A DNA stretch of 64,000 nucleotides, taken from positions 113,975 through 177,974 of the IMG/VR virus record IMGVR_UViG_3300031669_000002, one strand, 5' to 3'. Shown piece after piece: positions 1 to 64,000 of the stretch. How positions within the stretch are numbered: position 1 is the first letter of the stretch; every line of letters begins with the position of its first letter. The position numbers and the translations under genes were made by a program. Source of the DNA: a virus. Under the pieces are notes generated by a model. The model saw nothing but the letters and a program-made list of their open reading frames with translations, was not told where the DNA came from and ran no database searches.

Positions 1-777
1 GATATTATTAAGAACATCTTTGTATTCTTGACTATCTACTAATGGACTAAGTTTTGCTCTCCATAAATGAGGATACCAAGTTGGGCTAAATCCTTCAGTT
101 GCCCAAGAACAATCTCCTACAACATAAAATCGTTTTAACGCTGTTTCGGCGTCTATCGCATAATCATCTTTAAGATGTAAAAATTCAAGCACGTCTCCGT
201 TCATAACACGACGAGACAAAATATCAACCATATCGTTATGGTGGAATGTCATTACTATTGTGCCGGTTTGTAAGAATAAGCCAAATTGTGTTAGGTCAAA
301 GTCGTTGTCTTGCCTTTGATATGATCCACGCATAACATATACATCTGGATCATATTTACGATCACGATTTTCTAAAAATAGTATATCTTGTATTGTTGTT
401 GGTGTAGGGTTTGGATTAGCTGGCTTGGTTGCATCGCTACTAAAACCGACCTGCGTATTTGCCGGTAATACTGCTGTAGTAGGAATAGACAACGTAACTG
501 ATGTGGGGCTAATACTTGACACAGTAGCACCAACAGGAATATTTGTGCCGTAAGCAAAATCTCCGATATTGATACCGGATGTAGATGGGAATGTCAGTGG
601 GCTGATAGTAGCTGCTTGAGTGACAGAAGTTACTACTTGCGTTCCTTGAGGAATCGGCCCAAGATACTTGTGGACAAGTATTTCTGTTGATCCCATTCTA
701 AACATTTCAGAGATAGTTTTGTCGAAGAACTTATAGTCCTTTCCCTTTTCCTGCTTCCATAAGCTTATTTTAGCCAC
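1..777 (-). CDS. Neck/head-completion protein (T4 gp14-like), runs off the window start
   Basis: Not in the ORF track. Manual translation from GTG at 777 (upstream AGGA) gives AKISLWKQEKGKDYKFFDKTISEMF...VHKYLG...RAKLSPLVDSQEYKDVL, matching the recalled neck-protein family of large T4-like phages. Divergent from the gp13 block. Confidence 0.6.
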   Translation of the reverse strand, partial: MAKISLWKQEKGKDYKFFDKTISEMFRMGSTEILVHKYLGPIPQGTQVVTSVTQAATISPLTFPSTSGINIGDFAYGTNIPVGATVSSISPTSVTLSIPTTAVLPANTQVGFSSDATKPANPNPTPTTIQDILFLENRDRKYDPDVYVMRGSYQRQDNDFDLTQFGLFLQTGTIVMTFHHNDMVDILSRRVMNGDVLEFLHLKDDYAIDAETALKRFYVVGDCSWATEGFSPTWYPHLWRAKLSPLVDSQEYKDVLNNI

Positions 778-822
778 GATTGCGTTCCTGTAAGTGTATG
801 ATGTATTTAGTGAAAATTTCGG

Positions 823-851
823 TTGACAAACGAGTTAAATGAGTGTATAAT
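823..851 (+). promoter_or_regulatory. Sigma70-type early promoter
   Basis: Perfect TTGACA-N17-TATAAT upstream of ORF 881. Confidence 0.85.
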
Positions 852-880
852 GTTTGTATTAAGTAATAAACTGAGAATAT

Positions 881-1084
881 ATGACTGAAATTAAACACTC
901 CGTTACTATTAACTCTACCCGAGATTATTGGGCAATGTTTCGTTGGTGCGAGGAATATGCAGGAAAAAAGAAGGTAGACTGGAAGATTCGCGTTAAGTAT
1001 CGTGGCGGTATTGTTCCCGCAGAAACTATATTTTTCTTTGCTGAAGAATCAATGGCAACATTGTTTACGCTAAAATGGATATGA
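881..1084 (+). CDS. Small hypothetical protein, 'F..E..AT.F.LKW' family
   Basis: 67 aa, C-terminus FFFAEESMATLFTLKWI, paralogs elsewhere in the window. Confidence 0.7.
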   Translation: MTEIKHSVTINSTRDYWAMFRWCEEYAGKKKVDWKIRVKYRGGIVPAETIFFFAEESMATLFTLKWI

Positions 1085-1347
1085 TCATAAAAACTGCAAT
1101 GGACTGGGATAGTGTATCAGATGGCCTGCTTCGTCAGATATCAACCATCAAAAATGGCAGGAAAAGAATGGAGGCAAGCAAAGTTCTTGCCAACATCGAG
1201 GGAATGATAACAAAACTGAGCCAACTGGAGCTTCAAGCCCGTCGATCGTCCTCACACAGCCCGAGACTGGTTAACGAACAGCTTGACATTATCAATCAAT
1301 CTGTGCTAGAATTAGAACAATGGATTACTCTTCTCCTTCTCTTATGA
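1075..1347 (+). CDS. Hypothetical protein
   Basis: 90-aa helical ORF coupled to its neighbours. The true start may be ATG 1081. Confidence 0.65.
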   Translation: MDMIIKTAMDWDSVSDGLLRQISTIKNGRKRMEASKVLANIEGMITKLSQLELQARRSSSHSPRLVNEQLDIINQSVLELEQWITLLLLL

Positions 1348-1353
1348 GGTGGT

Positions 1354-1638
1354 ATGATACAAGACAACGTAGTAAAATATTTAATCATGCCGCACAAGGT
1401 ATCTCTGACGGCATTAGCGTTTAATATGGAGTGGTTTACACAAGGACGAATATTTACAGAATATGAAAAATGGTGCCGACAAACTGTTGGCCCAGACAAC
1501 ATAGATTGGTGCAGGACTATTGGCCCAGACAAGGTAGATTGGTGCAGGACAAGGACAAGGCTTGGCAATACGGTGACAATGACCTTTCATTTCAAACGAG
1601 AAGAAGACGCAACAATGTTCGCGCTAAAATTTTTGTAA
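1354..1638 (+). CDS. Small hypothetical protein, 'F..EEDA..FALKF' family, with internal tandem repeat
   Basis: RBS GAGGTGG, repeat WCRxxxGPDxxD, C-terminus HFKREEDATMFALKFL. Confidence 0.75.
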   Translation: MIQDNVVKYLIMPHKVSLTALAFNMEWFTQGRIFTEYEKWCRQTVGPDNIDWCRTIGPDKVDWCRTRTRLGNTVTMTFHFKREEDATMFALKFL

Positions 1639-1653
1639 TAACAGGAGAACAAA

Positions 1654-2823
1654 ATGGCAAAATTAGTGGGAATTAAACTTCCAAAACCAAAGAAAGAAAA
1701 GAAAATTTCTACAAGTGTGCTTGAAGAAAAGCATGTAGGTTCAGAACCAAAGTGGGACACTGAGCGAGCTAAAAAGTTTGAGAAAGATGTGTTTGAACAC
1801 AATCTTCGTGCAAGCTTCCGCTATTACAATTATTTCTACAGCCAAAAAGACTTGAAGAAGCATGTCGTAGCGTGGGCACAGAAGAATATGGATCTGGATG
1901 CAAAAACGCTATCGCTGTATATCGCATCGAGCGCAGAAGCCACACCAATGACCGTATGCAGCTTGGTTAAGGCAGAGGCAGTTGGTATGCCAATGCTTAA
2001 AAAATATAAAGAATACATCACAAAAAGCATTCTGAATGCAATTGAAGAAACAAAATCAGAGCCGGCAGTTGTAGAGAAGGTTGTTGCAAAGACTGTTGCT
2101 CCTACTATTCAGGACAGATTAGCAGAAAAGACATCGGAGATCATCGGCGATCTTGAAGTTGAAGTCGACAATGCGTTTCTTAAGAAGCCAACAGGAAGTC
2201 CATACGACATCATCACCGCTAAAAACTTGGCACACGCCCAAGTCGGCAAAGTTCGCGAGCATTTCCAAAAGCAGATTGATGAACTTAGCGAACTTGTTGC
2301 CGGTCAAGACGAACAGTTAAACGAATCATACGGCTTTCTGAAGAATTCGGACATCAAACGCATCGGAGCATTTTATGTCAAACTGCTCGCTGATCTTGAT
2401 AGCTACAGCACCGTCAAGAAAGCGACAAAGAAACTGAAAATCAAACGACCACAAAACAAAGACAAGCTCGTCGCTAAAGTTCAGTATCTCAAAGAAAGCA
2501 AAGTTCTAAAGCTTGTTAGTGTTCCGCCAGCAGATATTATTGGCGCACAAGAGCTTTGGGTGTATCATACGAAACACAAAAAGTTGGGAAAGTATGTTGC
2601 CGACGATCATAGTGTATTGGGAGTTAAGGGAACAACTCTTACAGGATTTAGCGAATCAAAGTCGATGCAGAAGACTTTGCGTAAGCCAGAAGAACAGCTC
2701 GCCGCATTTATGAAGGCGGGCAAAGTTCAGCTGAGAACATTTCTTAAAGATATTAAAGCAGTTGAGACAAAGCTGACCGGCAGGTTAAACGCAGACACGT
2801 TGCTATTAAAAATCGAGAAATGA
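1654..2823 (+). CDS. Conserved phage hypothetical protein (389 aa)
   Basis: Strong RBS AGGAG and long ORF. No function recognised. Confidence 0.8.
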   Translation: MAKLVGIKLPKPKKEKKISTSVLEEKHVGSEPKWDTERAKKFEKDVFEHNLRASFRYYNYFYSQKDLKKHVVAWAQKNMDLDAKTLSLYIASSAEATPMTVCSLVKAEAVGMPMLKKYKEYITKSILNAIEETKSEPAVVEKVVAKTVAPTIQDRLAEKTSEIIGDLEVEVDNAFLKKPTGSPYDIITAKNLAHAQVGKVREHFQKQIDELSELVAGQDEQLNESYGFLKNSDIKRIGAFYVKLLADLDSYSTVKKATKKLKIKRPQNKDKLVAKVQYLKESKVLKLVSVPPADIIGAQELWVYHTKHKKLGKYVADDHSVLGVKGTTLTGFSESKSMQKTLRKPEEQLAAFMKAGKVQLRTFLKDIKAVETKLTGRLNADTLLLKIEK

Positions 2824-3059
2824 ACGAGTATTTAATTGTCGTGCCGATAAAAGAGGATACTGGTCCAGAACAGTTTCGCCACGACATATTTAAATACTAT
2901 GTTTCTGGAATACTTGATGACTTGGATATAGCGACGAGAAAGCTTTTTTGCTATACTTCTGATAGTCAGAGTTGGGTTATTTTCTGCTCTCCTGAACAAA
3001 TAACCATGCTTGTTCTTCAGCTGGGTGCAACGATTGTTAGAACTACAGTTAAAATATGA
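2820..3059 (+). CDS. Small hypothetical protein
   Basis: ATGA overlap with the upstream gene. C-terminal CSPEQITMLVLQ resembles the next ORF. Confidence 0.65.
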   Translation: MNEYLIVVPIKEDTGPEQFRHDIFKYYVSGILDDLDIATRKLFCYTSDSQSWVIFCSPEQITMLVLQLGATIVRTTVKI

Positions 3060-3262
3060 GATATCGCATTGCCTTCCCCACACTAACTTCTGCAGATGAG
3101 GAGGAGCAGATTCTCCTCGATTTAGGCATAAATCAATATATTAAGTGGTCTCTTTCATACTGGAATATCACTTGTTCTCCAGAGATATTAACGATGCTAA
3201 TATTAAAATATGATATTTCATATTATGATTTGTCAAGAGTAAGTCCGGAGAACTATCTCTAA
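3056..3262 (+). CDS. Small hypothetical protein
   Basis: ATGA overlap. CSPEILTMLILKY is paralogous to 2820 and 61385. Confidence 0.65.
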   Translation: MRYRIAFPTLTSADEEEQILLDLGINQYIKWSLSYWNITCSPEILTMLILKYDISYYDLSRVSPENYL

Positions 3263-3263
3263 G

Positions 3264-3271
3264 CATAAATA
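3264..3271 (+). promoter_or_regulatory. T4-type late promoter (xATAAATA/xCTAAATA); representative copy
   Basis: CATAAATA upstream of gp13. The (A/C)TAAATA core recurs before most late genes and HEGs (e.g. 4121, 12845, 20603, 22226, 36752, 37520, 40462, 42621, 44178). T4 gp55 consensus is TATAAATA. Confidence 0.75.
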
Positions 3272-3297
3272 GTAGTATTACACCAAGGAATACTACT

Positions 3298-4098
3298 ATG
3301 AGCGGACCAGGACTTACACCAGTTGACCCAAACCCAAGCCAACTAGAAACAATATCCAGAGCACATTCTGACATTATTGAATACACAAAAGCTCGCTTGG
3401 GCGATTCAATGATTGATGTTGACCTCGATAAAGGTGACTATGAAGTAGCCATCAAGCAGGCTCTACTTAGATATCGCCAAAGAGCAGAAAGGTCGGTTGA
3501 AGAATCATTTGCTTTCTTAGATTTGGTTCCCGACACGCAAGAATACTTCTTACCTAAAGAAGTTATGTCAGTAAAGCAAATATTCCGTCGTGGACTTGGT
3601 GGACTCGCCAATGCAACACAGTTTGAACCGTTTAGCTCGGGGTTCTTAAATACCTACATGTTGGTAGCTGGTCGTGTTGGCGGACTTACCAATTACGAAT
3701 TATTCGTAGACTATCAAAAGCTAACAATGACGATGTTTGGTGGCTATATCACATTTAACTACAACGATGCGACTAAAAAGCTGGTTATTCACCGTCGTAT
3801 GCCAGGTGAATATGAAGTAGAATCGGTTATGCTTTGGATCTATAACTACAAGCCAGATCAAGTTATTCTCAATGATTACAAGGCTTTTCCGTGGATTCAA
3901 GATTACGCTTATTCACTGTGCAAACACATGTTAGGCGAAGCGCGTGAAAAATATGCAACAATCAACGGCCCACAAGGCGGATCATCGTTAAACGGGACCG
4001 CAATGAAGACTGAAGCCAAAGCAGAGATGGATCAGTTGATTGTAGACTTAGGACAATATGTTGATGGATCGGCACCAATGTCATTTTTGATCGGGTAA
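3298..4098 (+). CDS. gp13: Neck protein (T4 gp13-like)
   Basis: Typical gp13 pattern: RLGDSMIDVDLD, WIQDYAYSLCKHMLGEAREKY, GGSSLNG..K.EA. Confidence 0.85.
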   Translation: MSGPGLTPVDPNPSQLETISRAHSDIIEYTKARLGDSMIDVDLDKGDYEVAIKQALLRYRQRAERSVEESFAFLDLVPDTQEYFLPKEVMSVKQIFRRGLGGLANATQFEPFSSGFLNTYMLVAGRVGGLTNYELFVDYQKLTMTMFGGYITFNYNDATKKLVIHRRMPGEYEVESVMLWIYNYKPDQVILNDYKAFPWIQDYAYSLCKHMLGEAREKYATINGPQGGSSLNGTAMKTEAKAEMDQLIVDLGQYVDGSAPMSFLIG

Positions 4099-4133
4099 TC
4101 TTTCGTAGTAGGATAACCAGCATAAATAAGAGT

Positions 4134-4958
4134 ATGAAAACAATACTCTTAAATATAATTAACGCTGATACTTCTTATAACAAGAATGCTACTCGATATC
4201 TCTATAAAACCCACCCGGACTTATGGAAGCAGGTAGTAGAAACTACTTGCTTTTTGCCAGAATCGGCGTTAGCCAAACAGCGAGTTTGGCACATTCTCAA
4301 TGAGATATATGATATACCTAGATGTCCGATAACCGGAGAAGAAGTTAAGTGGTTTTGTAACAGATATTTGGGCACCGCAAATGTATCGGCCAGAACAACA
4401 CTATTAAACAAATCTGGAAAACTAAACAATCGATCAGAAGAAACTAATAAAAAACGATCAGACTCTAATAGAAAAACTGCTGAGGATGGATTAAGAAAGC
4501 CCTCTACTATTTCTGAAGAGACAATAAGACTTCGCACAGAAAAAGCCAAAGAGACTTGTTTAGAGAAGTATGGCGTAGATAACATAAGAAAGTTGCCTGC
4601 TATTATAAAGAAAATACAAAAGAAGAAATATGACTGGCATATTGCCAATGGTGGCACACCAAGAGAACAGAGACCGCTTAAAGATTTGTATTATGATGCA
4701 GTAAATAGATTCACCAAAGAAAGTTGGGTAAATTACTTCGACAAGATCAACCCTCAACGACTAAATCGTTCTGAGTTTCCGCTTGATCACATCTATAGCA
4801 TTCACCAAGGATTTATGAATAATATTCCTCCATATATTATTGGACATTGGACTAACTTGCGTATTATCACGCTAATAGAAAACTCATCAAAGGGAAAACG
4901 ATGCAGCAAGTCTCAAGAAGCATTGTTCAAAGATTTTTTTGCCAACATAGGTAAATAA
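4134..4958 (+). mobile_element. Free-standing HNH homing endonuclease
   Basis: KETCLEKYGVDN repeat module, C-terminal LDHIYSI...HWTNLRII...ENSSKG, own late promoter. Confidence 0.75.
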
Positions 4959-4962
4959 TTAT

Positions 4963-5346
4963 ATGAGAGCAAAAGAATTTATAACTGAAGGTGGAACAGG
5001 ATCGTTGGCACCAGGAGTTGCAGATGCTCTTCCCGCAACTTGGGTCCTACCTGACCTTAAGAGCCAAGACCCCTACTTACAGTATCGCTTTGGTTTAGCA
5101 CTTGCCGCAGCAAGAGCGCAAGCAGCCGGTGAAGTATCTTACGCAGACGAAAGCATGTTTGGTGAGAAAATGGTTGTGATGGCCTATACACCAGAAGAAG
5201 AAAAAACACTCAATATGGCATTAGCTATGTATGGTAAAAATAATGCAAGCCAACTCATATCTACTCGCAGTTCATCAGAGGCAAGCGATGTTCAAAAACA
5301 TTCACCGGTAGCAAATATCAATCCGAAACGCAAAATCACATATTAA
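4963..5346 (+). CDS. Hypothetical virion-associated protein (MRAKEFITE family)
   Basis: Paralog of 19386..19742, sharing MRAxEFITEG, YRFG.A.A and SPVAN. Confidence 0.75.
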   Translation: MRAKEFITEGGTGSLAPGVADALPATWVLPDLKSQDPYLQYRFGLALAAARAQAAGEVSYADESMFGEKMVVMAYTPEEEKTLNMALAMYGKNNASQLISTRSSSEASDVQKHSPVANINPKRKITY

Positions 5347-5390
5347 CCAAAAACCTTGCTTTATCCTATCTAATCCTGTATTATGGATAT

Positions 5391-5900
5391 ATGAAAAATC
5401 AACGATGCCTTTATATAGATATGGACGACGTAGTTGCTGACTGGAATAAAGAAGCTCGCCGCTACTTAAAAAGAACTTGGGAATCCGGTGTATGGATACC
5501 AGAATCCGAATGGCAAAATTTAGAGGATCATAAAAGATTCTATCGAGACTTACCTCTTATGGAAGGCGCCGAAGAGCTAATTGCGTGGGCAAGAACATTT
5601 ACTGAGAAGAATAACATGCATTTGGCTTTCCTAACCGCATTGCCTAAAAACAACAAGATGCAATATGCAAGCTATGATAAGTTTCTTTGGGCACAAGAGC
5701 GTTTCCCAAATATTCCTGTATTCTTTGGCCCATACTCACACGACAAACACCATCACTGTCAACCGGGTGACATTCTAATCGACGACCGCACTTCAAACTG
5801 TGTAGAATGGCGACTTGTCGGAGGGATAGCTCATCAATACACAACATGGGAGAAATGTAAAGAATGGATCTTCCATAATTTGGACAATACAATAAAATGA
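5391..5900 (+). CDS. 5'(3')-deoxyribonucleotidase (HAD, NT5C family)
   Basis: LYIDMDDVVADW motif I, LTA motif II, ILIDDRTSNC motif IV. Confidence 0.85.
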   Translation: MKNQRCLYIDMDDVVADWNKEARRYLKRTWESGVWIPESEWQNLEDHKRFYRDLPLMEGAEELIAWARTFTEKNNMHLAFLTALPKNNKMQYASYDKFLWAQERFPNIPVFFGPYSHDKHHHCQPGDILIDDRTSNCVEWRLVGGIAHQYTTWEKCKEWIFHNLDNTIK

Positions 5901-6211
5901 GAATAACTTATATTGGTCCACCATTAGGAACTTCTGCTTGGGATAACACTATTATATTCGACGACGAGTTTGATAATGGGCTTGATATGGATAGTATGTG
6001 CTGTTGGGTTAGCAATACATTTAAGGAGAATTTTATTATCCTTGAGTATAGTGAGAAGAGCATCGCAGGAGGATGCTTAGATAATGCTAAAGCGTGGAAT
6101 GACGGATATGATAGCGATAGGTATATACTAATAGATAGATGGGAATTACGCTGCTCGTCAGAAGATGCAACCTTATTTCTACTAAAATACTCAAACAAGG
6201 AATCAGCATGA
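5897..6211 (+). CDS. Hypothetical protein ending in an 'EDATLFLLKY' motif
   Basis: Coupled to both neighbours by ATGA overlaps. Confidence 0.7.
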   Translation: MRITYIGPPLGTSAWDNTIIFDDEFDNGLDMDSMCCWVSNTFKENFIILEYSEKSIAGGCLDNAKAWNDGYDSDRYILIDRWELRCSSEDATLFLLKYSNKESA

Positions 6212-6822
6212 TTATCAGTCTAAGTGGTTTGATAGGAAGTGGCAAGGACACGGTGGCAGAAATGCTGGTAGAACAACACGGATTCACGCGAGACTCATTT
6301 GCAGGAACACTCAAAGATGCAGTATCCGCAATCTTCGGATGGAATAGAGAGATGCTTGAAGGTAAGACCAAGGAAGCAAGGGCACAACGAGAAATAGTTG
6401 ACCCGTGGTGGTCTGTTCGTCTTAATAACCCAGAATTATCGCCAAGATGGATTCTCCAACATTTTGGCACAGAGGTCTGCAGAACACATCTTCACACTGA
6501 TATCTGGGTTGCCAGTCTCGAAAACAAACTACGAAATCTAACTGAGGGAAATATTGTCATCAGTGATGCGCGGTTCACTAACGAACTCGATATGCTCAAA
6601 AATGCAGGAGCGCAGATGATATGTGTATCTCGAGGACCAAAGCCGTTTTGGTGGAATACGGCAATTCAAGCTCATACTACGCCCGAAGCAATGGCCAAAA
6701 TGATTGCACTTGATATACACAAAAGCGAGTGGGATTGGGCAGATTATAACTTTGACCTACATATCAATAATAACAAAAGCCTAGTTGAGTTAGAACAAAC
6801 CGTCGATCTTTTAGTAGATTAA
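6208..6822 (+). CDS. gp1: Deoxynucleoside monophosphate kinase (T4 gp1-like)
   Basis: MIISLSGLIGSGKDT P-loop, SFA..LKDAV, SPRWILQHFGTEV, ISDARF.NE. Start moved to ATG 6208 behind AAGGA. Confidence 0.9.
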   Translation: MIISLSGLIGSGKDTVAEMLVEQHGFTRDSFAGTLKDAVSAIFGWNREMLEGKTKEARAQREIVDPWWSVRLNNPELSPRWILQHFGTEVCRTHLHTDIWVASLENKLRNLTEGNIVISDARFTNELDMLKNAGAQMICVSRGPKPFWWNTAIQAHTTPEAMAKMIALDIHKSEWDWADYNFDLHINNNKSLVELEQTVDLLVD

Positions 6823-7172
6823 AAATCAGGAGTTAACTTTTCTCTGCCGTCTGGCTTCCATCCTAAACTACTATACTGAATTTCAATCGCACAATTAGCA
6901 CAAATCGTCTTTAAGTTAAACCAATCATTATTAGCAGAATTGCCATCTAGGTGGTAGACTGCTGACTGTTCCGTGTGTTTAAATCTAAATCCACACTTCT
7001 CGCATTTATCCTTCTTCTTATATCCTGTTCTTAGCCATCCTGCCGGAAGAGGTTTCTTCTTCTTTCGATAACATTGGTCACACTTATTTCGGTAATATGT
7101 CTTACCGTATTTAATATAATTTACTGCTACGGGTTTAACGTGACAGCAGGGACATAGTTTACGCTCTAGCAT
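6819..7172 (-). CDS. Small zinc-binding HNH endonuclease
   Basis: CxxC pairs and HLDGNSANNDWFNLKTICANC. Confidence 0.8.
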   Translation of the reverse strand: MLERKLCPCCHVKPVAVNYIKYGKTYYRNKCDQCYRKKKKPLPAGWLRTGYKKKDKCEKCGFRFKHTEQSAVYHLDGNSANNDWFNLKTICANCAIEIQYSSLGWKPDGREKLTPDF

Positions 7173-7289
7173 ATAGTATTTAGTGAAGGCACTTTATAAA
7201 GTGCCTTCTACGGCGCCTGTTTTTGCCATAATGGCATAAATATTACTAACAAGTAATTTAACTATTACACACCAATTTTAGGAGAGACA

Positions 7290-7976
7290 ATGCTATATCA
7301 TTTTACATATAAGACAACAAACACAATTAATGATAAGTCTTATTATGGAAAACATTCAACCACTAATCTAGAGGATGGATATCTGGGATCAGGACTAAAT
7401 CTATCTCGTGCGATTAAAAAATATGGTAGAGAAGTATTTACAACTGAAATTCTCTTCTTTTATGAAAACACAGAAGAGTTAAACAATGCCGAAAAAGAAT
7501 TAATTACCGAAGAGATGATCAACTCTAATACGACATATAATATTGCAGTTGGCGGCCAAGGAGGAAATCTGGGATTGTTAGTTAATAAGAAAATATCTCA
7601 AAAAACTAAAGGAGTTAAAAAAGGGCCATGTTCAGACACACATAGAAAAAATATGAGACTTGCTAAACTTGGGTATGTCTTCTCAGACGAAAGTTTAAAG
7701 AGAAGATCTACCACAGTCAAAGAAAAAAATGCAAAATTGACTAGACGTGAAAAAGCAATCGGTTCAAGATCTTCAGGAGAAAAGAATGGATTTTATAATA
7801 AATCACACTCTGCTGAATTTAAAGAAAATCAAAGAAATCGTTTATTGACTCGTTCTATTCCAATAAGTGCTAAATCAGTCACTATTAACGGGATAACTTA
7901 TTCAATGATGATGACAGCAATGAAAGAACTTGGCGTCAATAGACGCACACTACTTAAATTAATAGGAGAAAAATAA
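7290..7976 (+). mobile_element. GIY-YIG (Seg-like) homing endonuclease
   Basis: FTYKTTN...YYGKHST...YLGSG...AEKELI...YNIAVGG, NUMOD3-like tail. Confidence 0.85.
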
Positions 7977-10900
7977 TGCTAGTATCCCCAGGACAAGAAA
8001 TCACTATTATTGACGACAGTCAATATGTTTCATCAAGCGTAGGAACCGTTCCTTTTATCTTACTTGCAACAGCACAAGATAAGACATTCCAAGGACTTCC
8101 AGCAGCATATACATCTAAAGCAAATGCAGGACAACTATTGTCTTTTAGCAGTCAGCGTGATATGATTACTAATCTTGGTTATCCACTATTCAAACAAAGC
8201 TCGGCAGGAACACCGCTAAACGCATATGAAACAAACGAATATGGTTTAATGGCTGGTTACAGTGCAATGGGCGTAAGCAATAAGTCATACGTTATTCGTG
8301 CTGACATTGACCTAGCTCAACTAGAAGGAACAGCAGTTCGTCCAATAGGGTTACCATTGAATGGAACAATGTGGTTAGATACTGCTGATTCAACTTGGGG
8401 AATTTATGAATGGAATGCAACTACGCAAAGTTATGTAAATCGTATTCCGTTAGTTATAACTGATCCTACTGAAGTATCTGGTACACCGCCATTGCCACTG
8501 CCATCAATTGGGTCAATTGATTCTTATGCAGTTATTGCGTTATCAGCTACAGCAACAACATCAGCATATAATAACATTTGCTACAAAGGGTCTGATAATC
8601 AATGGACGCATGTTGGTAATCCAGCAGCGCCTGAATCACCATCTTGGCAAAATGAATGGCCAGCAGTTACTGGCAATGTTGCCGCTGTTGGTGGCAACTT
8701 TACCGGACTCACTACTCAAACTCTAGTATTAAATAATGTTATAATTACTGCTATCTCAACAAGTTTAACCAACACAGTACAACAAATTAATACTGCTGGA
8801 ATTACCGGAGTATCAGCAGCAGCAGTTAACAATCAACTTGCATTATATGCAACATCAGTTGCAACTAACGGAGAAGTTACTATTGCTGCAAACTCAACAG
8901 CACTGTCGACTTTGGGATTAACTTCCGGAACCTATGCAGCGCCAGCAATTCAATACGGTAGCTATGTTTCTGTACCAGACTGGAGGAGCACAGATGCAAC
9001 TCCTCGTCCTACTGGAAGCGTTTGGTTCAAAACCTCTACATTAGGAAGCGGCACAAACTTTGTTCTTAAAGAATTTAACGCAAACAATGATGCTTGGACA
9101 TCAATCGCTACACCAATTTACGCAGACGATGCAGATGCAATCTATAACTTAGATCCAACTGCTGGCGGAAGCAACATTCAAGCAGGAACAGTGTATGTTC
9201 AGCAAGATGCACTATTTGGTGGCAGTACTACTGTTGGCACAGGATCATTCCTTTTCTTAGATAGAACAACACAGGGCGCATTAACTATAACTGGCTCAAA
9301 CACTTCGCCGACATTTAATAACACAGTTGATAATATTACTGTGTCGGTAACACAGGTTGGAGTTGCTGGTTGGTTAACTGCAACAGCAAACATATCTGGC
9401 AATACTGCTCAGGCTTTTGTAAGCACAATATCGTCGCTTAATCTGCCATACTTAGTTGCTACTGTTACTGGAACTGGCGCAATTTCATTATCACATGCTG
9501 CGGGTGGTTCAATTAAGCTTTCACAAACAGGATTAAGTGACACATTAGCAAAAGCAGGATTTATTGGTGCAACTGGTGTTACATTAATACCAGGCACATC
9601 TGCCCCTCAATATCTGGCAAGTAACTTTACTAAGTTGTTATACACTGCTCAGTCACTGACTCCGTATACTGCACCTGCAGATGGAACGCTATGGTTCTTT
9701 AATAGTCCACTTGATGTAGATATTATGGTTAATGACTTAGGTGGATGGAAAGGATATAAGAATGTTACTCTTGATGCTAGAGGATATAATTTATCTAATA
9801 CAGACCCACTTGGACCAATTATGTCGCCTACTGCACCAATTACGCAAACAGACAATACTCCATTGGTTCCAGGAGATTTATGGGTTAACACAGGCGAATT
9901 AACTAATGCTCCTGTTATTTCAAGATATACAGGTACTTCGTGGTCTTTGATCAATAATGCAGACTCTGTTGATCAAAACGGTATTGTATTTGCTGATGCA
10001 CGTTGGGACACAACTGGAACAACTGATCCTGTAGCTGGAAACTATCCATCAATAGTAGCATTGCAGTCAAGCAACTACCTTGATATAGATGCACCGGATT
10101 ATCGCTTGTATCCACGAGGCACGTTATTGTTTAACCTACGTCGTTCAGGATATAACGTTAAACACTTTGTGGCAGACTATTTTAATACTACTGCATTTTC
10201 GGTAGCTGGTTGGACTGCAACTACCGCCTACACAGCTGGAACAAAGGTGGTGTATGAAGGCGTTATTTACGTTGCAGTAACAAGCTCGACTAACCAAACA
10301 CCGTTAGCAAATCCAACGTATTGGGCAACATTAGAATCAGCAACTTGGGTTACCTCAAGCGGCCTACAAAATAATGGCGCACCATATATGGGTGCAGGTG
10401 CTCAACGCGCAATGGTAGTTAAAGCTCTTAAAGCAGCAATTGATGGTAGCGACACATTACGTGAAGAAAGCTTCCAATTCAACTTAATTACTTGCCCAGG
10501 ATATCCAGAATTGATTCCTGATATGGTTAATTTGAATAATGATCGTAAGAACACTGCTTTCGTTATCGGCGACACCCCAATGCATTTGGCAGCAAACGGA
10601 ATAGATGTTACAAATTGGTCAACCGATGCAAACGGAGACGGACTAGCAACAGCAGATCCATACATGGGTGTTTACTATCCATCAGGTTTAACTACAGACT
10701 TGTCAGGCAACAACATTGTTGTGCCACCAAGCCACATGGTTCTTCGTGCTGCTATTAAGAGCGATAACGTATCGTATCCGTGGTTCGCTTTTGCAGGAAC
10801 ACGTCGTGGTTTAGTTGACAACTGTTCAGACATTGGATATGTTGATGCTAACTTAGGTGAGTTTGTACGCAACGGTATTAACCAAGGGATGCGTGATACT

Positions 10901-11320
10901 CTTTATCCATTAGCAATTAACCCAATTACGCTTTTAAGTGGTGTTGGTCTTACTATTTTTGGTAACAAGACTCGTGTTGGTGTAGCTAGTTCATTAGATC
11001 GAGTTAACGTAGCTCGCTTAGTTAATTACATTCGTACTATCCTTGCTTCGGTCGGTAATGCATACTTATTTGAACCAGACGATAAGACTACTTGGGATTC
11101 AATTGCACAGGTTATCTCAAGTGCAATGAATGACCTAGTAACAAAACGTGCAATTTATGACTATGCTGTTGTTTGTGATTCATCTAACAATACACCACAG
11201 CGTATTGCCAATAACGAGCTGTATGTGGATATAGCCATTGAGCCAGAAAAGGATGTTGAATTTATCTATATTCCAATTCGCTTAATGAATCCAGGCGCAA
11301 TTGCTTCTGGCGGCAAATAA
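7976..11320 (+). CDS. gp18: Tail sheath protein (T4 gp18-like), 1114 aa
   Basis: N-terminal LVSPGQEITIIDDSQY. C-terminal sheath domain PWFAFAGTRRG, INPIT, SLDRVNVARL, YVDIAIEP.K..EFIYIPIR. Confidence 0.95.
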   Translation: MLVSPGQEITIIDDSQYVSSSVGTVPFILLATAQDKTFQGLPAAYTSKANAGQLLSFSSQRDMITNLGYPLFKQSSAGTPLNAYETNEYGLMAGYSAMGVSNKSYVIRADIDLAQLEGTAVRPIGLPLNGTMWLDTADSTWGIYEWNATTQSYVNRIPLVITDPTEVSGTPPLPLPSIGSIDSYAVIALSATATTSAYNNICYKGSDNQWTHVGNPAAPESPSWQNEWPAVTGNVAAVGGNFTGLTTQTLVLNNVIITAISTSLTNTVQQINTAGITGVSAAAVNNQLALYATSVATNGEVTIAANSTALSTLGLTSGTYAAPAIQYGSYVSVPDWRSTDATPRPTGSVWFKTSTLGSGTNFVLKEFNANNDAWTSIATPIYADDADAIYNLDPTAGGSNIQAGTVYVQQDALFGGSTTVGTGSFLFLDRTTQGALTITGSNTSPTFNNTVDNITVSVTQVGVAGWLTATANISGNTAQAFVSTISSLNLPYLVATVTGTGAISLSHAAGGSIKLSQTGLSDTLAKAGFIGATGVTLIPGTSAPQYLASNFTKLLYTAQSLTPYTAPADGTLWFFNSPLDVDIMVNDLGGWKGYKNVTLDARGYNLSNTDPLGPIMSPTAPITQTDNTPLVPGDLWVNTGELTNAPVISRYTGTSWSLINNADSVDQNGIVFADARWDTTGTTDPVAGNYPSIVALQSSNYLDIDAPDYRLYPRGTLLFNLRRSGYNVKHFVADYFNTTAFSVAGWTATTAYTAGTKVVYEGVIYVAVTSSTNQTPLANPTYWATLESATWVTSSGLQNNGAPYMGAGAQRAMVVKALKAAIDGSDTLREESFQFNLITCPGYPELIPDMVNLNNDRKNTAFVIGDTPMHLAANGIDVTNWSTDANGDGLATADPYMGVYYPSGLTTDLSGNNIVVPPSHMVLRAAIKSDNVSYPWFAFAGTRRGLVDNCSDIGYVDANLGEFVRNGINQGMRDTLYPLAINPITLLSGVGLTIFGNKTRVGVASSLDRVNVARLVNYIRTILASVGNAYLFEPDDKTTWDSIAQVISSAMNDLVTKRAIYDYAVVCDSSNNTPQRIANNELYVDIAIEPEKDVEFIYIPIRLMNPGAIASGGK

Positions 11321-11457
11321 GTTTCCTTGGAATGGGAAGGGTAGGGCAGAAATGCCCTACTTAATTAACTACACAGATAATAGTTTTACCAAAAGTCGAA
11401 AGATTTTTGTTTCGATAGATAAATATTAGTATAGAAGTAAAGTTTAAGGAGAATTGG

Positions 11458-12147
11458 GTGAGGGAGTTTAGACCAACATACTTATATATCAAGAGGCATA
11501 AGATAACCGGTAAGCTGTATTTCGGTAAAACATCTAATGGCTACGAAGAAATGCTTGCATATTTAGGTTCAGGTACTGTTTGGAATCGGCATATTAACAA
11601 GCACGGAATAGAGCATGTAGAAACTATTTGGTTTTGTTTATATTATAATAGAGAAGATTGTAAAGAGTTTGCTGAGTGTTTTTCTGAACAAGAAAAGATA
11701 GTTGAATCAAAAATCTGGGCGAATTTACGTCCTGAGAATGGCATCAATGGTGGCGGGACAAAAGGCGAGGGATTCGGTAGAAAACAATCTGCTGAGACTA
11801 AGGCCAAACGGTCAGCGGCGATGTTAGGAAACACAAATTTTAAATTTAGAAAAAACTTTGATCGAGCACCAATTTCAGAAAATCATAAAGAAAGAATAGC
11901 AAAAGCACAAACAGGTAAGAAGCAGTCTGCAGAAACTATAGCAAAAAAGATAAAGAAGCAAACTGGTCAAAAAAGAACAGAAGAAACAAAGAAAAATATG
12001 AGGAAACCAAAGTATTCAAATAAAAATTATTTTGGTAAAAAAGAGAGGGTAAAATGTATATATTGCCCCAAAGTAGGCGGAGTAAACATTATGCCGAGGT
12101 ATCATTTTGATAACTGTAAGTATAAAATAATTAATATCATATCATAG
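11458..12147 (+). mobile_element. GIY-YIG-like homing endonuclease with NUMOD3 repeats
   Basis: PTYLYIKRHKITGKLYFGKT, YLGSG, KQSAETKAK repeats. Lies between intact sheath and tube genes. Confidence 0.85.
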
Positions 12148-12157
12148 GAGAACTATA

Positions 12158-12772
12158 GTGGCAATCGCATCCTTAACAAAATTTACAGTACCATTGGCAA
12201 CATCAACTAGTGCTTCGGCACAGGGCTTGCTAATGCCTAAGATGAAGTATCGTTTTCGTGTTTCCTTTACTAGCTTCGGAGTAAGTTCAAACACAACAGA
12301 ACTAACAAAACAAGTTAAGACATTTGGTCGTCCAAAGCCAGATTTTGATATGGTAGTTCTTGATGTTTATAACAGCAGAGTCAACCTAATTGGAAAACCG
12401 AAGTGGTCTCCTATTACGTGTGTTATTCGCGACGATGCTGTTGGTAATGTATCAAAACTTGTTGGTGAGCAAATGCAGAAACAATTCGACTTTGCTGAAC
12501 AGTCGTCGGCAGCTTCTGGCGGAGATTACAAGTTTATGATCTTACTAGAAGAACTAGACGGCGGCAACGGAGCAAATACACCAACTGTTCTTGAAACATG
12601 GGAAATGTACGGTTGCTTGTTAACGGGAGTTGAGTACGGCGATAATGACTATGGTTCAAGTGATGCAATTGAGCTAACATTAAATATCCAGTTCGATAAT
12701 GCAATTCAATCACCGACAGGAACAGGAATCGGAACAAATGTTGGTCGTACATTGGGAACAGCAGCAACCTAA
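12158..12772 (+). CDS. gp19: Tail tube protein (T4 gp19-like)
   Basis: LMPKMKYRFRV, RPK..F, W.PITCVIRDD, LETWEMYGC, IELTLNIQFDNA. Follows the sheath gene. Confidence 0.9.
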   Translation: MAIASLTKFTVPLATSTSASAQGLLMPKMKYRFRVSFTSFGVSSNTTELTKQVKTFGRPKPDFDMVVLDVYNSRVNLIGKPKWSPITCVIRDDAVGNVSKLVGEQMQKQFDFAEQSSAASGGDYKFMILLEELDGGNGANTPTVLETWEMYGCLLTGVEYGDNDYGSSDAIELTLNIQFDNAIQSPTGTGIGTNVGRTLGTAAT

Positions 12773-12792
12773 TAAAAAAACACATCAATGTC

Positions 12793-12824
12793 AAATAAGA
12801 GGCTTCGGCCTCTTATTTTGTTTT
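12793..12824 (+). terminator. Intrinsic terminator after tail tube
   Basis: 11-bp stem AAATAAGAGGC/GCCTCTTATTT, TTCG loop, T tract. Confidence 0.85.
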
Positions 12825-12857
12825 AATTGGCACTTTTTCGGATGCTAAATACATTAT

Positions 12858-13898
12858 ATGGCAAATATACTCAACACATTCCTTAAAGAAATAGCACAAG
12901 GTGACTCAGTCCATGACTGGCAACACGCGTCGAAACTATTCGTTGCAAATAATTATGAATTAGCACCAAAGAGTGCGTATCTTTACTATGTTCATTTTAA
13001 CTTAAATCCGGCAGTAGTCTCCACGTCTCCATCAGTAACTGGGCCAAATGGTTCGTATGGAATGGATTTAGCTCAAAACAGAGCAGAGCTTGGTATGCTT
13101 GTTAAGCAAGTTGCATTGCCGAAATATAAAATCGAAACTAAAACACTGAATGCATATAACAGACCACATGTTGTCCAAACAAAAATAAACTATGAGCCAA
13201 TCAATATCACTTTCCATGATGATAGTGCAAACAAGGTTCGTAATTTTTGGTATGACTACTACTCATATTACTATAGAAATAGCGATAAAACAAATATTGA
13301 CTGGGAAACGGCTGCCCACTCAGAAATAAATAACCCAAGATTTAGAAAAGATTATGGATATACTGTTCGTAATACGAATGCTGATAATCAATATGCTCCA
13401 CCATATATTACAAGTATTAGCATCTATAGTTTATTCAATAAAAAGTTTAGCGAGTATATCATATACAATCCAATTATCTCAAGCTTTCAGCACGGCGAAC
13501 ACGAAGCATCGAATACAACAGGAGTAATGTCTCATCAGATGACAGTTGAGTTTGAGTCAGTGTCGTATGCTTACGGATCTGTAACACCGGATACCGTTAC
13601 AGGTTTCGGTAGCGCACATTACGATAAGTCACCTAGTCCAATTCTACCATTAGGTGGTGGAACACAGAGTATTCTTGGTCCAGGCGGTATAGTAAGCGAT
13701 GCAGCAAGCATCGTTGAAGATGTAGGAACAGGAAACTTTGGAGCGGCAGCCCTTTCGTTAGCTAGAGATAAAACAAATCTAGCAGGTGCAAGTTTAAGCA
13801 CAATGCTTCATCAAGATTCTCTTACCTCATTAAAGAATACTTTGGCAGGCAATAATCCATTTAGCTCAATTAGTATCCCTGGCCTAGGAGGATTTTAA
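12858..13898 (+). CDS. Tail-tube-fold baseplate protein (gp54/gp48-like)
   Basis: LVKQVALPKYKIETKTLNAYNR..VVQTKINYEPINITFHDD is a tube-family fold. Position after gp19. Confidence 0.6.
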   Translation: MANILNTFLKEIAQGDSVHDWQHASKLFVANNYELAPKSAYLYYVHFNLNPAVVSTSPSVTGPNGSYGMDLAQNRAELGMLVKQVALPKYKIETKTLNAYNRPHVVQTKINYEPINITFHDDSANKVRNFWYDYYSYYYRNSDKTNIDWETAAHSEINNPRFRKDYGYTVRNTNADNQYAPPYITSISIYSLFNKKFSEYIIYNPIISSFQHGEHEASNTTGVMSHQMTVEFESVSYAYGSVTPDTVTGFGSAHYDKSPSPILPLGGGTQSILGPGGIVSDAASIVEDVGTGNFGAAALSLARDKTNLAGASLSTMLHQDSLTSLKNTLAGNNPFSSISIPGLGGF

Positions 13899-13900
13899 TA

Positions 13901-14272
13901 ATGGCAATTTTAACTAACAATCTAGTTAACAATACAGCATCACAGGACCTGACCACAACTTGGTTCAATAATTATTATGTTTCTCCGTTTTCGGTATCTC
14001 AGGGCCAAAACGATTCGTTTATAAGCTTCTTTGAAAAAGTGACAGGTAATAAAGAAACTGCGGCAGCATTAGCTGGGTGCGTTCTTTATACTGCTAAGGC
14101 ACAGGGAGTTGATCCAATGTCAGTTTTGCAGCAATTTAGTTCATTGCCGCCTGGACAACTTAATGCATATCTAGTCCTATATCTGAACACCAATAGAATA
14201 GCCACAAGCTTTCTTGGTATCTCAAATCAACCTAAGATCAACAAATATACTCAAAGGTGTATCTTACCATAA
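13901..14272 (+). CDS. Hypothetical virion protein
   Basis: 123-aa ORF in the late operon, coupled to gp4. Confidence 0.7.
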   Translation: MAILTNNLVNNTASQDLTTTWFNNYYVSPFSVSQGQNDSFISFFEKVTGNKETAAALAGCVLYTAKAQGVDPMSVLQQFSSLPPGQLNAYLVLYLNTNRIATSFLGISNQPKINKYTQRCILP

Positions 14273-14697
14273 TGGCTAAGTATGCTCGAGCACAATTTAT
14301 CCCTAAACATCCAGAAAAATATATAGGTAAAGGAATACCGCAGTATAGAAGTTCTTGGGAATTTGCATTCTTTACCTTCTGCGATAATCATCCAAGCGTT
14401 CTTCAGTGGGCAAGTGAGGCAATCCGCATACCATATAGGAATCCCCTAACTGGAAGGAAAACTACTTATGTGCCAGATGTATTCATTATCTATCAAGATG
14501 CAAACGGAGAAAATCACGCTGAGCTAATAGAAATAAAGCCATCCTCGCAGGCCAATATAGCTGAAGCAAAATCTCGCTACGAAAAAGCATCAGTTGCACT
14601 CAATTATGCTAAGTTTCACGCCGCACAAGCTTACTGCAAAAGCAAAGGAATAACCTTCAGGGTCGTTACAGAAAAAAATTTGTTTGCCGGTAAGTAA
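14272..14697 (+). CDS. gp4: Head completion nuclease (T4 gp4-like)
   Basis: F.PKHPEKYIG, YRSSWE..F..FCD.HP.VLQWASE..IPY, Y.PD, LIEIKP, N.AK. Start ATG 14272. Confidence 0.9.
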   Translation: MAKYARAQFIPKHPEKYIGKGIPQYRSSWEFAFFTFCDNHPSVLQWASEAIRIPYRNPLTGRKTTYVPDVFIIYQDANGENHAELIEIKPSSQANIAEAKSRYEKASVALNYAKFHAAQAYCKSKGITFRVVTEKNLFAGK

Positions 14698-14733
14698 AAA
14701 TGGTAAATATCATTATACTTTAAAGGTAATCAA

Positions 14734-15246
14734 ATGACAAGAAAATTAGAATCTCTCTTCGGCTTACCGCCTGCGCCAGTAATGGGAACACCGACCGAAG
14801 CAGAGAATTTAGCTGAAGCCAAGGAACATGTTGCAGACAATCAGTCTATATTAGCAGCAGCCGACGATGCAATGGATAAGATAGATGCAGCTCTACCGAC
14901 AGTGTCCGATCTCGACACAAGCGATAGAGATTTAGATGATCTGTCAGATTTGGCTAAAGAAACCTTTACATCACTGATTGATCTAAGCATGAATGTAGAA
15001 CCTCGATTTAGCGGACCAATTCTACAGTCAGCCTCTACCTTGCTAGGACACGCAATCACGGCCAAAGTAGCTAAGATGGACAAAAAACTAAAAATGATTG
15101 ACCTACAGCTTAAAAAAGCTAAACTTGACCAGACTAAAGACAATACCCCGTCATCAGAAAAAGCAGTAGACGGTGAGGGAATTGTCATCGACCGCAATGA
15201 TTTGTTGAAGCATATACTTGAAAATTCGCGCAAAAACGATAAATAA
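14734..15246 (+). CDS. Possible terminase small subunit
   Basis: Helical protein upstream of the terL region with C-terminal VIDRNDLLK. Assignment from recall and position only. Confidence 0.4.
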   Translation: MTRKLESLFGLPPAPVMGTPTEAENLAEAKEHVADNQSILAAADDAMDKIDAALPTVSDLDTSDRDLDDLSDLAKETFTSLIDLSMNVEPRFSGPILQSASTLLGHAITAKVAKMDKKLKMIDLQLKKAKLDQTKDNTPSSEKAVDGEGIVIDRNDLLKHILENSRKNDK

Positions 15247-15268
15247 ATTTAGAACCTAAGGAATACTC

Positions 15269-15862
15269 ATGAAAACTTTAATGGAATACATGTCGGAAGA
15301 CAAAGAAACATACGATTTTAAAATTAAGATTGCCGCAACTGAAATTACCAATGAAGTGTTAGATAAAATCGAACATGCATTGTCAACATTTGAGATTGCG
15401 AGCATGAGTAAGCCAAAGAATTTACCTATTGTCGAGAAGAATTTAGATTTCCCGTCATTTGGTAGCTGTGAGGTGTCATTGATTTTAGTTTCGTTAAACT
15501 ATCCATGCACAGACGCACAGATTCGTCAAGCATTAAATCATCAGGCAAGAATACCAGCCGCAAACATTGTTGTTATACCAAAAAACCAGCCAGAAGAACT
15601 TCTTCGCGATAAAGCAGAAGAAGACGAAAATTCCAATAAAAAATACGAGCCTATTCTTTTAAAGAAAGAGCTTGAAGATGTATCTGGTGGTCAAGAATTG
15701 GTAGGAACACAACGAGTTGAATCAATGCTCAAAGAGTTAGAAACTCGCCGTATGGAGTTTGCAGCAAAGGGAACTGATGAAAAAGCAAAAACAACAAATA
15801 GCTTACCAATGGACAATACTAGCCCAGTAGCTACAAAAGCTCACAAAGTAAAAGGACGATAA
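15269..15862 (+). CDS. Conserved hypothetical late protein
   Basis: RBS AAGGA, late promoter, 197 aa. Confidence 0.75.
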   Translation: MKTLMEYMSEDKETYDFKIKIAATEITNEVLDKIEHALSTFEIASMSKPKNLPIVEKNLDFPSFGSCEVSLILVSLNYPCTDAQIRQALNHQARIPAANIVVIPKNQPEELLRDKAEEDENSNKKYEPILLKKELEDVSGGQELVGTQRVESMLKELETRRMEFAAKGTDEKAKTTNSLPMDNTSPVATKAHKVKGR

Positions 15863-15863
15863 A

Positions 15864-18800
15864 ATGAAAGATATTCTTGCTAAACTTGCCGACATTGAAA
15901 ATAAAAAACCACTTAATGAAGCAAAAGAATTAAGCGAACTAAAAGCTGGCGACGAGTATGGCGATGATGCCACTGCAATTGGCAACGGCGAGATGAATGC
16001 AGCTATTTCTGAAGATGATGAAATCTGTTCTAATTGCAATGGTTCAGGTGAAGGGCAGTATGATGGCACTACTTGCTCATCGTGTGGTGGTTCAGGCACA
16101 AACCGATCAAACTCAGAGGAGCACGACGAAGATGAGCGTGAGTGGCAAAGAAAGTCAAAAGAAGATAGAGAATTAGATGAAGGTGCAAAATATAAACCAG
16201 AAACTCCGTATGGCGTTCAGTATAAAGTGTTTGCGGGAAAAGAACAGCGCCTAACAACAAAAGAAGCATGGTTCAAATCTGCAGAAGCAATGAAACGCGG
16301 TATTGCAAAGATTGAAAATCTCGATGGATTTTACGAAATCGTAGGACATCATTATCCAGAAGATATGATGAAGGAAGCAGCAGAAGAAGTAACAGAGTTT
16401 AATGATTTTGATGCACCAGACGATAGACAAAGTGCAGACAACGGAGCATTCAGCTCTACTGGCGCGCCTTGCCCTGAATCAGCAGTAGATGAACACATCG
16501 TTAAGACTGGTTCACAGTATGAACTAAAATCGCACAAAGGTAAAAACTTAGGCAAGTTTAAGTCACACAAAGCCGCCGCAAAACACGAGGGCGAAGTGGA
16601 GTGGTTCAAGTCTCATCCACACGAAAGTATCGACGAAGCAACAATCTCAGCGATAGAAACTGCTAGAAAGAAACTAGAGCATGTTAAAGAAGTTATTCGT
16701 GGTTTTGAAGAACGCGGAATGATTGCCCCTAGAAATTGGGAAGATAAACTCAAAGCAGCAGCAAAAGAATATAAATCAGCAAAGAAAAACACAATGACAA
16801 ACGAAGCAGAAGATGAGCCGCAAGCATGGAAAGTGCTTAAAGGAACAGACGATAAGATTTATCAAATTTATGTAATGCATAATTACTATAACGGTAAGTA
16901 TTACGATTACGGTGGAAGGGCATATCCAATTTTAGCTTCTTCTCCTGAAGAGGCATTAGAAATTGCTCGCAAATATAAAGGCGAGATTGAAGCTGACCTT
17001 AGAAGCAAATTCTTTAAGGTTGGTAGCAGACGAGTAAGAATGATTTCTAAAAACGATAATCATCACTTGAAAGACGAATCGTTCCACTCACCAAAATATC
17101 CAAATATGTGGACAAGTGGCGGTAACAGACATGTTATCAACAAAGATGGTGAGTTTGTAAGTTTTCCGTCGAAGGATGAAGAATCGTCGACTATAACCGA
17201 GTTAAGTAAAAATACACTTGGATCTTATGTTAAGAAGGCATCTAACAGTAGAGCTAGTTACGGTCATGACTGGGACAACGGTAGATTAGCAGAGCCAGGA
17301 AGTGGAAGAACAAGATCAGATGTAGTAAGAAAAAATAAAAATAGAAAAGCAGGCATCAATACAGCAGTTGATAAGCTGACAAGAGAATCAAAGGAAAATA
17401 TAATGAAATCACGCAAAATAGTAAAAGAGAGTTTAACTTTCTTAGAGCATATCACTGATCCCGCACTTGAAAAGGTATTGCGTCATTTTGGTAAGGAAGT
17501 AAAAGACTTTATACACGGTGGAGAATTAGACGATAGTCTATATAATGCACTTTATGATTATTATTTTGATGAGATGCCATATGGAACTAAGAAAGCCCGC
17601 ACAGGTGATCCGTTCGAATGGATTACTAATCGCTTAGATAAAGATCTTAAAGGTATTTCTGTAGGTCACCCAGCAGATGCAGCAGATTATGCGGGAATGA
17701 ATGAACCATCATTTGCCAAGACGCGCCCTATTGGGTTCCCTGGAGACGAAGCTGATTACGATATGGACGAAGGCGCAGCAGGAGATATTGGCGGTGACTC
17801 AGGTTCCGGTAATGATATTTCTCCACTAAGTCAAGTTGATGAAGAAGAAATTGATCTCGACGACTTAGATGACGACGAAGATCTTGATGAAGCACTTACA
17901 CCAGCACAGCAGGCAAAAATGGCTGAACTAAGAGCAAAAAATGCAAACTCGCCAATAACAATTGGGCGTAATGCAATTCCACCAAAAGCTGCTCCATATA
18001 ATCCATTTGCTGATGAAAAGAATGATCGTAGCGGCGACCTAGCATTCAATCAACAAGATTCATTTCAAGGTTATGGTGCTCAACGAGAAGGTTTAGGGGA
18101 AGAAGAATTAGATGAAACATTCTTAGTTGAAGATAACGAGGGATTGATTGCAGAAATATTAGAAGAGCATGGTTTAGACCATGGATTAGATTTCTTCTTT
18201 GATAATGGACTAGTTGCAATCGGTAAATCAACTGCTCGTGTTATTATCAATGCATTAAAGGCAGATCCTCGCATTACTGCAACCCCATCATTTGGAAGAA
18301 TTGATGGCGAAGAAGTGCAGATTGCATTTAACAAAGAGGCAGGACCATCAATCTCAAATGCAGAAATTAAAGACTTAGCTACAGAACCAGAACAAGATGC
18401 CTTAGGTGAGGGATTAGATCACAGTGAAGTGGCACAATTACTTGCAAAGGCAGCAAGAGTTATGTCCAGCGCAAAAACATTGGATCAACTTAGAGTTGCT
18501 GAAAAATATGCAAAGTTAGCATATAAAAAGATTAAAGGAAATGAAGGACTTGCGGGGTCAAACTTCGAAAGAAACTGGGCTATTTACTCCGCAATAGAAC
18601 ACGATTTGATTTCTAAAGAAGAAGAACTTAGGGGTGCGGGCGCAGTAACCGAAGAAGGTGATGATGCACTAAACGATATGCGTAGGTTAAGCGGCTTGCC
18701 CGGAAAAGAAGAAACTACTGATGGCGAAGTTGATGAAGCAGAAGGCGAGTATGTAAATGCTCCTGATCCAACTGTTCATACAAGCACAACAGATATGATC

Positions 18801-18932
18801 AACCGCGGAAATGACCTAAACCGTCCTAAGCGCCAAGACTTTACGATTCGTAACTTGGGAAACAACCCAATGGCCGAAACAAGAAATTTGTTCAAACAAT
18901 ATGAAGCAATAAAGGACACAGTTAAGAAATAA
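15864..18932 (+). CDS. Large acidic mosaic protein (1022 aa), putative internal head/prohead-core polyprotein
   Basis: Many [ILVM]-x-E motifs, a DnaJ-like CxxCxGxG pair, an ITELSKNTLGSYVKKA module, and C-terminal MRRLSGL. Confidence 0.55.
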   Translation: MKDILAKLADIENKKPLNEAKELSELKAGDEYGDDATAIGNGEMNAAISEDDEICSNCNGSGEGQYDGTTCSSCGGSGTNRSNSEEHDEDEREWQRKSKEDRELDEGAKYKPETPYGVQYKVFAGKEQRLTTKEAWFKSAEAMKRGIAKIENLDGFYEIVGHHYPEDMMKEAAEEVTEFNDFDAPDDRQSADNGAFSSTGAPCPESAVDEHIVKTGSQYELKSHKGKNLGKFKSHKAAAKHEGEVEWFKSHPHESIDEATISAIETARKKLEHVKEVIRGFEERGMIAPRNWEDKLKAAAKEYKSAKKNTMTNEAEDEPQAWKVLKGTDDKIYQIYVMHNYYNGKYYDYGGRAYPILASSPEEALEIARKYKGEIEADLRSKFFKVGSRRVRMISKNDNHHLKDESFHSPKYPNMWTSGGNRHVINKDGEFVSFPSKDEESSTITELSKNTLGSYVKKASNSRASYGHDWDNGRLAEPGSGRTRSDVVRKNKNRKAGINTAVDKLTRESKENIMKSRKIVKESLTFLEHITDPALEKVLRHFGKEVKDFIHGGELDDSLYNALYDYYFDEMPYGTKKARTGDPFEWITNRLDKDLKGISVGHPADAADYAGMNEPSFAKTRPIGFPGDEADYDMDEGAAGDIGGDSGSGNDISPLSQVDEEEIDLDDLDDDEDLDEALTPAQQAKMAELRAKNANSPITIGRNAIPPKAAPYNPFADEKNDRSGDLAFNQQDSFQGYGAQREGLGEEELDETFLVEDNEGLIAEILEEHGLDHGLDFFFDNGLVAIGKSTARVIINALKADPRITATPSFGRIDGEEVQIAFNKEAGPSISNAEIKDLATEPEQDALGEGLDHSEVAQLLAKAARVMSSAKTLDQLRVAEKYAKLAYKKIKGNEGLAGSNFERNWAIYSAIEHDLISKEEELRGAGAVTEEGDDALNDMRRLSGLPGKEETTDGEVDEAEGEYVNAPDPTVHTSTTDMINRGNDLNRPKRQDFTIRNLGNNPMAETRNLFKQYEAIKDTVKK

Positions 18933-18933
18933 T

Positions 18934-19311
18934 ATGCCGAAATCACTTAGGGACTATTTGCCAGAATCATTTTTAGTAGAATTGGGCGAAGGGCCGTCCG
19001 ATTCAAATAGTCCTGTATCAGGAGCCACAGCAGACGGTCATCCTAACCCAGCGAAATCTGAATTTGGTAAAAGAGAACTAAAGGTTGGCGATCCAGTAAA
19101 AGTTACTGGTGATGTTCAATCACAGGGTCAAAAAGGTGTAGTAGATAACATCGAAGACGATGGTAATCTTATCGTAGTTGATCTAAAACATCAAGGCAAA
19201 AAAAGTTTTAAAAGAACCGATATTGACTTTGATGAATATGAAGGTAAAGACGACGAAGAAGATAGTTATCGCCGAGCACTGAATAACTATAAAAAAATGG
19301 CAGGTTACTAA
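18934..19311 (+). CDS. Hypothetical protein with KOW/SH3-like motif
   Basis: LKVGDPVKVTGDVQSQGQKGVVDNIEDDG. Confidence 0.7.
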   Translation: MPKSLRDYLPESFLVELGEGPSDSNSPVSGATADGHPNPAKSEFGKRELKVGDPVKVTGDVQSQGQKGVVDNIEDDGNLIVVDLKHQGKKSFKRTDIDFDEYEGKDDEEDSYRRALNNYKKMAGY

Positions 19312-19389
19312 ATGTCAGAGGATCAATATCCAGTTTTCCCAAAAGATGATGGGTATGATTTACCTATCAATCCCTATAGCCCAACATGA
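19312..19389 (+). CDS. 25-aa small ORF MSEDQYPVFPKDDGYDLPINPYSPT
   Basis: Fills the gap exactly: TAA-ATG junction upstream and ATGA overlap downstream. Confidence 0.6.
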   Translation: MSEDQYPVFPKDDGYDLPINPYSPT

Positions 19390-19742
19390 GAGCAAACGAA
19401 TTTATAACTGAAGGTGAAATGCACGATTGGCATCAACGCTGCATACCTGGTATGAAGTCATTGACTGGAGTAGGTCAATACTATGAGCTATATCGCTTTG
19501 GTATTGCAATGGCACAAGCTGGTAGAGAAAACGATCCAATGCTAGGGACACCAGACGGGGTGACTGAGGATAATCCAACGACTCTTAGTTATACGCAAGC
19601 AGACGAAGATATTATCAACAGCGCACTAAAAAGAACAGGATACGGTTCCAAGAATATTACAACTATGTCAAGCGAGGAGCCAATAGATACGCACAGAGTT
19701 AGTCCTGTAGCCAATCTTGGCCCAGTAAAAAGAAAGAGCTAA
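19386..19742 (+). CDS. Hypothetical virion-associated protein (MRANEFITE family)
   Basis: Paralog of 4963..5346. Confidence 0.75.
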   Translation: MRANEFITEGEMHDWHQRCIPGMKSLTGVGQYYELYRFGIAMAQAGRENDPMLGTPDGVTEDNPTTLSYTQADEDIINSALKRTGYGSKNITTMSSEEPIDTHRVSPVANLGPVKRKS

Positions 19743-19743
19743 T

Positions 19744-19956
19744 ATGAAACAATATAAACTTACATCGGCAGATTTTGTATTGCCGGGAGAATCACTAGAA
19801 CCAGATGCATATATGTCTGCAGAGGACTTAGCATCAATTAAAAAACAAAATGAGTTATCTGGTTTTTTACATCAACAGATTGCAGATAGGCTTGCTAATC
19901 CTGTTGATCTTCCAGAAGCAAATACTATAATTATTAGAGAGCAAAAATATGAGTAA
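19744..19956 (+). CDS. Hypothetical protein
   Basis: 70-aa ORF coupled to terL part 1. Confidence 0.7.
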   Translation: MKQYKLTSADFVLPGESLEPDAYMSAEDLASIKKQNELSGFLHQQIADRLANPVDLPEANTIIIREQKYE

Positions 19957-20611
19957 GATGCCGACAGAATCAGTATTGGTTAAGACACCACATAAAACTG
20001 AGTTCTATTCTCATCAGCACGTAGAAGAATTTATGAAGTGTGCAGATCCAATAACTGGACCTAACTATTTTATGACTAACTTCTTCTACATTCAGCATCC
20101 AACTAAGGGTAGATTGAAGTATGCTCCGTTTCCTTATCAGGTTCATTTGGCGCAATCATTTCACGAATATAGATTTAGTGTTAATCTTCTTTCCCGTCAA
20201 TTAGGAAAAACAACTACAGCAGCAGGTTACTTGCTATGGTATGCAATGATGATTCCTGATAGCACGATCTTAATTGCAGCTCACAAATATACGGGCGCAC
20301 AAGAAATTATGCAACGTATTCGTTATGCGTATGAGTCAGTTCCCGATCATATTCGTGCTGGTGCAACAACCTACAACAAGGGAAGCATTGACTTTGATAA
20401 TGGTTCAAGAATTATTTCAGCTACAACTACAGAAAACACCGGTCGAGGATTATCAATATCATTATTATACTGCCTGGGTGGCGAAACAACTGTAAAAATT
20501 AGAGACAAAACTACATTGGTAGAAGAAGAAATATCTTTACAAGATTTGTATATCAGGCTATCTAATCCCGACAAAGTTCTAAATGACGAATTTGCATTCG
20601 TACATAAATAA
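19949..20611 (+). CDS. gp17: Terminase large subunit, part 1 (N-extein 174 aa + split-intein N fragment)
   Basis: Walker A region SRQLGKTT and GRGLSISLLY, followed by intein block A CLGGETTVKI (Cys at 20471). Confidence 0.92.
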   Translation: MSKMPTESVLVKTPHKTEFYSHQHVEEFMKCADPITGPNYFMTNFFYIQHPTKGRLKYAPFPYQVHLAQSFHEYRFSVNLLSRQLGKTTTAAGYLLWYAMMIPDSTILIAAHKYTGAQEIMQRIRYAYESVPDHIRAGATTYNKGSIDFDNGSRIISATTTENTGRGLSISLLYCLGGETTVKIRDKTTLVEEEISLQDLYIRLSNPDKVLNDEFAFVHK

Positions 20612-20615
20612 GTAT

Positions 20616-21524
20616 ATGAAAACTAAATTACAACAATTTAAAGAACGAAACAGAAAACGCAATGCCCATTTATACATTGATGGGCTAATAGAAGGGTACG
20701 ATTATGTAGTTTGCCCTATTAGCAAGGAACGAATGAGTATGATTAAGAAATCATATATAACAAATGTGTTGGGTATTACAGAAGATGAATACCCAAATAT
20801 ACAGCGAGTTTGTCTAAAGAGGAAAGAGAATATTAAATCTGGGTTAAAACAAATTGATCTGGAAACTGGATTGACTAAACATGAGCTTAGTGTAGAAAAA
20901 GCAAAAGAAGTATTATCGGAAATTGGTAAAGATGGTATGTCGGGCTATGACCGCAAAGGTAAAAAGACTCGTGCCACGCATATGGCCAATATTGATGAAC
21001 TAGGCAGGCATGGATATAGGCGGCAAGCAGATGCAAGGTTAACTACTCTTTTACCCAATGGACTTACAGTAGAAGAAAATGCACATCAGAAACAAAAAGA
21101 ATCAATGCTAAAAAATCACTCTACTGGGTCTGGCGGTGCAAGTAAAATTTCTAAAAAAGTTCTAGCGCCGGTGATTACATTGCTCGAAGCGAACAATCTA
21201 AAATATTACTTTGATAAACAAGAATATGGCATTAAGGACGCAGATACGGGCAATTATTATTTTTATGACCTAACTATTCCAGAATTACACATTGCAATTG
21301 AATATCAATCTGCCGCATGGCACTCTAACCCAGTATGGAAAGACAGTGTGTGGCAACAGTGGGCACCACCAAAAGGAAAAAGAAAAACTGCTAATGAATC
21401 GCTTGAATATGATTATAACAAAGCACGATCGCTGTATAAACATCGTAATATAGTTACGCATTATGTATGGGAAGATACCGTTGATGCAGACGTAGAGAGG
21501 ATATTATGTTTGCTGAAAATGTAA
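20616..21524 (+). mobile_element. Homing endonuclease (Vsr/PD-(D/E)XK-like) between intein halves 1
   Basis: C-terminal YFYDLTIPELHIAIEYQSAAWH and own late promoter. Start at ATG 20616. Confidence 0.75.
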
Positions 21525-22234
21525 ACTACGAAATCTTAACTCCCGACGGATGGCGAGATTTCCGTGGGATTACCATGACAGAGAATAAGATAACCTCGAC
21601 GGTTATCTTAGACAATGGGATCTCAATTTCTGCAACTGATAATCACTATTTCTTTTTAGATGGACAAAAAATACAACTTAAAGATATTGTTGTAGGTAAT
21701 AAATTTGATACCGTTAATGGTAAGGCAACAGTTCTTTCAATTAATACCAACAAAGCAGAATGTGTATATGATATTGTTGAAGTAGATCAGCAAGAACATA
21801 AGTTTATAATTAATGATTCTATTATCACAAAGAATTGTGATGAATTTGCATTCGTAAGAAACACAATTGCGAAAGAATTTTGGACTTCAATTTCTCCAAC
21901 ATTATCAACAGGTGGTAAGGCAATTATTACATCAACTCCAAATAGTGATGAAGATCAATTTTGGGATATCTGGACAAACGCAAACAAGACGCTAGATGAA
22001 TTCGGGAATGAACAAGAGTTAGGAAAAAACGGATTTAAGGCATTCAAGGCACTGTGGCCCGAGCACCCAGATAGAGATGAAAAATGGGCAGCAGACGAAC
22101 GAGGTAGAATTGGAGACGAGCGTTTTCGTCGAGAACACGACTGTCTGAGCGCAAAATCAATCATAACATTGCAAGACACAACAGGCAAAATATTTGATAT
22201 AAATATTGGCGATTTCTTTGATCAGCATAAATAA
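21506..22234 (+). CDS. gp17: Terminase large subunit, part 2 (intein-1 C fragment 110 aa + 102-aa extein + intein-2 N fragment 30 aa)
   Basis: YEILTPDGW, TDNH, VYDI, ITKN|CDEFAFV (Walker B), ITSTPN, RFRREHD|CLSAKSII. Confidence 0.92.
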   Translation: MFAENVNYEILTPDGWRDFRGITMTENKITSTVILDNGISISATDNHYFFLDGQKIQLKDIVVGNKFDTVNGKATVLSINTNKAECVYDIVEVDQQEHKFIINDSIITKNCDEFAFVRNTIAKEFWTSISPTLSTGGKAIITSTPNSDEDQFWDIWTNANKTLDEFGNEQELGKNGFKAFKALWPEHPDRDEKWAADERGRIGDERFRREHDCLSAKSIITLQDTTGKIFDINIGDFFDQHK

Positions 22235-22270
22235 CTTTGCATAATAACGATTTTAGAGAGAACATTAAGT

Positions 22271-23275
22271 ATGGGCGCAGCTTATAGAGAATCAAAATTA
22301 GACAATAATCGATATTGTAAGTCAAACGGTCAATTTACTCGACATCTTCGGTTAAACAACTTAACATACCAAGAATATTTTGAAAAATATATAACCAAGA
22401 CCAGCCCAAAATGTCAATGCGGTAAGCCACTAACTTTTTATCAGAAAACCGAATCATATGCCAATAGTTGCGGTATCCCAAAATGTGTAGGCAAAACAAT
22501 AAGTATTGTTCGACAAAACACACCAATCGAAGCAAAACAAAAACAAGCAGAAAATTATAGACAAGCACAATTCAACAAGACTACAGAACAAAAGAAGAAA
22601 CAGAAAGAAAAGGCAGCAGCAACATATTTTAAGAATTTTGGGACTACCACGTCAAACTCTCCTGTACAGAAAAAGAAATCGGCGCAGACAAAACTACAAA
22701 AATATGGAGATGAAAAATATAACAACAGTCAAAAAAGTGCAGATAAGAATAGAAACAAATCAATTGAAGAACAAGATGCAATTAATGAATCTCGACGAAA
22801 AACTAATATTGAAAAATATGGTGTTTCTTGTGTATTTTTATTGCCTAACAATACCAGAAAATCAAATAAAGGTAATGCATCGATTAAAGATTATGTAATG
22901 CCAAGTGGTGTTAGGGTCGGGGTAAGAGGATACGAGCCAACAGTAATATCAATATTACTTAATCAAAGACACATAGATGATATAGTTATTCAAGACGCCT
23001 ATTCAGATTGTAAGATTGGACCATTTACTTATAGTATGATAAATAGACATACTGCAAACTATTATCCAGATATCTATATACCGTCAGAAAATAAAATCAT
23101 TGAAGTCAAAAGTAGATGGTGGTGGGACGGAAACGGAAAAGAAAAGTATAAATCGAGATTATTAAATAATCTAAGAAAAAGAAAAGCGGTATTAGATAAA
23201 GGATACATATACGAAGTCTGGCTATTTGAAGATAAGAAAAATTATAAGGTTTTAATAGATGACTCAGATTTTTAA
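22271..23275 (+). mobile_element. Homing endonuclease (PD-(D/E)XK) between intein halves 2
   Basis: TYQEY..KY..K..PKC.CG, TNIEKYGV repeat, YYPDIYIPSENKIIEVKS. Confidence 0.8.
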
Positions 23276-24341
23276 ACCAAACACAGAACAATATAAAGTT
23301 CTTACTCCAACAGGATTTCAACATTTTTCGGGAGTATCATTGATGACTTATAAATCAATGATTAGACTCAATTTTGAAAACGATAAATTTATTGATTGCA
23401 CTGCTGATCACAGAATCTATGTGTCTGACATTAAATCTAAGCAGGCATGTAGATTGCGCCGTGGTGAAGAAGTGCTAACAATTGACGGAAGTGTCAAATT
23501 ACTGAATAAGGTAAAATTAAAGGATAAAGTTCCTGTATATGATCTGATTGGTGTCGAAAACGGAGCAAGATTTTACGCTAATTCTCTTCTTGTTTCCAAT
23601 TGCGAGCCAATCATATTTGAAGAGACTCTTATTAATGCAGTTAAATTATCAACGCTAGTAGAAAAAGATCCAGTTGAGAAACAGGGGCAAGTTAGATGGT
23701 ATAAAACTCCTAAGAAAGGCTGCACTTATCTAATTGGATTAGATCCAAGCTTAGGCACTGGTGGAGATTTTGCGGCAATGGAAATAATCGAACTCCCGTC
23801 GATGGAACAAGTAGGAGAATGGCAGAATAACAAGACTCCCATTCAAGCGCAGATTAGGCTATTACGTGACATCACTGATTATATATTTGATATAACAGGC
23901 AACACAAAGAATATCTATTACAGTGTAGAAAATAATACACTTGGTGAAGCAGCATTGGTGGCAATAAGCGAAATAGGGGAAGAGAACATTAAGGGATATT
24001 TCCTAACAGAGACTCTTAAAGCAGGTTCTTCTAGATCATATAGAAAAGGATTTACTACGACTGCTAAATCTAAGCTTACGGCCTGCTCCAAAATCAAACA
24101 GTTAATAGAGACAGACCGCATCACTATAAATAGTAAAAACCTAATTAGCGAACTTAAAACGTTTGTTGCAAGCGGAAACACATACAATGCTAGATCTGGA
24201 GACACAGACGACTTAGTTTCTGCACTACTTCTAACAACAAGAATGATGCAAACGATGCAATCTTACGATTTAGAGTTAGATACTCGTATGAGAGGCACAG
24301 ATGAGCCAATAGTTATGCCACTTCCATTCCTAATGGGATAA
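23259..24341 (+). CDS. gp17: Terminase large subunit, part 3 (intein-2 C fragment 114 aa + nuclease domain)
   Basis: YKVLTPTGF, CTADH, VYDL, LVSN|CEPIIFEETLI. RNase-H-like nuclease motifs GLDPSLGTGGD, VENN, DDLV. Confidence 0.92.
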   Translation: MTQIFKPNTEQYKVLTPTGFQHFSGVSLMTYKSMIRLNFENDKFIDCTADHRIYVSDIKSKQACRLRRGEEVLTIDGSVKLLNKVKLKDKVPVYDLIGVENGARFYANSLLVSNCEPIIFEETLINAVKLSTLVEKDPVEKQGQVRWYKTPKKGCTYLIGLDPSLGTGGDFAAMEIIELPSMEQVGEWQNNKTPIQAQIRLLRDITDYIFDITGNTKNIYYSVENNTLGEAALVAISEIGEENIKGYFLTETLKAGSSRSYRKGFTTTAKSKLTACSKIKQLIETDRITINSKNLISELKTFVASGNTYNARSGDTDDLVSALLLTTRMMQTMQSYDLELDTRMRGTDEPIVMPLPFLMG

Positions 24342-24363
24342 ATATTAAATACTAGGCAAATAT

Positions 24364-26001
24364 ATGACACAAGAACTGGATGGAGTTGCAACTCAATTAT
24401 TTGAAAAGATCAGAGCCCGATTTGACAAAGTAAGTGTCGGAGATGAAGGCGGCAAAGCCACGACTGACCCAGCACAGGCTAGGTTCTTTAACTTTGACTT
24501 CATTGACGAAGACGGAAATAATTTTGGCAACGTTACGATTAGTCTAATTGATGAAGAAAGTCTAAAAGTTTATTTTGGTAAGAATCTAAGTGCAGACTTA
24601 GACGATGCACAGAAAGCAGATTGGTATAACTTCTTACGCGACCTGCGTATGTTTGCAATGAGAAATCTACTTAAATTTGATACTAGAGATATCAGTCGTA
24701 GCAATCTTAACATTAAAGACATACAGCAGCAAGCAAAAGCTGCTCGCCCTGCAACCCTTGATGACAACCTAGTTGCTGAAACAGCCGAATTCGCCAGCGT
24801 AGAATATATTCAGACAGAGCTTGATCACGCAAAACACGTGTTATCTATTGCTCAAGAAAACTTAGAGAATATTAAGAAGCGCGGAGGCGCCAACGAGAAT
24901 TCGCAGCGAGTAGCAGTTAATAAATTAAAACGCCAAGTATCTGACCTTAGTGATGAGCTACGTCGTGCTAAGACACCGGTGTCTGAGGGAAAGCTTTACG
25001 GAACTACAAAAACAAGCTACGAATCAATAGCACCTGGCACACGATTAATCATACGACACTCGTCTCCCGTCGACGAAGCAGTGCATGGCGCAAGATCACG
25101 AAAAATACACGCAGTATATATTGAAGATGCTGAAGGGCAGAGATTTAAATCACCTTTTACTAATTTAACAGGCACAAGGGCACTTGCTCGTCACATATCA
25201 AATGGCGGTCAAATTAATGATGATTTTAGCAGTCATATCGTCGAAATGTGCGAGGAAATGAGCAAAATACGCAGCTTTATTCAAGGTTCTCGCAACAAAA
25301 CATTCGAGGACGCAGAAGCAAATGATATGGTTGATGCAGCTAAAGAACGCTATCAAACCTTGCATCAAATGCTAGGCAAGCTAAAAAATCCTCGCGGATA
25401 TAAATTTTACAAAGAGAGCTGGAAGCCAGCATCTACTCTACAAGATGATATCGATTTAGAAGAACTTAAAGGAAAGTTTGTTCTTAAAGACTTCGACGAT
25501 AGACTCGAAGCAGCCTTGCCGCACGTTTATAGAGCATATCACGCTCACAAAGGAGCAGAAATGCACAATACACCAGCTATCAATTCACACGTAGATGAGT
25601 TCGAAGAAAGTTTAGATCGTATTGCTGAAGGAACATGGGAAGTGCCTGACAATGATATGGCAATCAAAAGATTGCAAGATCTAATGTCAGATGTATTCCC
25701 AGCAGGTATTGACGGTGCCGATGCAACTGCCGCTCTACAAGATATTATTGGAGATGATGAGCTTTATGCTGATATCTATGCAGCATCAGAGGGATCACCC
25801 GACACAGATGTTCGCCCTATCGTATATGATTGGTTGCAAAATAATATGCCATCAGTATTTGAAAAAATTAAAGGTAACATAGAATCAGGCGATGAAGAAG
25901 AACAACCTCCTGCACCAGAACAAGAAGAACCAGCAGCAGAAGAACAGCCACGGGAATCAACTGATCTATCCGCAATACGCAGATTGGCAGGAATTAAATA
26001 A
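24364..26001 (+). CDS. Conserved hypothetical late protein (545 aa)
   Basis: Long ORF after terL ending IRRLAGIK. Confidence 0.8.
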   Translation: MTQELDGVATQLFEKIRARFDKVSVGDEGGKATTDPAQARFFNFDFIDEDGNNFGNVTISLIDEESLKVYFGKNLSADLDDAQKADWYNFLRDLRMFAMRNLLKFDTRDISRSNLNIKDIQQQAKAARPATLDDNLVAETAEFASVEYIQTELDHAKHVLSIAQENLENIKKRGGANENSQRVAVNKLKRQVSDLSDELRRAKTPVSEGKLYGTTKTSYESIAPGTRLIIRHSSPVDEAVHGARSRKIHAVYIEDAEGQRFKSPFTNLTGTRALARHISNGGQINDDFSSHIVEMCEEMSKIRSFIQGSRNKTFEDAEANDMVDAAKERYQTLHQMLGKLKNPRGYKFYKESWKPASTLQDDIDLEELKGKFVLKDFDDRLEAALPHVYRAYHAHKGAEMHNTPAINSHVDEFEESLDRIAEGTWEVPDNDMAIKRLQDLMSDVFPAGIDGADATAALQDIIGDDELYADIYAASEGSPDTDVRPIVYDWLQNNMPSVFEKIKGNIESGDEEEQPPAPEQEEPAAEEQPRESTDLSAIRRLAGIK

Positions 26002-26012
26002 AAGGAAATAAA

Positions 26013-26204
26013 ATGTTCAAATATTTAGGTATAGTCGCATCGTCAGTTGTTAATAAAATTTTTAGTTTTACTACACCAGCATTGATGAATAACTCATCTG
26101 TTATTGCAAATATGTTCTCAGTAACGGTAAATTCTTCTACGGGCGAATTCGTCGCAGTTGGATATAATGGTTCCGTCTATCCAGTATATGCAGTATCTAA
26201 CTAG
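26013..26204 (+). CDS. Small hypothetical protein
   Basis: RBS AAGGA, 63 aa. Confidence 0.55.
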   Translation: MFKYLGIVASSVVNKIFSFTTPALMNNSSVIANMFSVTVNSSTGEFVAVGYNGSVYPVYAVSN

Positions 26205-26248
26205 TAAATTAACAAGAATCAACTAAATAATAATAACCGGAGAATAAA

Positions 26249-26803
26249 ATGGGTAATGCATCAGATTTTTTTAGAAAGTTTCAACCGCTTTTCGAAGCCA
26301 AAGAGTTAGTAGAGGCAATCAACGTTAAATTAGTGATGGGTAACTATCAAGTTATGGTTGACGGCGTATGTAAGGGCAAATATACTGCAAAGTACGAAGC
26401 AGACGAACATGCTTCTCAATTAAAAGATAAAGCCAAAAAAGAAGCAACAAAGAAGAAAAACAAGAAACCCGAAAACGTCAAAGAAACCGCAGCTGACTTC
26501 TTCCGTAAGTATTCTGATATCATTTCTGAGGCTGAGGAGAAAGAAGAAGTATGCCCAAAGTGTTGCAAAGAAGTTTGTGTCTGCGACGAATCTAAAGATA
26601 AGAAAAAATCCGCAAAGAAAGTATCTGAGTCTTGGGACGAAGATGAGGAAGACCCAGACGTCAAAATAGCCGACAAAGAAAAAGGCAAGGACAAGAAGAC
26701 ACAAAAAGATACCGAAAAAGGTAAAAAGTGGAACTTCGAAAAAGCTGACAAGAAAGACCAAGACAAGGCAGCTAAAAAGGTAGCTAAGGGCGAAGACGAG
26801 TAA
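26249..26803 (+). CDS. Charged hypothetical protein
   Basis: RBS GGAG, late promoter, internal repeat (S/A)DFFRK. Confidence 0.75.
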   Translation: MGNASDFFRKFQPLFEAKELVEAINVKLVMGNYQVMVDGVCKGKYTAKYEADEHASQLKDKAKKEATKKKNKKPENVKETAADFFRKYSDIISEAEEKEEVCPKCCKEVCVCDESKDKKKSAKKVSESWDEDEEDPDVKIADKEKGKDKKTQKDTEKGKKWNFEKADKKDQDKAAKKVAKGEDE

Positions 26804-26824
26804 TCGAACAAACCCACGTAATAC

Positions 26825-26856
26825 AATAAGAGACACTTCGGTGTCTTTTATTTTAT
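26825..26856 (+). terminator. Intrinsic terminator
   Basis: AATAAGAGACAC-TTCG-GTGTCTTTTATT plus T tract. Confidence 0.8.
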
Positions 26857-27025
26857 CTTTAAGAACGGTTAAAATAGTTTGCTAAAACCGGCTAAAATAC
26901 ATACCATTAGCATTGCAATTGCATAAATAGATATGTTAGAGTAGTTGCAGTAAGGATAACTACTTTATCAAATAGCGAAACATCATGGAAGTACTAACAG
27001 AGACCAACTCAAGGAGAAACACAAA

Positions 27026-28009
27026 ATGGCAATGACATTAGCAGAAATTAGAGCAAAGCTCTTATCGCAAGAAAACAAAGGTTCCGGCAACACAGGCAGT
27101 TTTGGAGACGGCACCGTATATCCCCACTGGAATATCAAAGAAGGCGAAACAGCTCGTATTCGTTTCCTGCCTGACTCCGATCCAAAGAATAACTTTTTCT
27201 GGGTCGAACGCGCAATGATCAAGCTGCCTTTCGCAGGCATCAAAGGTCAAGCAGATAGCAAACCAGTTATTGTTCAAGTACCATGCATTGAAATGTGGCC
27301 AGATATGGGTATGTGCCCAATCTTGACAGAAGTTCGTACTTGGTTCAAAGACAAAGACATGGAAGAAATGGGTCGTAAGTATTGGAAAAAGAAATCATAC
27401 TTGTTCCAAGGCTTCGTTCGTGAAAATCCAATGTCGGATGACAAAGCACCAGAAAATCCAATTCGTCGTTTCATTATCAGCCCACAGATTTTTAATCTTG
27501 TGAAGTCTGCTTTAATGGATTCAGAACTTGAGAATCTGCCAACAGATTACCAAAACGGGTTAGACTTTACTGTTGTTAAATCAGCAAAAGGCGGATACGC
27601 AGACTACAGCACCAGCAAATGGTCACGTAAAGAATCGGCAATTACTGCCGACGAAGCAGACGCAATTGAGAAGTTTGGTTTATTTAACCTTTCAGACTTT
27701 TTGCCGAAGCGTCCTACAGCAGAAGACTTAGTTATCATGAAGGAAATGTTTGAAGCATCTGTAAATGGAGAAGCATACGACACTGACAAGTGGAGCAAGC
27801 ACTTCAAACCAGCAGGTATGCAAACAGCATCCGACGACGTTCCAGCTGACTCAACGACTACATCAGCTCCTGCCGCAAAGGTAGAAACAGTAGTTGAAAA
27901 GACAGCAACTACAGTGGAAACACCAGTTGCTGAAAAAGCTGCACCAGCAGGCGGAAGTAGAGCTGAAGAAATCTTAGCTCAGATTCGCAATCGTCAAAAA
28001 GCCTCGTAA
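27026..28009 (+). CDS. gp32: Single-stranded DNA-binding protein (T4 gp32-like)
   Basis: LAEIRAKL, RIRFLPD, VQVPC.EM...CPIL, KYWKKKSYLFQGFV, GYADYSTS.W, ILAQIRNR tail. Confidence 0.92.
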   Translation: MAMTLAEIRAKLLSQENKGSGNTGSFGDGTVYPHWNIKEGETARIRFLPDSDPKNNFFWVERAMIKLPFAGIKGQADSKPVIVQVPCIEMWPDMGMCPILTEVRTWFKDKDMEEMGRKYWKKKSYLFQGFVRENPMSDDKAPENPIRRFIISPQIFNLVKSALMDSELENLPTDYQNGLDFTVVKSAKGGYADYSTSKWSRKESAITADEADAIEKFGLFNLSDFLPKRPTAEDLVIMKEMFEASVNGEAYDTDKWSKHFKPAGMQTASDDVPADSTTTSAPAAKVETVVEKTATTVETPVAEKAAPAGGSRAEEILAQIRNRQKAS

Positions 28010-28019
28010 CAGCATCAAA

Positions 28020-28056
28020 AACACTAGACAGAGAAATTCTGTCTAGTGTTTCTTCT
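28020..28056 (+). terminator. Intrinsic terminator after gp32
   Basis: ACACTAGACAGA-GAAA-T-TCTGTCTAGTGT plus T tract. Confidence 0.8.
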
Positions 28057-28072
28057 TTAAGGACATTGAAAA

Positions 28073-28693
28073 GTGTATCTACCATATGTATATCTTGTTA
28101 AAAATAAAATAACAGGTGAGTTTTATTATGGTTCTCGCACAAACAATGTTAAAGAGAAAAGAACACCTGACGAAGACTTATGGGTTTATTATTTTACATC
28201 TTCAGCAAACGTGAAAAATCGAATAAAGGAGTACGGCAAAGAGTCTTTTGAAACTTCGGTAATATTTTGTTATGAGGATTATGATGTCTGCTATTGGTAT
28301 GAACAAGTATTGATTCGTGAACATAAAGATAGTATACTTTGTTTAAATGGAACATATCTTGACCCAGATTCAGGAACACGGAAATTTTCAGGACACGGAA
28401 GAACACCAGAAGATGAAGCCAAACGCGGCGCGGCCATAAGTGCAGCAAAACAAGGCAAGGGTAATGGACATGTAGGATTTATTCATTCTGACAAAACAAA
28501 ACGAAAGCAGGCAGCACAAAAAGGTTGGAAGCATTCTGAAGAAGCAAAGATGAAGATGAGAGGTCGAATAAGATCGGGCAAACACAACAAAAATATCGGC
28601 AACGGACTAAGGAATAAACCATGGTCTGAAGCAAGAAGAGAAGCATATTTAAAAGGAAAGAAAAATGACCAAAGCATTAAACAAGAAGATTGA
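28073..28693 (+). mobile_element. GIY-YIG-like homing endonuclease with NUMOD3
   Basis: PYVYLVKNKITGEFYYGSR, YFTSS, HSEEAK repeats. Confidence 0.8.
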
Positions 28694-28826
28694 CAAAATT
28701 CGAAATAGTAGAGCAAAATCATTTAGTGATAAAGTTACTTCTACAATGATTGACGACTGCAGAGAACATCAAAAAGAAACAAATAGGTTGATTCAAGAAG
28801 CACAAAATTCTACAGGAGTAAAATAA
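28665..28826 (+). CDS. 53-aa small ORF
   Basis: RBS AAAGGA. MTKALNKKIDK...STGVK ends two bases before uvsX. Confidence 0.5.
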   Translation: MTKALNKKIDKIRNSRAKSFSDKVTSTMIDDCREHQKETNRLIQEAQNSTGVK

Positions 28827-28828
28827 TT

Positions 28829-29902
28829 ATGGCCGGACGCCCATTTGATATCTCAAAATTTAGTAAATCTATCACTAAGTCCATCGACGGGCTAGGCGTA
28901 GGTTTCAATGATCCAACAGATTGGATCAGCACAGGAAATTACACTCTCAATTATTTAATCAGCGGCGACTTCCATAAAGGAATACCGTTAGGAAAAGTTA
29001 CCGTATTTGCCGGAGAATCCGGTGCAGGAAAATCATACATCTGTTCAGGCAATGTAATCAAATACGCGCAAGAGCAAGGAATTTTTGTAATCTTAATTGA
29101 CACAGAAAATGCACTTGACGAATCCTGGTTGCAAGCACTAGGCGTAGATACATCAGAAGAAAAACTACTCAAGCTCAGTCTATGTATGATTGATGACGTA
29201 GCAAAAACTATTTCGGAGTTTATGAAAGAGTATAAGATGATGGAACCAGAAGCACGACCAAAAATCTTATTTGTTATTGACAGCTTGGGAATGTTATTAA
29301 CACCAACAGACGTAAATCAGTTTGAAGCAGGTGATATGAAGGGTGATATGGGACGTAAACCAAAGGCTCTTACGGCACTTGTTCGTAATTGCGTGAATAT
29401 GTTTGGCAACTACAATGTTGGTTTGGTTGCAACGAACCACACATACGCATCACAAGACCCGTATAATCCAGATCCAAATATCTCAGGCGGACAAGGTTTC
29501 GTTTATGCATCATCAATTGTAGTAGCAATGAAAAAGCTAAAACTAAAAGAAGATGAAGACGGAAACAAAACAAAAGAAGTAAATGGTATTCGTGCAGGCT
29601 GCAAGATTATGAAAACACGCTATGCAAAGCCTTTCGAAGATATCCAAGTTCAGATTCCGTATGACACTGGGATGAGCGAATATAGTGGATTATTTGATTT
29701 ATTAGAGACTAAAAAATTAATTACCAAAGAAGGCAATAGATATGTTTACACTGACCTTGCAGGAACTGAACACAAATACTTCCGCAAGCAATGGAACAAG
29801 AATGAAAATGGTATTTTTGATTTAGTATTAGGCGAATTTTACAAAAAAATTATTACTGTTTCTTCTATAGAACTCGACGGCGAGGTAGAGACAGAAGAAT
29901 AA
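28829..29902 (+). CDS. uvsX: RecA-like recombinase UvsX
   Basis: WISTGNYTLNYLISG, Walker A AGESGAGKS, IDTENALD, FVIDSLG, SGG.GF.YASS. Confidence 0.95.
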   Translation: MAGRPFDISKFSKSITKSIDGLGVGFNDPTDWISTGNYTLNYLISGDFHKGIPLGKVTVFAGESGAGKSYICSGNVIKYAQEQGIFVILIDTENALDESWLQALGVDTSEEKLLKLSLCMIDDVAKTISEFMKEYKMMEPEARPKILFVIDSLGMLLTPTDVNQFEAGDMKGDMGRKPKALTALVRNCVNMFGNYNVGLVATNHTYASQDPYNPDPNISGGQGFVYASSIVVAMKKLKLKEDEDGNKTKEVNGIRAGCKIMKTRYAKPFEDIQVQIPYDTGMSEYSGLFDLLETKKLITKEGNRYVYTDLAGTEHKYFRKQWNKNENGIFDLVLGEFYKKIITVSSIELDGEVETEE

Positions 29903-29946
29903 TACGGATACATAGCAATTGCATAAATAGAATTAAGGAGATTGCT

Positions 29947-30672
29947 ATGTATTACGTTTATGCACTAATTGATCTAAGAACTAAGTTGCCTTTTTATGTT
30001 GGAAAGGGTAAAAAAGAAAATATTAGGCACTTAGATCATTTTAAGGAATCGGTCGATCATAATAGTAATAGGCATAAGATCTTTAAGATGAATCATCTTC
30101 GATCTCTTGGTTTAGATATTCCAGTTGAGATTCTTAATGATAATATAGAAGATGAAGATAATGCGTATGATATTGAATCTTCTTATATTAGAAAATATGG
30201 TCGAGAAAATATTGACCCAGGCGGAATTTTAGTTAATATACTTCTGGATAGTAGAAAACCTCCTAGTGCCAAGGGAAAAAAGCAATCAGCTACACATAAA
30301 GCAAAAAGGGCAGCAAGCAGAAAAAAAACAGTAGCCGAACGAGGTCTTCCGCCACAGAGTTTATTGCAAAGAAATCTGGCATCAGAAAGAATGAAAGGAG
30401 AAAAGAATCATTTTTATGGTAAGTCGCATTCAATTGAATTTAGTAGGGCACAATCAGAAATGATGCAAGGCAACCAATTTAATGCTAAAGACTATGAGTT
30501 TATTTCGCCTTCAGGAGAAAAATTCCAGGTTAGTGGTTTTGCAAAATTCTGTCGAGAGAATAATTTAAGTATTGCTACAATGGAAAAAGGGATGTATAAA
30601 AATAAATGGCCCATTACAGGGAAATGTGTTGGGTGGAAAGTAAAACAACAGGATAAAAACAATGAATATTGA
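29947..30672 (+). mobile_element. GIY-YIG-like homing endonuclease
   Basis: YYVYALID....PFYVGKG, NUMOD3 HSIEF, own late promoter. Confidence 0.8.
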
Positions 30673-30877
30673 TACATTAATTGAAGCCTACTCAATCTTA
30701 AAGCAGTATATACCTGCAAAAGATCGACAAGAAGCGGCAGATAATTTGATGACTGCAATGACAGATATGTTGGGAGACCAAGACTTGAAAGAGTTAAGCG
30801 GAGTAGATGCGCCTCTTGGACGAGCATATAAAGAATATGCAGTTATTGAAGATGACCTCGATTTTGACAACGATTAA
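30662..30877 (+). CDS. Conserved small hypothetical protein
   Basis: 71 aa, YIPAKDRQEAAD. Sits between uvsX and uvsY. Confidence 0.75.
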   Translation: MNIDTLIEAYSILKQYIPAKDRQEAADNLMTAMTDMLGDQDLKELSGVDAPLGRAYKEYAVIEDDLDFDND

Positions 30878-31333
30878 ATGACTTGGTATAGCAAGATAAC
30901 GGCAGACATATCAAACCTTCCTGAATTTATTCAATTCTATGAAGCAGAATTGGCAGAGTCAAGAAGCGAGATAATAATACACGGCAATGTAGAGCGGAAT
31001 CTCGCAGCATTGCCTGGTATTACAGAGCATCGTTTTAACCAGCTTCAAGAAATCGAGGCTGTGCTAAGATATATGGAACTAAACCTACGCAAGATCAGAC
31101 GCAAACACTTTCAGAAGTATCTTGAGGGTTATAATAGAGTATTGACTTCCCGAGATGCAGAGAAATATACGGAAGGCGAGGGAGAGGTAATTGATTACGA
31201 ATATCTCATGAATGAGGTTTCTCTAATCAGAAATAAGTATCTTGGCACAATGAAAGCATTGGAACAAAAATCATTTATGTTAGGTCACATCACACGACTA
31301 CGCGCAGCAGGAATGGAAGACATCACCCTCTAA
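30878..31333 (+). CDS. uvsY: Recombination mediator UvsY
   Basis: FQKYLEGYNR.LTSRDAEKY.EGE and KALEQK...LGHITRLR.AGMED. Confidence 0.85.
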   Translation: MTWYSKITADISNLPEFIQFYEAELAESRSEIIIHGNVERNLAALPGITEHRFNQLQEIEAVLRYMELNLRKIRRKHFQKYLEGYNRVLTSRDAEKYTEGEGEVIDYEYLMNEVSLIRNKYLGTMKALEQKSFMLGHITRLRAAGMEDITL

Positions 31334-31365
31334 TTTGCTAAATATTACTAATATGGATGCGAATT

Positions 31366-32982
31366 ATGACAAAACCAACAGATATTAGAAATATACTAAA
31401 CACTCTATCCGAGCTCAATGAACAGACCTTACTAGAAGTATCTCGAGGACTGTTATATAGAGCACCCGGAGACAGATTTATTCAGGGCGACCCCAAAAAC
31501 CCAACCGCCACCCTAACTTTTGTGGGAGTTGATTATTTCCCCTCTAATCCAGGAGAATATGAAACATATGAAGAGATGGTCGAAGCAGGGAAACAGGCAA
31601 TGCTCGACTATCCCGGCTTGGAGTTTTGCAATACGCCACAGCCAGGCTCAACCAGAGCATTCGCAATAATCACACTTGATGGACCACAACCAGGACAGCA
31701 TACATATATTTGTCGATTCTTCAGAGCAATCGCAAATGATATGACAGGAGCTTGGAAGAATAACGGCATTCCAGGCGGGTGGCAATTAGCGAAAGCAAAT
31801 GCACTTAAATCAAGTTATGGGTTAAAACCAGCAGACTTGTTTGCACCCAATACAACTTTCCCTAATTCGTTGGCAGTTCTAACAGCACTAAACAAGAATG
31901 CAAAAGTAAAGGCATTGCTTCCTGGACTACAGATGCTTCTCGGTGCTAAGATGCCAATCTTCAAAGATCAGAAAGATATGCTAGGCGCAATACAAGATGA
32001 CTTAGGTGAAATAATGGCACCTGTTGCTCTGGCCCAAGGAATGATCACTGACTCAGGGGCAGAAGCAGCTAAGAAAGGATTACTAAACGGCGCAGATTGG
32101 TCAGGCGCAGAGATAAGTTTCCCTACAGCTAAAAATGCTGGACTAGTTGATAGTTATGTTGTGGTTGATGGCATTGAAGTCGGCATTAGCAGTAAAGGAA
32201 AAAACGGCGCGAAGGCAAGTATCAAGAATGTCCAAGACGGCTTTGAGTTAGCAAGAGCAGAGCCATCAGCAGACCACGCAAGAGCACTTAAAAAATATGC
32301 TACACAAATCAAAGTAGTTGAAAAAATTGGCGAACTTACTGCAAAGCAATTCCCGATAGAATATGGAATAGAGCTTGGTTTGATAACAGAAAAAGTCGGA
32401 AATAAGATTAACGAGTTGATCACTACTGGTGCTAAGACATTAAATCAAATAACGATTAGTGCAGCAGAGAGAAAAGTTATTGAAGACTTGCTTGACAGAA
32501 CAGATGCATCAACTACAAGTCTAAACTATAATGTTGGATATCACGCACTGATGGTATTGGCAAGAGATGTAGCAACACAAATTAACGCAGACCCAAAGTT
32601 TGGCGAAGCATGTTTATATTTTGTGAATATAAATCCAATCATTCAGATTTATCTGACGGCAGCCGCAGTCGGCAACGATGTGCATGTAACTAAATTGACA
32701 TCGTTATATCCTCCAAATTTCCAAGGAACAGTTCTATTGGATGCAGGAAAAGGATATTATTCAAGCGGCGTTGGTGGAAAGATGGCATTTGCGTATGAAC
32801 CAGATAAGAATGCAGCAGACAAAAATGCACAGAGTCAGAAGGCACTTGCAAAGACAAATAAAATAGCAACAGCAAAAATTGATAAGATAACAAAGGGACA
32901 CGTAGATATTCGTCCGCCAGGCACCGTAGCAAAAGAGCCGCGTGGAAAACGAGAAGTATCAGCACCAAGAGCGAGACGATAA
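31366..32982 (+). CDS. Hypothetical late protein (538 aa)
   Basis: Late promoter upstream. N-terminal DIRNILNTL..LNE..LLE suggests a cleavable propeptide. Contains ISSKG. Confidence 0.75.
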   Translation: MTKPTDIRNILNTLSELNEQTLLEVSRGLLYRAPGDRFIQGDPKNPTATLTFVGVDYFPSNPGEYETYEEMVEAGKQAMLDYPGLEFCNTPQPGSTRAFAIITLDGPQPGQHTYICRFFRAIANDMTGAWKNNGIPGGWQLAKANALKSSYGLKPADLFAPNTTFPNSLAVLTALNKNAKVKALLPGLQMLLGAKMPIFKDQKDMLGAIQDDLGEIMAPVALAQGMITDSGAEAAKKGLLNGADWSGAEISFPTAKNAGLVDSYVVVDGIEVGISSKGKNGAKASIKNVQDGFELARAEPSADHARALKKYATQIKVVEKIGELTAKQFPIEYGIELGLITEKVGNKINELITTGAKTLNQITISAAERKVIEDLLDRTDASTTSLNYNVGYHALMVLARDVATQINADPKFGEACLYFVNINPIIQIYLTAAAVGNDVHVTKLTSLYPPNFQGTVLLDAGKGYYSSGVGGKMAFAYEPDKNAADKNAQSQKALAKTNKIATAKIDKITKGHVDIRPPGTVAKEPRGKREVSAPRARR

Positions 32983-33275
32983 TGGACGCCCGACAAAAAG
33001 GTCTTGAGTTACTTGAGGACTGGTCTCAATATAAATCTGTGCAGTATAGCGAGAAAACATTATTTGATCGCGCAGTAAATATTGAAATTGAAAAGGATGC
33101 AGTAACACGGCTTGCTGGACTCGTTCAGCAAGCATTGATGGATGACAACTTTCCTACAGTTGAGTTAGATTATCGCAATAGAATGATGGAAACGCACCTA
33201 CGCACTTTCAAAGATCAGATCACATTCGAGTTGCTCAGAAACGGATTCAAGGATCAACCCTCTCAAGCACTGTAG
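32982..33275 (+). CDS. Hypothetical protein
   Basis: TAATG coupling, 97 aa. Confidence 0.7.
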   Translation: MDARQKGLELLEDWSQYKSVQYSEKTLFDRAVNIEIEKDAVTRLAGLVQQALMDDNFPTVELDYRNRMMETHLRTFKDQITFELLRNGFKDQPSQAL

Positions 33276-33284
33276 AGAAAGTCC

Positions 33285-33313
33285 TTGACATAGCACCTTA
33301 ATGATGCTATTAT
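33285..33313 (+). promoter_or_regulatory. Sigma70-type promoter for first tRNA
   Basis: TTGACA-N17-TATTAT. Confidence 0.75.
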
Positions 33314-33327
33314 GTTGTTTAAGTTAA

Positions 33328-33446
33328 GCCTCGGTGGTGAAATTGGTAAACATAAGGGACTTCTTCGAGGGCTTGCGTAAAGCGAGTTCTCCTGAAAATC
33401 CCTCGGCCGCAAGGCCTTCCCGGTTCGAGTCCGGGTCGGGGCACCA
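33328..33446 (+). tRNA. tRNA-Leu(UAA) with 32-nt insertion in the anticodon loop
   Basis: Leu-type D loop, long variable arm, A73 and CCA. The AGGGA/TCCCT stem encloses CTT[33363-33394]AAAA. Confidence 0.8.
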
Positions 33447-33486
33447 AATAAGTAGTTGATTGTTAAGACGAAAAGAAAGTTGAAAA

Positions 33487-33638
33487 AGTTCTTGACAAAG
33501 TATCAAAAGACTGTATAATATAACACTTAATGCAGTAAAGATAAGTTACGTGAGGTTGGCGGTGCATAACGTAACTTCGTTAGACAAAACCGCCACTATG
33601 AAATAGTTCTTGACAAAGTATCAAAAGACTGTATAATA
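33487..33638 (+). repeat. 34-bp direct repeat, each copy a sigma70 promoter
   Basis: AGTTCTTGACAAAGTATCAAAAGACTGTATAATA at 33487-33520 and 33605-33638 (TTGACA-N16-TATAAT). Confidence 0.85.
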
Positions 33639-33795
33639 GAGTTATAGTAATAAATAGTTAAGTGTTATTTGTTTGAACCGCTCCACTGGTAATCAGCTCG
33701 GGGTCAGTATTGCAGATAATGCTTAACTATTTAGATGCTAAGAAGCACTTTTTTTCGTTTCGGTATAAATAGTTATAAGAAAAAGAAAATAGTGC

Positions 33796-33824
33796 TTGAC
33801 ACGAAGCATAAATAAATATATAAT
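33796..33824 (+). promoter_or_regulatory. Sigma70 promoter with embedded late promoter
   Basis: TTGACA-N17-TATAAT with CATAAATA in the spacer. Confidence 0.8.
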
Positions 33825-33873
33825 GTAACACAAATGCAGCACTAATCTAAAGAAAGATAAACGAAAGCAGAAA

Positions 33874-34029
33874 ATGAACTCACTACTAAGAAACTTACAA
33901 CCAACACATATTTGCCCGATAGCCGGGTTTAGTATACCTGTGTGGTCGCAAATTTCAGCAGTAGAGTCAGATTCACGCAATACACAGAATTATGAAGGCA
34001 AAGCAGCAAGGAGTCGTCCAGGGATTTAA
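33874..34029 (+). CDS. Putative attenuator leader peptide (51 aa, all 20 amino acids)
   Basis: MNSLLRNLQPTHICPIAGFSIPVWSQISAVESDSRNTQNYEGKAARSRPGI. The 3' end overlaps an antiterminator strand. Weak RBS. Confidence 0.55.
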   Translation: MNSLLRNLQPTHICPIAGFSIPVWSQISAVESDSRNTQNYEGKAARSRPGI

Positions 34030-34054
34030 CGCAAAGAAAATGCGAAGAATTTAG

Positions 34055-34090
34055 AACCCTGGATCGAAAGAGACTGGGGTTTTTTGTTTT
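34055..34090 (+). terminator. Intrinsic terminator / attenuator
   Basis: AACCCTGG...CTGGGGTT stem with inner TC-GAAA-GA and a long T tract. Confidence 0.8.
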
Positions 34091-34125
34091 GTAGCCAAGC
34101 AGTTGTTAAAAAGTTTAAAAAGTGC

Positions 34126-34154
34126 TTGACAATAGAATAAAAAGATAGTATAAT
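34126..34154 (+). promoter_or_regulatory. Sigma70 promoter
   Basis: TTGACA-N17-TATAAT. Confidence 0.8.
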
Positions 34155-34718
34155 AGTTTATCGCAGTATTGAGAACTTAGCAGCAGACGCCGAAAGGCAA
34201 CGGAGCGTAAGAGGACTAAGGAAGATATTGCAAAGTAGCAAACTGTTACAGAACACCGTGCAGTATAAAAAATGGCACAGACCATCGTGTTAGCAAACTG
34301 AGAAAACGAAAAATATCCCACTCAGTATAATAAAGAATAACGGAAACCGAGGAATGAAATTGGCCTGTGATGAACAGGGTGCCCTTAAAAAGGCTTAGTA
34401 AAAATCGGTTATAATTAAAGTGCCTTTACGGAGACATTTTAATTATACACATTCAATTGGAAGGATACACTAGTTGACGACAGCGATTGAGTGTGTTACA
34501 AATTTTGAAACTATGAGATAGCGTCGCTAAACGATGTCGAGTAGGTTGCTAGTGTAGTGGTTGCACACTGCTGGCGAGTAAGGTAAGATGAGGTGTTAGC
34601 GCACTGATGAGATCCTGAAAAACTGGCGGAGGCGAAGGTTCGAATCTCTTTACATTCGTTCAATTAAATTAGTTCGACTCCTATGTACTTGTGATAAATA
34701 AGTACATAGGAGAAATAA

Positions 34719-35333
34719 ATGTTTTATTTTTTGTATCAAACAACTAATCTTTTAAACGGTAAGATCTATGTAGGTGTTCATAAGACCAATAATTTAGATG
34801 ATGATTACTTAGGAACCGGCACTCTTATTAAGCAGGCTATTAAAAAATACGGTAAACAGAATTTCAAGAGAGTTATTTTAGAAATGTTTGATACTGCCGA
34901 TAGTATGTACTTGCGAGAATCACAGGTCGTGACAAAAGCTTTTACTGATAGAGAAGATGTGTATAATATCCGTGTTGGAGGTAAGGCAGGAGTTGAGGAA
35001 TTTCACGATAGGTTAAGATCAGATTCAACATTTAAGAAAGAATATTCTGCTAAACTAAGTGCAGCAGCACACAGAAGAATATTACGCGGTGACAGCAGTT
35101 TACACAGGTATACAAAAGAAGATGGACTTAACGGTTCTGCCGCTGCTCTATCAGAAGATGCTAGAAAAAAGCGCAAGAATACATTTAACGAAATAGGTCA
35201 TCAACAAGGTGAAAAGAATGCCCAGTATGGCACGAGATGGATTACAAATGAATTACAAAGTATTAAAATAAAAAAAGATGCTCTAATTCCAAAAGGATGG
35301 AGAGCAGGTCGTGTTAATGGAAATAAGAAGTAG
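34719..35333 (+). mobile_element. GIY-YIG (Seg-like) homing endonuclease
   Basis: FLYQTTNLLNGKIYVGVHKT, YLGTG, YNIRVGG, C-terminal QYGTRWITN module. Confidence 0.85.
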
Positions 35334-35751
35334 ATTCAAAGACACTGCACCGTCATTAAATGACAGCGCCTGGGCCGCGAAAGTGTCCACCAATTTTCTT
35401 TACTACAATGTTCTGAGCCGACACTTTGAATGAAGGCCACTTCAGTAGTAATCGTGATATGAGTCAATAGAGTTACACAAGAGTAATCCAGGGTAATTAC
35501 TATATTTCCAATCACAGAATTCTGTTATCCATGAGTTGTACTAGTGAAGTTTCTTCCACGGATAATGTAATACTTGAAGGCTGGCAAGTTATGTCCAGCA
35601 GACAGTGGAGACTGGAACCGAGATAAACGGAACGTGTATGAGCTATTTTGACCGACGTTTATAGCATAGAACTCCGATTAACAGTGCGGTAGGGTAATAA
35701 ATTTTGCATCCCGACTGTCAGTGATTGACAGAGACAAAGCAAATACGATAG

Positions 35752-35936
35752 AAGCACATTCAATTAACTGTGCGGTAATGGATGTTGGGATAAGTGAGTA
35801 GGCCACTCATGTAATACAATTGAAGTTATCCAATACGGTGACAGTTCGACAGGCGAATAGCCCCTACGAGGGGAAGAAGTAGGTTAATACAAAAGGGCAA
35901 CTCCTACTCACTTTGTTCAGTTAATTGAATGTGCTT
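35752..35936 (+). ncRNA. Unknown structured RNA A
   Basis: Perfect 19-bp terminal inverted repeat 35752-35770/35918-35936. No ORF. Confidence 0.55.
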
Positions 35937-35937
35937 A

Positions 35938-36125
35938 GAAATACATTTACTGGGACGCTCAGTTGGTGAACGATTCCAACTAGACGAGAACGGACCGCAG
36001 CGTGTTATCCTCGGTCAAATGCGGAAAATAGGGTGGTTCCTAGAGTACTGCAATATCTCGTGACAGCATAGCGATTGACCATCGTTTACTAGTGCGAACC
36101 TAGTGCATCCCAGTAAATGTATTTC
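35938..36125 (+). ncRNA. Unknown structured RNA B
   Basis: Perfect 18-bp terminal inverted repeat 35938-35955/36108-36125. No ORF. Confidence 0.55.
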
Positions 36126-36437
36126 AATAATTAGATTTGGGTTACTTGCTCCATTAGGCATTGCTAGGCGCTAAAGTTTAGCAATGTATGAAACCAGGTC
36201 CGAGTTACAAGATACGGGTAGACACCATAGTCCCCAGATGTAGTAACAACAAAAGATGAGGCGATGGATTTAAACAGCAAGAAGTAATGAGAAAGGCTGT
36301 GAAGATATGGTGTTGACACAATCGGTTCTTCCTAAAGTTTCCTGCAGAAAGAAAACACTGCGACCTTAGCTTGAGCGGGCGGTATGTCAGTTACGAAACA
36401 GTAGGGTAGAAGCCCTTACGCTTAGGCACAAATTTAT

Positions 36438-36527
36438 GGAGAACGGGCTGGACGGCAAGGCAGAAGTTTGCTAAACTTTAGGACACATAATATGGTCCAC
36501 AGGGTTCGACTCCCTGGTTCTCCGCCA
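36438..36527 (+). tRNA. tRNA-Ser(GCU)
   Basis: Loop TT-GCT-AA, long V arm, G73, CCA. Confidence 0.85.
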
Positions 36528-36537
36528 AACAAATTAT

Positions 36538-36612
36538 GCGTGGTAAGTGTTGGTGATTGCACGATTGGCTTCCACCCAATAAGATAGGGTTTGACTCCCT
36601 AACCCCGCGCCA
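36538..36612 (+). tRNA. tRNA-Gly(UCC)
   Basis: Loop CT-TCC-AC, CCA. Confidence 0.8.
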
Positions 36613-36664
36613 AACAATGGCACCTGCAAGTTGGTGTCTATATAAATGAACTTGCAAGAACAAT

Positions 36665-36735
36665 AGGTTGTTCGTCTAGTGGTAAGACCAGGCACTCCAA
36701 ACGCCTTAACGAGGGTTCGATTCCTTCACTTCCTG
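36665..36735 (+). tRNA. tRNA-Trp(CCA), no encoded CCA end
   Basis: Loop CT-CCA-AA. The HEG cassette starts directly after G73. Confidence 0.75.
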
Positions 36736-36763
36736 CATGTAGTAAATTTTGCATAAATAAGTT

Positions 36764-37441
36764 ATGTTCTATTACTTATATGAGGTCAAAAACAACCTCA
36801 ATGGCAAAATTTACGTTGGAGTTCATAAAACGAAGTCACTTGATGACGGATATATGGGCTCTGGAAAAGTTATTCGACATGCTATTAAAAAGCACGGAGT
36901 TGAAAACTTTACAAAAGTCATACTTGAGCAGTTTGATAATTCAGTTGCTATGTATGCAAGAGAAAAAGAAGTGGTCACCGATGAATTTTTACTACGCGAA
37001 GATGTGTATAATCTTCGACGTGGTGGCTTCGGTGGATTTGAATATATCAATAAGACCGGGTTAAACTTTAAGGGATATGCATCGCCTGCCGAACGTAGCA
37101 GACATATAAACCCATTCTTAAATAAAGATCGTTACTCAGCGGAATGGCATAGGATAGCCAAAAAAAATAAAACATCTGCTGCAAGTAAAGCAAGAAAATT
37201 AGGAAAAGGTCATAATTTTTCTGCCATTGATTCAAAAAAAGGATGTATGTTGGCAGCAACACCGAAGGCAATAGAAAAAAGAAAAGAAACATTTGCTAAA
37301 ATTGGTCACCAACAAGGCGAAAAGAATTCACAAGCAGGAACAATGTGGATTACCAATGGCAAAGAAAACAAAAAGATTAAGAAGAATACATTTATTCCAT
37401 GTGGATGGAATAAAGGTAGAATACAAGTTACGCCCTTTTAG
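36764..37441 (+). mobile_element. GIY-YIG (Seg-like) homing endonuclease
   Basis: YLYEVKNNLNGKIYVGVHKT, YMGSG, YNLRRGG. Confidence 0.85.
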
Positions 37442-37504
37442 TATAACGGTCCATTATGCTTGTTTTGTAATCAAGTGATGGCGGTTCGATTCCGTCAAGG
37501 GGCA
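37432..37504 (+). tRNA. tRNA-Thr(UGU), no encoded CCA end
   Basis: Loop TT-TGT-AA. The 5' end overlaps the HEG stop codon. Confidence 0.8.
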
Positions 37505-37545
37505 CACATAGTAGATTTTGTATAAATAAGTAATGGAGACAAAAT

Positions 37546-38199
37546 ATGTTCTATTACTTATACGAAGTTAAAAATAATCTTAACGGTAAAATCTACGTAG
37601 GAGTTCATAAGACTAACGACTTAAATGACGGGTATATGGGCTCTGGAAAGTATATTCGAAGTGTAATTACAAAACACGGAATTTCGAGTTTTACTAAAGT
37701 CATACTTGAGACTTTTGAGAATGCGGAAGCTATGTATGCAAGAGAAAAAGAGATAGTCACCGATGAATTTTTGTTACGCGACGATGTGTATAATTTACGT
37801 CGTGGAGGTTTTGGTGGATTTGATCAGATCAACAAAAAACTTACAAGTTCTGATTTTTCACGTAGAGGGAAAGTCGGCAGAAAGAAGCAGTTAATGTTTG
37901 CTGATGCGCCAACTTGGGGAAATAATCCCAACTTTAATGAAATGCATAATAAGGGAATTATCACAAGAAAAAACCGAGGCGATAACTTTACAAAAGAAGC
38001 ATGTAAATCGGCAGCTAGTATTGCATCGATAGAAAAAAGAAAAAAGACATATAAAGAAACTTGTCATCAACACGGTGAAAAGAATTCGCAATATGGATCT
38101 ATGTGGATTACTAATGGTTTAGAAAATAAAAAGATTAAAAAGACCGATTCACTTCCGAGAGGATTTAGAAAAGGACGCTCTTCCAAGAAACAAAATTAA
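37546..38199 (+). mobile_element. GIY-YIG (Seg-like) homing endonuclease
   Basis: N-terminal half nearly identical to 36764 and 44205. Confidence 0.85.
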
Positions 38200-38200
38200 T

Positions 38201-38277
38201 GCCCTTGTGATGGAATTGGGATACATACTAGATTTAGAATCTAGGTTCTGCAGGTTCGAAGCCTGTCAAGGGTACCA
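38201..38277 (+). tRNA. tRNA-Leu(UAG), short variable region
   Basis: Loop TT-TAG-AA, A73, CCA, 5-nt V region. Confidence 0.8.
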
Positions 38278-38283
38278 AACAAT

Positions 38284-38357
38284 GGAGATATAGCCAAGCG
38301 GCCAGGCGATGGATTGCAAACCCATTTAGATAAGTTCGACTCTTATTATCTCCTCCA
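38284..38357 (+). tRNA. tRNA-Cys(GCA)
   Basis: Loop TT-GCA-AA, U73, CCA. Confidence 0.85.
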
Positions 38358-38537
38358 AAATCGCAAGTGATGACAACTGGTGATGGTGTAATAGGCACAC
38401 CGCTATTGACGCGGAGGTTAATGGGATGTGAGGCCCTTAGAATCCAAGACAACCAGAGGACACGATCGGCCTTTTCGCTTCTGTACTAGTCGGAGGTTTG
38501 AACAAGCGACCAATTTTAATATTGAAATGCACGAATG

Positions 38538-38608
38538 ACCCATGAGATGTAATGGTTTACATGTCGGCTTAAAACCGAGATAAGGTGGTTCGATTCCACC
38601 CATGGCGA
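38538..38608 (+). pseudogene. Degenerate tRNA (UAA loop)
   Basis: D, anticodon (CT-TAA-AA) and T arms present, but the acceptor top is unpaired and there is no CCA. Confidence 0.45.
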
Positions 38609-38624
38609 GACTTGCATTAGATAT

Positions 38625-38698
38625 GCTGGTATCGTATAATGGTATTACGGTTGTTTCGTAAGCAACTTATGAGGGCTCGAATCCTTCTACCAGCACCA
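38625..38698 (+). tRNA. tRNA-Thr(CGU)
   Basis: Loop TT-CGT-AA, CCA. Confidence 0.85.
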
Positions 38699-38704
38699 AA
38701 TTAT

Positions 38705-38779
38705 GCAACATTGAAGAGAGTGGCTGTCGTCCGCACCTACACTGCGGGTAGGTTGGTTCGATTCCAACATGTTGCACCA
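38705..38779 (+). tRNA. tRNA-Val(UAC)
   Basis: Loop CC-TAC-AC (C33), CCA. Confidence 0.7.
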
Positions 38780-38891
38780 AGTTTTTTGCAAAAAGAAAGG
38801 TGACGCGGTAAGCATAAATGTGTGGTGCTTATAAAATCCGACAAAACGTCAGGGGTAAAACTCCATACGCACAGCCAAATTTAATAACAAT

Positions 38892-38975
38892 GCGTCGTAC
38901 GCCTTATGGAGGGCACGTGGCTGTAACCCACAGGTCGGCTAGTCCGAGTTGGTTCGATTCCAGCATGACGCACCA
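38892..38975 (+). tRNA. tRNA-Tyr(GUA)
   Basis: Loop CT-GTA-AC, V arm, CCA. Confidence 0.85.
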
Positions 38976-39100
38976 AATTTAAAGATACGCCGTTGGTCAT
39001 AGGCGCATACGATTACCTAAAATTGAGACCCATTAAACCGGGCCACTTGAGTAGGGCAAGGTAGCAATTCCTGATAGTAATTGCATTGACCAAGAACAAT

Positions 39101-39185
39101 GGGTGGGGACTGGCGCTGGCGACTAGAGCGGACTGTAACTCCGTGGCCTCACGGCCGATAGGTTCGACTCCTATACCACCCACCA
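39101..39185 (+). tRNA. tRNA-Tyr(GUA)
   Basis: Loop CT-GTA-AC, V arm, CCA. Confidence 0.85.
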
Positions 39186-39248
39186 AGTTTTGTTAGTGAA
39201 CTAAAGATAAACGCTCGCACATATCAATACAGAGTTTATACAAACATT

Positions 39249-39341
39249 GGTCCCGTAGTTTAAGGAAAACAAACGGCTTTATATACCGTCAAGGCTCTAG
39301 ATGAGGGCAAGTCGTGGGATCGTTACCCACCGGGACTACCA
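39249..39341 (+). tRNA. tRNA-Ile(UAU)-like with long variable arm
   Basis: Loop TT-TAT-AT above a C.A mismatch, 24-nt V region, T loop ATCGTTA, A73, CCA. Confidence 0.55.
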
Positions 39342-39415
39342 GATGGGCTGGAACGACACGGATCGTAACCGTAGGAGTACCATATTTTAGTAACAAAGCA
39401 GAGAGTATTCTTTGC

Positions 39416-39491
39416 TCCGTAAAATCCGAGCATGGCGCATGGACGTGACTGTTAATCACTGGTTAGGCTGGTTCGATTCCAGCATACGGAG
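39416..39491 (+). tRNA. tRNA-Asn(GUU), no encoded CCA, extended acceptor helix
   Basis: Loop CT-GTT-AA, G73. Leader 39406-39415 pairs with 39491-39500. Confidence 0.75.
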
Positions 39492-39545
39492 CAAAGAATA
39501 TTTAGGTAACGCGATAGACTGCATAAATACAATATAGGAGTAATT

Positions 39546-40175
39546 ATGTTGAATTGTAAATTTTGTGCTAAGGACTGTAAAAATGCAAACTCATTAAGAA
39601 ATCATGAAAGGTTATGCAAAGAAAACCCAGAGCATCAAACTACATATTTCTCAACACCAGAACGTAAACTTGATATGCGGTGTAGAACAAATCAATTCAT
39701 AAAAGCAGAAAGAGAAGGATTACCAAAGCCAATTGTATCTGCTATTACAAGAAAGAAAAGTTCTGATGCAGTTTTATCTAGAACCAACGAATGGAATAAA
39801 GAAAATGGAAAACGAATTGCCAAAACTATTGCCGAGAAAGTTGCTAACGGCACATGGCATACTTCATTAGCTAAGAACATGCATTACGATTATAACGGTG
39901 TTGATTTACATGGCTCGTGGGAATTATCGTATGCAATGTATCTCGACGAAAACAAAATAAAGTGGGTGCGCAATAAAGACTCATTTGCGTATGTATTTGA
40001 AGGCAAGACCCGAAAATATACTCCGGACTTTTTCTTAGTAGATACTAAAGAGTATGTAGAAGTCAAAGGATATAACACAGAAAAAGATGATGCTAAGTGG
40101 ACACAGTTTCCGCTCGCATTAAAAGTGTTGATGAAAAAAGATTTATTGGAGCTAGGTATTAAAATAAAGTTATAA
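39546..40175 (+). mobile_element. Homing endonuclease (C2H2 finger + PD-(D/E)XK)
   Basis: CKFC...LRNHERLC, GSWEL, YTPDFFL...YVEVKG. Confidence 0.8.
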
Positions 40176-40194
40176 AGTATTTTACAAAGTTTAT

Positions 40195-40269
40195 GGGCTG
40201 ATAGTGATAGTGATAGCACATCGCGCTTGCACCGCGAGAGCCGGGGTTTGATTCCCCGTCGGTCCACCA
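40195..40269 (+). tRNA. tRNA-Ala(UGC)
   Basis: G3.U70, loop CT-TGC-AC, CCA. Confidence 0.85.
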
Positions 40270-40275
40270 AGTTAT

Positions 40276-40349
40276 AGTCCTGTCCTCTAACGGTAAGAGG
40301 GTCGCCCGATTAGCGACTAATTTCAGTTCGACTCTGAATGGGACCACCA
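40276..40349 (+). tRNA. tRNA-Ile(GAU), atypical
   Basis: Loop CC-GAT-TA, A1.C72 mismatch, CCA. Confidence 0.6.
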
Positions 40350-40474
40350 AACAAATAAAGACCTTAGTAAAAGAGTGCCGCATGTCACTGAACCATGCTA
40401 CAAGGTTTTTAGAACAACGGGGGATTAGGCTAGTTGAAATGTTAAGCTACTGCTTTCCCAACATAAATAATAGT

Positions 40475-41029
40475 ATGAAACGAATATTAATCAATGACAT
40501 GCCCTGGACAGTAATACAAGCCGAGTATGATTCGGGATTATCAATAAGAGACATAGGTAAAAAACGAAGCATGAGTGGAAAAACGTTTGCTAACGCACGG
40601 CGATTGGGACTATTTACTTCCAGAACTGCATCAGAATCATTAAAGATAAAGCATCAAATTAGTCCAAGAGATTATTCAGCGGTTCGTAGTCAGAGGTCAG
40701 CATTAACTAACTATAGAGCAGACTGTGCTTTTAAGTTTAATCTTAACAGTTATCCCGATGAGTTTGAATTTACATTAGTCGAAAGATATGGATGGTATAA
40801 AGCTAAAAATAGGGGCGACAACCAGACTGGGATCAGCAGAGACCACTCAGTAAGTGTTAGGTATGGGTTTGATAACAAGTTATCAGCAGAACATTTATCA
40901 CATCCAGCAAACTGTGCATTAATGCAACATGGAAAAAACGTATCAAAAGGTAAAAAGAATACAATGTCTTATGAAGAATTGCTTACTCGCATTGAATCAT
41001 GGGATAAGAAATATGGGCTGTTAGTATAG
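40475..41029 (+). mobile_element. HNH homing endonuclease
   Basis: HTH-like N-terminus and SRDHSVSV...HPANCALM...N..K. Start ATG 40475 after the late promoter. Confidence 0.8.
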
Positions 41030-41088
41030 CGGGATTACGTCGCCCTTGCACGGCGAATACCGGGGTTCGACTCCCCGACGGTCCACCA
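41015..41088 (+). tRNA. tRNA-Ala(UGC)
   Basis: G3.U70, loop CT-TGC-AC, CCA. Overlaps the HEG stop. Confidence 0.85.
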
Positions 41089-41094
41089 AACAAC

Positions 41095-41169
41095 ACTGCT
41101 GTCGTCTACTGGATAGGACGCTAGGCTTTCAACCTGGAGAAGACGGATCGTAACCGTTCAGCAGTACCA
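41095..41169 (+). tRNA. tRNA-Glu(UUC)
   Basis: Loop CT-TTC-AA, T loop ATCGTAA, CCA. Confidence 0.8.
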
Positions 41170-41185
41170 GATTTAAAAGAACAAT

Positions 41186-41264
41186 TGGGGAATAGCCAAG
41201 ACAGGCCTAAGGCAACGGGTTTTGAACCCGTCATTCGTTGGTTCGAATCCAACTTCCCTAGCCA
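41186..41264 (+). tRNA. tRNA-Gln(UUG)
   Basis: Loop TT-TTG-AA, G73, CCA. Confidence 0.85.
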
Positions 41265-41268
41265 AATT

Positions 41269-41325
41269 AGGATGCCTACTGCAAATTAAAAATTTCACTT
41301 TCAATGAAACCCAATGTGCATCCTG
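41269..41325 (+). ncRNA. RGGAT..TAC(A/T)GCA small RNA, copy 1 (Glu-like anticodon hairpin)
   Basis: AGGATGC/GCATCCT closing stem and TTTCA-CTTTCAA-TGAAA hairpin. Confidence 0.55.
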
Positions 41326-41351
41326 TAAAATATTTGAGTAGTACGCATTGT

Positions 41352-41425
41352 CGGAGATTGGGAAAGCTTGGTAATCCGTCTGTTTTGGGAACAGAAGACC
41401 GTTGGTTCGAATCCAACATTTCCGA
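41352..41425 (+). tRNA. tRNA-Pro(UGG), no encoded CCA
   Basis: C1-G72, A73, loop TT-TGG-GA. Confidence 0.85.
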
Positions 41426-41466
41426 CAATGCGTATTAATAGACAGATTTAGTTTTGTGTATATCGT

Positions 41467-41540
41467 CTGTGCGTGGTGACAAGTGGACGTCGACTCGGTT
41501 TGGAACCGAGAATATGCCGGTTCGAGGCCGGCCGCACCGA
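41467..41540 (+). tRNA. tRNA-Pro(UGG), no encoded CCA
   Basis: C1-G72, A73, loop TT-TGG-AA. Confidence 0.75.
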
Positions 41541-41562
41541 CAATATACATAAAAAGAACAAT

Positions 41563-41636
41563 TGCGACTTATCATGGCGATACGCTGGTCTCATAAGCCA
41601 GGTCGGAAGGTAGTTCGATTCTACCGGTCGCAACCA
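41563..41636 (+). tRNA. tRNA-Met(CAU), initiator-like
   Basis: GGT-CT-CAT-AA-GCC anticodon arm, CCA. Confidence 0.7.
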
Positions 41637-41642
41637 ATTAAT

Positions 41643-41720
41643 GGCGAGGTTGATAGGTAGAAATCATTGAGCCCTCATAAGGCCAATATAGGCCAGTGCA
41701 AGTCTGAGCCCTCGCAACCA
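41643..41720 (+). tRNA. tRNA-Met(CAU), initiator-like, degenerate
   Basis: 1.72 mismatch, loop CT-CAT-AA, T loop TGCAAGT, CCA. Confidence 0.55.
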
Positions 41721-41729
41721 ATTTTAAAT

Positions 41730-41799
41730 CCCGCGTCCAGTGGAAGGACAGGAGTCTTCGAAACTCCCAGGAACGGCTCGACTCCGTTACGTGGGTCCA
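41730..41799 (+). tRNA. tRNA-Arg(UCG), compact D arm (70 nt)
   Basis: Loop CT-TCG-AA, CCA. Confidence 0.6.
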
Positions 41800-41965
41800 A
41801 ATTTTGTTAGTCGTACAGCTGAACGCCTTTGTTGTCATAGCAATGAACAACACTGAACCGCCGTAAGCCTTCTAACAAAACTAATGCACTGCCAACGTGA
41901 TATAAGGTTCCGCTAGTATCCTTTATATACGACATTGCATTAGATAGGGACTAGCAAAGAACAAT

Positions 41966-42041
41966 CGCAGGGTAGAGGAGATAGTTCATCATTGGTCTCA
42001 TAAGCCAAACCAGGGCAGTGCAAGTCTGCCACCTGCAACCA
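41966..42041 (+). tRNA. tRNA-fMet(CAU)
   Basis: C1.A72 mismatch, loop CT-CAT-AA, CCA. Confidence 0.8.
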
Positions 42042-42049
42042 TTTTCAAA

Positions 42050-42120
42050 CGTCTGATAGTTTAATTAAAACGTTCTCCAGATAGGGGAATCATGTGGTGT
42101 AGAATCCACGAGGACGACCA
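42050..42120 (+). tRNA. Degenerate tRNA (GAU loop)
   Basis: Cloverleaf-like with loop CA-GAT-AG, weak acceptor, CCA. Confidence 0.4.
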
Positions 42121-42124
42121 GTTA

Positions 42125-42185
42125 AGGATAGGTACAGCAAATCACAACCGCTAACCTTTTATGTCTAGCGACAAAAACTATCCTG
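42125..42185 (+). ncRNA. RGGAT..TAC(A/T)GCA small RNA, copy 2 (Lys-like anticodon hairpin)
   Basis: AGGATAG/CTATCCT closing stem and CGCTAAC-CTTTTAT-GT(C)TAGCG hairpin. Confidence 0.55.
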
Positions 42186-42194
42186 TTAAATTAT

Positions 42195-42268
42195 GCCTCT
42201 ATCATTTAATGGTAGGATGCCGGCCTGTCTAGTCGGATGCAGGGGTTCGATTCCCCTTGGAGGCGCCA
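42195..42268 (+). tRNA. tRNA-Asp(GUC)
   Basis: Loop CT-GTC-TA, G73, CCA. Confidence 0.85.
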
Positions 42269-42274
42269 AACATT

Positions 42275-42349
42275 GCCCTTATCGTATAGCGGAGAATACA
42301 CGAGTCTTCTAAACTTGGAACAGAGGTTCGATTCCTCTTGAGGGCACCA
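42275..42349 (+). tRNA. tRNA-Arg(UCU)
   Basis: Loop CT-TCT-AA, CCA. Confidence 0.9.
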
Positions 42350-42362
42350 ATAGGAGTAACAA

Positions 42363-42542
42363 ATGAATGCCAGTGAAATTGCTTTATTAAAAGAAGAAAT
42401 AAAAGAAGAAATTCTTAACGAACTAAGATCAAGATTGGCCATAACCACAAGCAGTGGATATGAACGCGGAGTAAAAGAAATTGAGTTGAGATTAGATGGA
42501 GAATTAATTTCTTCAGATACAATTTATTTTTCAATAAACTAA
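42363..42542 (+). CDS. 59-aa hypothetical protein
   Basis: RBS AGGAG, MNASEIALLKEEIK... Confidence 0.6.
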   Translation: MNASEIALLKEEIKEEILNELRSRLAITTSSGYERGVKEIELRLDGELISSDTIYFSIN

Positions 42543-42632
42543 AAAGGAAAAAGAAATGAAACGAGGTAAACGATAGTGTCAGCTTAGTCCCATGTATGGT
42601 CTAAGTCTAGTGTTATCAGCATAAATAACTAT

Positions 42633-43205
42633 ATGATAACAAAACATTATCCAACTGACTATTATGTTTATGCCTATTTACGAGAAGATGGTAGTCCGTA
42701 TTATATTGGCAAAGGCAAGGGTGACAGAGCATGGCATAAACGCCAGCATGAGACAAAACCGCCAAAAGATAGAAGCAGAGTAGTTGTTGTTGAGCAAGAA
42801 TTAACTCAAGTGGGTGCGCTTGCAATAGAACGGAGATTGATTTGTTGGTATGGTCGTAAGGATTTAGGGACAGGAATTCTCAGAAATAAAACTGACGGCG
42901 GCGATGGTAATCCTGGATTAAAACACTCTGATAAATCTAAAGCATTGATGAGTAAGAAGGCCCGTGCGTCGGCTGCTAAATTGTCAGATGATGGCAAAAG
43001 TATTAAAGCAGAAAAATATAGAGCAACAATTCTTGCCAAAACAGATAAAGACCGCAAAACAAGATTAGAGAAATTGTCTGACATTTCAAGTGGCACAGTA
43101 TGGATAAATGATGGTGTTACTAGTCGAAGAGTTAAACTACTCGAATCTGTTCCGTCTGGGTGGCAACGCGGTAGAATTAAATTAAATAATGGGATGCAAG
43201 TGTAA
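42633..43205 (+). mobile_element. GIY-YIG-like homing endonuclease
   Basis: [35 protein letters not shown] module. Confidence 0.85.
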
Positions 43206-43265
43206 ATGGTGACACAGGAGACTTTTAATCTTCAGAATCGGGTTCGATTCTCTGCGGTCCCACCA
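43191..43265 (+). tRNA. tRNA-Lys(UUU)
   Basis: Loop CT-TTT-AA, weak T stem, CCA. Overlaps the HEG stop. Confidence 0.65.
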
Positions 43266-43278
43266 AACAAAATTTTAT

Positions 43279-43364
43279 GGGATCGTAGCCTAGAGGCCAG
43301 GCACCGGACTTTTAATCCGGCAATCGCAAGATAAACGTGAGTTCGATTCTCACCGGTCCTACCA
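43279..43364 (+). tRNA. tRNA-Lys(UUU) with long variable arm
   Basis: Loop CT-TTT-AA, V arm ATC-GCAA-GAT, CCA. Confidence 0.8.
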
Positions 43365-43368
43365 CTCT

Positions 43369-43443
43369 CTTCCGCAAACTTTAGTGGTGAAGTGCAAGAC
43401 TCTTAATCTTGAAAACTCAGTTCGACTCTGAGGCGGAGGACCA
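43369..43443 (+). tRNA. tRNA-Lys(CUU)
   Basis: Loop CT-CTT-AA, CCA. Confidence 0.8.
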
Positions 43444-43450
43444 AATTTTT

Positions 43451-43498
43451 GGGCTATGCAGGCGCTTGTGGCGGGTTCGATTACCGTAAGGTCCACCA
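43451..43498 (+). ncRNA. 48-nt tRNA minihelix-like RNA (acceptor + T arm + ACCA)
   Basis: G3.U70 and A73. No D or anticodon arm. Confidence 0.5.
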
Positions 43499-43564
43499 CA
43501 AAATATTTTAGATAGTGTCGACGCTATTGCTCTATGGGAAAGCCATAGTAAAATATTTTGTAAT

Positions 43565-43624
43565 GGGCCTAGCTGGGTCTTTCTCCCGGGAGAAAAAGGG
43601 GTTCGAGTCCCCTATAGTCCACCA
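43565..43624 (+). ncRNA. 60-nt D-armless tRNA-like RNA
   Basis: GGGC../..GTCC-ACCA, TTTCTC/GAGAAA hairpin, canonical T arm. Confidence 0.5.
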
Positions 43625-43630
43625 AACAAC

Positions 43631-43704
43631 GGTGATTTAGTTCAATGGCAGAACGGAGCTCTCATAAGGCTTAGACGAAGGATCGTAACCTTCACTCACC
43701 ACCA
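43631..43704 (+). tRNA. tRNA(CAU), Met or Ile2
   Basis: Loop CT-CAT-AA, T loop ATCGTAA, CCA. Confidence 0.75.
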
Positions 43705-43827
43705 AGTAGTGCAATCGTAGCCGTAAGGCGGTTAAGTCGTTGACGATTTAAAATAAAGCAACGGTGAGTGCAGCTGGTCACTTTCACTAGGACATTAGTA
43801 TTAGGTTACTAACCAGCAACAAATTAC

Positions 43828-43903
43828 GCAACTTTAGCTGATGTGGTCATAGCAGGTGCCTGAAGAGCACATGAAACAGGTCCGATTCCTGTAGGTTGCA
43901 CCA
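43828..43903 (+). tRNA. tRNA-Phe(GAA)
   Basis: Loop CT-GAA-GA, CCA. Confidence 0.85.
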
Positions 43904-43911
43904 AATAAAAC

Positions 43912-43987
43912 GCCTAGTTGAAGTGAGAGGTTAGCTACTTGCTCGACAAGCAAGGATATACTGGTTCGAGTCCAGTACTAGGCACCA
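43912..43987 (+). tRNA. tRNA-Val(GAC)
   Basis: Loop TC-GAC-AA, CCA. Confidence 0.7.
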
Positions 43988-44087
43988 ATATTTCTTGAGT
44001 TATATTCGTCTAAAGGTAAAGACACTTCCTCGCTCAGAGGTAGAAATGTTATATTCGAACTATTCCATATTTCCAAGAAACAAATAT

Positions 44088-44162
44088 GTCTCTGTAGATT
44101 ACGGCAGGCTAGATCGACACCCTTTCAAGGTGTAGAACCGGGTTCGACCCCCGGTAGGGACT
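44088..44162 (+). tRNA. tRNA-Glu(UUC), no encoded CCA
   Basis: Loop CT-TTC-AA. The HEG cassette follows position 73. Confidence 0.8.
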
Positions 44163-44204
44163 CACATAGTAGATTTTGTATAAATACAATTAAGGAGAAC
44201 AGAA

Positions 44205-44951
44205 ATGTTTTATTACTTGTATGAAATAACAAATACCATTAATGGTAAAATCTACGTAGGAGTTCATAAGACCAACAACTTAAATGATGGGTATATGGGC
44301 TCTGGAAAAGTTATTCGACGTGCTATGGAAAAGTATGGTGCCGAAAACTTTACAAAAGTCATACTTGAGCAATTCGACGATTCAGTTGCTATGTATGCAA
44401 GAGAAAAAGAAGTAGTTTCCGCCTCATTTCTTCTACGAGAAGATGTATATAACTTACGCCGAGGAGGAACTGGAGGATTTGATTATATCAATAAACATAA
44501 GTTAAATTCAACATGGAATAATGTTGGCAAACAGCCCGGAACAAAGGCGGTATATTTTACTGCCGAAGATGGGAGGCGCCAACAAATTCTTAATAAGAAA
44601 AATAAAACTGGCGCTTATTCTGCCAATTTTAAAAATGCATTCAAAGATAAATTACGCCAAGCAGATTTTCAATCACGATCACAGAGTGTAGCCGCAATGG
44701 TAAAGAGAAAGAATACTTTTGCAGAATCTAGACATCAACAAGGCGAAAAGAATTCACAGTTTGGTATGATGTGGATTACTAATGATATAAAAGATAAGAA
44801 GATTAGAAAGACAGATTCTATTCCAGATGGATTCAGGAAGGGCAAGAAATATAACCCCCAACAAGTAGAATTTTGTCCGCACTGCCATAAAGAAGGTGCA
44901 GGCTCTAACATGAAAAGATATCACTTTAATAACTGTAAACAAAACGGTTAA
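44205..44951 (+). mobile_element. GIY-YIG (Seg-like) homing endonuclease
   Basis: YLYEITN.INGKIYVGVHKT, YMGSG, C-terminal CPHC..HFNNCK. Confidence 0.85.
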
Positions 44952-44969
44952 GAAACTTACAAAAAGTTC

Positions 44970-44998
44970 TTGACTAAAGCACAGCATTATGCAATAAT
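44970..44998 (+). promoter_or_regulatory. Sigma70-like promoter
   Basis: TTGACT-N17-AATAAT upstream of the 45054 RNA. Confidence 0.55.
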
Positions 44999-45053
44999 AG
45001 ATAATAAGTTTTGCAACCAAGTTGCAGAAAACGATCTTTAAGAATTTAAGAAT

Positions 45054-45326
45054 TTGGGGAAGTATAATTTCCCGTTAGTTGGCCTCGGCCGATTAACATA
45101 AAGGATAAGTGCAGCGATGCACCCAATGCGGCGAAGATTACATAACCGCTCCGTAAGGCCATTTATACAAGCCTGCTCACCGTGGTGACACGGCGTTCAC
45201 TGATAAGACCGGTGGATGTAAAGATGAAGCATGTAGTTGTGGAAAGAACGTTTGCTCAAGCGCCTGGCGTCCTCGCAAGGGACTTAATAATGTCTGAAGG
45301 TATTCGATGTGTGATTGTATTCCCAA
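45054..45326 (+). ncRNA. About 270-nt GC-richer structured RNA (possibly GOLLD-related)
   Basis: No convincing ORF. GNRA hairpins (CC-GTAA-GG, GTCCTC-GCAA-GGGAC). 5' GGGAA-TATAA can pair with 3' TTGTATTCCC. Confidence 0.45.
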
Positions 45327-45389
45327 TCTACTACTTTAACCCAATAACATTTACAAAAGTGTTATTCAGTTAATGATAAATAAATTTAC

Positions 45390-45463
45390 GCGGGATTCGT
45401 ATATGGGTATTACCTGAGTTTTCCAAACTCATGAAGGGAGTTCGACTCTCCCATCCCGCTCCA
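45390..45463 (+). tRNA. tRNA-Gly(UCC)
   Basis: Loop TT-TCC-AA, U73, CCA. Confidence 0.9.
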
Positions 45464-45483
45464 AACACATAAAGGAGAAAATC

Positions 45484-45633
45484 ATGCATGACTTCGCAGA
45501 TAAAATAATGGTTTCCGCCCTAGTGGTAATGCTTATTCCCTTAGTTACATATCTTTGCTACATAATCATAACTGGAAAAGAAGTTATTGATGATGGCAAC
45601 GATATGGAGGGCGATAGTATATACGCAATATAA
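45484..45633 (+). CDS. 49-aa single-pass membrane protein
   Basis: RBS AAGGAG, hydrophobic IMVSALVVMLIPLVTYLCYIII. Confidence 0.6.
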   Translation: MHDFADKIMVSALVVMLIPLVTYLCYIIITGKEVIDDGNDMEGDSIYAI

Positions 45634-45680
45634 AAATTATGGAGCTTGACTTTTGATCGTCGATGTGCTAATATTTAATA

Positions 45681-46319
45681 ATGTATAAGTGTTTATATTG
45701 TCAAAAAGAATTCAGAAATGCTGGAGGATTAGGTTCTCATCATCCTTACTGTAAGCAAAATCCTGTTCGTGTGAAAAGAGTAAAGTCTCCAAATGCACAT
45801 AAGAGAAAAGGTTCAGCAGCCTGGAATAAAGGGCTAACAACTCCTCAAGAAGTCAGAGACAAAATATCCCAGTCGTTGATAGGAGTATCAACCGGCAAAG
45901 GTTCTACTCCGGAAATAGAAGCAGAACGAATTAGAAAAGTTACAGAAAAAGCAAAATTGCACAACGGCGGCCACAGACAGGGGTCTGGTCGAGGGAAGAA
46001 GGGCTGGTATAAAGGATTTTTCTGCGATAGTTCATATGAACTTGCTTATGTCATTTACTGTTTAGAGCATAATATTATGCTCCATCGTAACAACGAATTA
46101 CGCCCATATGAATGGGAAGGAAAAATTAGAAATTATATACCCGATTTCATAGTAAATGGTGTTGAAGTAGTAGAGATTAAAGGGTATAAGACAAAGCAAT
46201 GGGAAGCAAAAATGAAGGCTCACCCAGATATAAAAGTCTTATATGAAAAAGATTTACAAGAAGTATTTGCTTATGTAAAAGAAAAATACGGCAAAGACTT
46301 TATTAGATTATACGAATAA
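45681..46319 (+). mobile_element. Homing endonuclease (C2H2 finger + PD-(D/E)XK)
   Basis: CLYCQKEF...LGSHHPYC, DSSYEL, YIPDFI...VEIKG. Confidence 0.8.
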
Positions 46320-46320
46320 T

Positions 46321-46410
46321 GGAAGTGTGCCAGAGAGGCTGATCGGCACTGTCTTGAAAACAGATGGACTCGAAAGAGTCACGTGGGTTCGAATCCTACC
46401 ACTTCCGCCA
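46321..46410 (+). tRNA. tRNA-Ser(UGA)
   Basis: Loop CT-TGA-AA, V arm, G73, CCA. Confidence 0.9.
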
Positions 46411-46495
46411 GTTATGTTGTGAGATTGATGAGAGTAAAAATTCGTGTATGTGGGTTCGAATCCCTATTACATTGTTCCGGAAGGAAACGACCGCC

Positions 46496-46544
46496 GGCGG
46501 TTGGTGCCCCTTATCCGTGAGTTCGAATCTCACACTCGCCGCCA
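46496..46544 (+). ncRNA. 49-nt Ser-derived minihelix-like RNA
   Basis: GGCGGTT/ACTCGCC-G-CCA plus T arm. The 3' end is identical to tRNA-Ser(CGA). Confidence 0.45.
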
Positions 46545-46618
46545 AATTGCACGAAAACGTACCGTACCCACGCAAACAGAGGTGGTAATACCGTGTTAAA
46601 AACTTGCAAATAACTTAT

Positions 46619-46706
46619 GGAGAGGTGTCAGAGAGGCCTAATGACTCTGATTGGAAATCAGATGGACTAACAAGTCACGCAAGTTCGAATCTTGTCTTCT
46701 CCACCA
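46619..46706 (+). tRNA. tRNA-Ser(GGA)
   Basis: Loop TT-GGA-AA, V arm, CCA. Confidence 0.85.
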
Positions 46707-46728
46707 AAACAAGCAGTAAAGAATTTAT

Positions 46729-46820
46729 GGCGAGTACCTGGGTTGGCTCCCTAATCTCTTTCGAAAGGAGTGGTGACACCTAAGCAGGGTCAAGTGTTCG
46801 ATGCATCTTACTCGCCGCCA
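46729..46820 (+). tRNA. tRNA-Ser(CGA), divergent
   Basis: Loop TT-CGA-AA, V arm, G73, CCA, weak T stem. Confidence 0.6.
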
Positions 46821-46840
46821 GTTTTTAAAAAGGACACACA

Positions 46841-47197
46841 ATGTTTTTCGGATATCACTCATTATTTGATTGTAGTAAATGCAACATAGAAAAAATTAGC
46901 AGCAGAGAAAACATTTATAATTTCGTTAAGACATTGGTCGAACGAATTGATATGGTTGCAGTCGGAGAACCAATTATTGAAATGCTGTGTGAAGGAGATC
47001 CCAAAGTTGGGTATAGCCTAATGCAGTTGATATCAACAAGCAACATTACTGGCCACTTCTTAGAAGAAACCGGTGCGGTATATATTGACATTTTTAGTTG
47101 TAAGCCGTATAATATAGATGTTGCTGAAAAATGTGTTAGAGAATTTTTCATTCCTGAAAAAGTTAGAGTAAATTTTTTAACTCGCAACGCAGATTAA
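46841..47197 (+). CDS. S-adenosylmethionine decarboxylase proenzyme (SpeH/SpeD-like)
   Basis: FGYHSLFDC, LISTSNITGH (self-cleavage site), YIDIFSCK. Confidence 0.8.
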   Translation: MFFGYHSLFDCSKCNIEKISSRENIYNFVKTLVERIDMVAVGEPIIEMLCEGDPKVGYSLMQLISTSNITGHFLEETGAVYIDIFSCKPYNIDVAEKCVREFFIPEKVRVNFLTRNAD

Positions 47198-47204
47198 AGA
47201 TTAT

Positions 47205-47278
47205 GTCTCGCAAGTGTTCCGGTAGCACAAGGCACTCCAAACGCCTTGGATGGGGTTCGATTCCCTAGCGAGGCGCCA
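47205..47278 (+). tRNA. tRNA-Trp(CCA)
   Basis: Loop CT-CCA-AA, G73, CCA. Confidence 0.85.
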
Positions 47279-47292
47279 GTAAAGAGAAGAGT

Positions 47293-47553
47293 ATGAAAGT
47301 TAAGTTACCAGTTACAAGAATTGAAGACATTGATATACCTGATGAAGTAATTTTTCACTGCGTCAAAGAAAAATTTCAAAAGAAATATCCAAAGTTTCGA
47401 TTTGAAAGTTACATAAATGATAAGGGTGAACTTAGATGCCCATCATCATTTGATGGTTATAGTTATGATTACAGATCTGAAAAAGCCACTCTTGAAGATA
47501 TTACTCTTGACAATTTGTGGCAACAGATAAGTGAAATTTACAGACCTGAGTAG
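47293..47553 (+). CDS. Hypothetical protein
   Basis: 86-aa ORF between tRNAs. Confidence 0.65.
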   Translation: MKVKLPVTRIEDIDIPDEVIFHCVKEKFQKKYPKFRFESYINDKGELRCPSSFDGYSYDYRSEKATLEDITLDNLWQQISEIYRPE

Positions 47554-47565
47554 TTGAAAAGATAT

Positions 47566-47648
47566 GCCCCGTTGGCTAAGACAAATTGGCACAGTCGCTT
47601 GTTTCAAACACAAGGCTTTTAAGGGTTCGAGTCCCTTATGGGGTACCA
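47566..47648 (+). tRNA. tRNA-Leu(CAA), enlarged D loop and short V region
   Basis: Loop TT-CAA-AC, A73, CCA. Confidence 0.75.
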
Positions 47649-47686
47649 GATTAAATTAGTGAGGAGGAAGTTCGACTAAATATAGT

Positions 47687-48256
47687 ATGAACTATCTTTT
47701 ATACAAAATTACAAATACTCTAAACGGCTATATCTATATAGGTGTTCATGCGACCGATAATATCAATGATAGATATATGGGATCAGGTAAGAAACTACTC
47801 AATGCCATAAAGAAACACGGCATCGAGAATTTTCAAAAAGAGATATTAGAATATCTTGATTCAATTGAACAAATGTATTATAGAGAAAATGAAATTGTTA
47901 CTCCTGAATTTGTTGCGCGACACGATACATATAACTTAATGGAAGGTGGTTGGGGCGGCAAAATTACAGAAGAATCAAATCAGAAGAAAAAGAAAACTAT
48001 GGCCGAGAGAAAAGTAAGTCAGGGTAAAAAGAATTCGCAGTATGGATCTATGTGGATTACAAATGGGATAGAGAACAAAAAGATTAAGAAGACCGATTCA
48101 CTTCCGAGAGGATTTAGAAAAGGACGTATGGTTCCAGATGACTGGGGCGATAATATCAGACAAAAACTTAAAGGCAGGACATTAGAAGATATTTTGGGTC
48201 CTGAAAAAGCAGCGATTGGTAAGCTCAACAGAAGTAAACCAAGAGTAAAGATTTAA
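47687..48256 (+). mobile_element. GIY-YIG (Seg-like) homing endonuclease
   Basis: LLYKITN.LNGYIYIGVH, YMGSG, YNLMEGG. Confidence 0.85.
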
Positions 48257-48767
48257 CATCCGGCCTGTCGCGCATAGGTAGTTAGACTATGTGAGGTAAG
48301 CTCGGGACTGCCGTGAGAAGCGTGTAGGAGATAAGTTATAACTAAGTTGGTACACCCGCTTTCTGAGATCGAGAGACCCTAACCGACGAGGAAAGATGGA
48401 TAAGCTGATCGTAGGGCTCAGTGATGCATCAATGCCAACTTAGTTATAACTTATCGTTAAACTACCGTGATAAAGGCAGCAAGCCAAACAGTTCGTGGGA
48501 ACTTCTCACTTGTACGGACGGGTTGGTGCATCGATGATCCAGATTGAAACCTGGGGAGAACAGTAATTATTTGATGGGGCATGGTGTAGGTCGGCTTCAA
48601 AGTTTACCAGAACGTTGTAAACAGCCAGCAGAGATTTATCATCAAGCTAGACTCGCAAGAGTGACAAACGGTGCCTGAAGACGGGTTCAACTCCCGAATG
48701 CTCCACCAAATAATTACTGTAGTCGAATGATAGGATTAGAACAGAATCCCGGCTATGAGATGTTAAA
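48252..48767 (+). ncRNA. rnpB: RNase P RNA (bacterial type-A-like catalytic domain) with a nested tRNA-like insert
   Basis: P1 TTTAACATC/GATGTTAAA; P2 CCTGTC/GATAGG; P3 GCATAG/CTATGT; CR-I GAGGTAAGCTCGGGA; P4 8 bp with bulged U pairing 48747-48754; P5 CTGCC/GGCAG; P6 GTGAGAAG/CTTCTCAC; CAGCAAGCCAAACAG; CR-V ACAGAATCCCGGCTA. Confidence 0.85.
48576..48708 (+). ncRNA. 133-nt tmRNA-like (alanyl TLD) RNA inside the RNase P RNA
   Basis: GGGGCAT/ATGCTCC-A-CCA with G3.U70, P2a CTTCA/TGAAG, 3' GACGGGTTCAACTCCCG as in ssrA 3' ends. Confidence 0.8.
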
Positions 48768-48775
48768 AAGAATTT

Positions 48776-48851
48776 GGGTTTATCGTATAACGGTTTATTA
48801 CCTGCGGCTCTTACCCGCATGATCAGAGTTCGACTCTCTGTGAACCCACCA
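48776..48851 (+). tRNA. tRNA-Lys(CUU)
   Basis: Loop CT-CTT-AC, CCA. Confidence 0.85.
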
Positions 48852-48930
48852 AGTTTGTGTGATGTGATTAGCTGAGGGAGGAAGACCGATGCCCTTTATA
48901 GCGTGGTCCAGACATTGCACAATTAAATAT

Positions 48931-49014
48931 GCCCAAGTGGTGGAATGGAATACACTCTGGTTTTAGAAGCCAGCGCCGAGAGGATTGTGAGTTCGAGTCT
49001 CACCTTGGGCACCA
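48931..49014 (+). tRNA. tRNA-Leu(UAG), normal V arm
   Basis: Loop TT-TAG-AA, A73, CCA. Confidence 0.9.
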
Positions 49015-49263
49015 AATTTATCTAACTGAATAGTACAAAAACTACAGAGAACACGTAGATATTGCTCACAGCTCGTGAGAGGGCTATCACTAGATATAAA
49101 TCTTGTAAGTGGAGGAATCGGAATACTCAGCAGACTAACCTGGACTCTTAAACCGGGCGCATGGAGTAATTCATGTTCAAACTGCCGAAACAATATATTT
49201 GCCATTGAGTTGAATAGATATATTACTGTGGGTTCGAAGCCCACCTTGCAAACCAAACACAAC

Positions 49264-49338
49264 AGAGATATCGTATAGTGGCTATTACGTGGCTCTCATA
49301 AGGCTAAAAGCTGAGTTCAATTCTCAGTATCTCTACCA
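49264..49338 (+). tRNA. tRNA(CAU), Met or Ile2
   Basis: Loop CT-CAT-AA, CCA. Confidence 0.8.
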
Positions 49339-49444
49339 AACAAAAAACTGCTAGGTGCAGGGAAATATGGGAATGGGGTTCGACTCCCCTATGGCGGCGG
49401 ATCGTTACCGAGCTAGAAGGTCCAAATGTTTCCAACAAATTTAT

Positions 49445-49528
49445 GCCCTCATGACTAAGGTAAATTGGTAAAGCCACTGAATTTAAAATTCAGCGTTTGT
49501 GTCGGTTCGACTCCGACTGAGGGTACCA
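49445..49528 (+). tRNA. tRNA-Leu(UAA), enlarged D loop and short V region
   Basis: Loop TT-TAA-AA, A73, CCA. Confidence 0.75.
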
Positions 49529-49536
49529 AAATTCAT

Positions 49537-49610
49537 GCCTCTGTAATTCAATGATAGAATATTCGACTGATAATCGAAATACCCAAGTTTGATTCTTGGC
49601 AGAGGCACCA
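49537..49610 (+). tRNA. tRNA-Ile(GAU)
   Basis: Loop CT-GAT-AA, CCA. Confidence 0.85.
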
Positions 49611-49808
49611 GTTGAAATGTGTTTGCTCGTGGAGAGCAAAAGCGGTTGCAAACGGTCACGCCCACTCGTGATTAAATGTTTGCTCGGCAAATACATTCAT
49701 TAGATTCAGGCTCGAAGCTTAAATCCGGTATAAGCATACGACTTAGTTTTAAGAACAGAAATTATTAAAGTCGAGTGCTTTAGCATAAATAATAATATAG
49801 GAGAACTT

Positions 49809-50369
49809 ATGTCGTTATGTATGTACTGCCACGCAGAAAGAAAAGAAACAGGACTTAAAAACCACGAAATTAGATGTAAAGACAACCCTAATAGAAAAAT
49901 TGAAGGCAAGTCCGAACAAGGACTACAAAAAATAAAAGAGTCAGCAAAAAAGCAGAATGCTACTCAATGGACGCCCGAAAAAAGAAAACTACATTCTATA
50001 GCAATGAAAGTTGCAGTTGAAAAGAATCCTGATTCATATACTTCCCGTAATGTATGTGGAAGAGTTAAAATTTATGAGTATAAGGAAGAAAGGTTCCACG
50101 GAAACTGGGAAGTTGAAGTGGCTAAGTGGCTAGATAGACAGAATATTAGATGGGAAAGAAAAGTTAAACCATTTACATATTTTTGGAAGGATAACTGGCA
50201 CTTATATTTTCCAGATTTTTATTTACCCGACTTTAATAAATTTATTGAAGTAAAGGGGTTTGAAACAGAAAGAGATAGATGTAAATGGTCGGTCGTGGAC
50301 AATTTATATCTTATTAAGAAAAAAGAAATAGATCTAATTAAATCAGATAATTTTACATTGGGTCTTTAG
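49809..50369 (+). mobile_element. Homing endonuclease (C2H2 finger + PD-(D/E)XK)
   Basis: CMYC...LKNHEIRC, HGNWE, YFPDFYL...IEVKG. Confidence 0.8.
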
Positions 50370-50434
50370 CTCAGTGGTAGAGCAGCGAACTCATAATTCG
50401 TTGGTCGCTGGATCGTTCCCAGCAAGACCCACCA
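50360..50434 (+). tRNA. tRNA-Ile2(CAU)-like
   Basis: Body resembles ileX-type tRNAs, loop CT-CAT-AA, CCA. Overlaps the HEG stop. Confidence 0.8.
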
Positions 50435-50576
50435 AATTAGATACGACCTATTGCACTCAGGTATGTGACTTGAGTATGCGATAGACAATTAATAGAAGAT
50501 GAAACAGTGACTAGATTAGGAATCTAGTTTTAGTTCTTTAAGTAGAACAACTTCTAATCTAACAGTAACAAACAAC

Positions 50577-50651
50577 GCCCTCTTCGTTCAATGGATAGGA
50601 CATAACGCTACGAACGTTAAGACAGTGGTTCGACTCCACTAGAGGGTACCA
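50577..50651 (+). tRNA. tRNA-Arg(ACG)
   Basis: Loop CT-ACG-AA, CCA. Confidence 0.9.
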
Positions 50652-50681
50652 AATTTATGTAAGACCGAAGTGTACTTCGGT

Positions 50682-50755
50682 GTGACGGTATTGTAGTGGT
50701 AGCAACTTTCCCTGTGAAGGAAATAGTGCGGGTTCGATTCCCGTCCGTCACCCCA
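50682..50755 (+). tRNA. tRNA-His(GUG)
   Basis: Loop CT-GTG-AA, C73, CCA, T at position -1. Confidence 0.85.
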
Positions 50756-50778
50756 AAGTACATTTTAAAAAGAACAGA

Positions 50779-50850
50779 TGCCTGGTGTATCGGATACGCA
50801 CTTGATTTTGAGTCAGGTTGCAGAGGGTTCGACTCCTTCCTGGGCCGCCA
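50779..50850 (+). tRNA. tRNA-Gln(UUG), reduced D arm
   Basis: Loop TT-TTG-AG, G73, CCA. Confidence 0.6.
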
Positions 50851-50854
50851 ATAA

Positions 50855-50892
50855 GGAGTTAGTATTGAGCTAACGCTACTCTAACTCCACCA
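50855..50892 (+). ncRNA. 38-nt microhelix ending ACCA
   Basis: GGAGTTAG/CTAACTCC 8-bp stem followed by A-CCA. Confidence 0.45.
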
Positions 50893-50898
50893 ATTTAT

Positions 50899-50972
50899 AG
50901 CTTCCTCGTCTAATGGTAAGATATGTGATTCTGAGTCATGTGATGTTGGTTCGATTCCAACGGGAGCCGCCA
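50899..50972 (+). tRNA. tRNA-Gln(CUG)
   Basis: Loop TT-CTG-AG, G73, CCA. Confidence 0.85.
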
Positions 50973-50978
50973 AACAAT

Positions 50979-51048
50979 GAGTACAGCCAGCAGTGGCGCC
51001 GTATCCGGCATACGGAAGTGCAGGTTAAAATCCTGTGGGTGCTCGCCA
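50979..51048 (+). tRNA. Atypical tRNA (CGG loop, Pro?)
   Basis: Cloverleaf with TC-CGG-CA loop, but G1-C72/G73 instead of Pro identity elements. T loop TTAAAAT, CCA. Confidence 0.45.
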
Positions 51049-51049
51049 T

Positions 51050-51126
51050 ACCATCATCGACTAACTGGTTTAGGTCGCTTGCCCCTCAAGCAGGAAATAC
51101 GAGTTCGAATCTCGTTGGTGGTTCCA
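51050..51126 (+). tRNA. tRNA-Glu(CUC)
   Basis: Loop CC-CTC-AA, CCA. Confidence 0.75.
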
Positions 51127-51144
51127 AATAGAGGTAAATACAGT

Positions 51145-51477
51145 ATGTCAAATGATATAACGATTACTGAAGCCGCAGCAACAAGAATAAAGGCATTACT
51201 CGTCAATGAGAATGAACCCAACCTTAACTTGCGTTTGTTTATTCAAGGTGGTGGATGTTCGGGATTTTCGTATGGATTTACGTTTGACGAAAAAATAAAC
51301 GAAGATGATTTTGTGATAACAAAAGATGATGTTAAGTTATTGGTCGATGCTGCAAGCTCCCAATATTTAACTGGCGCAGAACTTGATTATCAAGAAAGTT
51401 TAGCAGGCTCTCAGTTTGTTATTAAAAATCCGAACAAAACATCATCTTGTGGTTGTGGAAAATCCTTTAGTATTTAA
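51145..51477 (+). CDS. erpA: A-type Fe-S carrier ErpA/IscA (HesB family)
   Basis: [46 protein letters not shown]. Start ATG 51145. Confidence 0.9.
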
Positions 51478-51486
51478 CAAGATAAA

Positions 51487-51561
51487 TGGAGATTAGCTCA
51501 GAGGCAGAGCACAGCTCTTACAAAGCTGGGGTCAAGATTTCGAAATTCTTATCTCCAACCA
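51487..51561 (+). tRNA. tRNA-Val(UAC)
   Basis: Loop CT-TAC-AA, CCA. Confidence 0.8.
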
Positions 51562-51563
51562 AT

Positions 51564-51637
51564 GCGTGGTTAGTTTAATGGTAAAATATATCGTTGCCAA
51601 CGATTTGTTAGGAGTTCGATTCTCCTACCCCGCACCA
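51564..51637 (+). tRNA. tRNA-Gly(GCC)
   Basis: Loop TT-GCC-AA, CCA. Confidence 0.8.
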
Positions 51638-51640
51638 GAA

Positions 51641-51714
51641 TTACCGTGAGCCAGTCGGATGGGCAGCAGTCTGCAAAACTGATTAAATGGGTTCAACTCC
51701 CATACGGTAATCCA
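51641..51714 (+). tRNA. tRNA-Cys(GCA)
   Basis: Loop CT-GCA-AA, U73, CCA. Confidence 0.75.
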
Positions 51715-51720
51715 AAATAT

Positions 51721-51790
51721 ATCCCGGCCAGTGGATGGCACAGAATTTCCTAAATTTTGGACGACGGTTCGAATCCGTCCCGGGGTACCA
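51721..51790 (+). tRNA. tRNA-Arg(CCU), compact D arm (70 nt)
   Basis: Loop TT-CCT-AA, CCA. Confidence 0.65.
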
Positions 51791-51877
51791 ATTGTTGGTG
51801 AACTCGTAAAGCCTCCACTCAAGGTCACGGATATCGATGTGATACAAGCGATAAGGAAGGTCACTAACATCATATAC

Positions 51878-51953
51878 GCTCTTATAGTTCAGTTGGTAGA
51901 ATACTTCTTTGGTAAAGAAGAGGTCACTGGTTCGATCCCAGTTAAGAGCACCA
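51878..51953 (+). tRNA. tRNA-Thr(GGU)
   Basis: Loop TT-GGT-AA, CCA. Confidence 0.9.
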
Positions 51954-52006
51954 TAAATCGTAGCATTAAAATCATTAGATAAATACTTTAAAGAGAGGAG
52001 CAGCAA

Positions 52007-52564
52007 ATGCAAATACTTACACTTGATTCAGGCGGACTTCCACACCACTGGACAACCTGGGAAGACGCGATAACTCTGAAAGTTAAGGGTTGCATAGCCT
52101 GGGAGTATGGTCAGGAAGATGCAGAAACATTCCATGGAGGAACCTCTCGCGTATCAGGACTTCGCACAGTGGTTGACGTAGCACCAATCATCGCTGTTAA
52201 AGGAAAGTTCAAATACGATCGACGTACACCAGCATTAACCAACCAGAACTTATTTCGTCGAGACAAGATGACTTGTGCTTACTGCGGTCATGTTCATGCA
52301 GATAACAAGCTGAACCGTGATCACATACACCCAACATCCAAAGGTGGTCCAGATACTTGGATGAACGTTGTTACATCGTGTCTTAGGTGTAACTGGCTGA
52401 AGGCAGACAAGACATTAGAACAAGCAGGTATGGAATTGCTTTACGCTCCATACGTTCCATCGCACGAAGAAAAGTTGATTTTGCAGAATCGCAAGATTCT
52501 TACATGTCAGATGGACTTCTTAGTAGCGATGTTGCCAAAGCATAGTCGTGTATTAACATCTTAA
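52007..52564 (+). CDS. HNH endonuclease (McrA-like)
   Basis: LFRRDKMTCAYCG, NRDHIHPTSKGGPDTWMNVVTSCLRCN..K. Confidence 0.85.
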   Translation: MQILTLDSGGLPHHWTTWEDAITLKVKGCIAWEYGQEDAETFHGGTSRVSGLRTVVDVAPIIAVKGKFKYDRRTPALTNQNLFRRDKMTCAYCGHVHADNKLNRDHIHPTSKGGPDTWMNVVTSCLRCNWLKADKTLEQAGMELLYAPYVPSHEEKLILQNRKILTCQMDFLVAMLPKHSRVLTS

Positions 52565-52590
52565 ATACGGGCTTCGGCCCGTATTTTTTT
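52563..52590 (+). terminator. Intrinsic terminator closing the RNA island
   Basis: AAATACGGGC-TTCG-GCCCGTATTT plus T tract. Confidence 0.85.
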
Positions 52591-52670
52591 GACTAAACTA
52601 ACCGATTGTCTTGCTCTTTCCTCTAATAGACAGTATAATAGACACACTAACTAAAACTATTGGAGTAAAG

Positions 52671-52979
52671 ATGCGTAAGAACAACAAGATTGAAAAGCCT
52701 GCAAAAGTGGGATTACCATACAAGCGTTCGATCGATACGAGGACAGCTATCGCAGAAAATATCGAGAAAGCAGCAGCTCAATTTAAAAGCACGGCTCCAG
52801 TAAATACTAATAAATACAGTATGATCCTGGTGGCAGCGGCAAGAAGTCGTGATTTATTCCATGGCGCAGAACCAATGATAGAAACGAATAGTCGACAAAC
52901 GGTCACTGCCTTGCTTGAAATAGAGGCAGGAAAAGTGCAATGGGACTACACTAGCATACAGGCAACAAAGAAGAAGTAG
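52671..52979 (+). CDS. Hypothetical protein
   Basis: RBS GGAG before ATG 52671. Confidence 0.65.
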   Translation: MRKNNKIEKPAKVGLPYKRSIDTRTAIAENIEKAAAQFKSTAPVNTNKYSMILVAAARSRDLFHGAEPMIETNSRQTVTALLEIEAGKVQWDYTSIQATKKK

Positions 52980-53079
52980 CACAGAATTCCACTAACCGTG
53001 GAAGACGGTTGACTAGGTTGTCAACCGTAACAATTTTTAACAATAGAGTTAAGAATTTTTTATAAAAGGAAGTAAAGTA

Positions 53080-53289
53080 ATGGCAACAGTAACAGGAACC
53101 GTAAAGTGGTTCAACGATTCAAAAGGTTTTGGATTTATTACCCCTGACACAGGAAGTGAAGATTTATTCGCACACTTCTCGGCAATCAACATGAGCGGCT
53201 TCAAGTCTCTCAAAGAAGGTCAGAAGGTAAGTTTTGAAGTGACACAAGGCCCAAAAGGCAAGCAAGCTTCAAATATCCAATCAGCCTAA
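53080..53289 (+). CDS. cspA: Cold-shock protein
   Basis: [15 protein letters not shown] (RNP1), DLFAHFSAI (RNP2), [10 protein letters not shown]. Confidence 0.95.
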
Positions 53290-53305
53290 GCAGTCCAAGC
53301 AAACT

Positions 53306-53336
53306 AAAAACGCCACATTACGTGGCGTTTTTTATT
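53306..53336. terminator. Bidirectional intrinsic terminator
   Basis: AAAAACGCCAC-ATTAC-GTGGCGTTTTT between convergent genes. Confidence 0.8.
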
Positions 53337-53353
53337 GACTATAATATCAGATA

Positions 53354-53548
53354 TTAAGCGTAAGTATCGTCGTGATCTTTAGGCTTACCAACTTCTATTA
53401 ACTTTCCCTCTTCGTCATAGATTTTGACATCGTGACAAATAAGATTCTCAATAAAAGCCAGGGCGTGTTCAAGAGACTCAAGAAAATGCTCTGCGAATCT
53501 CAGTCTACCCTCTACCCAATTATATACAACTACTCTATGTTTTTTCAT
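53354..53548 (-). CDS. Small hypothetical protein
   Basis: RBS AGGAG, 64 aa, co-oriented with the glycosyltransferase. Confidence 0.65.
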   Translation of the reverse strand: MKKHRVVVYNWVEGRLRFAEHFLESLEHALAFIENLICHDVKIYDEEGKLIEVGKPKDHDDTYA

Positions 53549-53565
53549 ATAAAATCTCCTATCTT

Positions 53566-54639
53566 TTATTTATCAAAATATGAGACCCAGATATGTTTAG
53601 TTAGCTCAGAATACTCAGTTAGCGCCTTCTGATTCTTTGATACATTCCTCTTAGGATCAATGCACGTTTCTATTAGTGCCTTACATATTTCGTCGCTGCT
53701 AGTAGGATCTGCCCTGAACTTCTTATTAATCCATGGTATCTCATCGCTACAGATAAGAGGAACACCTTGACTGATAAAGTCAGCACCAACGATATTGAAT
53801 GTCTCAGAGAACGATACCTGCATCCCAATGTCCATCGTTGCACACAATTTCAAGAATTCTTCCCGAGGAGTCCAAGTATGAAAGATTAATTCGTGTCCCT
53901 GTTCTGCTAAATGCTGAAACATACATCTAAGATTTCTAACAATTGAATCACCTTTTAGCTCAACTCGCGCGTTGATGTGAAATTTAAGTTTCTTGTCAAG
54001 AGCTTTGGCAAACTGCAATGCTGCCATTGCTTGCACCATATGATTCTTGAGTGGTCTAACTGCGCCAAAACATCCTACGTCAACGTGGTCTTTTTCAAGA
54101 TGAAAATGCTTTGTTTCATATGTTGTTGGATAATAGTTAGGTAGATATATAATGCGATTATGCAGTGTTTTATCCTCTGGTAAGATCGCAGTTAGGTATG
54201 TTCTAACTTCTGTTAGCATTCTTGGAGAATTTGCTGCTATCAAAATGTTTGGATGACGAATATAGTCACCCATCCAATCCCACGAATTTCCTTCCTGTGC
54301 AAGAAACGGTGTCTCTGAATGTAGTCTGACGATCCATTGTACATCAGGATGTAATTTTCCAAGAACTGTAAACTTTTGAGGAACCACCCAGAGTGCTTCG
54401 ATGATTACGTGAGTAGGCCTAAATGCAGTAACGGCTCTATCAATATCGTTATTATCTCTAGCAATAAAGAGCTGTGACTCAACGCCACTATCATTTAGCA
54501 TATCTTTTACGAAGGTCGCTGAGTTAAATAACCCAGTTTGCATACCTTCTTTAGTGTGTTTTGCCGGATCGAAATCCTCTCGACGTTTTAGAACAAATAG
54601 AATTCTGGCTGTTGACATAAATTTCCCATAGTATGACAA
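53566..54639 (-). CDS. Glycosyltransferase (GT-B, group-1-like)
   Basis: VGCFGAVRPLKN and QVSFSETFNIVGADFISQGVP. Confidence 0.75.
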   Translation of the reverse strand: MSYYGKFMSTARILFVLKRREDFDPAKHTKEGMQTGLFNSATFVKDMLNDSGVESQLFIARDNNDIDRAVTAFRPTHVIIEALWVVPQKFTVLGKLHPDVQWIVRLHSETPFLAQEGNSWDWMGDYIRHPNILIAANSPRMLTEVRTYLTAILPEDKTLHNRIIYLPNYYPTTYETKHFHLEKDHVDVGCFGAVRPLKNHMVQAMAALQFAKALDKKLKFHINARVELKGDSIVRNLRCMFQHLAEQGHELIFHTWTPREEFLKLCATMDIGMQVSFSETFNIVGADFISQGVPLICSDEIPWINKKFRADPTSSDEICKALIETCIDPKRNVSKNQKALTEYSELTKHIWVSYFDK

Positions 54640-54755
54640 TATTTATGTCATTGATTCGACATGGACAATAGTATCTAACCGAAATACTTGCGTTTATTGA
54701 TTAAAGCTGTATAATGGATGCTGTAACACTTTTATTAACTTTCCACGAGGATATC

Positions 54756-55235
54756 ATGATTGAATTTATTATAGGGTATGCGGTAAGCTTGCCGTTTTTG
54801 GTTATTTTGCTTTTTGCGGGTATTTTGTTTGAACACAACGAATCGCGCGGGCTGGCAATCGTTTCCGGTATTATTGCAACGGTGGTCGCATATTTCTACT
54901 TCAAGTTTCCGATTGTTTATGCATTATACGGCGCCGGTGTTTATGCAGTAGTTGGTGTGGTGTGGAGTTTTTACCGATACAAACGCTATGTCGTTAAACA
55001 GGTAGAAAAAACTCGTAACCCAGGAATGACAGCTAGTCAAAAGCAGACGTTGATTGAAAGAATGCATCCAACAGCGATGCTTGGCACGATCACAGCGTGG
55101 ATTTTGATCTGGCCGTTTAGCGTCCTTGACAATTTGATCGGCGACATCATCAACAGCGTCGAACACTTAGTCAAAACAGTATTCCGCGGCGTGTATCACA
55201 AGATTTATACGTCGGCAGTTTCACAAATTAAGTAA
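54756..55235 (+). CDS. Multi-pass membrane protein
   Basis: Several hydrophobic helices, RBS GAGG before ATG 54756. Confidence 0.7.
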   Translation: MIEFIIGYAVSLPFLVILLFAGILFEHNESRGLAIVSGIIATVVAYFYFKFPIVYALYGAGVYAVVGVVWSFYRYKRYVVKQVEKTRNPGMTASQKQTLIERMHPTAMLGTITAWILIWPFSVLDNLIGDIINSVEHLVKTVFRGVYHKIYTSAVSQIK

Positions 55236-55245
55236 TACCAGGATT

Positions 55246-55370
55246 GGGATAGTTACAGCATTAAATTATAAGCCAAACCGCCTACCTGGGTTCGACTCCC
55301 AGAGTCCGAGTTTACTTGGATTTAGATCAACGGCAGATCAGTGGTCATAAACCCGTAAGGGACTATCCCG
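55246..55370 (+). ncRNA. RGGAT..TAC(A/T)GCA small RNA, copy 3 (carries a T arm)
   Basis: GGGATAGT/ACTATCCC closing stem, TACAGCA, internal CTGGG-TTCGACT-CCCAG. Confidence 0.55.
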
Positions 55371-55384
55371 TTTAAAGAGAAAAC

Positions 55385-55792
55385 ATGAAAAGAATAGTGG
55401 TTGATGTAGCAGGTCGAGAATCGTCGGAGATATTTGATGAACTGCGAAACCTCTTCAATGAGGAAGACTATACGGCAGCAACCACTAACTTTGATTCAAG
55501 CAACAAACCAAGATCAGTTGTTATTCTGACGCACAATGACGCAGTAGAAACATATTTAAACCTAAAGTATGTTGGCATTTCAGGCACAGAATTCTTGTCG
55601 TTAGTGACAGAAGAAGAAAAACTAAAACTTGCTTTTATTGCTGGATTTACAGCCGCCAGACAAATAGATAGAACTAAGTTCGACGAAGACCTAAAAACGA
55701 TGCTTGGCATCGATTTAGAAGCAGATATAATAAGTAAGAAGTTTGAGGAATTCAAAACTAACTTCCCTGACTTAAATATGCTGTATTTCTAA
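55385..55792 (+). CDS. Hypothetical protein
   Basis: 135-aa ORF. Confidence 0.7.
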   Translation: MKRIVVDVAGRESSEIFDELRNLFNEEDYTAATTNFDSSNKPRSVVILTHNDAVETYLNLKYVGISGTEFLSLVTEEEKLKLAFIAGFTAARQIDRTKFDEDLKTMLGIDLEADIISKKFEEFKTNFPDLNMLYF

Positions 55793-55835
55793 TATGGAAT
55801 AAATACATTATTAGCAGCTAAAAGAATTGTTGTAA

Positions 55836-56245
55836 GTGCGGGTATCAGACGCACAGGAGTTGAAAGTAAGGCATTTGAGACGGCGGTTCAATTCCGCCCT
55901 GCTCCACCAAAAACGCTCTAGCCCTCCAAAGTGCTAAGACGACGGAACGATAAGTGATAACTTAGAAAATCCGCTAGAGTGTTATTGATGGGGCAGACCA
56001 GGACTCGATCAAGTGAGATAGGATAGATGACAGCACGATAAGAAGAATCGTAAAAATCAAACAAAACAAATGCAAACGCAGATGTTAATACCGTTAAAGC
56101 AACAATGAGCAAAGGTTTCCGTTTCCGTTTCGGCGGTACTGTAGCTCGTGAAGCATTCGCAGCCTAAAAACTGCACGGCGTCGGAGCTATCCGATGTTAC
56201 CAAAATAGTAGGTTTCACAAACTGCACCTAAAGCAGTTTGTACTA
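55836..56245 (+). ncRNA. ssrA: Circularly permuted two-piece tmRNA
   Basis: Acceptor piece ends GGCGG-TTCAATT-CCGCC-CTGCTCC-A-CCA (55909) and precedes the coding piece starting GGGGCAG (55990). G3.U70, stem-closed intervening segment, tag ANADVNTVKATMSKGFRFRFGGTVAREAFAA at 56072-56167. Outer ends approximate. Confidence 0.9.
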
Positions 56246-56261
56246 ATTTTAGGATGTTAGT

Positions 56262-56639
56262 ATGATGTCTACTGATCTACATATAATCGATAAAGAACAC
56301 GCAGCATTACTGGCAGAAATGTCAGATCTTCTTTTTGACGACAAAAGAAATAAAGAAGAACTGTGCGTAAAGTTTAGAAAGATACTCGACGATTTGCGTA
56401 CTCATTTCGACGACGAAGAAGAGATTATGAATGACATTGAGTATTTCCGTATCTCTAACCACAAAGAAGTTCACAGAACATTTCTCGAAACAGCAGAAAA
56501 ACTATACTCTCAAGCTATAACCTCAGATTGCCGCAGTGACATAATTGATTTAATCTCTATTCTTGACAAATATTCTTCTGCACACTTTGAGATAGCAGAT
56601 ATGGCTGTAAAGTTTCATCTTATGACACTTCCTCAATGA
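56262..56639 (+). CDS. Hemerythrin-like metal-binding protein
   Basis: IDKEH, HFDDEEEIM, HKEVH spacing. Confidence 0.75.
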   Translation: MMSTDLHIIDKEHAALLAEMSDLLFDDKRNKEELCVKFRKILDDLRTHFDDEEEIMNDIEYFRISNHKEVHRTFLETAEKLYSQAITSDCRSDIIDLISILDKYSSAHFEIADMAVKFHLMTLPQ

Positions 56640-57085
56640 ACATAGCTGAAATAAAGATGCTTCAAAAAGCAGGAATCATACCTTACTACGTTGACGATAA
56701 AGACATTCCCAGAATGATGTTTATGACACCGTCAGATCCAACTTATGGTGGTCCAGAATTTCAAATAGCAAAAGGATTTGTTGATGGAAAAGAGTCAATA
56801 AAAAATGCTGCTGTTAGAGAAGGGTCAGAGGAACTTGGACTAATTACTTCAAACATCGTATCAATAGATAAAATTTCATCAAAAACAATAACTGGTGATT
56901 TGGATACTTATCAAATGACTGTTTATGTGGCCGAAATAGTTGATCCAAGTAATTTTGGAGAAACAGATTATGAGACAGGCGATAGAGCGTGGCTCAGTAT
57001 GGAAGAATATGTAGCAATAGGCAAAAAGAGTCATCTTCCCTTCGTGAGAGAAGCTTACAGTTTCATTATACGCACAAAAGAATAA
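56636..57085 (+). CDS. NUDIX hydrolase
   Basis: KGFVDGKESIKNAAVREGSEELGL Nudix box. Confidence 0.85.
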   Translation: MNIAEIKMLQKAGIIPYYVDDKDIPRMMFMTPSDPTYGGPEFQIAKGFVDGKESIKNAAVREGSEELGLITSNIVSIDKISSKTITGDLDTYQMTVYVAEIVDPSNFGETDYETGDRAWLSMEEYVAIGKKSHLPFVREAYSFIIRTKE

Positions 57086-57086
57086 A

Positions 57087-57272
57087 ATGTCAGACTATAC
57101 GTTAGACAACACAGAGAAACAAAAAGCAAAAAAATTCAACAAAAAACACTATAAGAAATGCAATAGTGGCATGTCTGTTATCTTCACTCCGGCCGGTATT
57201 GGGCTAAAAGTCGAAGTCCGCTGTAATAAATGCAATAAAATCAAAGATATATCAAACTACGATACCTGGTAA
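57087..57272 (+). CDS. Small Cys/His protein
   Basis: H..KC...C..C, 61 aa. Confidence 0.65.
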   Translation: MSDYTLDNTEKQKAKKFNKKHYKKCNSGMSVIFTPAGIGLKVEVRCNKCNKIKDISNYDTW

Positions 57273-57278
57273 TTTCTC

Positions 57279-57306
57279 TTGACTTTTCGGTAATAGAGCG
57301 TATAAT
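57279..57306 (+). promoter_or_regulatory. Sigma70-type promoter
   Basis: TTGACT-N16-TATAAT. Confidence 0.7.
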
Positions 57307-57338
57307 AGCGTTATAAATTACTAAAGAGGAAAGAAGAA

Positions 57339-57545
57339 ATGTCAGACCATTGGAAAGTACCAAACGAATCATCGTGTGTTGGTGTTGTTGATAATGACAC
57401 CAAGGGTGAAAACGGCGGAACAAAGTATTTTGTGACACAGACTATTCACTTTCGTACAACTGATTCGCGCGAAAGTTTTATCAAGAAAGCATGTGCCGCA
57501 TTTGATCAGGCTCAAGCTAATCTAATTAAATCAAACAACGATTAA
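57339..57545 (+). CDS. Hypothetical protein
   Basis: RBS GAGG, 68 aa. Confidence 0.65.
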   Translation: MSDHWKVPNESSCVGVVDNDTKGENGGTKYFVTQTIHFRTTDSRESFIKKACAAFDQAQANLIKSNND

Positions 57546-57559
57546 CCAAGGAGAAAAAA

Positions 57560-57733
57560 ATGAACGCAGATAAAGTTTTCAATGACACAGTTTCTTACTT
57601 ATCCAAGTATAACCTAGCTGATCTGATCGAGATCGCGTATGCTGAGTTCGACATCAAAGTCGCACCTGGTGCAACAAAAGAAGAAGTGATCAACGAGTGT
57701 GCTCTGGCTGAGGTCAATTGCTTCACTCACTAA
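57560..57733 (+). CDS. 57-aa hypothetical protein
   Basis: RBS AAGGAG, MNADKVFNDT... Confidence 0.65.
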   Translation: MNADKVFNDTVSYLSKYNLADLIEIAYAEFDIKVAPGATKEEVINECALAEVNCFTH

Positions 57734-57734
57734 G

Positions 57735-57911
57735 ATGAAAGTTTACGTTTGCTATCAGTGTTTCCATGATTTCTGCAATAACTGGGAAATCATGGAACAT
57801 ATTTTTGCAGACGAGCTTAAAGCAATGGAGTGGGTAAGTGAATTCGAGGAAGTAAAATATCAGGGATCTGCTGTTGAGTGGCGAAGCTATGAGGAGGTTG
57901 AAGTAGAATGA
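57735..57911 (+). CDS. 58-aa hypothetical protein
   Basis: MKVYVCYQ..., coupled to both neighbours. Confidence 0.6.
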   Translation: MKVYVCYQCFHDFCNNWEIMEHIFADELKAMEWVSEFEEVKYQGSAVEWRSYEEVEVE

Positions 57912-58192
57912 TGAAAATAGTAAAGCTTAATCGACGTCACAAGGCTCTATCGGAGGGCTTTACTCACGCACTTCGTTTTGAGTATTACGATCACGCAGTA
58001 GTTCAAAAGATTGAGACCTCCCTTAGTGACAAGTACGGCTACAGTGGCTGGAAACGTGAAGATGCTGGAGATTGGTACAGTATGTTTGGCAACGTAGCAA
58101 AAGCCAAAAATGGCAGTAAATACAAAACATATTGGGTTTACCTTCGAAACGAAGCAGATGTCACATTGCTTCTTTTACTTGGATTAGTATAA
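57908..58192 (+). CDS. Hypothetical protein, 'LRNEADVTLLLL' family
   Basis: 94 aa, MKIVKLNRRH. Confidence 0.7.
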   Translation: MMKIVKLNRRHKALSEGFTHALRFEYYDHAVVQKIETSLSDKYGYSGWKREDAGDWYSMFGNVAKAKNGSKYKTYWVYLRNEADVTLLLLLGLV

Positions 58193-58335
58193 TGGCAAAT
58201 GTAAAACAAGGCAACATTACTAAATCGCCACAGTGGTGGAAGCATCTAAAAGACTGGAAACGAATTTTCTGGCACAAAGAACGCAAAGCTCAAAATAGGG
58301 AGATAAAGAAAAATGTCAACAGAACCGACGATTAG
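58192..58335 (+). CDS. 47-aa basic protein
   Basis: MANVKQGN...WWKHLK.WKR.FW..ER. Confidence 0.6.
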   Translation: MANVKQGNITKSPQWWKHLKDWKRIFWHKERKAQNREIKKNVNRTDD

Positions 58336-58564
58336 CGATTATCAAACAGACTTCGACGGTCTCAAGCGTCTCGCAAAAGAATTTCTTGATGCACTGCCTA
58401 CTGCTACCATTGAGGAAGCAGTTGCAGGACTCAACTGCTTCCAACTTGCTTATCTCAATGGGGAGTTTACTGAATCAGAGCAGGACCAATCAGAAATACT
58501 CTTGCAAATAATATCGAAGAAATTTCTTCATCGAGAAGCAGAACTTGTCGGCGATAACTACTAA
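58313..58564 (+). CDS. Hypothetical protein
   Basis: RBS GGAG, 83 aa. Confidence 0.6.
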   Translation: MSTEPTISDYQTDFDGLKRLAKEFLDALPTATIEEAVAGLNCFQLAYLNGEFTESEQDQSEILLQIISKKFLHREAELVGDNY

Positions 58565-58773
58565 TGGATGCATTGCAAAGTTGGCATAAAGGTCAAGACA
58601 AGTGGCGATTTAATACTGGTAACAGTGTTCGTATTATTTCAACAGGCGAGATAGGCATTGTTAAGTGTGGCGGAACCGATAATGACGTTCCTGTATATTG
58701 TTTAGCGGTTCCATCAAGTAAAGTTTGGATAACAGTCAAAGAACACGAAGTAGAAAGCGCGTTGAAAAAATAA
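58564..58773 (+). CDS. Small SH3/KOW-like protein
   Basis: FNTGNSVRIISTGEIGIV. Confidence 0.6.
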   Translation: MDALQSWHKGQDKWRFNTGNSVRIISTGEIGIVKCGGTDNDVPVYCLAVPSSKVWITVKEHEVESALKK

Positions 58774-58774
58774 G

Positions 58775-59116
58775 ATGGTAAAAATAGAAATTGTTCAATT
58801 TGACGGCGGGTTATATGCAGCCCGCCGCACTATTACGAGTGCAGTTCATAGAACAGAGATATCTTACCTAAACCTAACGTATAGAAACTGGGAGACATAT
58901 GACTCCAAACCATCATCTAACTGCTTCAAATATAGCTTACCAGAGGTCAAAGAAGCACTTGCATTAAGTGGTCACGCTACGGGCACTCCAATTAGTGAAA
59001 AAATGGTCATAAGTCCAGCCGAATTCATCGAAATGTGTGAAATGGCCGAAAACGATGAGGGATTAAGAGATATGTTGCTGAAAGCAAAGGAGTTTTATAT
59101 TCTCAAAAAGAAATAA
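58775..59116 (+). CDS. Hypothetical protein
   Basis: 113-aa ORF in the operon. Confidence 0.65.
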   Translation: MVKIEIVQFDGGLYAARRTITSAVHRTEISYLNLTYRNWETYDSKPSSNCFKYSLPEVKEALALSGHATGTPISEKMVISPAEFIEMCEMAENDEGLRDMLLKAKEFYILKKK

Positions 59117-59867
59117 GTTCTTTCCAGGGAAGTCTTCCTCGAATCCAAGAATTATCTGGTGCAACAGAACAAAACTTTGACGTGACGCCGTTGTTAAACC
59201 ACTTGCGGTCTAATGCTAAAATAGATTTAGAAATATTTTCTCCTGTTCCTTCTTTGTATTTCCCTCTTTTCTGTCCAGTGCGAGTTTTAACCATTTTTGC
59301 TCGTGCTTTGTCTGATGCTTTCTTTCCTGTATTCTTATCTCGAAGTTTCTCTCGAGTTGCAGTAGTTACTTCGTGCCCCAATAATTTAGCAATATGAGCA
59401 GCAGATTTCGGAACACCAGACAAGGCATCTGATATTTTCTTGTTTCTTTTTGGATCTTGAGTCATTTTGATTACTGCTTCTATATGCACGTCTCTGGCTT
59501 CCTGATATGCTCTTGAATTTTTCTTACCGGTAATGTTCGACATATTAAAGAAAGCAATAGATTGTGATGAACCAGGAAATGCCTTGTGCAACATTCTGTG
59601 AGCAATGAGATGTTCTCTTGCCGTCAAATGTATGCCATTCCATGGATTCTCTTTTAAGTTCTTGAATTGTGGGAAGAAAGTTTTAGATTTTGGTAAAATA
59701 TGATGGAAATGTGTCTTATATTTGATTTTTTCGCCCTTTCTTGAAGAAATAAATGAGATATATCGTTGAATATAAAAGGGATTTTGCTTCAATGGCAGTG
59801 CTAATAAGTGCTTGACAAACATAGTTTTCTCCTGTATAATATTTATACAAAGTCGTGTTATAGCCAA
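59103..59867 (-). mobile_element. HNH homing endonuclease with NUMOD3
   Basis: HHILPKS, LTAREHLIAH.ML, KSAAHIAK repeats, WFNNG module. Real start probably near 59822. Confidence 0.85.
59812..59840 (+). promoter_or_regulatory. Sigma70 promoter inside the opposite-strand HEG 5' region
   Basis: TTGACA-N17-TATAAT. Confidence 0.75.
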
Positions 59868-59882
59868 TGAAAGTGATACATT

Positions 59883-60329
59883 ATGAAAACTGAAAATGCT
59901 GTGATGTTAGCAAAAGCAATCGCTCTTTGTGCAACAAAACACGTAAATCAATTCGACAAAGGTGGTATTCCTTACGCGATGCATCCTTTGAAAGTGATGC
60001 ATTATTTGAAATCAGACGACATGGAACTGATGGCAATGGCCGTGTTACATGATGTCGTTGAAGACACTGATGTTACCTTTGCAGATTTGCGTGAACTGGG
60101 AATGTCGGAAAGAGTTATTGTCGGAGTAAAAGCATTAACCAAAATGCCAGGACAAACTCCATCAGAATATTTGGCAGGAATCAAGGCCAACCCAGATGCA
60201 GTAAAAGTCAAGTTGGCAGATTTGCGGCACAACATGGACGCTCGTCGTTTGAAGGGAGTCACTGAAAAAGACCGCGCACGTTTGGACAAGTATGCAAAAA
60301 TGTATTGGGAATTAAAGGACTTGGCATAA
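59883..60329 (+). CDS. HD-domain (p)ppGpp-hydrolase-like protein (RelA/SpoT HD)
   Basis: G.PY.MHP, AVLHDVVEDT, VKLADLRHN. Confidence 0.8.
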   Translation: MKTENAVMLAKAIALCATKHVNQFDKGGIPYAMHPLKVMHYLKSDDMELMAMAVLHDVVEDTDVTFADLRELGMSERVIVGVKALTKMPGQTPSEYLAGIKANPDAVKVKLADLRHNMDARRLKGVTEKDRARLDKYAKMYWELKDLA

Positions 60330-60530
60330 ATGGCTAAAAAATATCCAATGATGGTCACGCTGAAAGAGGCGAGCAAGATTTACGAAGCCCGTGTTAGAAA
60401 ACAGCGTGAAAAAGAGGGCTGGGCACAAGTTCAAATGCCAGCAGTAAAATCAAAGAATGCTAAAAAGATTAATCGCGCAATAACACTAACAATTCTGGCA
60501 AAAGAAGTAATAACAAATGAGCAAAGTTAG
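60330..60530 (+). CDS. Hypothetical protein
   Basis: 66-aa basic ORF. Confidence 0.6.
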   Translation: MAKKYPMMVTLKEASKIYEARVRKQREKEGWAQVQMPAVKSKNAKKINRAITLTILAKEVITNEQS

Positions 60531-60554
60531 GTCGACGATAGGCGGTAACCAATA

Positions 60555-60782
60555 ATGTCATATAAAATTGAGATTTATCATTATGGCGGAAAAGACAAGC
60601 ACAAGTTCTATGACAGCGAAGAGACATATAACAAGTGGTGGAAAAAGCGATCAGACGAAGCAGGCTGGTACAAAAGAATCAATGTAGAATACGGTCTTGT
60701 TGGATACATTGACGGCAAAGTTGATAAAGTATTTGGGGAAGTCCCTAATAAATTTAAGGTGGAAAACAATGATAACAGTTAA
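60555..60782 (+). CDS. Hypothetical protein
   Basis: 75-aa ORF. Confidence 0.6.
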   Translation: MSYKIEIYHYGGKDKHKFYDSEETYNKWWKKRSDEAGWYKRINVEYGLVGYIDGKVDKVFGEVPNKFKVENNDNS

Positions 60783-61119
60783 GCCAATTACTCCCGATGA
60801 AGTCGGAGCAAAACAAGCAACGCAGATTCCGAGTTTCGTTGTTGAAGCATTCAACATTGAAATAGCAAAACACTACGACAACATATCAAGAGTGGCAAAG
60901 GTGCCGCAGAGCTCGGTCTTGGAACAAATTGTAAAACAGCAGACGGCAGATTACGAAGAAGAAACAGTTGATGCAACGCAAAGGTTAAAGAAGCAAGCTT
61001 TTGAAAATAAGTGGCTCAACGTAGAAGCAATGTATGAAGATGCCGGCTGGAAAGTTTCTTATGAAAAACCTGGCTACAACGAATCTGGAGATGCATACTT
61101 CACATTTAAGAAAAAATGA
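60769..61119 (+). CDS. Conserved phage hypothetical protein
   Basis: VKPITPDEV...IP.FV.EAFN...WLNVE..Y..AGW.V.Y.KPG. Start ATG 60769. Confidence 0.7.
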   Translation: MITVKPITPDEVGAKQATQIPSFVVEAFNIEIAKHYDNISRVAKVPQSSVLEQIVKQQTADYEEETVDATQRLKKQAFENKWLNVEAMYEDAGWKVSYEKPGYNESGDAYFTFKKK

Positions 61120-61388
61120 AAATACGAATCCAATTTCCAGAAGAAGTTAGCGGTAACGAAGAAAAAGCAAAACGCTATGTCGACGATATCTTGCTCTGGG
61201 GAATGGAGGTTGACATGGATATTGAGTTTTATGGGTTTTATCGAGAAGTTAGCAGCGAGCCAGGTTATAGTTGGCGCAATCGTTGGAGGAGCGGAGTCTT
61301 CATCGTAGAGAAAGATTCTGCTTTTATGTTCTCTTTGAAATGGGGAGCAATGCAGCACAAGAAAAACAGGAAGGCAATAAAAGAATGA
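61116..61388 (+). CDS. Small protein, 'AFMFSLKW' family
   Basis: ATGA coupling. Confidence 0.65.
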   Translation: MKIRIQFPEEVSGNEEKAKRYVDDILLWGMEVDMDIEFYGFYREVSSEPGYSWRNRWRSGVFIVEKDSAFMFSLKWGAMQHKKNRKAIKE

Positions 61389-61654
61389 TCTACCATATCT
61401 CTTTTCCGTATCGAGATGTTACTACTGACCATTGGACATCTCAGCTAGAGCAGAGATTGATGTTAGTAGAGATGGGAGCAAAAACAATTGCCTGGAAGTC
61501 AGGCAGACTTACTCCAGCAAATTGGAACGGATACAACGAAAATAACCCAAGTCCAGGAGTTGATTTAAGCTGGCATTTCTGGGAAATAGAGGCAGAACCA
61601 GAATGTATGACGATGCTTGCGTTAAAAGCAGGGGTAGAGATAACAAAGCAATGA
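61385..61654 (+). CDS. Small protein, 'MTMLALK' family
   Basis: Start ATG 61385. Confidence 0.65.
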   Translation: MIYHISFPYRDVTTDHWTSQLEQRLMLVEMGAKTIAWKSGRLTPANWNGYNENNPSPGVDLSWHFWEIEAEPECMTMLALKAGVEITKQ

Positions 61655-61860
61655 ATGCAAATTTAAAATTTTTTGTTGTCGTGCCTGCATTGGGAATAGA
61701 TGTTCCTGGAAATATAAGAATGAACTGGTGTGAAGAAAATTTTGGAGAACTATTTGATAAATGGGCCTGCACTGAACAAACTAAGCCTGGCTCTGTTTGT
61801 TTTATGTTTGAAAAAGAAGAAGACGCAGTGCTTTTCGCATTAAAGTGGGCAGGACAATGA
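61651..61860 (+). CDS. Small protein, 'FEKEEDA.LFALKW' family
   Basis: Tandem paralog of 61857. Confidence 0.75.
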   Translation: MNANLKFFVVVPALGIDVPGNIRMNWCEENFGELFDKWACTEQTKPGSVCFMFEKEEDAVLFALKWAGQ

Positions 61861-62063
61861 ATGCAAATTTAAAATTTTCCGTTATTGTTCCTCGATTGCA
61901 GGAGGGGGTTCCCGGAAATATGAGAATAGAATGGTGTTTCGCCAATATAGGTGAGCATCTTGAAAGATGGGAATGTAATGGAATGACTTTTGATTCTATT
62001 TGTTACTCGTTTGAAAAAGAAGAGGATGCAATATTTTTTGTATTAAAGTGGGGAAGTAAATAA
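61857..62063 (+). CDS. Small protein, 'FEKEEDA.FFVLKW' family
   Basis: Tandem paralog of 61651 with identical first codons. Confidence 0.75.
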   Translation: MNANLKFSVIVPRLQEGVPGNMRIEWCFANIGEHLERWECNGMTFDSICYSFEKEEDAIFFVLKWGSK

Positions 62064-62085
62064 ATATAACTAAAGGAGAAGTAAA

Positions 62086-62760
62086 ATGAAACGTATTTTA
62101 GAAATTAGGGCCGCAGAAGGCGGAGAAGATTCCGCACTGTTTACGAAAGACCTATCAGCAGCATATCAAAAACTGTTCACCCGCCTGGGCTGAACTCACC
62201 GTCTAACTTCTTCAAGGTTAGGCGAAATCCTCATTGAAGTAACAGCAGAAGATTTATCCCAATTAGACAGAAACGAACCTGGTGGCCAAAGAACGCAGAG
62301 AATATCTCCAACTGAGAAACGCGGAAGAGTTCATTCTTCTACAGTTACAGTGGCCATCATTGATCCGGAAATAACAATCAATAACATTGATAAAATTGAT
62401 TTACGGATAGAGTGGTATAGCGGAACTGGTGCTGGTGGGCAGTTCCGCAATAAACATCAAAATAGTTGTAGAATAACGCATATCCCATCAGGGACGGTCG
62501 TTACATCACAAACTAGAAGTAGAAAAAATAGTTTAAAACTAGCAATGGATGAAATAACTATCCGGGTTAATCAAACTACAATAAACAAATCTTCGTCCGA
62601 AACTGCGGCTGTCAGAAAAGAACAAGTAGGATCAGGTATGCGTGGAGATAAAAAAAGAACAATACAATTCCAAAACAATAGAGTTACTGATCACGTAACT
62701 GGTAAAAAAATGTCGGCCGATAGGTATATGAAAGGATTTATTGACGATCTATGGAAATAA
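62086..62760 (+). CDS. Class-I peptide chain release factor homologue (RF1-like, lacks domain 1) with in-frame UGA at codon 36
   Basis: RBS AAGGAG. LEIRAAEGGEDS, then TGA 62191-62193, then in the same frame QRISPTEKRGRVHSSTVTVA and GTGAGGQ..NK...RITH. Confidence 0.85.
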
Positions 62761-62831
62761 TAGTAGGTTATGCCCTACAGCGAATTCTACTAATTCTAAA
62801 ACTTTGCTAAATACATTAACGGAGAGTTAAA

Positions 62832-63869
62832 ATGGAATTAGTAAATTCAACTAAGTTATGTGATTGGGGATGCGGCAAAGTTGCTACTCACTATTTTACA
62901 TATTCAAAGAAATATTGTTGTGGCAGTAACGTAAGTAAATGTCCCGAAAAAAAGCGCAAGCAAGATGAAAAAATGAAAGAGTCCGGTGCGTATAAAAAGC
63001 GAGCAGAAAAAAGCCATAATACAATGAAAAATATTATTTCGTCTAATGGAAAAACCATACAAGAAAATGCTACCAATAAGATGAAGAAAACAGTTACCGC
63101 AGTAGACGGGAACGGAGAAACAATTGCTAAAAAAAGATCAACTGTCATGGTAGATACAAGAAGGAAAACCATTGATCCGACTACAGGATTAGATCAATGT
63201 AAATTGTCTGGACTAAAGCAAAAAGAAACAAAAAATCGTATCGACGAGGAAAGCGGATTTACTATTCATAAGATTTCTGGTATGAAAGGGGCAGCAACAA
63301 AGAAAATAAAAGACAAAAATGGTCAAGACTGGTATGATCGAGTTCGTCCGGGATTAGTTATTAAGGCGACCAAAAACAGTAGACTACTTCACGAGAAAAG
63401 ACTAGCAGATATAGATGAACATGGATTAGATCATTACGCTAGGAGAACCCAAAGAATGTTAGAGGATATAGACGAAACTGGTCTAAATGGTATTGAGCGA
63501 GCCCATATTCATCGAAGAAGAAGCGGAATTAAGAAAAATTTTAAGGATACGCATTTATATTATCAATGCTCCTATGAATTAGCGTGGCTTGAAAAACTAG
63601 AGCAGAACTTTGGGTTATTGTGGGTAATAGCTAATGTAAAGAATGGTAAAAATCTAAAGTATTATAATCCGGTTAAGAAAGCAATTAGGTTTTATATGCC
63701 TGATTTTACAATAGGTAATACATTGTATGAAATTAAAAGTTCATATACTTGGAATAATCACGGCATTGATTCAGATACACAGAGTATAAACGAATCTAAA
63801 TTGTCGGCAGCAAAGAAATTGGGTTATGCAGTAATTCTAGTATTGGATGGAATAGAAATTCCAATCTAA
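62832..63869 (+). mobile_element. Homing endonuclease (PD-(D/E)XK) with internal repeats
   Basis: CDWGCG...CCGS...CP, QCSYEL, YMPDFTIGNTLYEIKS, own late promoter. Confidence 0.8.
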
Positions 63870-63949
63870 CCGATTACCTTGCTTTTTAAAGATAGATGTT
63901 GTATTATTATTCAGTAGCGTTAATTATAACTTAGATAAGAAAGAAAACT

Positions 63950-64000
63950 ATGGCAGAAGAAGTGGTAGGAAAAGTTTCAAAGCCGGAGCAACCTCGCCGT
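63950..64000 (+). CDS. Start of a gene truncated by the window end
   Basis: ATG GCA GAA GAA..., open to the end. Confidence 0.4.
   Translation, partial: MAEEVVGKVSKPEQPRR

Follow-up and report, generated by a model that had tools for sequence, protein, structure and literature searches.

Why would a phage place a 51-codon open reading frame (ORF) that uses all 20 amino acids between a promoter and an intrinsic terminator, in front of its tRNA genes? The question is raised by a window of 64,000 nucleotides, namely the last 64 kb of the 178-kb IMG/VR virus record IMGVR_UViG_3300031669_000002; because this record is rated 51% complete by CheckV, the source virus is considered a jumbo phage. An original prediction, made from the letters of the window, regarded the ORF as the leader of an attenuator, in which a ribosome reaching the stop codon allows a terminator to form and a ribosome stalled at any depleted tRNA permits read-through into the tRNA genes. 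The comparison of related loci, together with RNA folding, gives an about even chance to the reading of this unit as a ribosome-coupled transcription attenuator.

The leader unit, its surroundings and its relatives

Five consensus or near-consensus promoters are present between 33285 and 34154: the first precedes an intron-bearing tRNA-Leu, the second and third precede short ORF-less RNAs, and the fourth precedes the leader unit. The features of the unit and its immediate surroundings are the following:

33764..33771, + strand: T4-type late-promoter-like motif TATAAATA, read in the sequence upstream of the unit
33796..33824, + strand: leader-unit promoter, consensus sigma-70-type, TTGACA-17-TATAAT (12/12 match)
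33831..33873, + strand: 5′ untranslated leader, approximately 43 nt, A-rich, with no canonical Shine-Dalgarno sequence
33874..34029, + strand: leader ORF, 51 codons and TAA, in which all 20 amino acids are encoded by 35 distinct codons
34013..34023, + strand: predicted antiterminator 5′ strand GTCGTCCAGGG, codons Ser47-Gly50 (RNAfold; duplex test p = 0.018-0.029)
34030..34044, + strand: small inner hairpin CGCA...TGCG, right after the stop codon, enclosed by the antiterminator according to folding
34053..34090, + strand: intrinsic terminator, stem 34053-34065 with 34072-34083, core CCCUGG:CUGGGG
34126..34154, + strand: second promoter, consensus sigma-70-type (12/12 match), directly downstream of the unit
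34161..34351, + strand: short ORF-less RNA of approximately 190 nt after the second promoter, delimited by RNA contig ends; no Rfam match

The leader promoter and the terminator are of the E. coli type, and the transcript is predicted to start near 33831. Several elements of the original prediction are found in the sequence as described, including the 51-codon ORF at 33874-34029, in which 35 codons and the complete set of 20 amino acids are counted, the intrinsic terminator, for which RNAfold gives a hairpin at 34053-34083 (-13.2 kcal/mol) followed by U6-G-U4, i.e., a U tract at 34080-34085 that continues as GUUUUG, and the further promoter downstream at 34126, which matches the sigma-70 consensus at 12/12 positions.

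Behind this second promoter lies the island that had been described as encoding tRNAs, tmRNA, and RNase P RNA. Approximately 40 tRNAs and a permuted tmRNA are recovered by Rfam, and ARAGORN detects 44 tRNAs, whereas RNase P RNA, sought in the island by Rfam, was not detected. A consensus promoter on the + strand is not encountered after 34154 until 47085, and a good + strand terminator is not encountered downstream before 52563, just past the last tRNA; read-through would therefore join the transcript of the first 13 kb of the island, and the RNA of approximately 190 nt at 34161..34351 is the first stretch that it would meet. Since a consensus promoter follows 36 nt after the terminator, read-through in the window would only add to island transcription, and here, as in the rest of subgroup A, the island would not depend on it for expression.

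The leader stretch is present in two soil metatranscriptomes. One RNA contig of 654 nt, from 33699 to 34351, extends over both the terminator and the promoter after it; in the second metatranscriptome run, contigs cover 33815-34051 and 34171-34352, and the RNA contigs of both runs stop at 34351 or 34352. As contigs give neither ends nor strand nor levels, the two libraries establish no more than that the unit occurs in RNA and that the terminator is spanned by some of the molecules. Contig cover is absent at 33000-33648 and 34377-34457, and these gaps carry no interpretation.

Conservation of the ORF and of its pairing with the terminator had been named as a check of the original prediction, and both recur, in 13 units distributed over four diverged subgroups of jumbo phages:

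Subgroup A: the window, L040, L051, L052, L041, and L043
Subgroup B: L002, L047, and L057
Subgroup C: L004, L045, and L048
Subgroup D: L005

Each of the 13 units has its promoter, an ORF with a length of 48-78 codons, a stop-codon hairpin, and a terminator; where measured, neighbouring proteins are 52-94% identical to those of the window. Relatives were found via synteny, architecture, and profile searches, with homologues of the neighbouring 541-residue protein as the entry. L002, which is 71% identical in this protein, has the same layout of promoter, 52-codon ORF, and terminator, and the promoter-ORF-terminator layout is shared by L004 and L005. A profile search among 1.84 billion representative proteins retrieved seven clusters, to which a search of 90% clusters added variants, and an architecture-only scan of all loci (promoter, 38-85-codon ORF, terminator) retrieved family members only. 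The assignment of L005 is based on synteny, the architecture-only scan, common motifs, and a four-sequence profile; a three-sequence profile built without L005 fails to recover it. No relative was retrieved by nucleotide and protein searches of public phage records or by a single-protein scan of viral contigs, whereas the alignment-based scan succeeded. Comparison of the window peptide with related loci by blastn/tblastn gave noise only beyond L002 and L004, and the subgroup-A DNA pattern gave 13 chance matches across viral contigs and no new member.

The leader promoter is located at the equivalent position in all relatives whose upstream DNA is covered. A short ATAAATA sequence embedded in its spacer (33808-33814 in the window) is found in the spacer of 11 of the 12 units that can be evaluated, and motifs resembling the late-promoter-like TATAAATA are also present upstream of the units of relatives. 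Furthermore, the block AGAAAGATAAACGAAAGCA in the 5′ untranslated leader is nearly invariant in the alignment of subgroup A.

Downstream of the unit, the relatives differ in promoters and genes. The six subgroup-A units and L002 all have an equivalent of the second promoter (34126); it is absent from L047, L057, L004, L045, L048, and L005, in which the next gene has no sigma-70 promoter. In L047 and L057, a gap of 27 nt separates the terminator stem from the start of arfA (Pfam PF03889, 26.5 bits, cut-off 25.5). No sigma-70-type promoter is found in L057 from the leader promoter to 600 nt beyond, and in L047 the gap of 27 nt is too small for an intervening promoter. In L002, arfA (29.6 bits) also follows, with a promoter. 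A conserved ORF of 54-55 residues, which is under purifying selection (dN/dS 0.13) and for which Pfam and PHROGs give no match, stands directly after the terminator in subgroup C, and an HNH gene without a promoter occupies this position in L005. Behind the first downstream gene, the relatives have a conserved structured RNA and then tRNAs; the RNAs behind the unit have no match in Rfam. A search for arfA in the 178-kb record of the window gave no match.

Predicted pairing at the end of the frame

The central claim of the original prediction was that TCCAGGG in the last codons (34017-34023) pairs with CCCTGGA in the terminator (34057-34063). Both sequences are present at these positions, and GUCCAGGG (34016-34023) is complementary to the terminator 5′ arm, of which 34057-34066 is common to the terminator and the antiterminator. 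The competing hairpin (34016-34064) is predicted at -18.2 kcal/mol (z -3.5) and is also part of the minimum free energy (MFE) structure of the whole transcript in RNAfold, which folds somewhat better than its shuffles (z -2.2). Against dinucleotide shuffles, the pairing in the window has p of about 0.02-0.03, and the duplex of the ORF end with the terminator arm has p<0.05 in 11 of the 12 units tested. In the same test, p<0.05 was reached by 3.9% of 76 control terminators (median p 0.49), which are other terminator-like hairpins from the same phages, the arm being defined identically for leaders and controls; with a smaller control set of nine terminators, the outcome was sensitive to the arm definition. 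When the RNA is taken as it stands before the terminator 3′ arm is made, the MFE structures of the units folded have the ORF end paired with the 5′ arm.

The pairing is retained among relatives in three registers. The first, UCCAGGG:CCCUGGA, is found in the window, L041, and L043; the second, CAGGGUCC:GGACCCUG, is found in L040, L051, and L052, which have a different C-terminus; and the third, GGGGUU(C/U):(G/A)AACCC, is found in subgroups B-D. Each of them tracks the local arm sequence. In every relative, a small hairpin formed by unrelated sequences lies across the stop codon or next to it, and in the units folded it is enclosed by the antiterminator helix; this inner hairpin may be a pause or nucleation hairpin. 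The terminator hairpins of all units have energies of -13 to -19 kcal/mol and are followed by a U tract, which is interrupted in subgroup C (GGGUUUCGUAUUUU), L043, L047, and L057. Compensatory changes are observed in the terminator stem among relatives, and a natural variant, T34075C, converts a G-U pair of the terminator into G-C. Moreover, in DNA contigs of co-occurring strains, 34009-34075 is replaced as one block, which is consistent with an L040-type variant.

These structures suggest how the unit might operate as an attenuator. Briefly, the strong promoter would produce a short mRNA, and its 51-codon frame would be translated. As the polymerase advances, the last codons (34013-34023) would pair with the terminator 5′ arm (34057-66) and thereby form the antiterminator. 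A ribosome in step, positioned on the last codons or on the stop codon, would mask the strand, so that the terminator (34053-34090) would form and the transcript would end; with a ribosome delayed earlier in the frame, or with none, the antiterminator would win and transcription would continue. Because each amino acid has a codon ahead of the pairing strand, read-through would rise whenever any one class of amino acid is decoded slowly, and with one copy per amino acid the switch would in principle be sensitive to the severe loss of a tRNA class and less sensitive to mild starvation. The output would be extra transcription of the tRNA island beyond the promoter at 34126 in the window phage; in the relatives it would be arfA (ribosome rescue) and the conserved protein of 55 residues, together with the RNAs and tRNAs that follow.

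The position of the pairing strand bears on the masking step. The antiterminator 5′ strand ends 3 nt before the stop codon in the window, 3-6 nt before it in subgroup A as a whole, and 17-21 nt before it in subgroups B-D. A terminating ribosome would thus cover the strand well inside its footprint in subgroup A; in subgroups B-D, the strand is at the edge of the footprint and coverage is borderline. In subgroups B-D, the strand would be masked as well by a ribosome held at one of the final few sensing codons. In these subgroups, a ribosome between the two strands would presumably remove the inner helices, and consequently the local terminator would win.

A competitor for the antiterminator 5′ strand, i.e., a 1:2 anti-antiterminator, was sought in folds of the full transcript and none was found. 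In the absence of a 1:2-type structure, untranslated transcripts are predicted to read through, and for the same reason the switch could report the presence of ribosomes and not codon-specific stalls. The attenuation logic originally proposed is retained in part: ORF, terminator, and pairing are all seen again across the 13 units, and two features of classical leaders, the 1:2 structure and the codon runs, are not found.

The twenty amino acids and the evolution of the leader peptide

In the window leader, the full set of amino acids is complete at residue 43, and eight of them (C, D, F, H, K, M, W, and Y) occur in a single copy. Codon runs, i.e., a cluster of regulatory codons, were sought in this leader and are absent, all 20 amino acids being present instead; by analogy with classical leaders, a single occurrence of each amino acid would be far weaker than their codon runs. 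All 20 amino acids are found in 12 of the 13 units; subgroups A, B, and D, with leaders of 48-57 residues, have no exception. These three subgroups reach the full set by residue 38-47 and subgroup C reaches it by residue 52-59, always upstream of the pairing strand.

Several null models give the frequency of such coverage by chance. All 20 amino acids are present in approximately 2% of 51-residue windows of the proteins of this phage, in approximately 2% of random ATG ORFs of 45-55 codons, and in 5-7% of composition-matched random codon sequences. In real-protein windows of the phage group, with Met counted as given, the frequency is 0.5% at 38 residues, approximately 1% at 41-43, 2% at 47, and 14-15% at 76-78; at the last length, at least 19 amino acids are reached in 40% of the null and are not unusual. 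The joint chance of all-20 coverage in subgroups B and D, which were reached via synteny or architecture and not via this property, is roughly 1e-4. Furthermore, the only Cys codon, which specifies residue 14 of the window leader, specifies residue 8 in close relatives, and the only His codon also shifts. The claim of a pan-amino-acid leader is borne out to the extent that the full set recurs far above chance, but it is not without exception, since P0132 has no His, P0131 no Cys, and P0133 no Val, all three being subgroup-C variants.

The idea that a missing residue mirrors a missing tRNA was rejected for the His-less variant because L055 carries tRNA-His. All-20 ORFs in L010, L022, and L013 were dropped as spurious, as they have no promoter or terminator. 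The codons CTA, TTA, ATA, AGA, and AGG, to which attention had originally been drawn, are all present in the window leader, but a role as rare codons was rejected, since the supposed rare codons are common in this phage of 39% G+C (relative synonymous codon usage, RSCU, of 2.27 for AGA and 1.96 for TTA). The mean codon preference of the leader equals that of the null, with no bias to slow codons, and 35 distinct codons are not unusual in comparison with the null.

The alternative that survives best is a translation-coupled terminator switch that reports the presence of ribosomes alone, i.e., translation capacity or host shut-off, with the all-20 content being incidental in a drifting peptide. 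It accords with the lack of an anti-antiterminator, which makes read-through the default without ribosomes, with the single-copy occurrence of most amino acids, and with a codon choice that is not biased to slow codons; moreover, the three subgroup-C variants kept the unit after the loss of one amino acid, and the His-less phage keeps its tRNA-His. However, a drifting peptide of 45-55 codons would be expected to contain all 20 amino acids in approximately 2% of cases, and subgroups A, B, and D all have the 20 before the pairing strand, while the single Cys and His codons have been relocated and not lost. We consider this alternative unlikely.

The remaining alternatives concern the frame itself. 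It is open in all 13 units, across the four diverged subgroups; the ATG is conserved, differences in length are in frame, and the identity of leader peptides between subgroups is 16-30%. In subgroup A, net ORF length differences are multiples of three, as neither the frame nor the conserved C-terminal motifs fall out of register. The ribosome-binding site had been described as weak, and a canonical Shine-Dalgarno core, which is present in approximately 60% of the long ORFs of this phage, is not found at the leader ORF; the units of subgroups C and D are leaderless or nearly so, with the ATG coinciding with the predicted start of the transcript or lying only a few bases from it. The comparative pattern suggests that the leader frame is translated in the phage.

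Between the window and L052, the leader has pN 0.24, pS 0.33, and dN/dS 0.66; for the same pair, the neighbouring 541-residue protein has pN 0.038, pS 0.605, and dN/dS 0.03, and a 97-residue neighbour protein has dN/dS 0.04. Amino-acid changes in the leader are approximately six times faster than in the neighbouring proteins, and its synonymous sites are more conserved than theirs (pS 0.33 vs 0.6-0.7). Other leader pairs have dN/dS of 0.27-0.81, the low end (0.27) being in subgroup C, and values of 0.27-0.8 would still leave some peptide-level constraint on the leader. The combination of a fast peptide and conserved synonymous sites fits a frame that must be read on an RNA with constraints of its own.

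An ordinary gene for a small protein, with a promoter and a terminator of its own and with an arm pairing that would be a 3′-end stability element or incidental, is rather improbable. The separate promoter-to-terminator unit, with another promoter next to it in the window, would be typical of such a gene, and the motifs P-x-W, N/G-Y-E/R, and GFREG/SRPG that are conserved in the leader peptides, as well as dN/dS values below 1 and down to 0.27 in subgroup C, speak for it. It agrees poorly with the sixfold nonsynonymous divergence relative to neighbours, which is accompanied by more conserved synonymous sites. No fold is predicted for the leader peptide by AlphaFold2 (pLDDT 57, pTM 0.13), and searches of Pfam and PHROGs with the leader peptides gave no match. 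Furthermore, the pairing is specific to leader terminators, and the downstream genes of six units are without a sigma-70 promoter of their own.

A non-coding regulatory RNA (a riboswitch- or T-box-like leader or an sRNA), with the antiterminator and terminator as its expression platform and the frame as a by-product, would explain the weak or absent Shine-Dalgarno sequence, the unusually conserved synonymous sites, and the somewhat better folding of the whole transcript, but it is highly improbable in view of the conserved open frame in 13/13 units, the lack of an Rfam match over 33200-36500 at the gathering score or at E<=5 (T-box included), and the RNAalifold result for the ORF body, which has almost no covariation and no covarying structure.

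Relation to known leaders and meaning for phage translation

The reading as a ribosome-coupled attenuator can be placed beside well-known systems. Leader-peptide attenuation senses one or a few amino acids before biosynthetic operons. In the attenuator leaders trpL, hisL, pheL, and leuL, the multivalent thrL and ilvL, and pheM, a short frame is followed by an intrinsic terminator, the 5′ arm of which pairs alternatively with a segment at the frame end that is masked by a ribosome positioned there; the leader of pheM-pheST controls a gene of the translation machinery. The phage unit shares with these enterobacterial leaders the frame, the terminator, and the maskable segment at the frame end, and it shares with pheM-pheST a target in the translation machinery. 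By contrast, it has approximately one or more codons for each of the 20 amino acids and no cognate runs, no 1:2 anti-antiterminator is found in its folds, and its frame comprises 48-78 codons compared with 14-32 in the classical leaders. Moreover, it is phage-borne and located before tRNA, arfA, and tmRNA-island genes and not before biosynthetic genes, and its target in the window also has a promoter of its own.

Other leaders resemble the unit in part. In ermCL-type leaders, ARE-ABCF leaders such as vmlR, and toiL-topAI, a small frame converts a disturbance of elongation into downstream expression. These drug-sensing leaders use arrest peptides or Rho and respond to drugs, whereas the phage leader has no evident arrest motif and its peptide is poorly conserved. 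T-box riboswitches likewise choose between an antiterminator and a terminator, report tRNA charging, and have translation-related targets; they bind tRNA directly and are untranslated, whereas the phage unit has a conserved frame and no T-box match in Rfam. Finally, the control of E. coli arfA by tmRNA on non-stop mRNA also ties ArfA to the state of translation and involves a hairpin near the 3′ end of a short frame. The E. coli hairpin, however, is located inside arfA and acts via mRNA cleavage and tagging, whereas in L047 and L057 a separate upstream frame and terminator precede arfA. A full-text literature search found no description of such an all-20 leader; the logic of the unit is that of the trp, his, and thr leaders, its targets belong to the translation apparatus in a phage, and it is not assigned to any named leader family.

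For the attenuator reading, we infer that the ribosome decides termination and that single codons suffice to stall it; the same applies to the purpose of the unit and its association with defence. A more far-reaching possibility, which we regard as tentative and somewhat doubtful, is that the unit is a universal decoding sensor, in which the loss of any tRNA, via starvation, host shut-off, or a host anticodon nuclease, would flip the antiterminator, turn on ArfA, boost the tRNA/tmRNA island, and thereby counter tRNA-targeting defence. If this is true, a general sensor of decoding failure would stand ahead of phage tRNA genes and of a ribosome-rescue factor, and phage tRNA arsenals would be regulated and not simply expressed, which is relevant to the means by which phages withstand tRNA-cleaving defence systems and host shut-off.

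ORF-less and structured RNAs around the leader

Transcription units without a recognizable reading frame are found on both sides of the leader unit, and a further structured RNA is present in related jumbo-phage contigs (designated L0xx).

Window 33644-33760: long, nearly perfect hairpin of approximately 22 bp, in the unit 3′ of the promoter at 33610
Window 34161-34351: discrete ORF-less RNA of approximately 190 nt, 3′ of the promoter at 34126
L002:15840-16100, L004:8400-8620, and L047:820-1060: conserved structured RNA of approximately 230 nt, 3′ of small genes (arfA or a 54-55-residue ORF)

No ORF is present in the unit that starts from the 33610 promoter, and the hairpin of this unit has a folding energy of -36.4 kcal/mol (z -4.5). 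For the RNA at 34161-34351, contigs from two metatranscriptome studies terminate at 34351 and 34352, and one of the contigs begins at 34171. L051 and L052 share the 3′ half of this RNA in conserved form, and window 34156-34231 is exchanged for a different 28-nt hairpin in strain variants. The RNA of approximately 230 nt has a long closing stem and sequence blocks in common among these contigs, CAGGAAACGAGG being one example, and is followed in L047 by a tRNA-like or tmRNA-like element (1082-1157; weak match to RF00023). Rfam searches returned no match for either the 34161-34351 RNA or the RNA of approximately 230 nt.

The skipped GIY-YIG cassette

Window 34719-35333: GIY-YIG endonuclease ORF, within a 676-nt skipped segment (34658-35333)

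Position 34657 is joined directly to 35334 in RNA contigs from two metatranscriptome studies, thereby skipping the 676 nt, and one RNA run contains forms both with and without the segment; the joint was seen in neither of two DNA runs. The joint reflects either RNA-level removal of the GIY-YIG cassette or a cassette-free strain. Only 61 nt of the segment precede the ORF, which is insufficient for a group I core.

Small genes and variants of the leader

L002:15671-15790, L047:487-615, and L057:4126-4254: ArfA homologue of 39-42 residues, scoring above the Pfam cut-off
L004:8224-8391, L048:5322-5486, and L047 about 640-810: conserved ORF of 54-55 residues, rich in lysine and glutamate
L004:5288-5427: decayed second leader copy

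The ArfA homologue gene adjoins the leader unit in L002, L047, and L057, in an island shared with tRNAs and tmRNA-like RNAs; a search of the window's own record found no ArfA homologue. The 54-55-residue ORF, located after the leader in subgroup C (L004, L045, and L048) and after arfA in L047 and L057, is under purifying selection (dN/dS 0.13), and its product has no match in Pfam or PHROG. The decayed copy retains the first 25 codons of the leader ORF identically and has a different C-terminus, a promoter with the -10 element deleted, and no terminator. In DNA contigs of co-occurring strains, window 34009-34075, which runs from the end of the leader ORF through the hairpin at its stop codon to the 5′ arm of the terminator, is swapped as a single block; these contigs also have an 11-nt insertion after window 34111, matching L040/L051-type relatives.

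A late-promoter-like motif in the leader promoter

Window 33808-33814 and 33764-33771: (T)ATAAATA copies
L002, L004, L041, L043, L045, L047, L048, L051, L052, and L057: (T)ATAAATA at the equivalent position

Of the 12 evaluable units, 11 have this T4-type late-promoter-like motif within the spacer of their sigma-70-type leader promoter, with one or two extra copies a short distance upstream; the motif is absent from promoters 3′ of the leader terminator. This arrangement suggests early as well as late transcription of the leader unit.

Follow-up and report, generated by a model that had tools for sequence, protein, structure and literature searches.

A phage RNase P RNA homolog without a specificity domain and with a tRNA-like RNA gene nested in an outer hairpin

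Does the gene of a tRNA-processing ribozyme enclose, at this locus, the gene of its own likely substrate? New tRNAs are trimmed by the ribozyme RNase P, whose RNA textbooks treat as a cellular housekeeping ribozyme. The window, a 64,000-nt stretch of DNA (positions 113,975 to 177,974) from IMG/VR virus record IMGVR_UViG_3300031669_000002, carries at 48252-48767 (+ strand, 516 nt) the RNase P RNA gene of a large soil phage, within an array of 44 tRNA genes. There are tRNAs on both sides of the ribozyme locus, and tRNA-Lys begins 9 nt 3' of P1. Searches of the literature turned up no account of an RNase P RNA encoded by a virus.

The ribozyme core and its phage family

A covariance model (R1) of the phage S-domain-less RNase P RNA family, trained solely on insert-free relatives with the window excluded, matched 48251-48768 from end to end (model positions 1-205, 91.5 bits, E 1e-25). 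The locus comprised the following features.

47687-48256 (+): ORF of 189 aa, weak GIY-YIG/SegE-like homing endonuclease
48252-48260 and 48759-48767 (+): P1, TTTAACATC / GATGTTAAA; the ends from a separate P1 search agree with R1
48264-48270 and 48728-48734 (+): P2, 98% paired, 6 of 7 pairs covarying
48271-48277 and 48287-48293 (+): P3 hairpin, in all family members at the same place with variable length
48293-48312 (+): CR-I-like GAGGTAAGCTCGGGA with the 5' strands of P4 and P5
48299-48307 and 48747-48754 (+): P4 with bulged U48302, 98.4% of cells paired
48308-48312 and 48475-48479 (+): P5, 100% paired
48313-48320 and 48502-48509 (+): P6 pseudoknot of 8 bp, GUGAGAAG / CUUCUCAC
48324-48465 (+): S-domain stub with a 4-bp GUAG/CUAC stem (48324-48327 / 48462-48465)
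48330-48350 and 48435-48455 (+): perfect 21-bp closing helix of the 126-nt S-stub passenger
48475-48529 (+): P5 3' strand, J5/15-like, P15, P16/17 with the P6 3' strand, and L15-like; helices 8-10 are 94-97% paired and covarying
48479-48491 (+): J5/15-like GCAAGCCAAACAG
48491-48496 and 48514-48519 (+): P16/17
48520-48523 (+): L15-like GGGU, in CGGGUUGG; GGU is the partner of tRNA CCA
48530-48559 (+): P18-like hairpin, named from its position alone, common to L144, L010, L102 and L067
48721-48758 (+): J18/2-like AGUCGAA (AGTCGAATGA), P2 3' strand, J2/4, and CR-V-like ACAGAAUCCCGGCUAU with the P4 3' strand
48741-48756 (+): CR-V-like ACAGAATCCCGGCTAT

Over the 41-sequence model alignment (the window and 40 homologs), 94% of cells were paired, compared with 29-44% in slid controls, and double (compensatory) changes were detected in 46 of 55 pairs, P4 and P6 among them. 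Both variable positions of P4 were complementary in 34/34 homologs. The P6 pseudoknot, which in its location between J5/7 and the P16/17 loop is a feature of type A, was represented by about 17 distinct complementary sequence pairs, with double changes in 7/7 pairs and 77% of cells paired; the model-alignment count was used here because the same P6 sequence occurs in many homologs, which weakens the cross-sequence control. The P4, J5/15, L15, J18/2 and J2/4 columns were invariant in the family alignment A1, and the active-site strands GCAAGCCAAACAG, CGGGUUGG, AGUCGAAUGA and AACAGAA were all present in the window. The P18-like hairpin follows the motif C(T/A)ATGATC...GGGAG(G/A) and is missing from most family members. 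The proposal of the first-pass annotation, that an RNase P RNA with all the named catalytic elements spans 48252-48767, was thus borne out by the R1 match and the 46 of 55 compensating pairs.

The RF00010 match expected for such an RNA was obtained in an insert-free homolog and not in the intact window copy. RF00010 left the window copy unmatched over the whole record, and in contexts of 0.3, 0.7 and 18 kb none of the Rfam RNase P families (RF02357 among them) gave a match to it, whether at the gathering threshold or with the cut-off relaxed to E <= 10. The homolog in the Stenotrophomonas phage DLP6 (105774-106018) scored 54.7 bits (E 2.6e-15), below the RF00010 gathering threshold of 100 bits; its alignment covered all elements of the C-domain and had the S-domain, about 140 model positions, as a deletion. 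In this alignment, GAGGAAAGUCC was placed at the same segment as the window CR-I/P4, GCAAggccAAAUAGG and CGGGUaggccGC at the DLP6 segments homologous to the J5/15-L15 region, and CuAGAugAAUG and ACAGAACCCGGCUUAc at those homologous to the J18/2-CR-V region. A further homolog, L054, was matched by RF00373 (E 3e-7). Rfam negatives cannot be relied on when the slice is very short: the RNA of DLP6 went undetected in a slice of 281 nt and was matched within its 3-kb locus. Since the Rfam models miss the window copy, its assignment is transitive, by way of the R1 model and the DLP6 homolog. Judged from sequence and covariation, the window RNA is an RNase P homolog of bacterial type A, its catalytic domain intact and its S-domain absent. 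The specificity domain (P7-P14) is the part that reads the tRNA elbow. CCA is encoded in 38 of the 44 window tRNAs, which suits substrate recognition through L15. A promoter/terminator scan yielded no more signals than shuffled sequence does.

The family is a large group of phage RNase P RNAs in which the catalytic domain is kept and the specificity domain is missing, and its members always lie in tRNA arrays. A blastn search with three of them against 50,697 GenBank phages returned DLP6 as the sole match. Comparison across the family suggests that two outer hairpins, the S-stub and a short P19-like hairpin just before J18/2, serve as slots in which passenger RNAs can be exchanged. The S-stub slot holds 11-161 nt and the P19-like slot 0-189 nt, the passengers are unrelated, and the cores of passenger-bearing ribozymes still score high (148-173 bits). 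In the window phage both slots are occupied. L003 holds a different element of 49 nt in its S-stub, and read joints 48330 -> 48454/5 revealed variants without the S-stub passenger. Between the window and L003, all differences in P16 preserve pairing.

The insert and its tRNA-like passenger

The 161-nt insert (48560-48720) occupies the loop position of the short hairpin between P18 and J18/2. The same position holds 0-2 nt in 31 of the 41 family members, which identifies 48560-48720 as an insertion. It was divided as follows.

48560-48575 (+): 5' arm of the stalk (P19-like) and leader of the tRNA-like RNA, pairing with 48705-48720 in a predicted continuous helix
48576-48708 (+): tRNA-like passenger of 133 nt, GGGGCAT...ACCA; tmRNA-like, alanine-type, TLD-only
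48709-48720 (+): 3' arm of the stalk and trailer, AAUAAUUACUGU

The closing stem of 12 bp is extended to 16 bp when leader positions -1 to -16 pair with A73-U88, the A/C at -2/74 being the single mismatch, and in the predicted fold it stacks onto the acceptor stem of the passenger. The folding z of the insert region was -3.7, and a compensatory change from A-U to G-C in the stalk distinguishes the window and L003 from L063 and L241. Family alignment and the predicted 16-bp helix therefore confirmed the earlier description of a 161-nt insert whose closing stem pairs into the CCA. Because the stem covaries, it could also join two pieces of the ribozyme, as had been suggested. Comparable inserts in other phage RNase P genes, which the first-pass annotation had thought worth seeking, were present in L003 at the same slot and in L063, L241 and L242 at the S-stub.

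DNA contigs from two other studies and one RNA-library contig span both junctions with 0-1 differences, and L003, an independent viral contig, has the same arrangement as the window. These contigs, together with the R1 match, refute an assembly chimera, which had been named as an objection, or a chance resemblance; nothing was found in favour of either, and we regard their probability as negligible. Reads from the same soil also included a joint 48564 -> 48714 with undefined intervening content, a hint of a possible empty-site allele; an exact pattern for such an empty-slot allele had no match in viral contigs.

The passenger has an acceptor stem of 7 bp (GGGGCAU/AUGCUCC) with G3:U70, a T arm CGGG-UUCAACU-CCCG and a 3' ACCA, and no anticodon arm. 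Inside it lie two hairpins that vary between copies and a central strand of 24 nt that is invariant, and only 96 nt separate the TLD halves. The Rfam tmRNA model RF00023 aligned to the tRNA-like ends alone (model 1-374, 13.4 bits, E 0.003; the gathering score is 47 bits). In a consensus fold of the seven distinct module copies known, G3:U70, the T arm and ACCA were retained in all seven, five nested copies included, and the hairpins covaried. The complete 133-nt alanyl tRNA-like domain reported earlier was therefore recovered at 48576-48708, both its ends fitting the tmRNA model, and G3:U70, the T arm and ACCA agree with its description as an RNA with features of an RNase P substrate.

The term mini-tmRNA found no support in its functional sense. 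Pseudoknots PK1-PK4 and helix 2 are absent from the passenger, ARAGORN called no tmRNA at the locus, and comparison of the module copies revealed no conserved tag reading frame. A 16-codon tag (GCA GAG ATT... TGA) was rejected because L063 and L240 have no stop in this frame before the 3' end. The frame AGA GAT TTA TCA TCA AGC TAG has a conserved stop and lacks a conserved in-frame start, because the copies carry an indel just upstream. A candidate helix GUGUAGGUC/GAUUUAUCAU within the module showed no covariation and was disrupted in two copies, and a UCGGC/GCCUGA helix was rejected on account of uncompensated changes in L063 and L242.

The module also exists as a gene of its own. Free-standing copies were detected in L240 and L088, each directly 3' of tRNAs in a tRNA array and with ordinary, unpaired leaders and trailers. 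In L063, L241 and L242 it occupies the S-stub slot instead. The nested modules of L063 and L241 are 92-93% identical to the free L088 copy, and the ribozyme cores are 79% identical; the L063 core is 94-96% identical to those of L007 and L094, both without the module. Nested copies at both slots share the stalk-proximal flanks TTATTTGAT and AAATAA. When viral and metagenome contigs were scanned with patterns for the 5' end of the module, about 130 hits arose by chance and the number of copies stayed at seven, so that inferences on mobility rest on few sequences. From these comparisons we conclude that the insert is a passenger gene, lodged in a slot whose contents are exchangeable. An RNase P gene that encloses a likely RNase P substrate is an enzyme gene containing the gene of its likely own substrate.

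Processing of the passenger and competing explanations

Our preferred reading, with a probability of roughly 0.6, is that the locus encodes a phage type A ribozyme without an S-domain and with two slots, and that the passenger in the P19-like slot would be cut in trans and freed, the ribozyme being left split. The whole unit would be co-transcribed with the tRNA array, and the passenger would be processed in the manner of a tRNA or tmRNA. The host RNase P, or further phage ribozyme molecules assisted by host RnpA, would make a trans cut immediately before G48576, and trimming from the 3' side would end at ACCA48708. The product would be a free alanine-accepting TLD RNA, and the residual ribozyme would consist of two (or three) pieces joined by P1, P2, P4 and the stalk. 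Maturation of the tmRNA 5' end by RNase P is established (PMC3985003). The passenger is probably released by an RNase P cut and 3' trimming. Self-cleavage in cis seems unlikely, being sterically doubtful because the scissile bond lies 16 bp up a continuous helix pointing off the core. Against release stands the pairing of A73, C75 and A76 with the leader while the passenger is nested, since a helix that is continuous but for one mismatch makes a poor geometry for an RNase P substrate.

Once freed, the TLD RNA might compete for SmpB and stalled ribosomes, by which host trans-translation would be disturbed or bypassed. Such a role against trans-translation is suggested by analogy with mycobacteriophage DS6A, which encodes a TLD-only tmRNA; a similar molecule inhibits tmRNA (PMC4131195, PMC11915505). 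Since a TLD is able to inhibit tmRNA 'whether or not chargeable' (PMC4131195), release of the passenger may not be strictly needed for its function. Neither RnpA (PF00825) nor SmpB (PF01668) was found in the portion of the genome searched, a result that says little as the genome is about 51% complete. Only one RNA-library contig crosses the insert, and it is uncut. The depth of that library is flat over genes and RNAs alike; this signal may be DNA carry-over, and contigs reveal neither RNA ends, strand nor level.

The tRNA-like domain could instead be retained as a domain of the ribozyme and never freed, acting as a handle for SmpB, EF-Tu or AlaRS or as an S-domain substitute that would bring the ribozyme to the tRNA-handling machinery. 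The mostly base-paired CCA end within the stalk, the placement of three of the five nested copies exactly at the former S-domain site, the uncut state of the single spanning RNA-library contig and the inhibition of tmRNA without charging, perhaps via SmpB titration (PMC4131195), are in line with a retained domain. However, the module is found at two structurally unrelated slots, the slots of close relatives are empty or hold unrelated passengers, and free-standing copies with unpaired leaders and trailers lie in tRNA arrays. ACCA and G3:U70 would also be needless for a structural role but are present in all nested copies, and we consider retention rather unlikely. A selfish cassette, spread by neighbouring homing endonucleases and tolerated in outer loops, would account for the nesting without any role at the RNA level. 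The 189-aa ORF, whose stop codon lies within the P1 5' strand, adjoins the ribozyme gene and resembles PF19835 (E 1e-4) and PF01541 (E 1e-3), both short of the curated cut-offs; moreover, the L103 homolog is split by a GIY-YIG ORF, the module is polymorphic for presence and absence among near-identical cores, including the possible empty-site allele of the same soil, and the nested copies at both slots have their flanks in common. Selection on the module at the RNA level (covarying hairpins and retained tRNA-like features), its occurrence as a normal gene of tRNA arrays and a stalk covariation that keeps the ribozyme halves joined argue against a cassette of no further consequence. As a full explanation this is quite improbable; it would account for the arrival of the module and is compatible with the RNA being processed and used.

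It is very improbable that the host RNA of the insert is no active RNase P, whether as a decayed gene or as a decoy for host RnpA or pre-tRNA. The missing specificity domain, the lack of a direct Rfam match in the window, the two large insertions and the failure to find a phage RnpA in the roughly half-complete genome would fit inactivity. Purifying selection with compensatory changes in every core helix across 40 homologs, invariance of the universally conserved P4, J5/15, L15 and J18/2 sequences and the constant location in tRNA arrays stand against it. Homing endonucleases usually target genes that are required to stay functional, and the L103 gene is such a target.

The trans-cleavage reading has a further, tentative extension, that the locus is a natural enzyme-substrate fusion: the loops of the precursor ribozyme would hold RNAs that RNase P must excise, and the passenger would be made 1:1 with the split ribozyme, a coupling that the first-pass annotation had suggested, along with autoregulation, as a possibility. 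If so, the passenger would mimic tmRNA without a tag and would disarm host ribosome rescue or bypass it, the split ribozyme would stay active, and the gene would double as a platform from which exchangeable small RNAs of the phage are launched.

Known systems and significance

With type A RNase P RNA (rnpB, E. coli M1 RNA; RF00010) the phage family shares, in the DLP6 alignment, P1-P6, the bulged-U P4, the P6 pseudoknot and the core strands GAGGAAG, ACAGAA-CCGGCU, J5/15 GCAA..AAA, L15 GGU and J18/2 AGAUAAAUGA. It differs in lacking P7-P14 (about 140 model positions), in scoring below the Rfam gathering threshold, in being phage-encoded inside tRNA arrays and in carrying passenger RNAs in outer loops. 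As Burgin et al. are said to have reported in 1990, intervening sequences of 23S rRNA are removed without re-ligation. In permuted tmRNA, an intact tRNA-Ala gene lies inside the intervening sequence (PMC11915505). In both, as at the phage locus, a stable-RNA gene hosts an excisable RNA and the host RNA works in base-paired pieces, whereas the phage host RNA is itself the enzyme expected to do the cutting.

Other RNase P RNAs work with little or no specificity domain, namely type T of Thermoproteaceae (Pyrobaculum; RF02357), which lacks the S-domain (PMC3579882), and an engineered E. coli RNA reduced to the C-domain, which is still catalytic (PMC5839562). Type T, however, is archaeal and has archaeal protein partners, the C-domain RNA was built artificially, and nested RNAs occur in neither. 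The passenger, an alanine-type TLD without a convincing tag frame, resembles the DS6A RNA and the organellar tmRNAs without a CDS (PMC4131195, PMC11915505, PMC3590771), and like the former it is phage-encoded and could plausibly compete with host tmRNA for SmpB. The plastid CDS-less forms, likened to the DS6A form, are about 65 bp (PMC11915505); in contrast, the passenger is about twice as long (133 nt), has two extra hairpins and the invariant 24-nt strand, and is nested in an RNA gene. Ribozyme and substrate are also joined in one chain in engineered, self-cleaving pre-tRNA-RNase P RNA conjugates, in which a 3-nt spacer links the 3' end of the tRNA to the L15 equivalent and so allows access to the active site in cis (PMC3378863, PMC2475606). 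In contrast to these artificial conjugates, the phage substrate is mounted on a rigid stalk of 16 bp, either at P19 or at the S-stub, a position that favours cleavage in trans.

A widespread phage RNase P family with the catalytic half alone appears to be undescribed. To it the present locus adds exchangeable small-RNA slots within a ribozyme gene, one of them with a predicted RNase P substrate. This raises the questions whether a natural RNase P RNA works in pieces, whether the production of ribozyme and cargo is coupled, and what role a tag-less tmRNA mimic has during infection. Since the Stenotrophomonas phage DLP6 is in culture and its family member is insert-free, it gives an immediate experimental handle on the ribozyme. 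The family would offer a natural experiment on the minimal ribozyme, and it would be a new route for phages to take over tRNA maturation.

Relationship of the window RNA to RNase P RNA

None of the Rfam RNase P families matched the window, even at E = 10 and in all sequence contexts tried. With an E-value threshold, cmscan missed the RNase P RNA of Stenotrophomonas phage DLP6 in a 281-nt slice and found it (54.7 bits) in a 3-kb locus, so negatives on very short slices are not to be trusted. By eye, 48293-48307 and 48741-48756 look like the two P4 strands. Pattern scans of viral contigs, followed by a filter requiring both P4 strands, yielded about 35 distinct homologous loci. These were mostly compact (about 195-250 nt, P1 to P1), each was closed by a P1 of 6-15 bp, and those inspected with their flanks were located among tRNA genes.

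From an alignment of 18 insert-free members, RNAalifold alone predicted P1, P2, P5, a P7-like stem, P15 and P16, with compensatory changes in 35 of the 45 predicted pairs. The covariance model R1, built from this alignment with the window and its near-twin L003 left out, matched the window at 48251-48768 (91.5 bits, E 1e-25), covering all 205 model positions and reading 48532-48719 and a 116-nt stretch at the S-stub (the remnant stem in place of the specificity domain) as insertions. In a 41-match R1 alignment, where the P4 and P6 pseudoknots were put in by hand, standard pairs occupied 94% of cells, compared with 29-44% when partners were slid by 1-3 columns. Double changes were present in 46 of 55 pairs, and the covariation score was 0.63 versus 0.11 or less in the control. 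Two variable positions of P4 (GG/CC, AG/CT, GC/GC, TC/GA, GA/TC) were complementary in 34 of 34 sequences. The catalytic domain of a bacterial RNase P RNA, which the first-pass annotation had drawn helix by helix, is borne out by the full-length R1 match and by the compensating pairs of the family alignment.

RF00010 did not match the insert-containing window. The insert-free homolog in DLP6 was matched by it over the full length (54.7 bits, E 2.6e-15). Infernal placed P1, P2, P3, GAGGAAAGUCC, GCAAggccAAAUAGG, CGGGUaggccGC, CuAGAugAAUG and ACAGAACCCGGCUUAc on the corresponding phage segments, with about 140 specificity-domain positions deleted. Another family member matched RF00373 (E 3e-7). 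Judged by sequence, the R1 match together with these RF00010 and RF00373 matches to members shows the window RNA to be homologous to the type A catalytic domain of bacterial RNase P RNA, through a chain that is transitive but strong. It lacks the specificity domain and scores under the Rfam threshold, and is therefore classed as a variant, not as a standard type A member. CCA is encoded in 38 of the 44 window tRNAs, which fits an enzyme dependent on the L15-CCA contact.

DLP6 is a cultured phage and the sole GenBank phage matched by blastn. Its locus (KU682439.2 105774-106018) lies between a hypothetical CDS and tRNA-Arg and carries no annotation in the record. Full-text literature searches found no description of a virus-encoded RNase P RNA; one paper on megaphages remarks that Rfam detects only tRNAs and a tmRNA (PMC8172020).

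The nested module and its copies

The window is the final 64 kb of a 178-kb IMG/VR record with an estimated completeness of about half. ARAGORN listed 45 genes, one tmRNA and 44 tRNAs, the latter all on the + strand, and the RNase P-like gene sits within this tRNA/tmRNA island. Features of the window are as follows.

47687-48256, ORF of 189 aa with weak GIY-YIG/SegE similarity, below Pfam cut-offs
48330-48455, second passenger of the window RNA, at the S-stub, 126 nt, non-tRNA-like, with a perfect 21-bp closing helix
48560-48720, second (P19-slot) hairpin of the window RNA
48576-48708, 133-nt unit in place of the loop of that hairpin
55847-56167, permuted tmRNA (RF04321, 88 bits)

The stop codon of the ORF falls within the 5' strand of P1 in the ribozyme gene, and in L003, too, this ORF lies upstream of the ribozyme gene. 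A tRNA-Lys starts 9 nt past the last helix. The permuted tmRNA additionally matches the betaproteobacterial model (55.7 bits). By these matches, the phage has a full two-piece tmRNA besides the tag-less tRNA-like RNA. Other matches were a sub-threshold cspA thermoregulator at 53042-53336 (61.5 bits; gathering score 78) and a tRNA-like sequence at 47566-47645 (RF00005, 33 bits), absent from the ARAGORN calls.

The distance from the L15/P15 closing strand to J18/2 is 0-2 nt in 31 of 41 family matches. In a minority (DLP6, L010, L144, L087, L215 and L017) this stretch forms a P18-like hairpin followed by a second, short one with a tetraloop cap. At 48560-48720 the window carries, as annotated at first pass, an insert between P18 and J18/2 holding a complete tmRNA-like tRNA domain. 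This 133-nt unit shows G3:U70, ACCA and a T arm that is close to tmRNA in its loop and 3' end. Rfam tmRNA aligns only to both ends of the unit (13.4 bits). Leader positions -1 to -16 and the strand from A73 through the trailer form a helix of 16 bp, interrupted by a single A/C mismatch (-2/74), and this stalk stacks on the 7-bp acceptor stem. An assembly chimera, which had been named as a possible refutation, can be dismissed: contigs from two other DNA studies and one RNA library span both junctions, and L003 shows the same arrangement.

No more than seven distinct copies of the module turned up in searches by internal motif and then by 5' end, among them the inserts in other phage RNase P RNAs that the first-pass annotation had suggested looking for.

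Free-standing, a few nt past the 3' end of a tRNA, with unpaired leader and trailer: L240 (= L350, identical), L088
Nested at the S-stub of family RNase P RNAs: L063, L241, L242
Nested at the P19 slot (the short hairpin between P18 and J18/2): window, L003

The stalk-proximal flanks TTATTTGAT and AAATAA are common to the nested copies, whichever of the two slots they occupy. The free L088 module shares 92-93% identity with its nested counterparts in L063 and L241, compared with 79% between the L088 and L063 ribozyme cores. The L063 core is 94-96% identical to those of L007 and L094, which have a small hairpin and an unrelated ~150-nt passenger, respectively, in the slot where L063 has the module. 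Both module hairpins covary and the tRNA-like features are invariant; neither a conserved tag reading frame nor pseudoknots were found in the module. We conclude that the module is an independent, tmRNA-like gene consisting of the tRNA-like domain (TLD) only, moved between free-standing and nested positions. Its closest published likeness is a tmRNA encoded by mycobacteriophage DS6A, likewise TLD-only; commentary on the latter notes strong inhibition of tmRNA by a similar molecule, perhaps through titration of SmpB (PMC4131195; also PMC11915505).

Release or retention of the module

A gene within a gene is the simplest reading of the nested module. Nested copies preserve every feature required of a free alanine-accepting RNA, and none that a mere structural domain would require. 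Stalk covariation preserves the helix. Passenger-bearing cores (148-173 bits) are as well conserved as passenger-free ones, and the two P16 differences between the window and L003 exchange a U-A and a U-G pair. RNase P matures tmRNA 5' ends (PMC3985003), and the passenger would be excised like any tRNA or tmRNA, leaving a ribozyme in pieces joined by P1, P2, P4 and the stalk. We give such release a probability of about 0.55-0.6. The scissile bond is placed 16 bp along a rigid helix leading away from the core. For this reason cleavage would be expected in trans, whether by the RNase P of the host or by further copies of the ribozyme, and we regard cis self-cleavage as improbable. Engineered self-cleaving conjugates required a 3-nt tether at L15 (PMC3378863).

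The module might instead stay in the ribozyme as a functional domain, which seems unlikely to us. The nested CCA is mostly paired, the sole RNA-library contig over the insert is uncut, and a TLD can act uncharged, all of which disfavour release.

Passenger slots across the family

Contents of the two slots range from nothing up to 161 and 189 nt. The 21-bp helix of the window S-stub passenger has the length required of a substrate for RNase III. Its place is taken in L003 by a different element of 49 nt, and variants missing this passenger are revealed by read joints from 48330 to 48454/5. A ~90%-identical variant from the same soil has 48564 joined to 48714 and may be an empty-slot allele. 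L088:3977-4280 (-) holds an S-stub passenger of a second kind (GGGG...CUCCACCA), with a G3:U70 acceptor stem and without a canonical T arm, and the free-standing module lies ~1.6 kb from this ribozyme on the same contig. An unrelated ~118-nt passenger without tRNA-like features fills the P19 slot of L102 and L067. In L103:8-872 (-), the P16/17 region is broken by ~650 nt with an ORF (L103:83-712:-) for a 210-aa GIY-YIG endonuclease (PF01541, E 4.7e-9). The interruption represents an intron or, alternatively, a homing endonuclease standing free within the ribozyme gene. The slot contents are evidence that the passenger slots of this ribozyme family are general and exchangeable, the window showing a second slot for the same module.

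Follow-up and report, generated by a model that had tools for sequence, protein, structure and literature searches.

Stalled ribosomes are released by tmRNA. Few degradation signals have been studied as well as its tags, nearly all of which are about 10 residues long. In Mycoplasma, a 27-residue ssrA tag directs degradation by Lon (PMC8403727), and in the tags of Mycoplasma and Mesoplasma the extra length carries protease-recognition information (PMC8403727, PMC10695633). Two-piece tmRNAs are found in Alphaproteobacteria, in a betaproteobacterial group and in some cyanobacteria, and RF04321 is their merged model (PMC11915505); the distribution given in an earlier note on the DNA studied here agrees with this source. 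The betaproteobacterial form is called the "third lineage" (Sharkady and Williams 2004, as cited in PMC9004378 and PMC11915505), and 11,946 permuted tmRNAs are catalogued in the tmRNA database.

Phage tmRNAs have been listed since those of the mycobacteriophages and phage G (PMC4131195), and in huge phages a tmRNA, sometimes accompanied by SmpB, has been reported (PMC7162821). Two-piece forms account for 53 of 133 distinct phage tmRNAs, for which the same roles were discussed as possible (Buchholz et al. 2022, PMC9004378). Like the phage studied here, the OM43 phage Melnitz, the pelagimyophages and some cyanophages are lytic T4-like phages with a complete permuted ssrA that works with host partners (PMC9004378). 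The tmRNAs of Melnitz and the pelagimyophages are of the alpha type, some with a glutamine riboswitch (PMC9004378), whereas the family described below is beta-like, resides in giant phages distantly related to Atu_ph07 and PA5oct, and has extended tags that are absent from the discussion in PMC9004378. Neither beta-like two-piece tmRNAs in giant phages nor two-part phage tags of 23–35 residues were found described in the literature searched. The new part seems to be the family, that is, widespread uncultured beta-like phage tmRNAs of which about half, among the matches listed, have a tag extended to two or three times the ordinary length.

The window, that is, the whole stretch of 64,000 nucleotides analyzed, forms the final 64 kb of an IMG/VR virus record of 177,974 bases, which CheckV estimates to be about 51% complete. 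ARAGORN calls a single permuted tmRNA in it (55817–56258, + strand) with the tag ANADVNTVKATMSKGFRFRFGGTVAREAFAA. RF04321 (tmRNA_permuted) matches positions 55847–56167 over its full model (1–213) with 88.3 bits against a gathering score of 47, and the E value of 1.3e-15 for a search of the whole window places the match far past chance. The acceptor piece (55820–55909) is located 5′ of the coding piece (55990–56251), an order which is read directly in the sequence. The phage-encoded, circularly permuted tmRNA of the earlier note is borne out by both searches, and ARAGORN reads exactly the 31 residues quoted there as the tag, from 56072 to the TAA at 56165–56167. The sequence statements of that note all hold, including the helices and the FAA end of the tag. 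The gene is indeed placed at 55836–56245 as claimed, but it reaches further, since the outer P2 5′ strand is at 55828–55833. The novelty that was implied is overstated, because two-piece tmRNAs of phages had been described previously (PMC9004378); the gene is real, its kind is already known, and it is detectable by both ARAGORN and Rfam. Very probably, the locus is a working ssrA gene of the two-piece form, nearest to the betaproteobacterial type and belonging to a giant T4-like phage; its tag extension may provide a second recognition element.

All parts of the gene are on the + strand. The acceptor piece begins with the conserved AAAAGAATTGTTGTAAG and contains the T arm (GGCGG/TTCAATT/CCGCC, 55882–55898) and the acceptor 3′ strand CTGCTCC (55899–55905), followed by the encoded ACCA (55906–55909). 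Since the coding piece opens with GGGGCAG (55990–55996), the two strands pair over 7 bp as an acceptor stem, which has the alanine identity pair G3.U70 and is followed by discriminator A. In the outer P2, TGTTGT (55828–55833) pairs with ACAGCA (56030–56035), and in P2a, CATTTGA (55872–55878) pairs with TCAAGTG (56009–56015). An extra hairpin in the acceptor piece (GTGCG/CGCAC, 55836–55854) is lineage-specific; it covaries in the related locus L335 (GAGTA/TACTC) and is missing from L174. The intervening segment of 80 nt (55910–55989) is closed in the fold by an 11-bp helix, AACGCTCTAGC/GCTAGAGTGTT (55912–55922 and 55973–55983), with a single-stranded 6-nt leader, ATTGAT, between this helix and the coding piece, and is presumably removed during maturation.

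The 5′ part of the coding piece (55990–56071) includes a hairpin of 4–5 bp in the pseudoknot-1 region (CGAT/ATCG, 56036–56050) and, before the resume codon, a conserved A-rich run, AATCAAACAAA…AAAT. In the case of pseudoknot 1, this hairpin was the only stem seen, and a convincing second one was not found by alignment and covariance check. Only local hairpins were taken from the minimum-free-energy fold of the precursor, which cannot be relied on in the P2 and pseudoknot regions. The resume codon GCA (56072) is 82 nt into the coding piece, directly after AAAU of the A-rich leader, and opens a tag frame of 31 codons plus TAA (56072–56167) which is kept in relatives. The 3′ trailer of the coding piece (56168–56251) contains the hairpin CGTCGGA/TCCGATG (56179–56196), the conserved CCAAAATAG (56200–56208) and a terminator-like hairpin (56217–56241) with a T-rich run after it; the trailer with its terminator is kept in L334 and L335, the two closer copies revealed by a metagenome scan. 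Upstream of the gene, a possible phage late-type promoter box, AATAAATA (55798–55805, + strand), is weakly recognizable in the sequence, and an alternative sigma-70-like site, TTGGCA-16-TATAAT, is at 55704–55731. In the family alignment, many members among the matches listed have a TATAAT box 7–10 nt 5′ of the conserved ATTGTTGTAA.

In the search for relatives, two phage contigs with permuted tmRNAs were reached through a neighboring protein of 357 residues, and a DNA pattern built from these contigs had matches in more than 119 viral contigs. The family set consists of the 68 tmRNAs with a conserved resume context from the viral contigs fetched, among the matches listed. For the covariation check, 52 nonredundant sequences from the listed matches were aligned and compensatory pair changes were counted. 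In these 52 sequences, positions 4–6 of the acceptor stem show four to six pair types, the T stem shows up to four pair types per position, and P2a (7 bp) and the outer P2 (6 bp) each show several compensatory pair types. G3.U70 is invariant except in 2 of the 52 rows, both of which are alignment shifts. In the window sequence, every position of the acceptor stem, the T stem and the two P2 helices (P2a and outer P2) is in a standard pair, and three of the P2a pairs are double changes against the family consensus.

The helix that closes the intervening segment recurs throughout the family. Among the matches listed, 49 segments are distinct, and 45 of them share a helix of 7 bp or more at equivalent offsets, starting 0–2 nt after the ACCA and ending 4–6 nt before the coding piece; its mean length is 10.4 bp, against 5.9 bp in shuffles, and the helix sequences are mutually unrelated. 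For instance, L335 and L174 have closing helices of different sequence with the complementarity kept. The compensatory changes in relatives thus confirm both P2a and the closing helix, which the earlier note had read from a single sequence. The closing helix looks like a leader–trailer helix which stacks on the acceptor stem and would present the precursor to RNase P and 3′ trimming enzymes.

The lineage check with the three separate models, as suggested in the earlier note, gave the beta model as clearly the closest, but none of them reached its gathering score. RF01850 (beta) aligns over the full length with 55.7 bits against 84, whereas RF01849 (alpha, 21.1 bits against 50) and RF01851 (cyano, 30.6 bits against 70) give partial matches to the tRNA-like domain only. 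The RF01850 alignment loses score at the extra acceptor hairpin and where the long tag frame has to take up the terminal hairpin of the model; the outer P2 and pseudoknot-1 regions also depart from consensus. The likeness to the beta two-piece tmRNA (RF01850) extends to the permuted order, G3.U70, the segmented P2, the small hairpin before the A-rich run, the resume context AAAU followed by GCAAAC, the helix-closed intervening segment and the terminal hairpin after the tag. By these comparisons the window tmRNA is beta-like, below curated RF01850 membership.

A scan of 185,579 bacterial species, one genome per species, for the pre-resume run AATCAANCAAA…AAAT followed by GCAAA found this motif within a permuted tmRNA only in Alcaligenaceae (Advenella and Pelistega) and in a small number of MAG contigs that are unclassified or mis-binned; no tmRNA was called at the remaining pattern matches. 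The motif is identical in the window and in the Advenella and Pelistega tmRNAs. The tag ANDESYALAA is carried by 22 of the 23 bacterial motif matches in a tmRNA, and the 23rd is a mis-binned contig (L260). Together with eight Burkholderiales tmRNAs (four permuted, four standard), these 22 compose a sample of about 30 beta-type or Burkholderiales tags, all of about 10 residues; in one of the eight, the ARAGORN tag has only 8 residues. Another point on the eight is that L309 comes from a genome, G087, flagged as unpublished, and the result is independent of L309. Within the samples examined, the long tags are phage-specific. The window tmRNA differs from its bacterial beta counterparts in a tag of 31 codons, against about 10 in the bacteria sampled, in the extra acceptor hairpin, and in belonging to a phage of 39% GC without SmpB.

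The tags were re-derived from the conserved resume codon, and three ARAGORN calls with an internal start (L123, L171 and L174) were corrected. Their lengths are bimodal: among the matches listed, 37 of the 68 phage tmRNAs have tags of 10–13 residues and 31 have tags of 23–35. The short class of 37 is host-like (ANDxxxALAA, among the matches listed). The long tags share the resume position of the short ones and have a hydrophobic terminus of the normal type. The distance from the 5′ end of the coding piece to the resume codon is 82–88 nt in both classes among the matches listed, so the extra codons fall inside the tag frame. Many long tags look like a complete host-type tag with an extension in front of it, as in ANADTFDFSAMSFTGNTVRGA-ANESRFALAA. 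In the tree of the conserved RNA core, long-tag and short-tag genes are not cleanly split.

The subgroup of the window includes L174 (tag ANKANTFGTVAVKVGKDFRFGGKVAANADSYELVA, 35 residues), located in a 318 kb phage genome which is 91% complete and has a portal 65% identical, as well as tags with …EVTVSGKNVKFSAR…. The two closer copies are the near-identical L334, with the 29-residue tag …SKGFRFGGTVAREAFAA, and L335, with the 30-residue tag ANTFVNGAVKATMSKGFRFGGAVAREALVA. L334 has a single TTCCGT unit, and both L335 and L174 read FRFGG; FRFRF is thus the product of a 6-base tandem duplication, TTCCGT x2 (56117–56128, + strand), which turned FRF into FRFRF. The FRFRF residues pointed out in the earlier note are present, but they are no designed module, being a duplication within the conserved FRFGG motif; from the copies compared, FRFRF is a strain-level in-frame polymorphism. 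Elsewhere in the phage proteins, FRFRF or FRFGG had no meaningful second occurrence, and the one other FRFRF was an unremarkable six-frame match.

Several lines of evidence suggest that the long frame is read as a peptide. Among the matches listed, all long frames end in a canonical nonpolar terminus in phase with the canonical resume codon, and the +1 and +2 frames of the 27 distinct long frames contain 54 and 60 stops, respectively. In seven related pairs, the differences at codon positions 1, 2 and 3 number 23, 15 and 38 (chi-square p = 0.005); with the pair of the window and L335 added, there are 30 synonymous versus 39 nonsynonymous codon changes (p = 0.002 against the 27% expected). Indels among the window, L334 and L335 are of 3 and 6 bases and in frame. 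Hydrophobic-x-hydrophobic triplets occur 33 times in the extensions of 13 representatives, against 13.7 ± 3.2 in shuffled sequences, and none of 2000 shuffles reached 33. An amphipathic strand or hairpin would produce such an alternation, and the extension may be strand-like. The codon and alternation tests are based on few, short and related sequences, so that they are supportive, short of conclusive; by these measures the long extension appears to be under selection as a peptide.

The record that carries the gene encodes a T4-type DNA polymerase, a portal, an SbcC-like nuclease and a baseplate hub. The portal shares 49–51% identity with its counterparts in Agrobacterium phage Atu_ph07, Sinorhizobium phage Phosso and Pseudomonas phage PA5oct, and relatives with a portal identity of 57–65% include complete or near-complete phage genomes of 318–383 kb. 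The GC content is 39% all along the record. About 44–45 tRNA genes are present, 44 of which were called by ARAGORN at 4–20 kb upstream of the tmRNA. The immediate neighbors are small phage-like genes, including a hemerythrin-like and a NUDIX protein, and the contig ends 8 kb away. The tmRNA is a phage gene and not host DNA at the edge of a prophage, because of the T4-type genes, the kinship of the portal, the 39% GC, the tRNA island and the small-gene neighbors.

Other routes to relatives were less productive. A blastn search with the locus and its surrounding 20 kb against INPHARED (about 50,000 phage genome records, cultured phages included) returned no relative; with the consensus-like member L191, cultured phages in INPHARED matched in the T-arm and acceptor region only, with no full-length match. 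Synteny with the downstream hemerythrin-like gene was tried as well and pointed to no relatives among viral contigs. With the portal as anchor, 80 related fragments were obtained, and none of the 50 scanned had a permuted tmRNA, which is explained by their short length and by the distance of about 105 kb between portal and gene.

SmpB (PF01668) had no match in the record, which is about 51% complete, or in five large relatives, among which are genomes 100%, 100% and 91% complete; a SmpB gene may be located in the missing half or so of the window's phage genome. With SmpB absent, the RNA must rely on the SmpB, AlaRS and EF-Tu of the host. Use of host SmpB is likewise assumed for other phage tmRNAs. 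With regard to proteolysis, no Lon (Lon_C) was found in 11 large phage records, and a cellular-type ClpP is encoded by three long-tag relatives (G055, G056 and G058); for the two that were scanned, L337 (G056) and L338 (G055), NF001368 gives 292–307 bits. ClpP is absent from the recorded half of the window's phage. An AAA protein adjoining ClpP in G056 was considered as a ClpX-like unfoldase and rejected, as it is without GYVG and IGF and resembles a clamp-loader or DnaA-type ATPase. In the phages searched, no Lon, ClpX-like unfoldase or known adaptor that would read the long tag was found.

A second tmRNA-like RNA, of standard order and small size, is found at 48576–48709 (+ strand), with the stem GGGGCAT…ATGCTCC-ACCA, G3.U70 and a T arm. 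Its leader, TGAT directly before GGGGCA, matches that of the two-piece gene, and it gives a weak match to RF00023 (13.4 bits, G000:162550-162682). The claim of a "nested mini-tmRNA" stands insofar as the phage has two tmRNA-like RNAs; the small one is not nested in the two-piece gene, from which it is about 7 kb away, and sits within a separate RNase P-like RNA. The nearest described case is mycobacteriophage DS6A with a TLD-only tmRNA, a similar molecule to which inhibits tmRNA (PMC4131195, PMC11915505). Like the DS6A RNA, the RNA at 48576–48709 is a phage-encoded tRNA-like domain of the alanine type that has hardly any tag frame, if one at all, but unlike it, it co-occurs with a full two-piece tmRNA and is placed inside an RNase P-like RNA.

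On the favored reading, a single transcript would run from just 5′ of 55820 to the terminator near 56250, and the helix closing the 80-nt intervening segment would stack on the acceptor stem. RNase P would cleave before G55990 and 3′ trimming would proceed to the encoded CCA at 55909, leaving two pieces held together by the acceptor stem and the P2 helices. The RNA would be charged with alanine by the host AlaRS through G3.U70 and A73, and host SmpB and EF-Tu would bring it to ribosomes stalled on broken mRNAs, which would be plentiful in a phage-infected cell. Translation would resume at GCA 56072 and append the 31-residue tag. This tag would be two-part, with a phage-specific extension of about 20 residues, strand-like and constrained at the peptide level, and a conventional nonpolar C-terminus, …AFAA, of the kind read by ClpXP. 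The best guess is that the extension is read as a second signal by an adaptor, by a chaperone or by a protease, for example Lon. It could thereby speed or redirect the removal of rescued chains and in this way recycle amino acids and ribosomes into phage protein synthesis.

Other readings of the locus have to be weighed against this one. tmRNA genes are common prophage integration sites, and host ssrA genes are accordingly met at contig ends in virus catalogues; a few of the fetched loci (L011 and L012, GC 0.59–0.64) do resemble such cases. That the window holds a bacterial ssrA beside a prophage or mis-binned, or a decaying passenger, is most improbable, however: the gene is 8 kb from the contig end, after the island of about 45 tRNA genes and among phage-like small genes, its GC matches that of the phage, relatives are located inside the 318–383 kb phage genomes, the bacterial beta-type sample has no long tags, and the helices are all intact. 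It is also very unlikely that translation resumes at a downstream alanine codon to give a tag of about 10 residues, with the extension as an RNA spacer or structural insert. The last 10–12 residues of many long tags do resemble a full host tag (…A-ANESRFALAA), and ARAGORN chooses an internal start in L123, L171 and L174. On the contrary, the pre-resume motif and the 5′ distance mark the upstream GCA in every member among the matches listed, the extension keeps the frame in all cases and contains no stop, in contrast to the stop-rich other frames, third-position changes are in excess, and the C-terminal part of the window tag, GGTVAREAFAA (ending …AFAA-TAA), has no internal AND-like start.

The RNA could also act mainly as a decoy for host SmpB, AlaRS or EF-Tu, by which the trans-translation of the host would be blocked or outcompeted, the tag being irrelevant. 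No phage SmpB was found in the record or the five large relatives, so that the RNA must compete for that of the host; the TLD-only tmRNA of DS6A and the inhibition by a similar molecule are on record (PMC4131195, PMC11915505), and the phage also has its mini TLD RNA. A pure decoy, however, needs no kept tag frame, whereas here the frame is open in all members among the matches listed, with a canonical end, a synonymous excess, indels only in frame and a strictly conserved resume context; the decoy is considered unlikely. A small but real chance is left to a complete switch, in which the extension moves tagged proteins from ClpXP to another protease or adaptor, for example to Lon, as the 27-residue tag does in Mycoplasma (PMC8403727). 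The noncanonical tag ends of the type II relatives (…LAV, …FAV or …LVA), possibly weaker as signals to ClpX, would fit such a switch. Aromatic, strand-like segments resemble known Lon degrons. The window tag resembles the Mycoplasma and Mesoplasma Lon-read tags in being far beyond the usual 10–14 residues (about 27 in those bacteria), but these belong to one-piece tmRNAs of bacteria without ClpXP (PMC8403727, PMC10695633), whereas the phage RNA is two-piece with a ClpX-like terminus and an unrelated extension, and the hosts of the window's phage presumably have ClpXP. An …[LF]AA end is retained in the window tag and in the majority of long tags, and the presence of ClpP in related phages where Lon was not found points to a continued use of Clp proteolysis. 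A rerouting of rescued proteins to other proteases, proposed in the earlier note, is plausible by analogy, with an extension that is phage-only within the samples and conserved as a peptide; the favored reading is that the extension supplements a Clp-type degron with a second recognition element, and rerouting is given a low to modest chance.

A wider reading, possible but tentative, is that these phages have their own two-part tag, a strand-forming module of 15–25 residues joined to a host-type degron, and that the module would be read by a factor other than SspB or ClpX (Lon, a chaperone or an unrecognised phage protein), with which the phage would control the fate of every rescued fragment. 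The mini tmRNA-like RNA, the RNase P RNA, a release-factor-like gene and, in relatives, ClpP might then belong to one phage-run program of rescue and recycling. The conserved phage tags of 23–35 residues, against about 10 in the sampled bacteria, suggest that phages may rewrite the fate of rescued proteins beyond topping up rescue. The family is a testable handle on the management of host proteolysis and amino-acid recycling by giant phages, and its long tags are a possible source of new, naturally tuned degrons.

As for annotation, RF01850 misses the family, INPHARED (about 50,000 records) is without a full-length match to it, and ARAGORN misplaces the resume codon in some members. A tmRNA* called by ARAGORN in L115 was rejected as a false call; it overlaps tRNA genes.

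The tmRNA gene is differently placed among related phages. In the loci L126 and L170, it adjoins genes that are located at 20–26 kb in G000, the record of the virus studied here; in this virus, the tmRNA gene lies at 55.8 kb of the window. Moreover, one type of tag recurs on separate branches of the tree of the RNA core. The differing neighborhoods and the distribution of this tag type across the RNA-core branches suggest that the tmRNA gene, or its tag module, has moved by recombination. The stretch that separates the tRNA island from the tmRNA region contains an HNH homing-endonuclease gene (window 52007–52564).

A release-factor-like protein is encoded at 62350–62760 of the window. Its homologue in L174, the closest relative, shows 52% identity (10469–11023, minus strand) and is found approximately 2 kb from the tmRNA gene of that phage. 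Ribosome-rescue genes may form a co-travelling set in the phage group of the window and L174.

Six loci of the family (L129, L130, L142, L164, L166, and L196) share a conserved element, approximately AAYATTCAGCCnGCnTAARG, immediately 5′ of the acceptor piece, whose start is itself conserved. Other family members have a plain TATAAT box at the same place. A degenerate form of the element is located at 55806–55824 of the window, accompanied by AATAAATA at 55798–55805. The element may be a phage-specific promoter.

For L123, L171, and L174, ARAGORN placed the start at an internal alanine codon and returned tags of 11–12 residues. Read from the conserved resume context, these tags have 27, 25, and 35 residues, respectively. 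Long tags of this family are therefore under-reported by automated annotation. A permuted tmRNA of the family type was also found in L260, a contig of 7.6 kb binned in a MAG of an uncultured Bifidobacterium, with a tag of extended appearance in the ARAGORN reading (…VAVNDSKFALAA). L260 is probably a phage contig which was mis-binned in the bacterial MAG.

Related giant phages with long-tag tmRNAs also encode a cellular-type ClpP proteolytic subunit, that is, at L337 (G056:89913–93452), L338 (G055), and L339 (G058). The first two match NF001368 with 292–307 bits and the third was recognized through Pfam CLP_protease (219.7 bits); all three differ from the ClpP-like protease of head maturation. 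The ClpP gene is preceded by a gene for an AAA ATPase, not ClpX-like, in G056 and by one for an SPFH/Band 7 protein in G055.

Two further viral contigs, L014 (6139–6217, minus strand) and L016 (2372–2450, plus strand), contain RNAs of about 79 nt which match the standard tmRNA model RF00023 end to end (model positions 1–374, 55.6 bits). These are TLD-only mini-tmRNAs, like that of DS6A.
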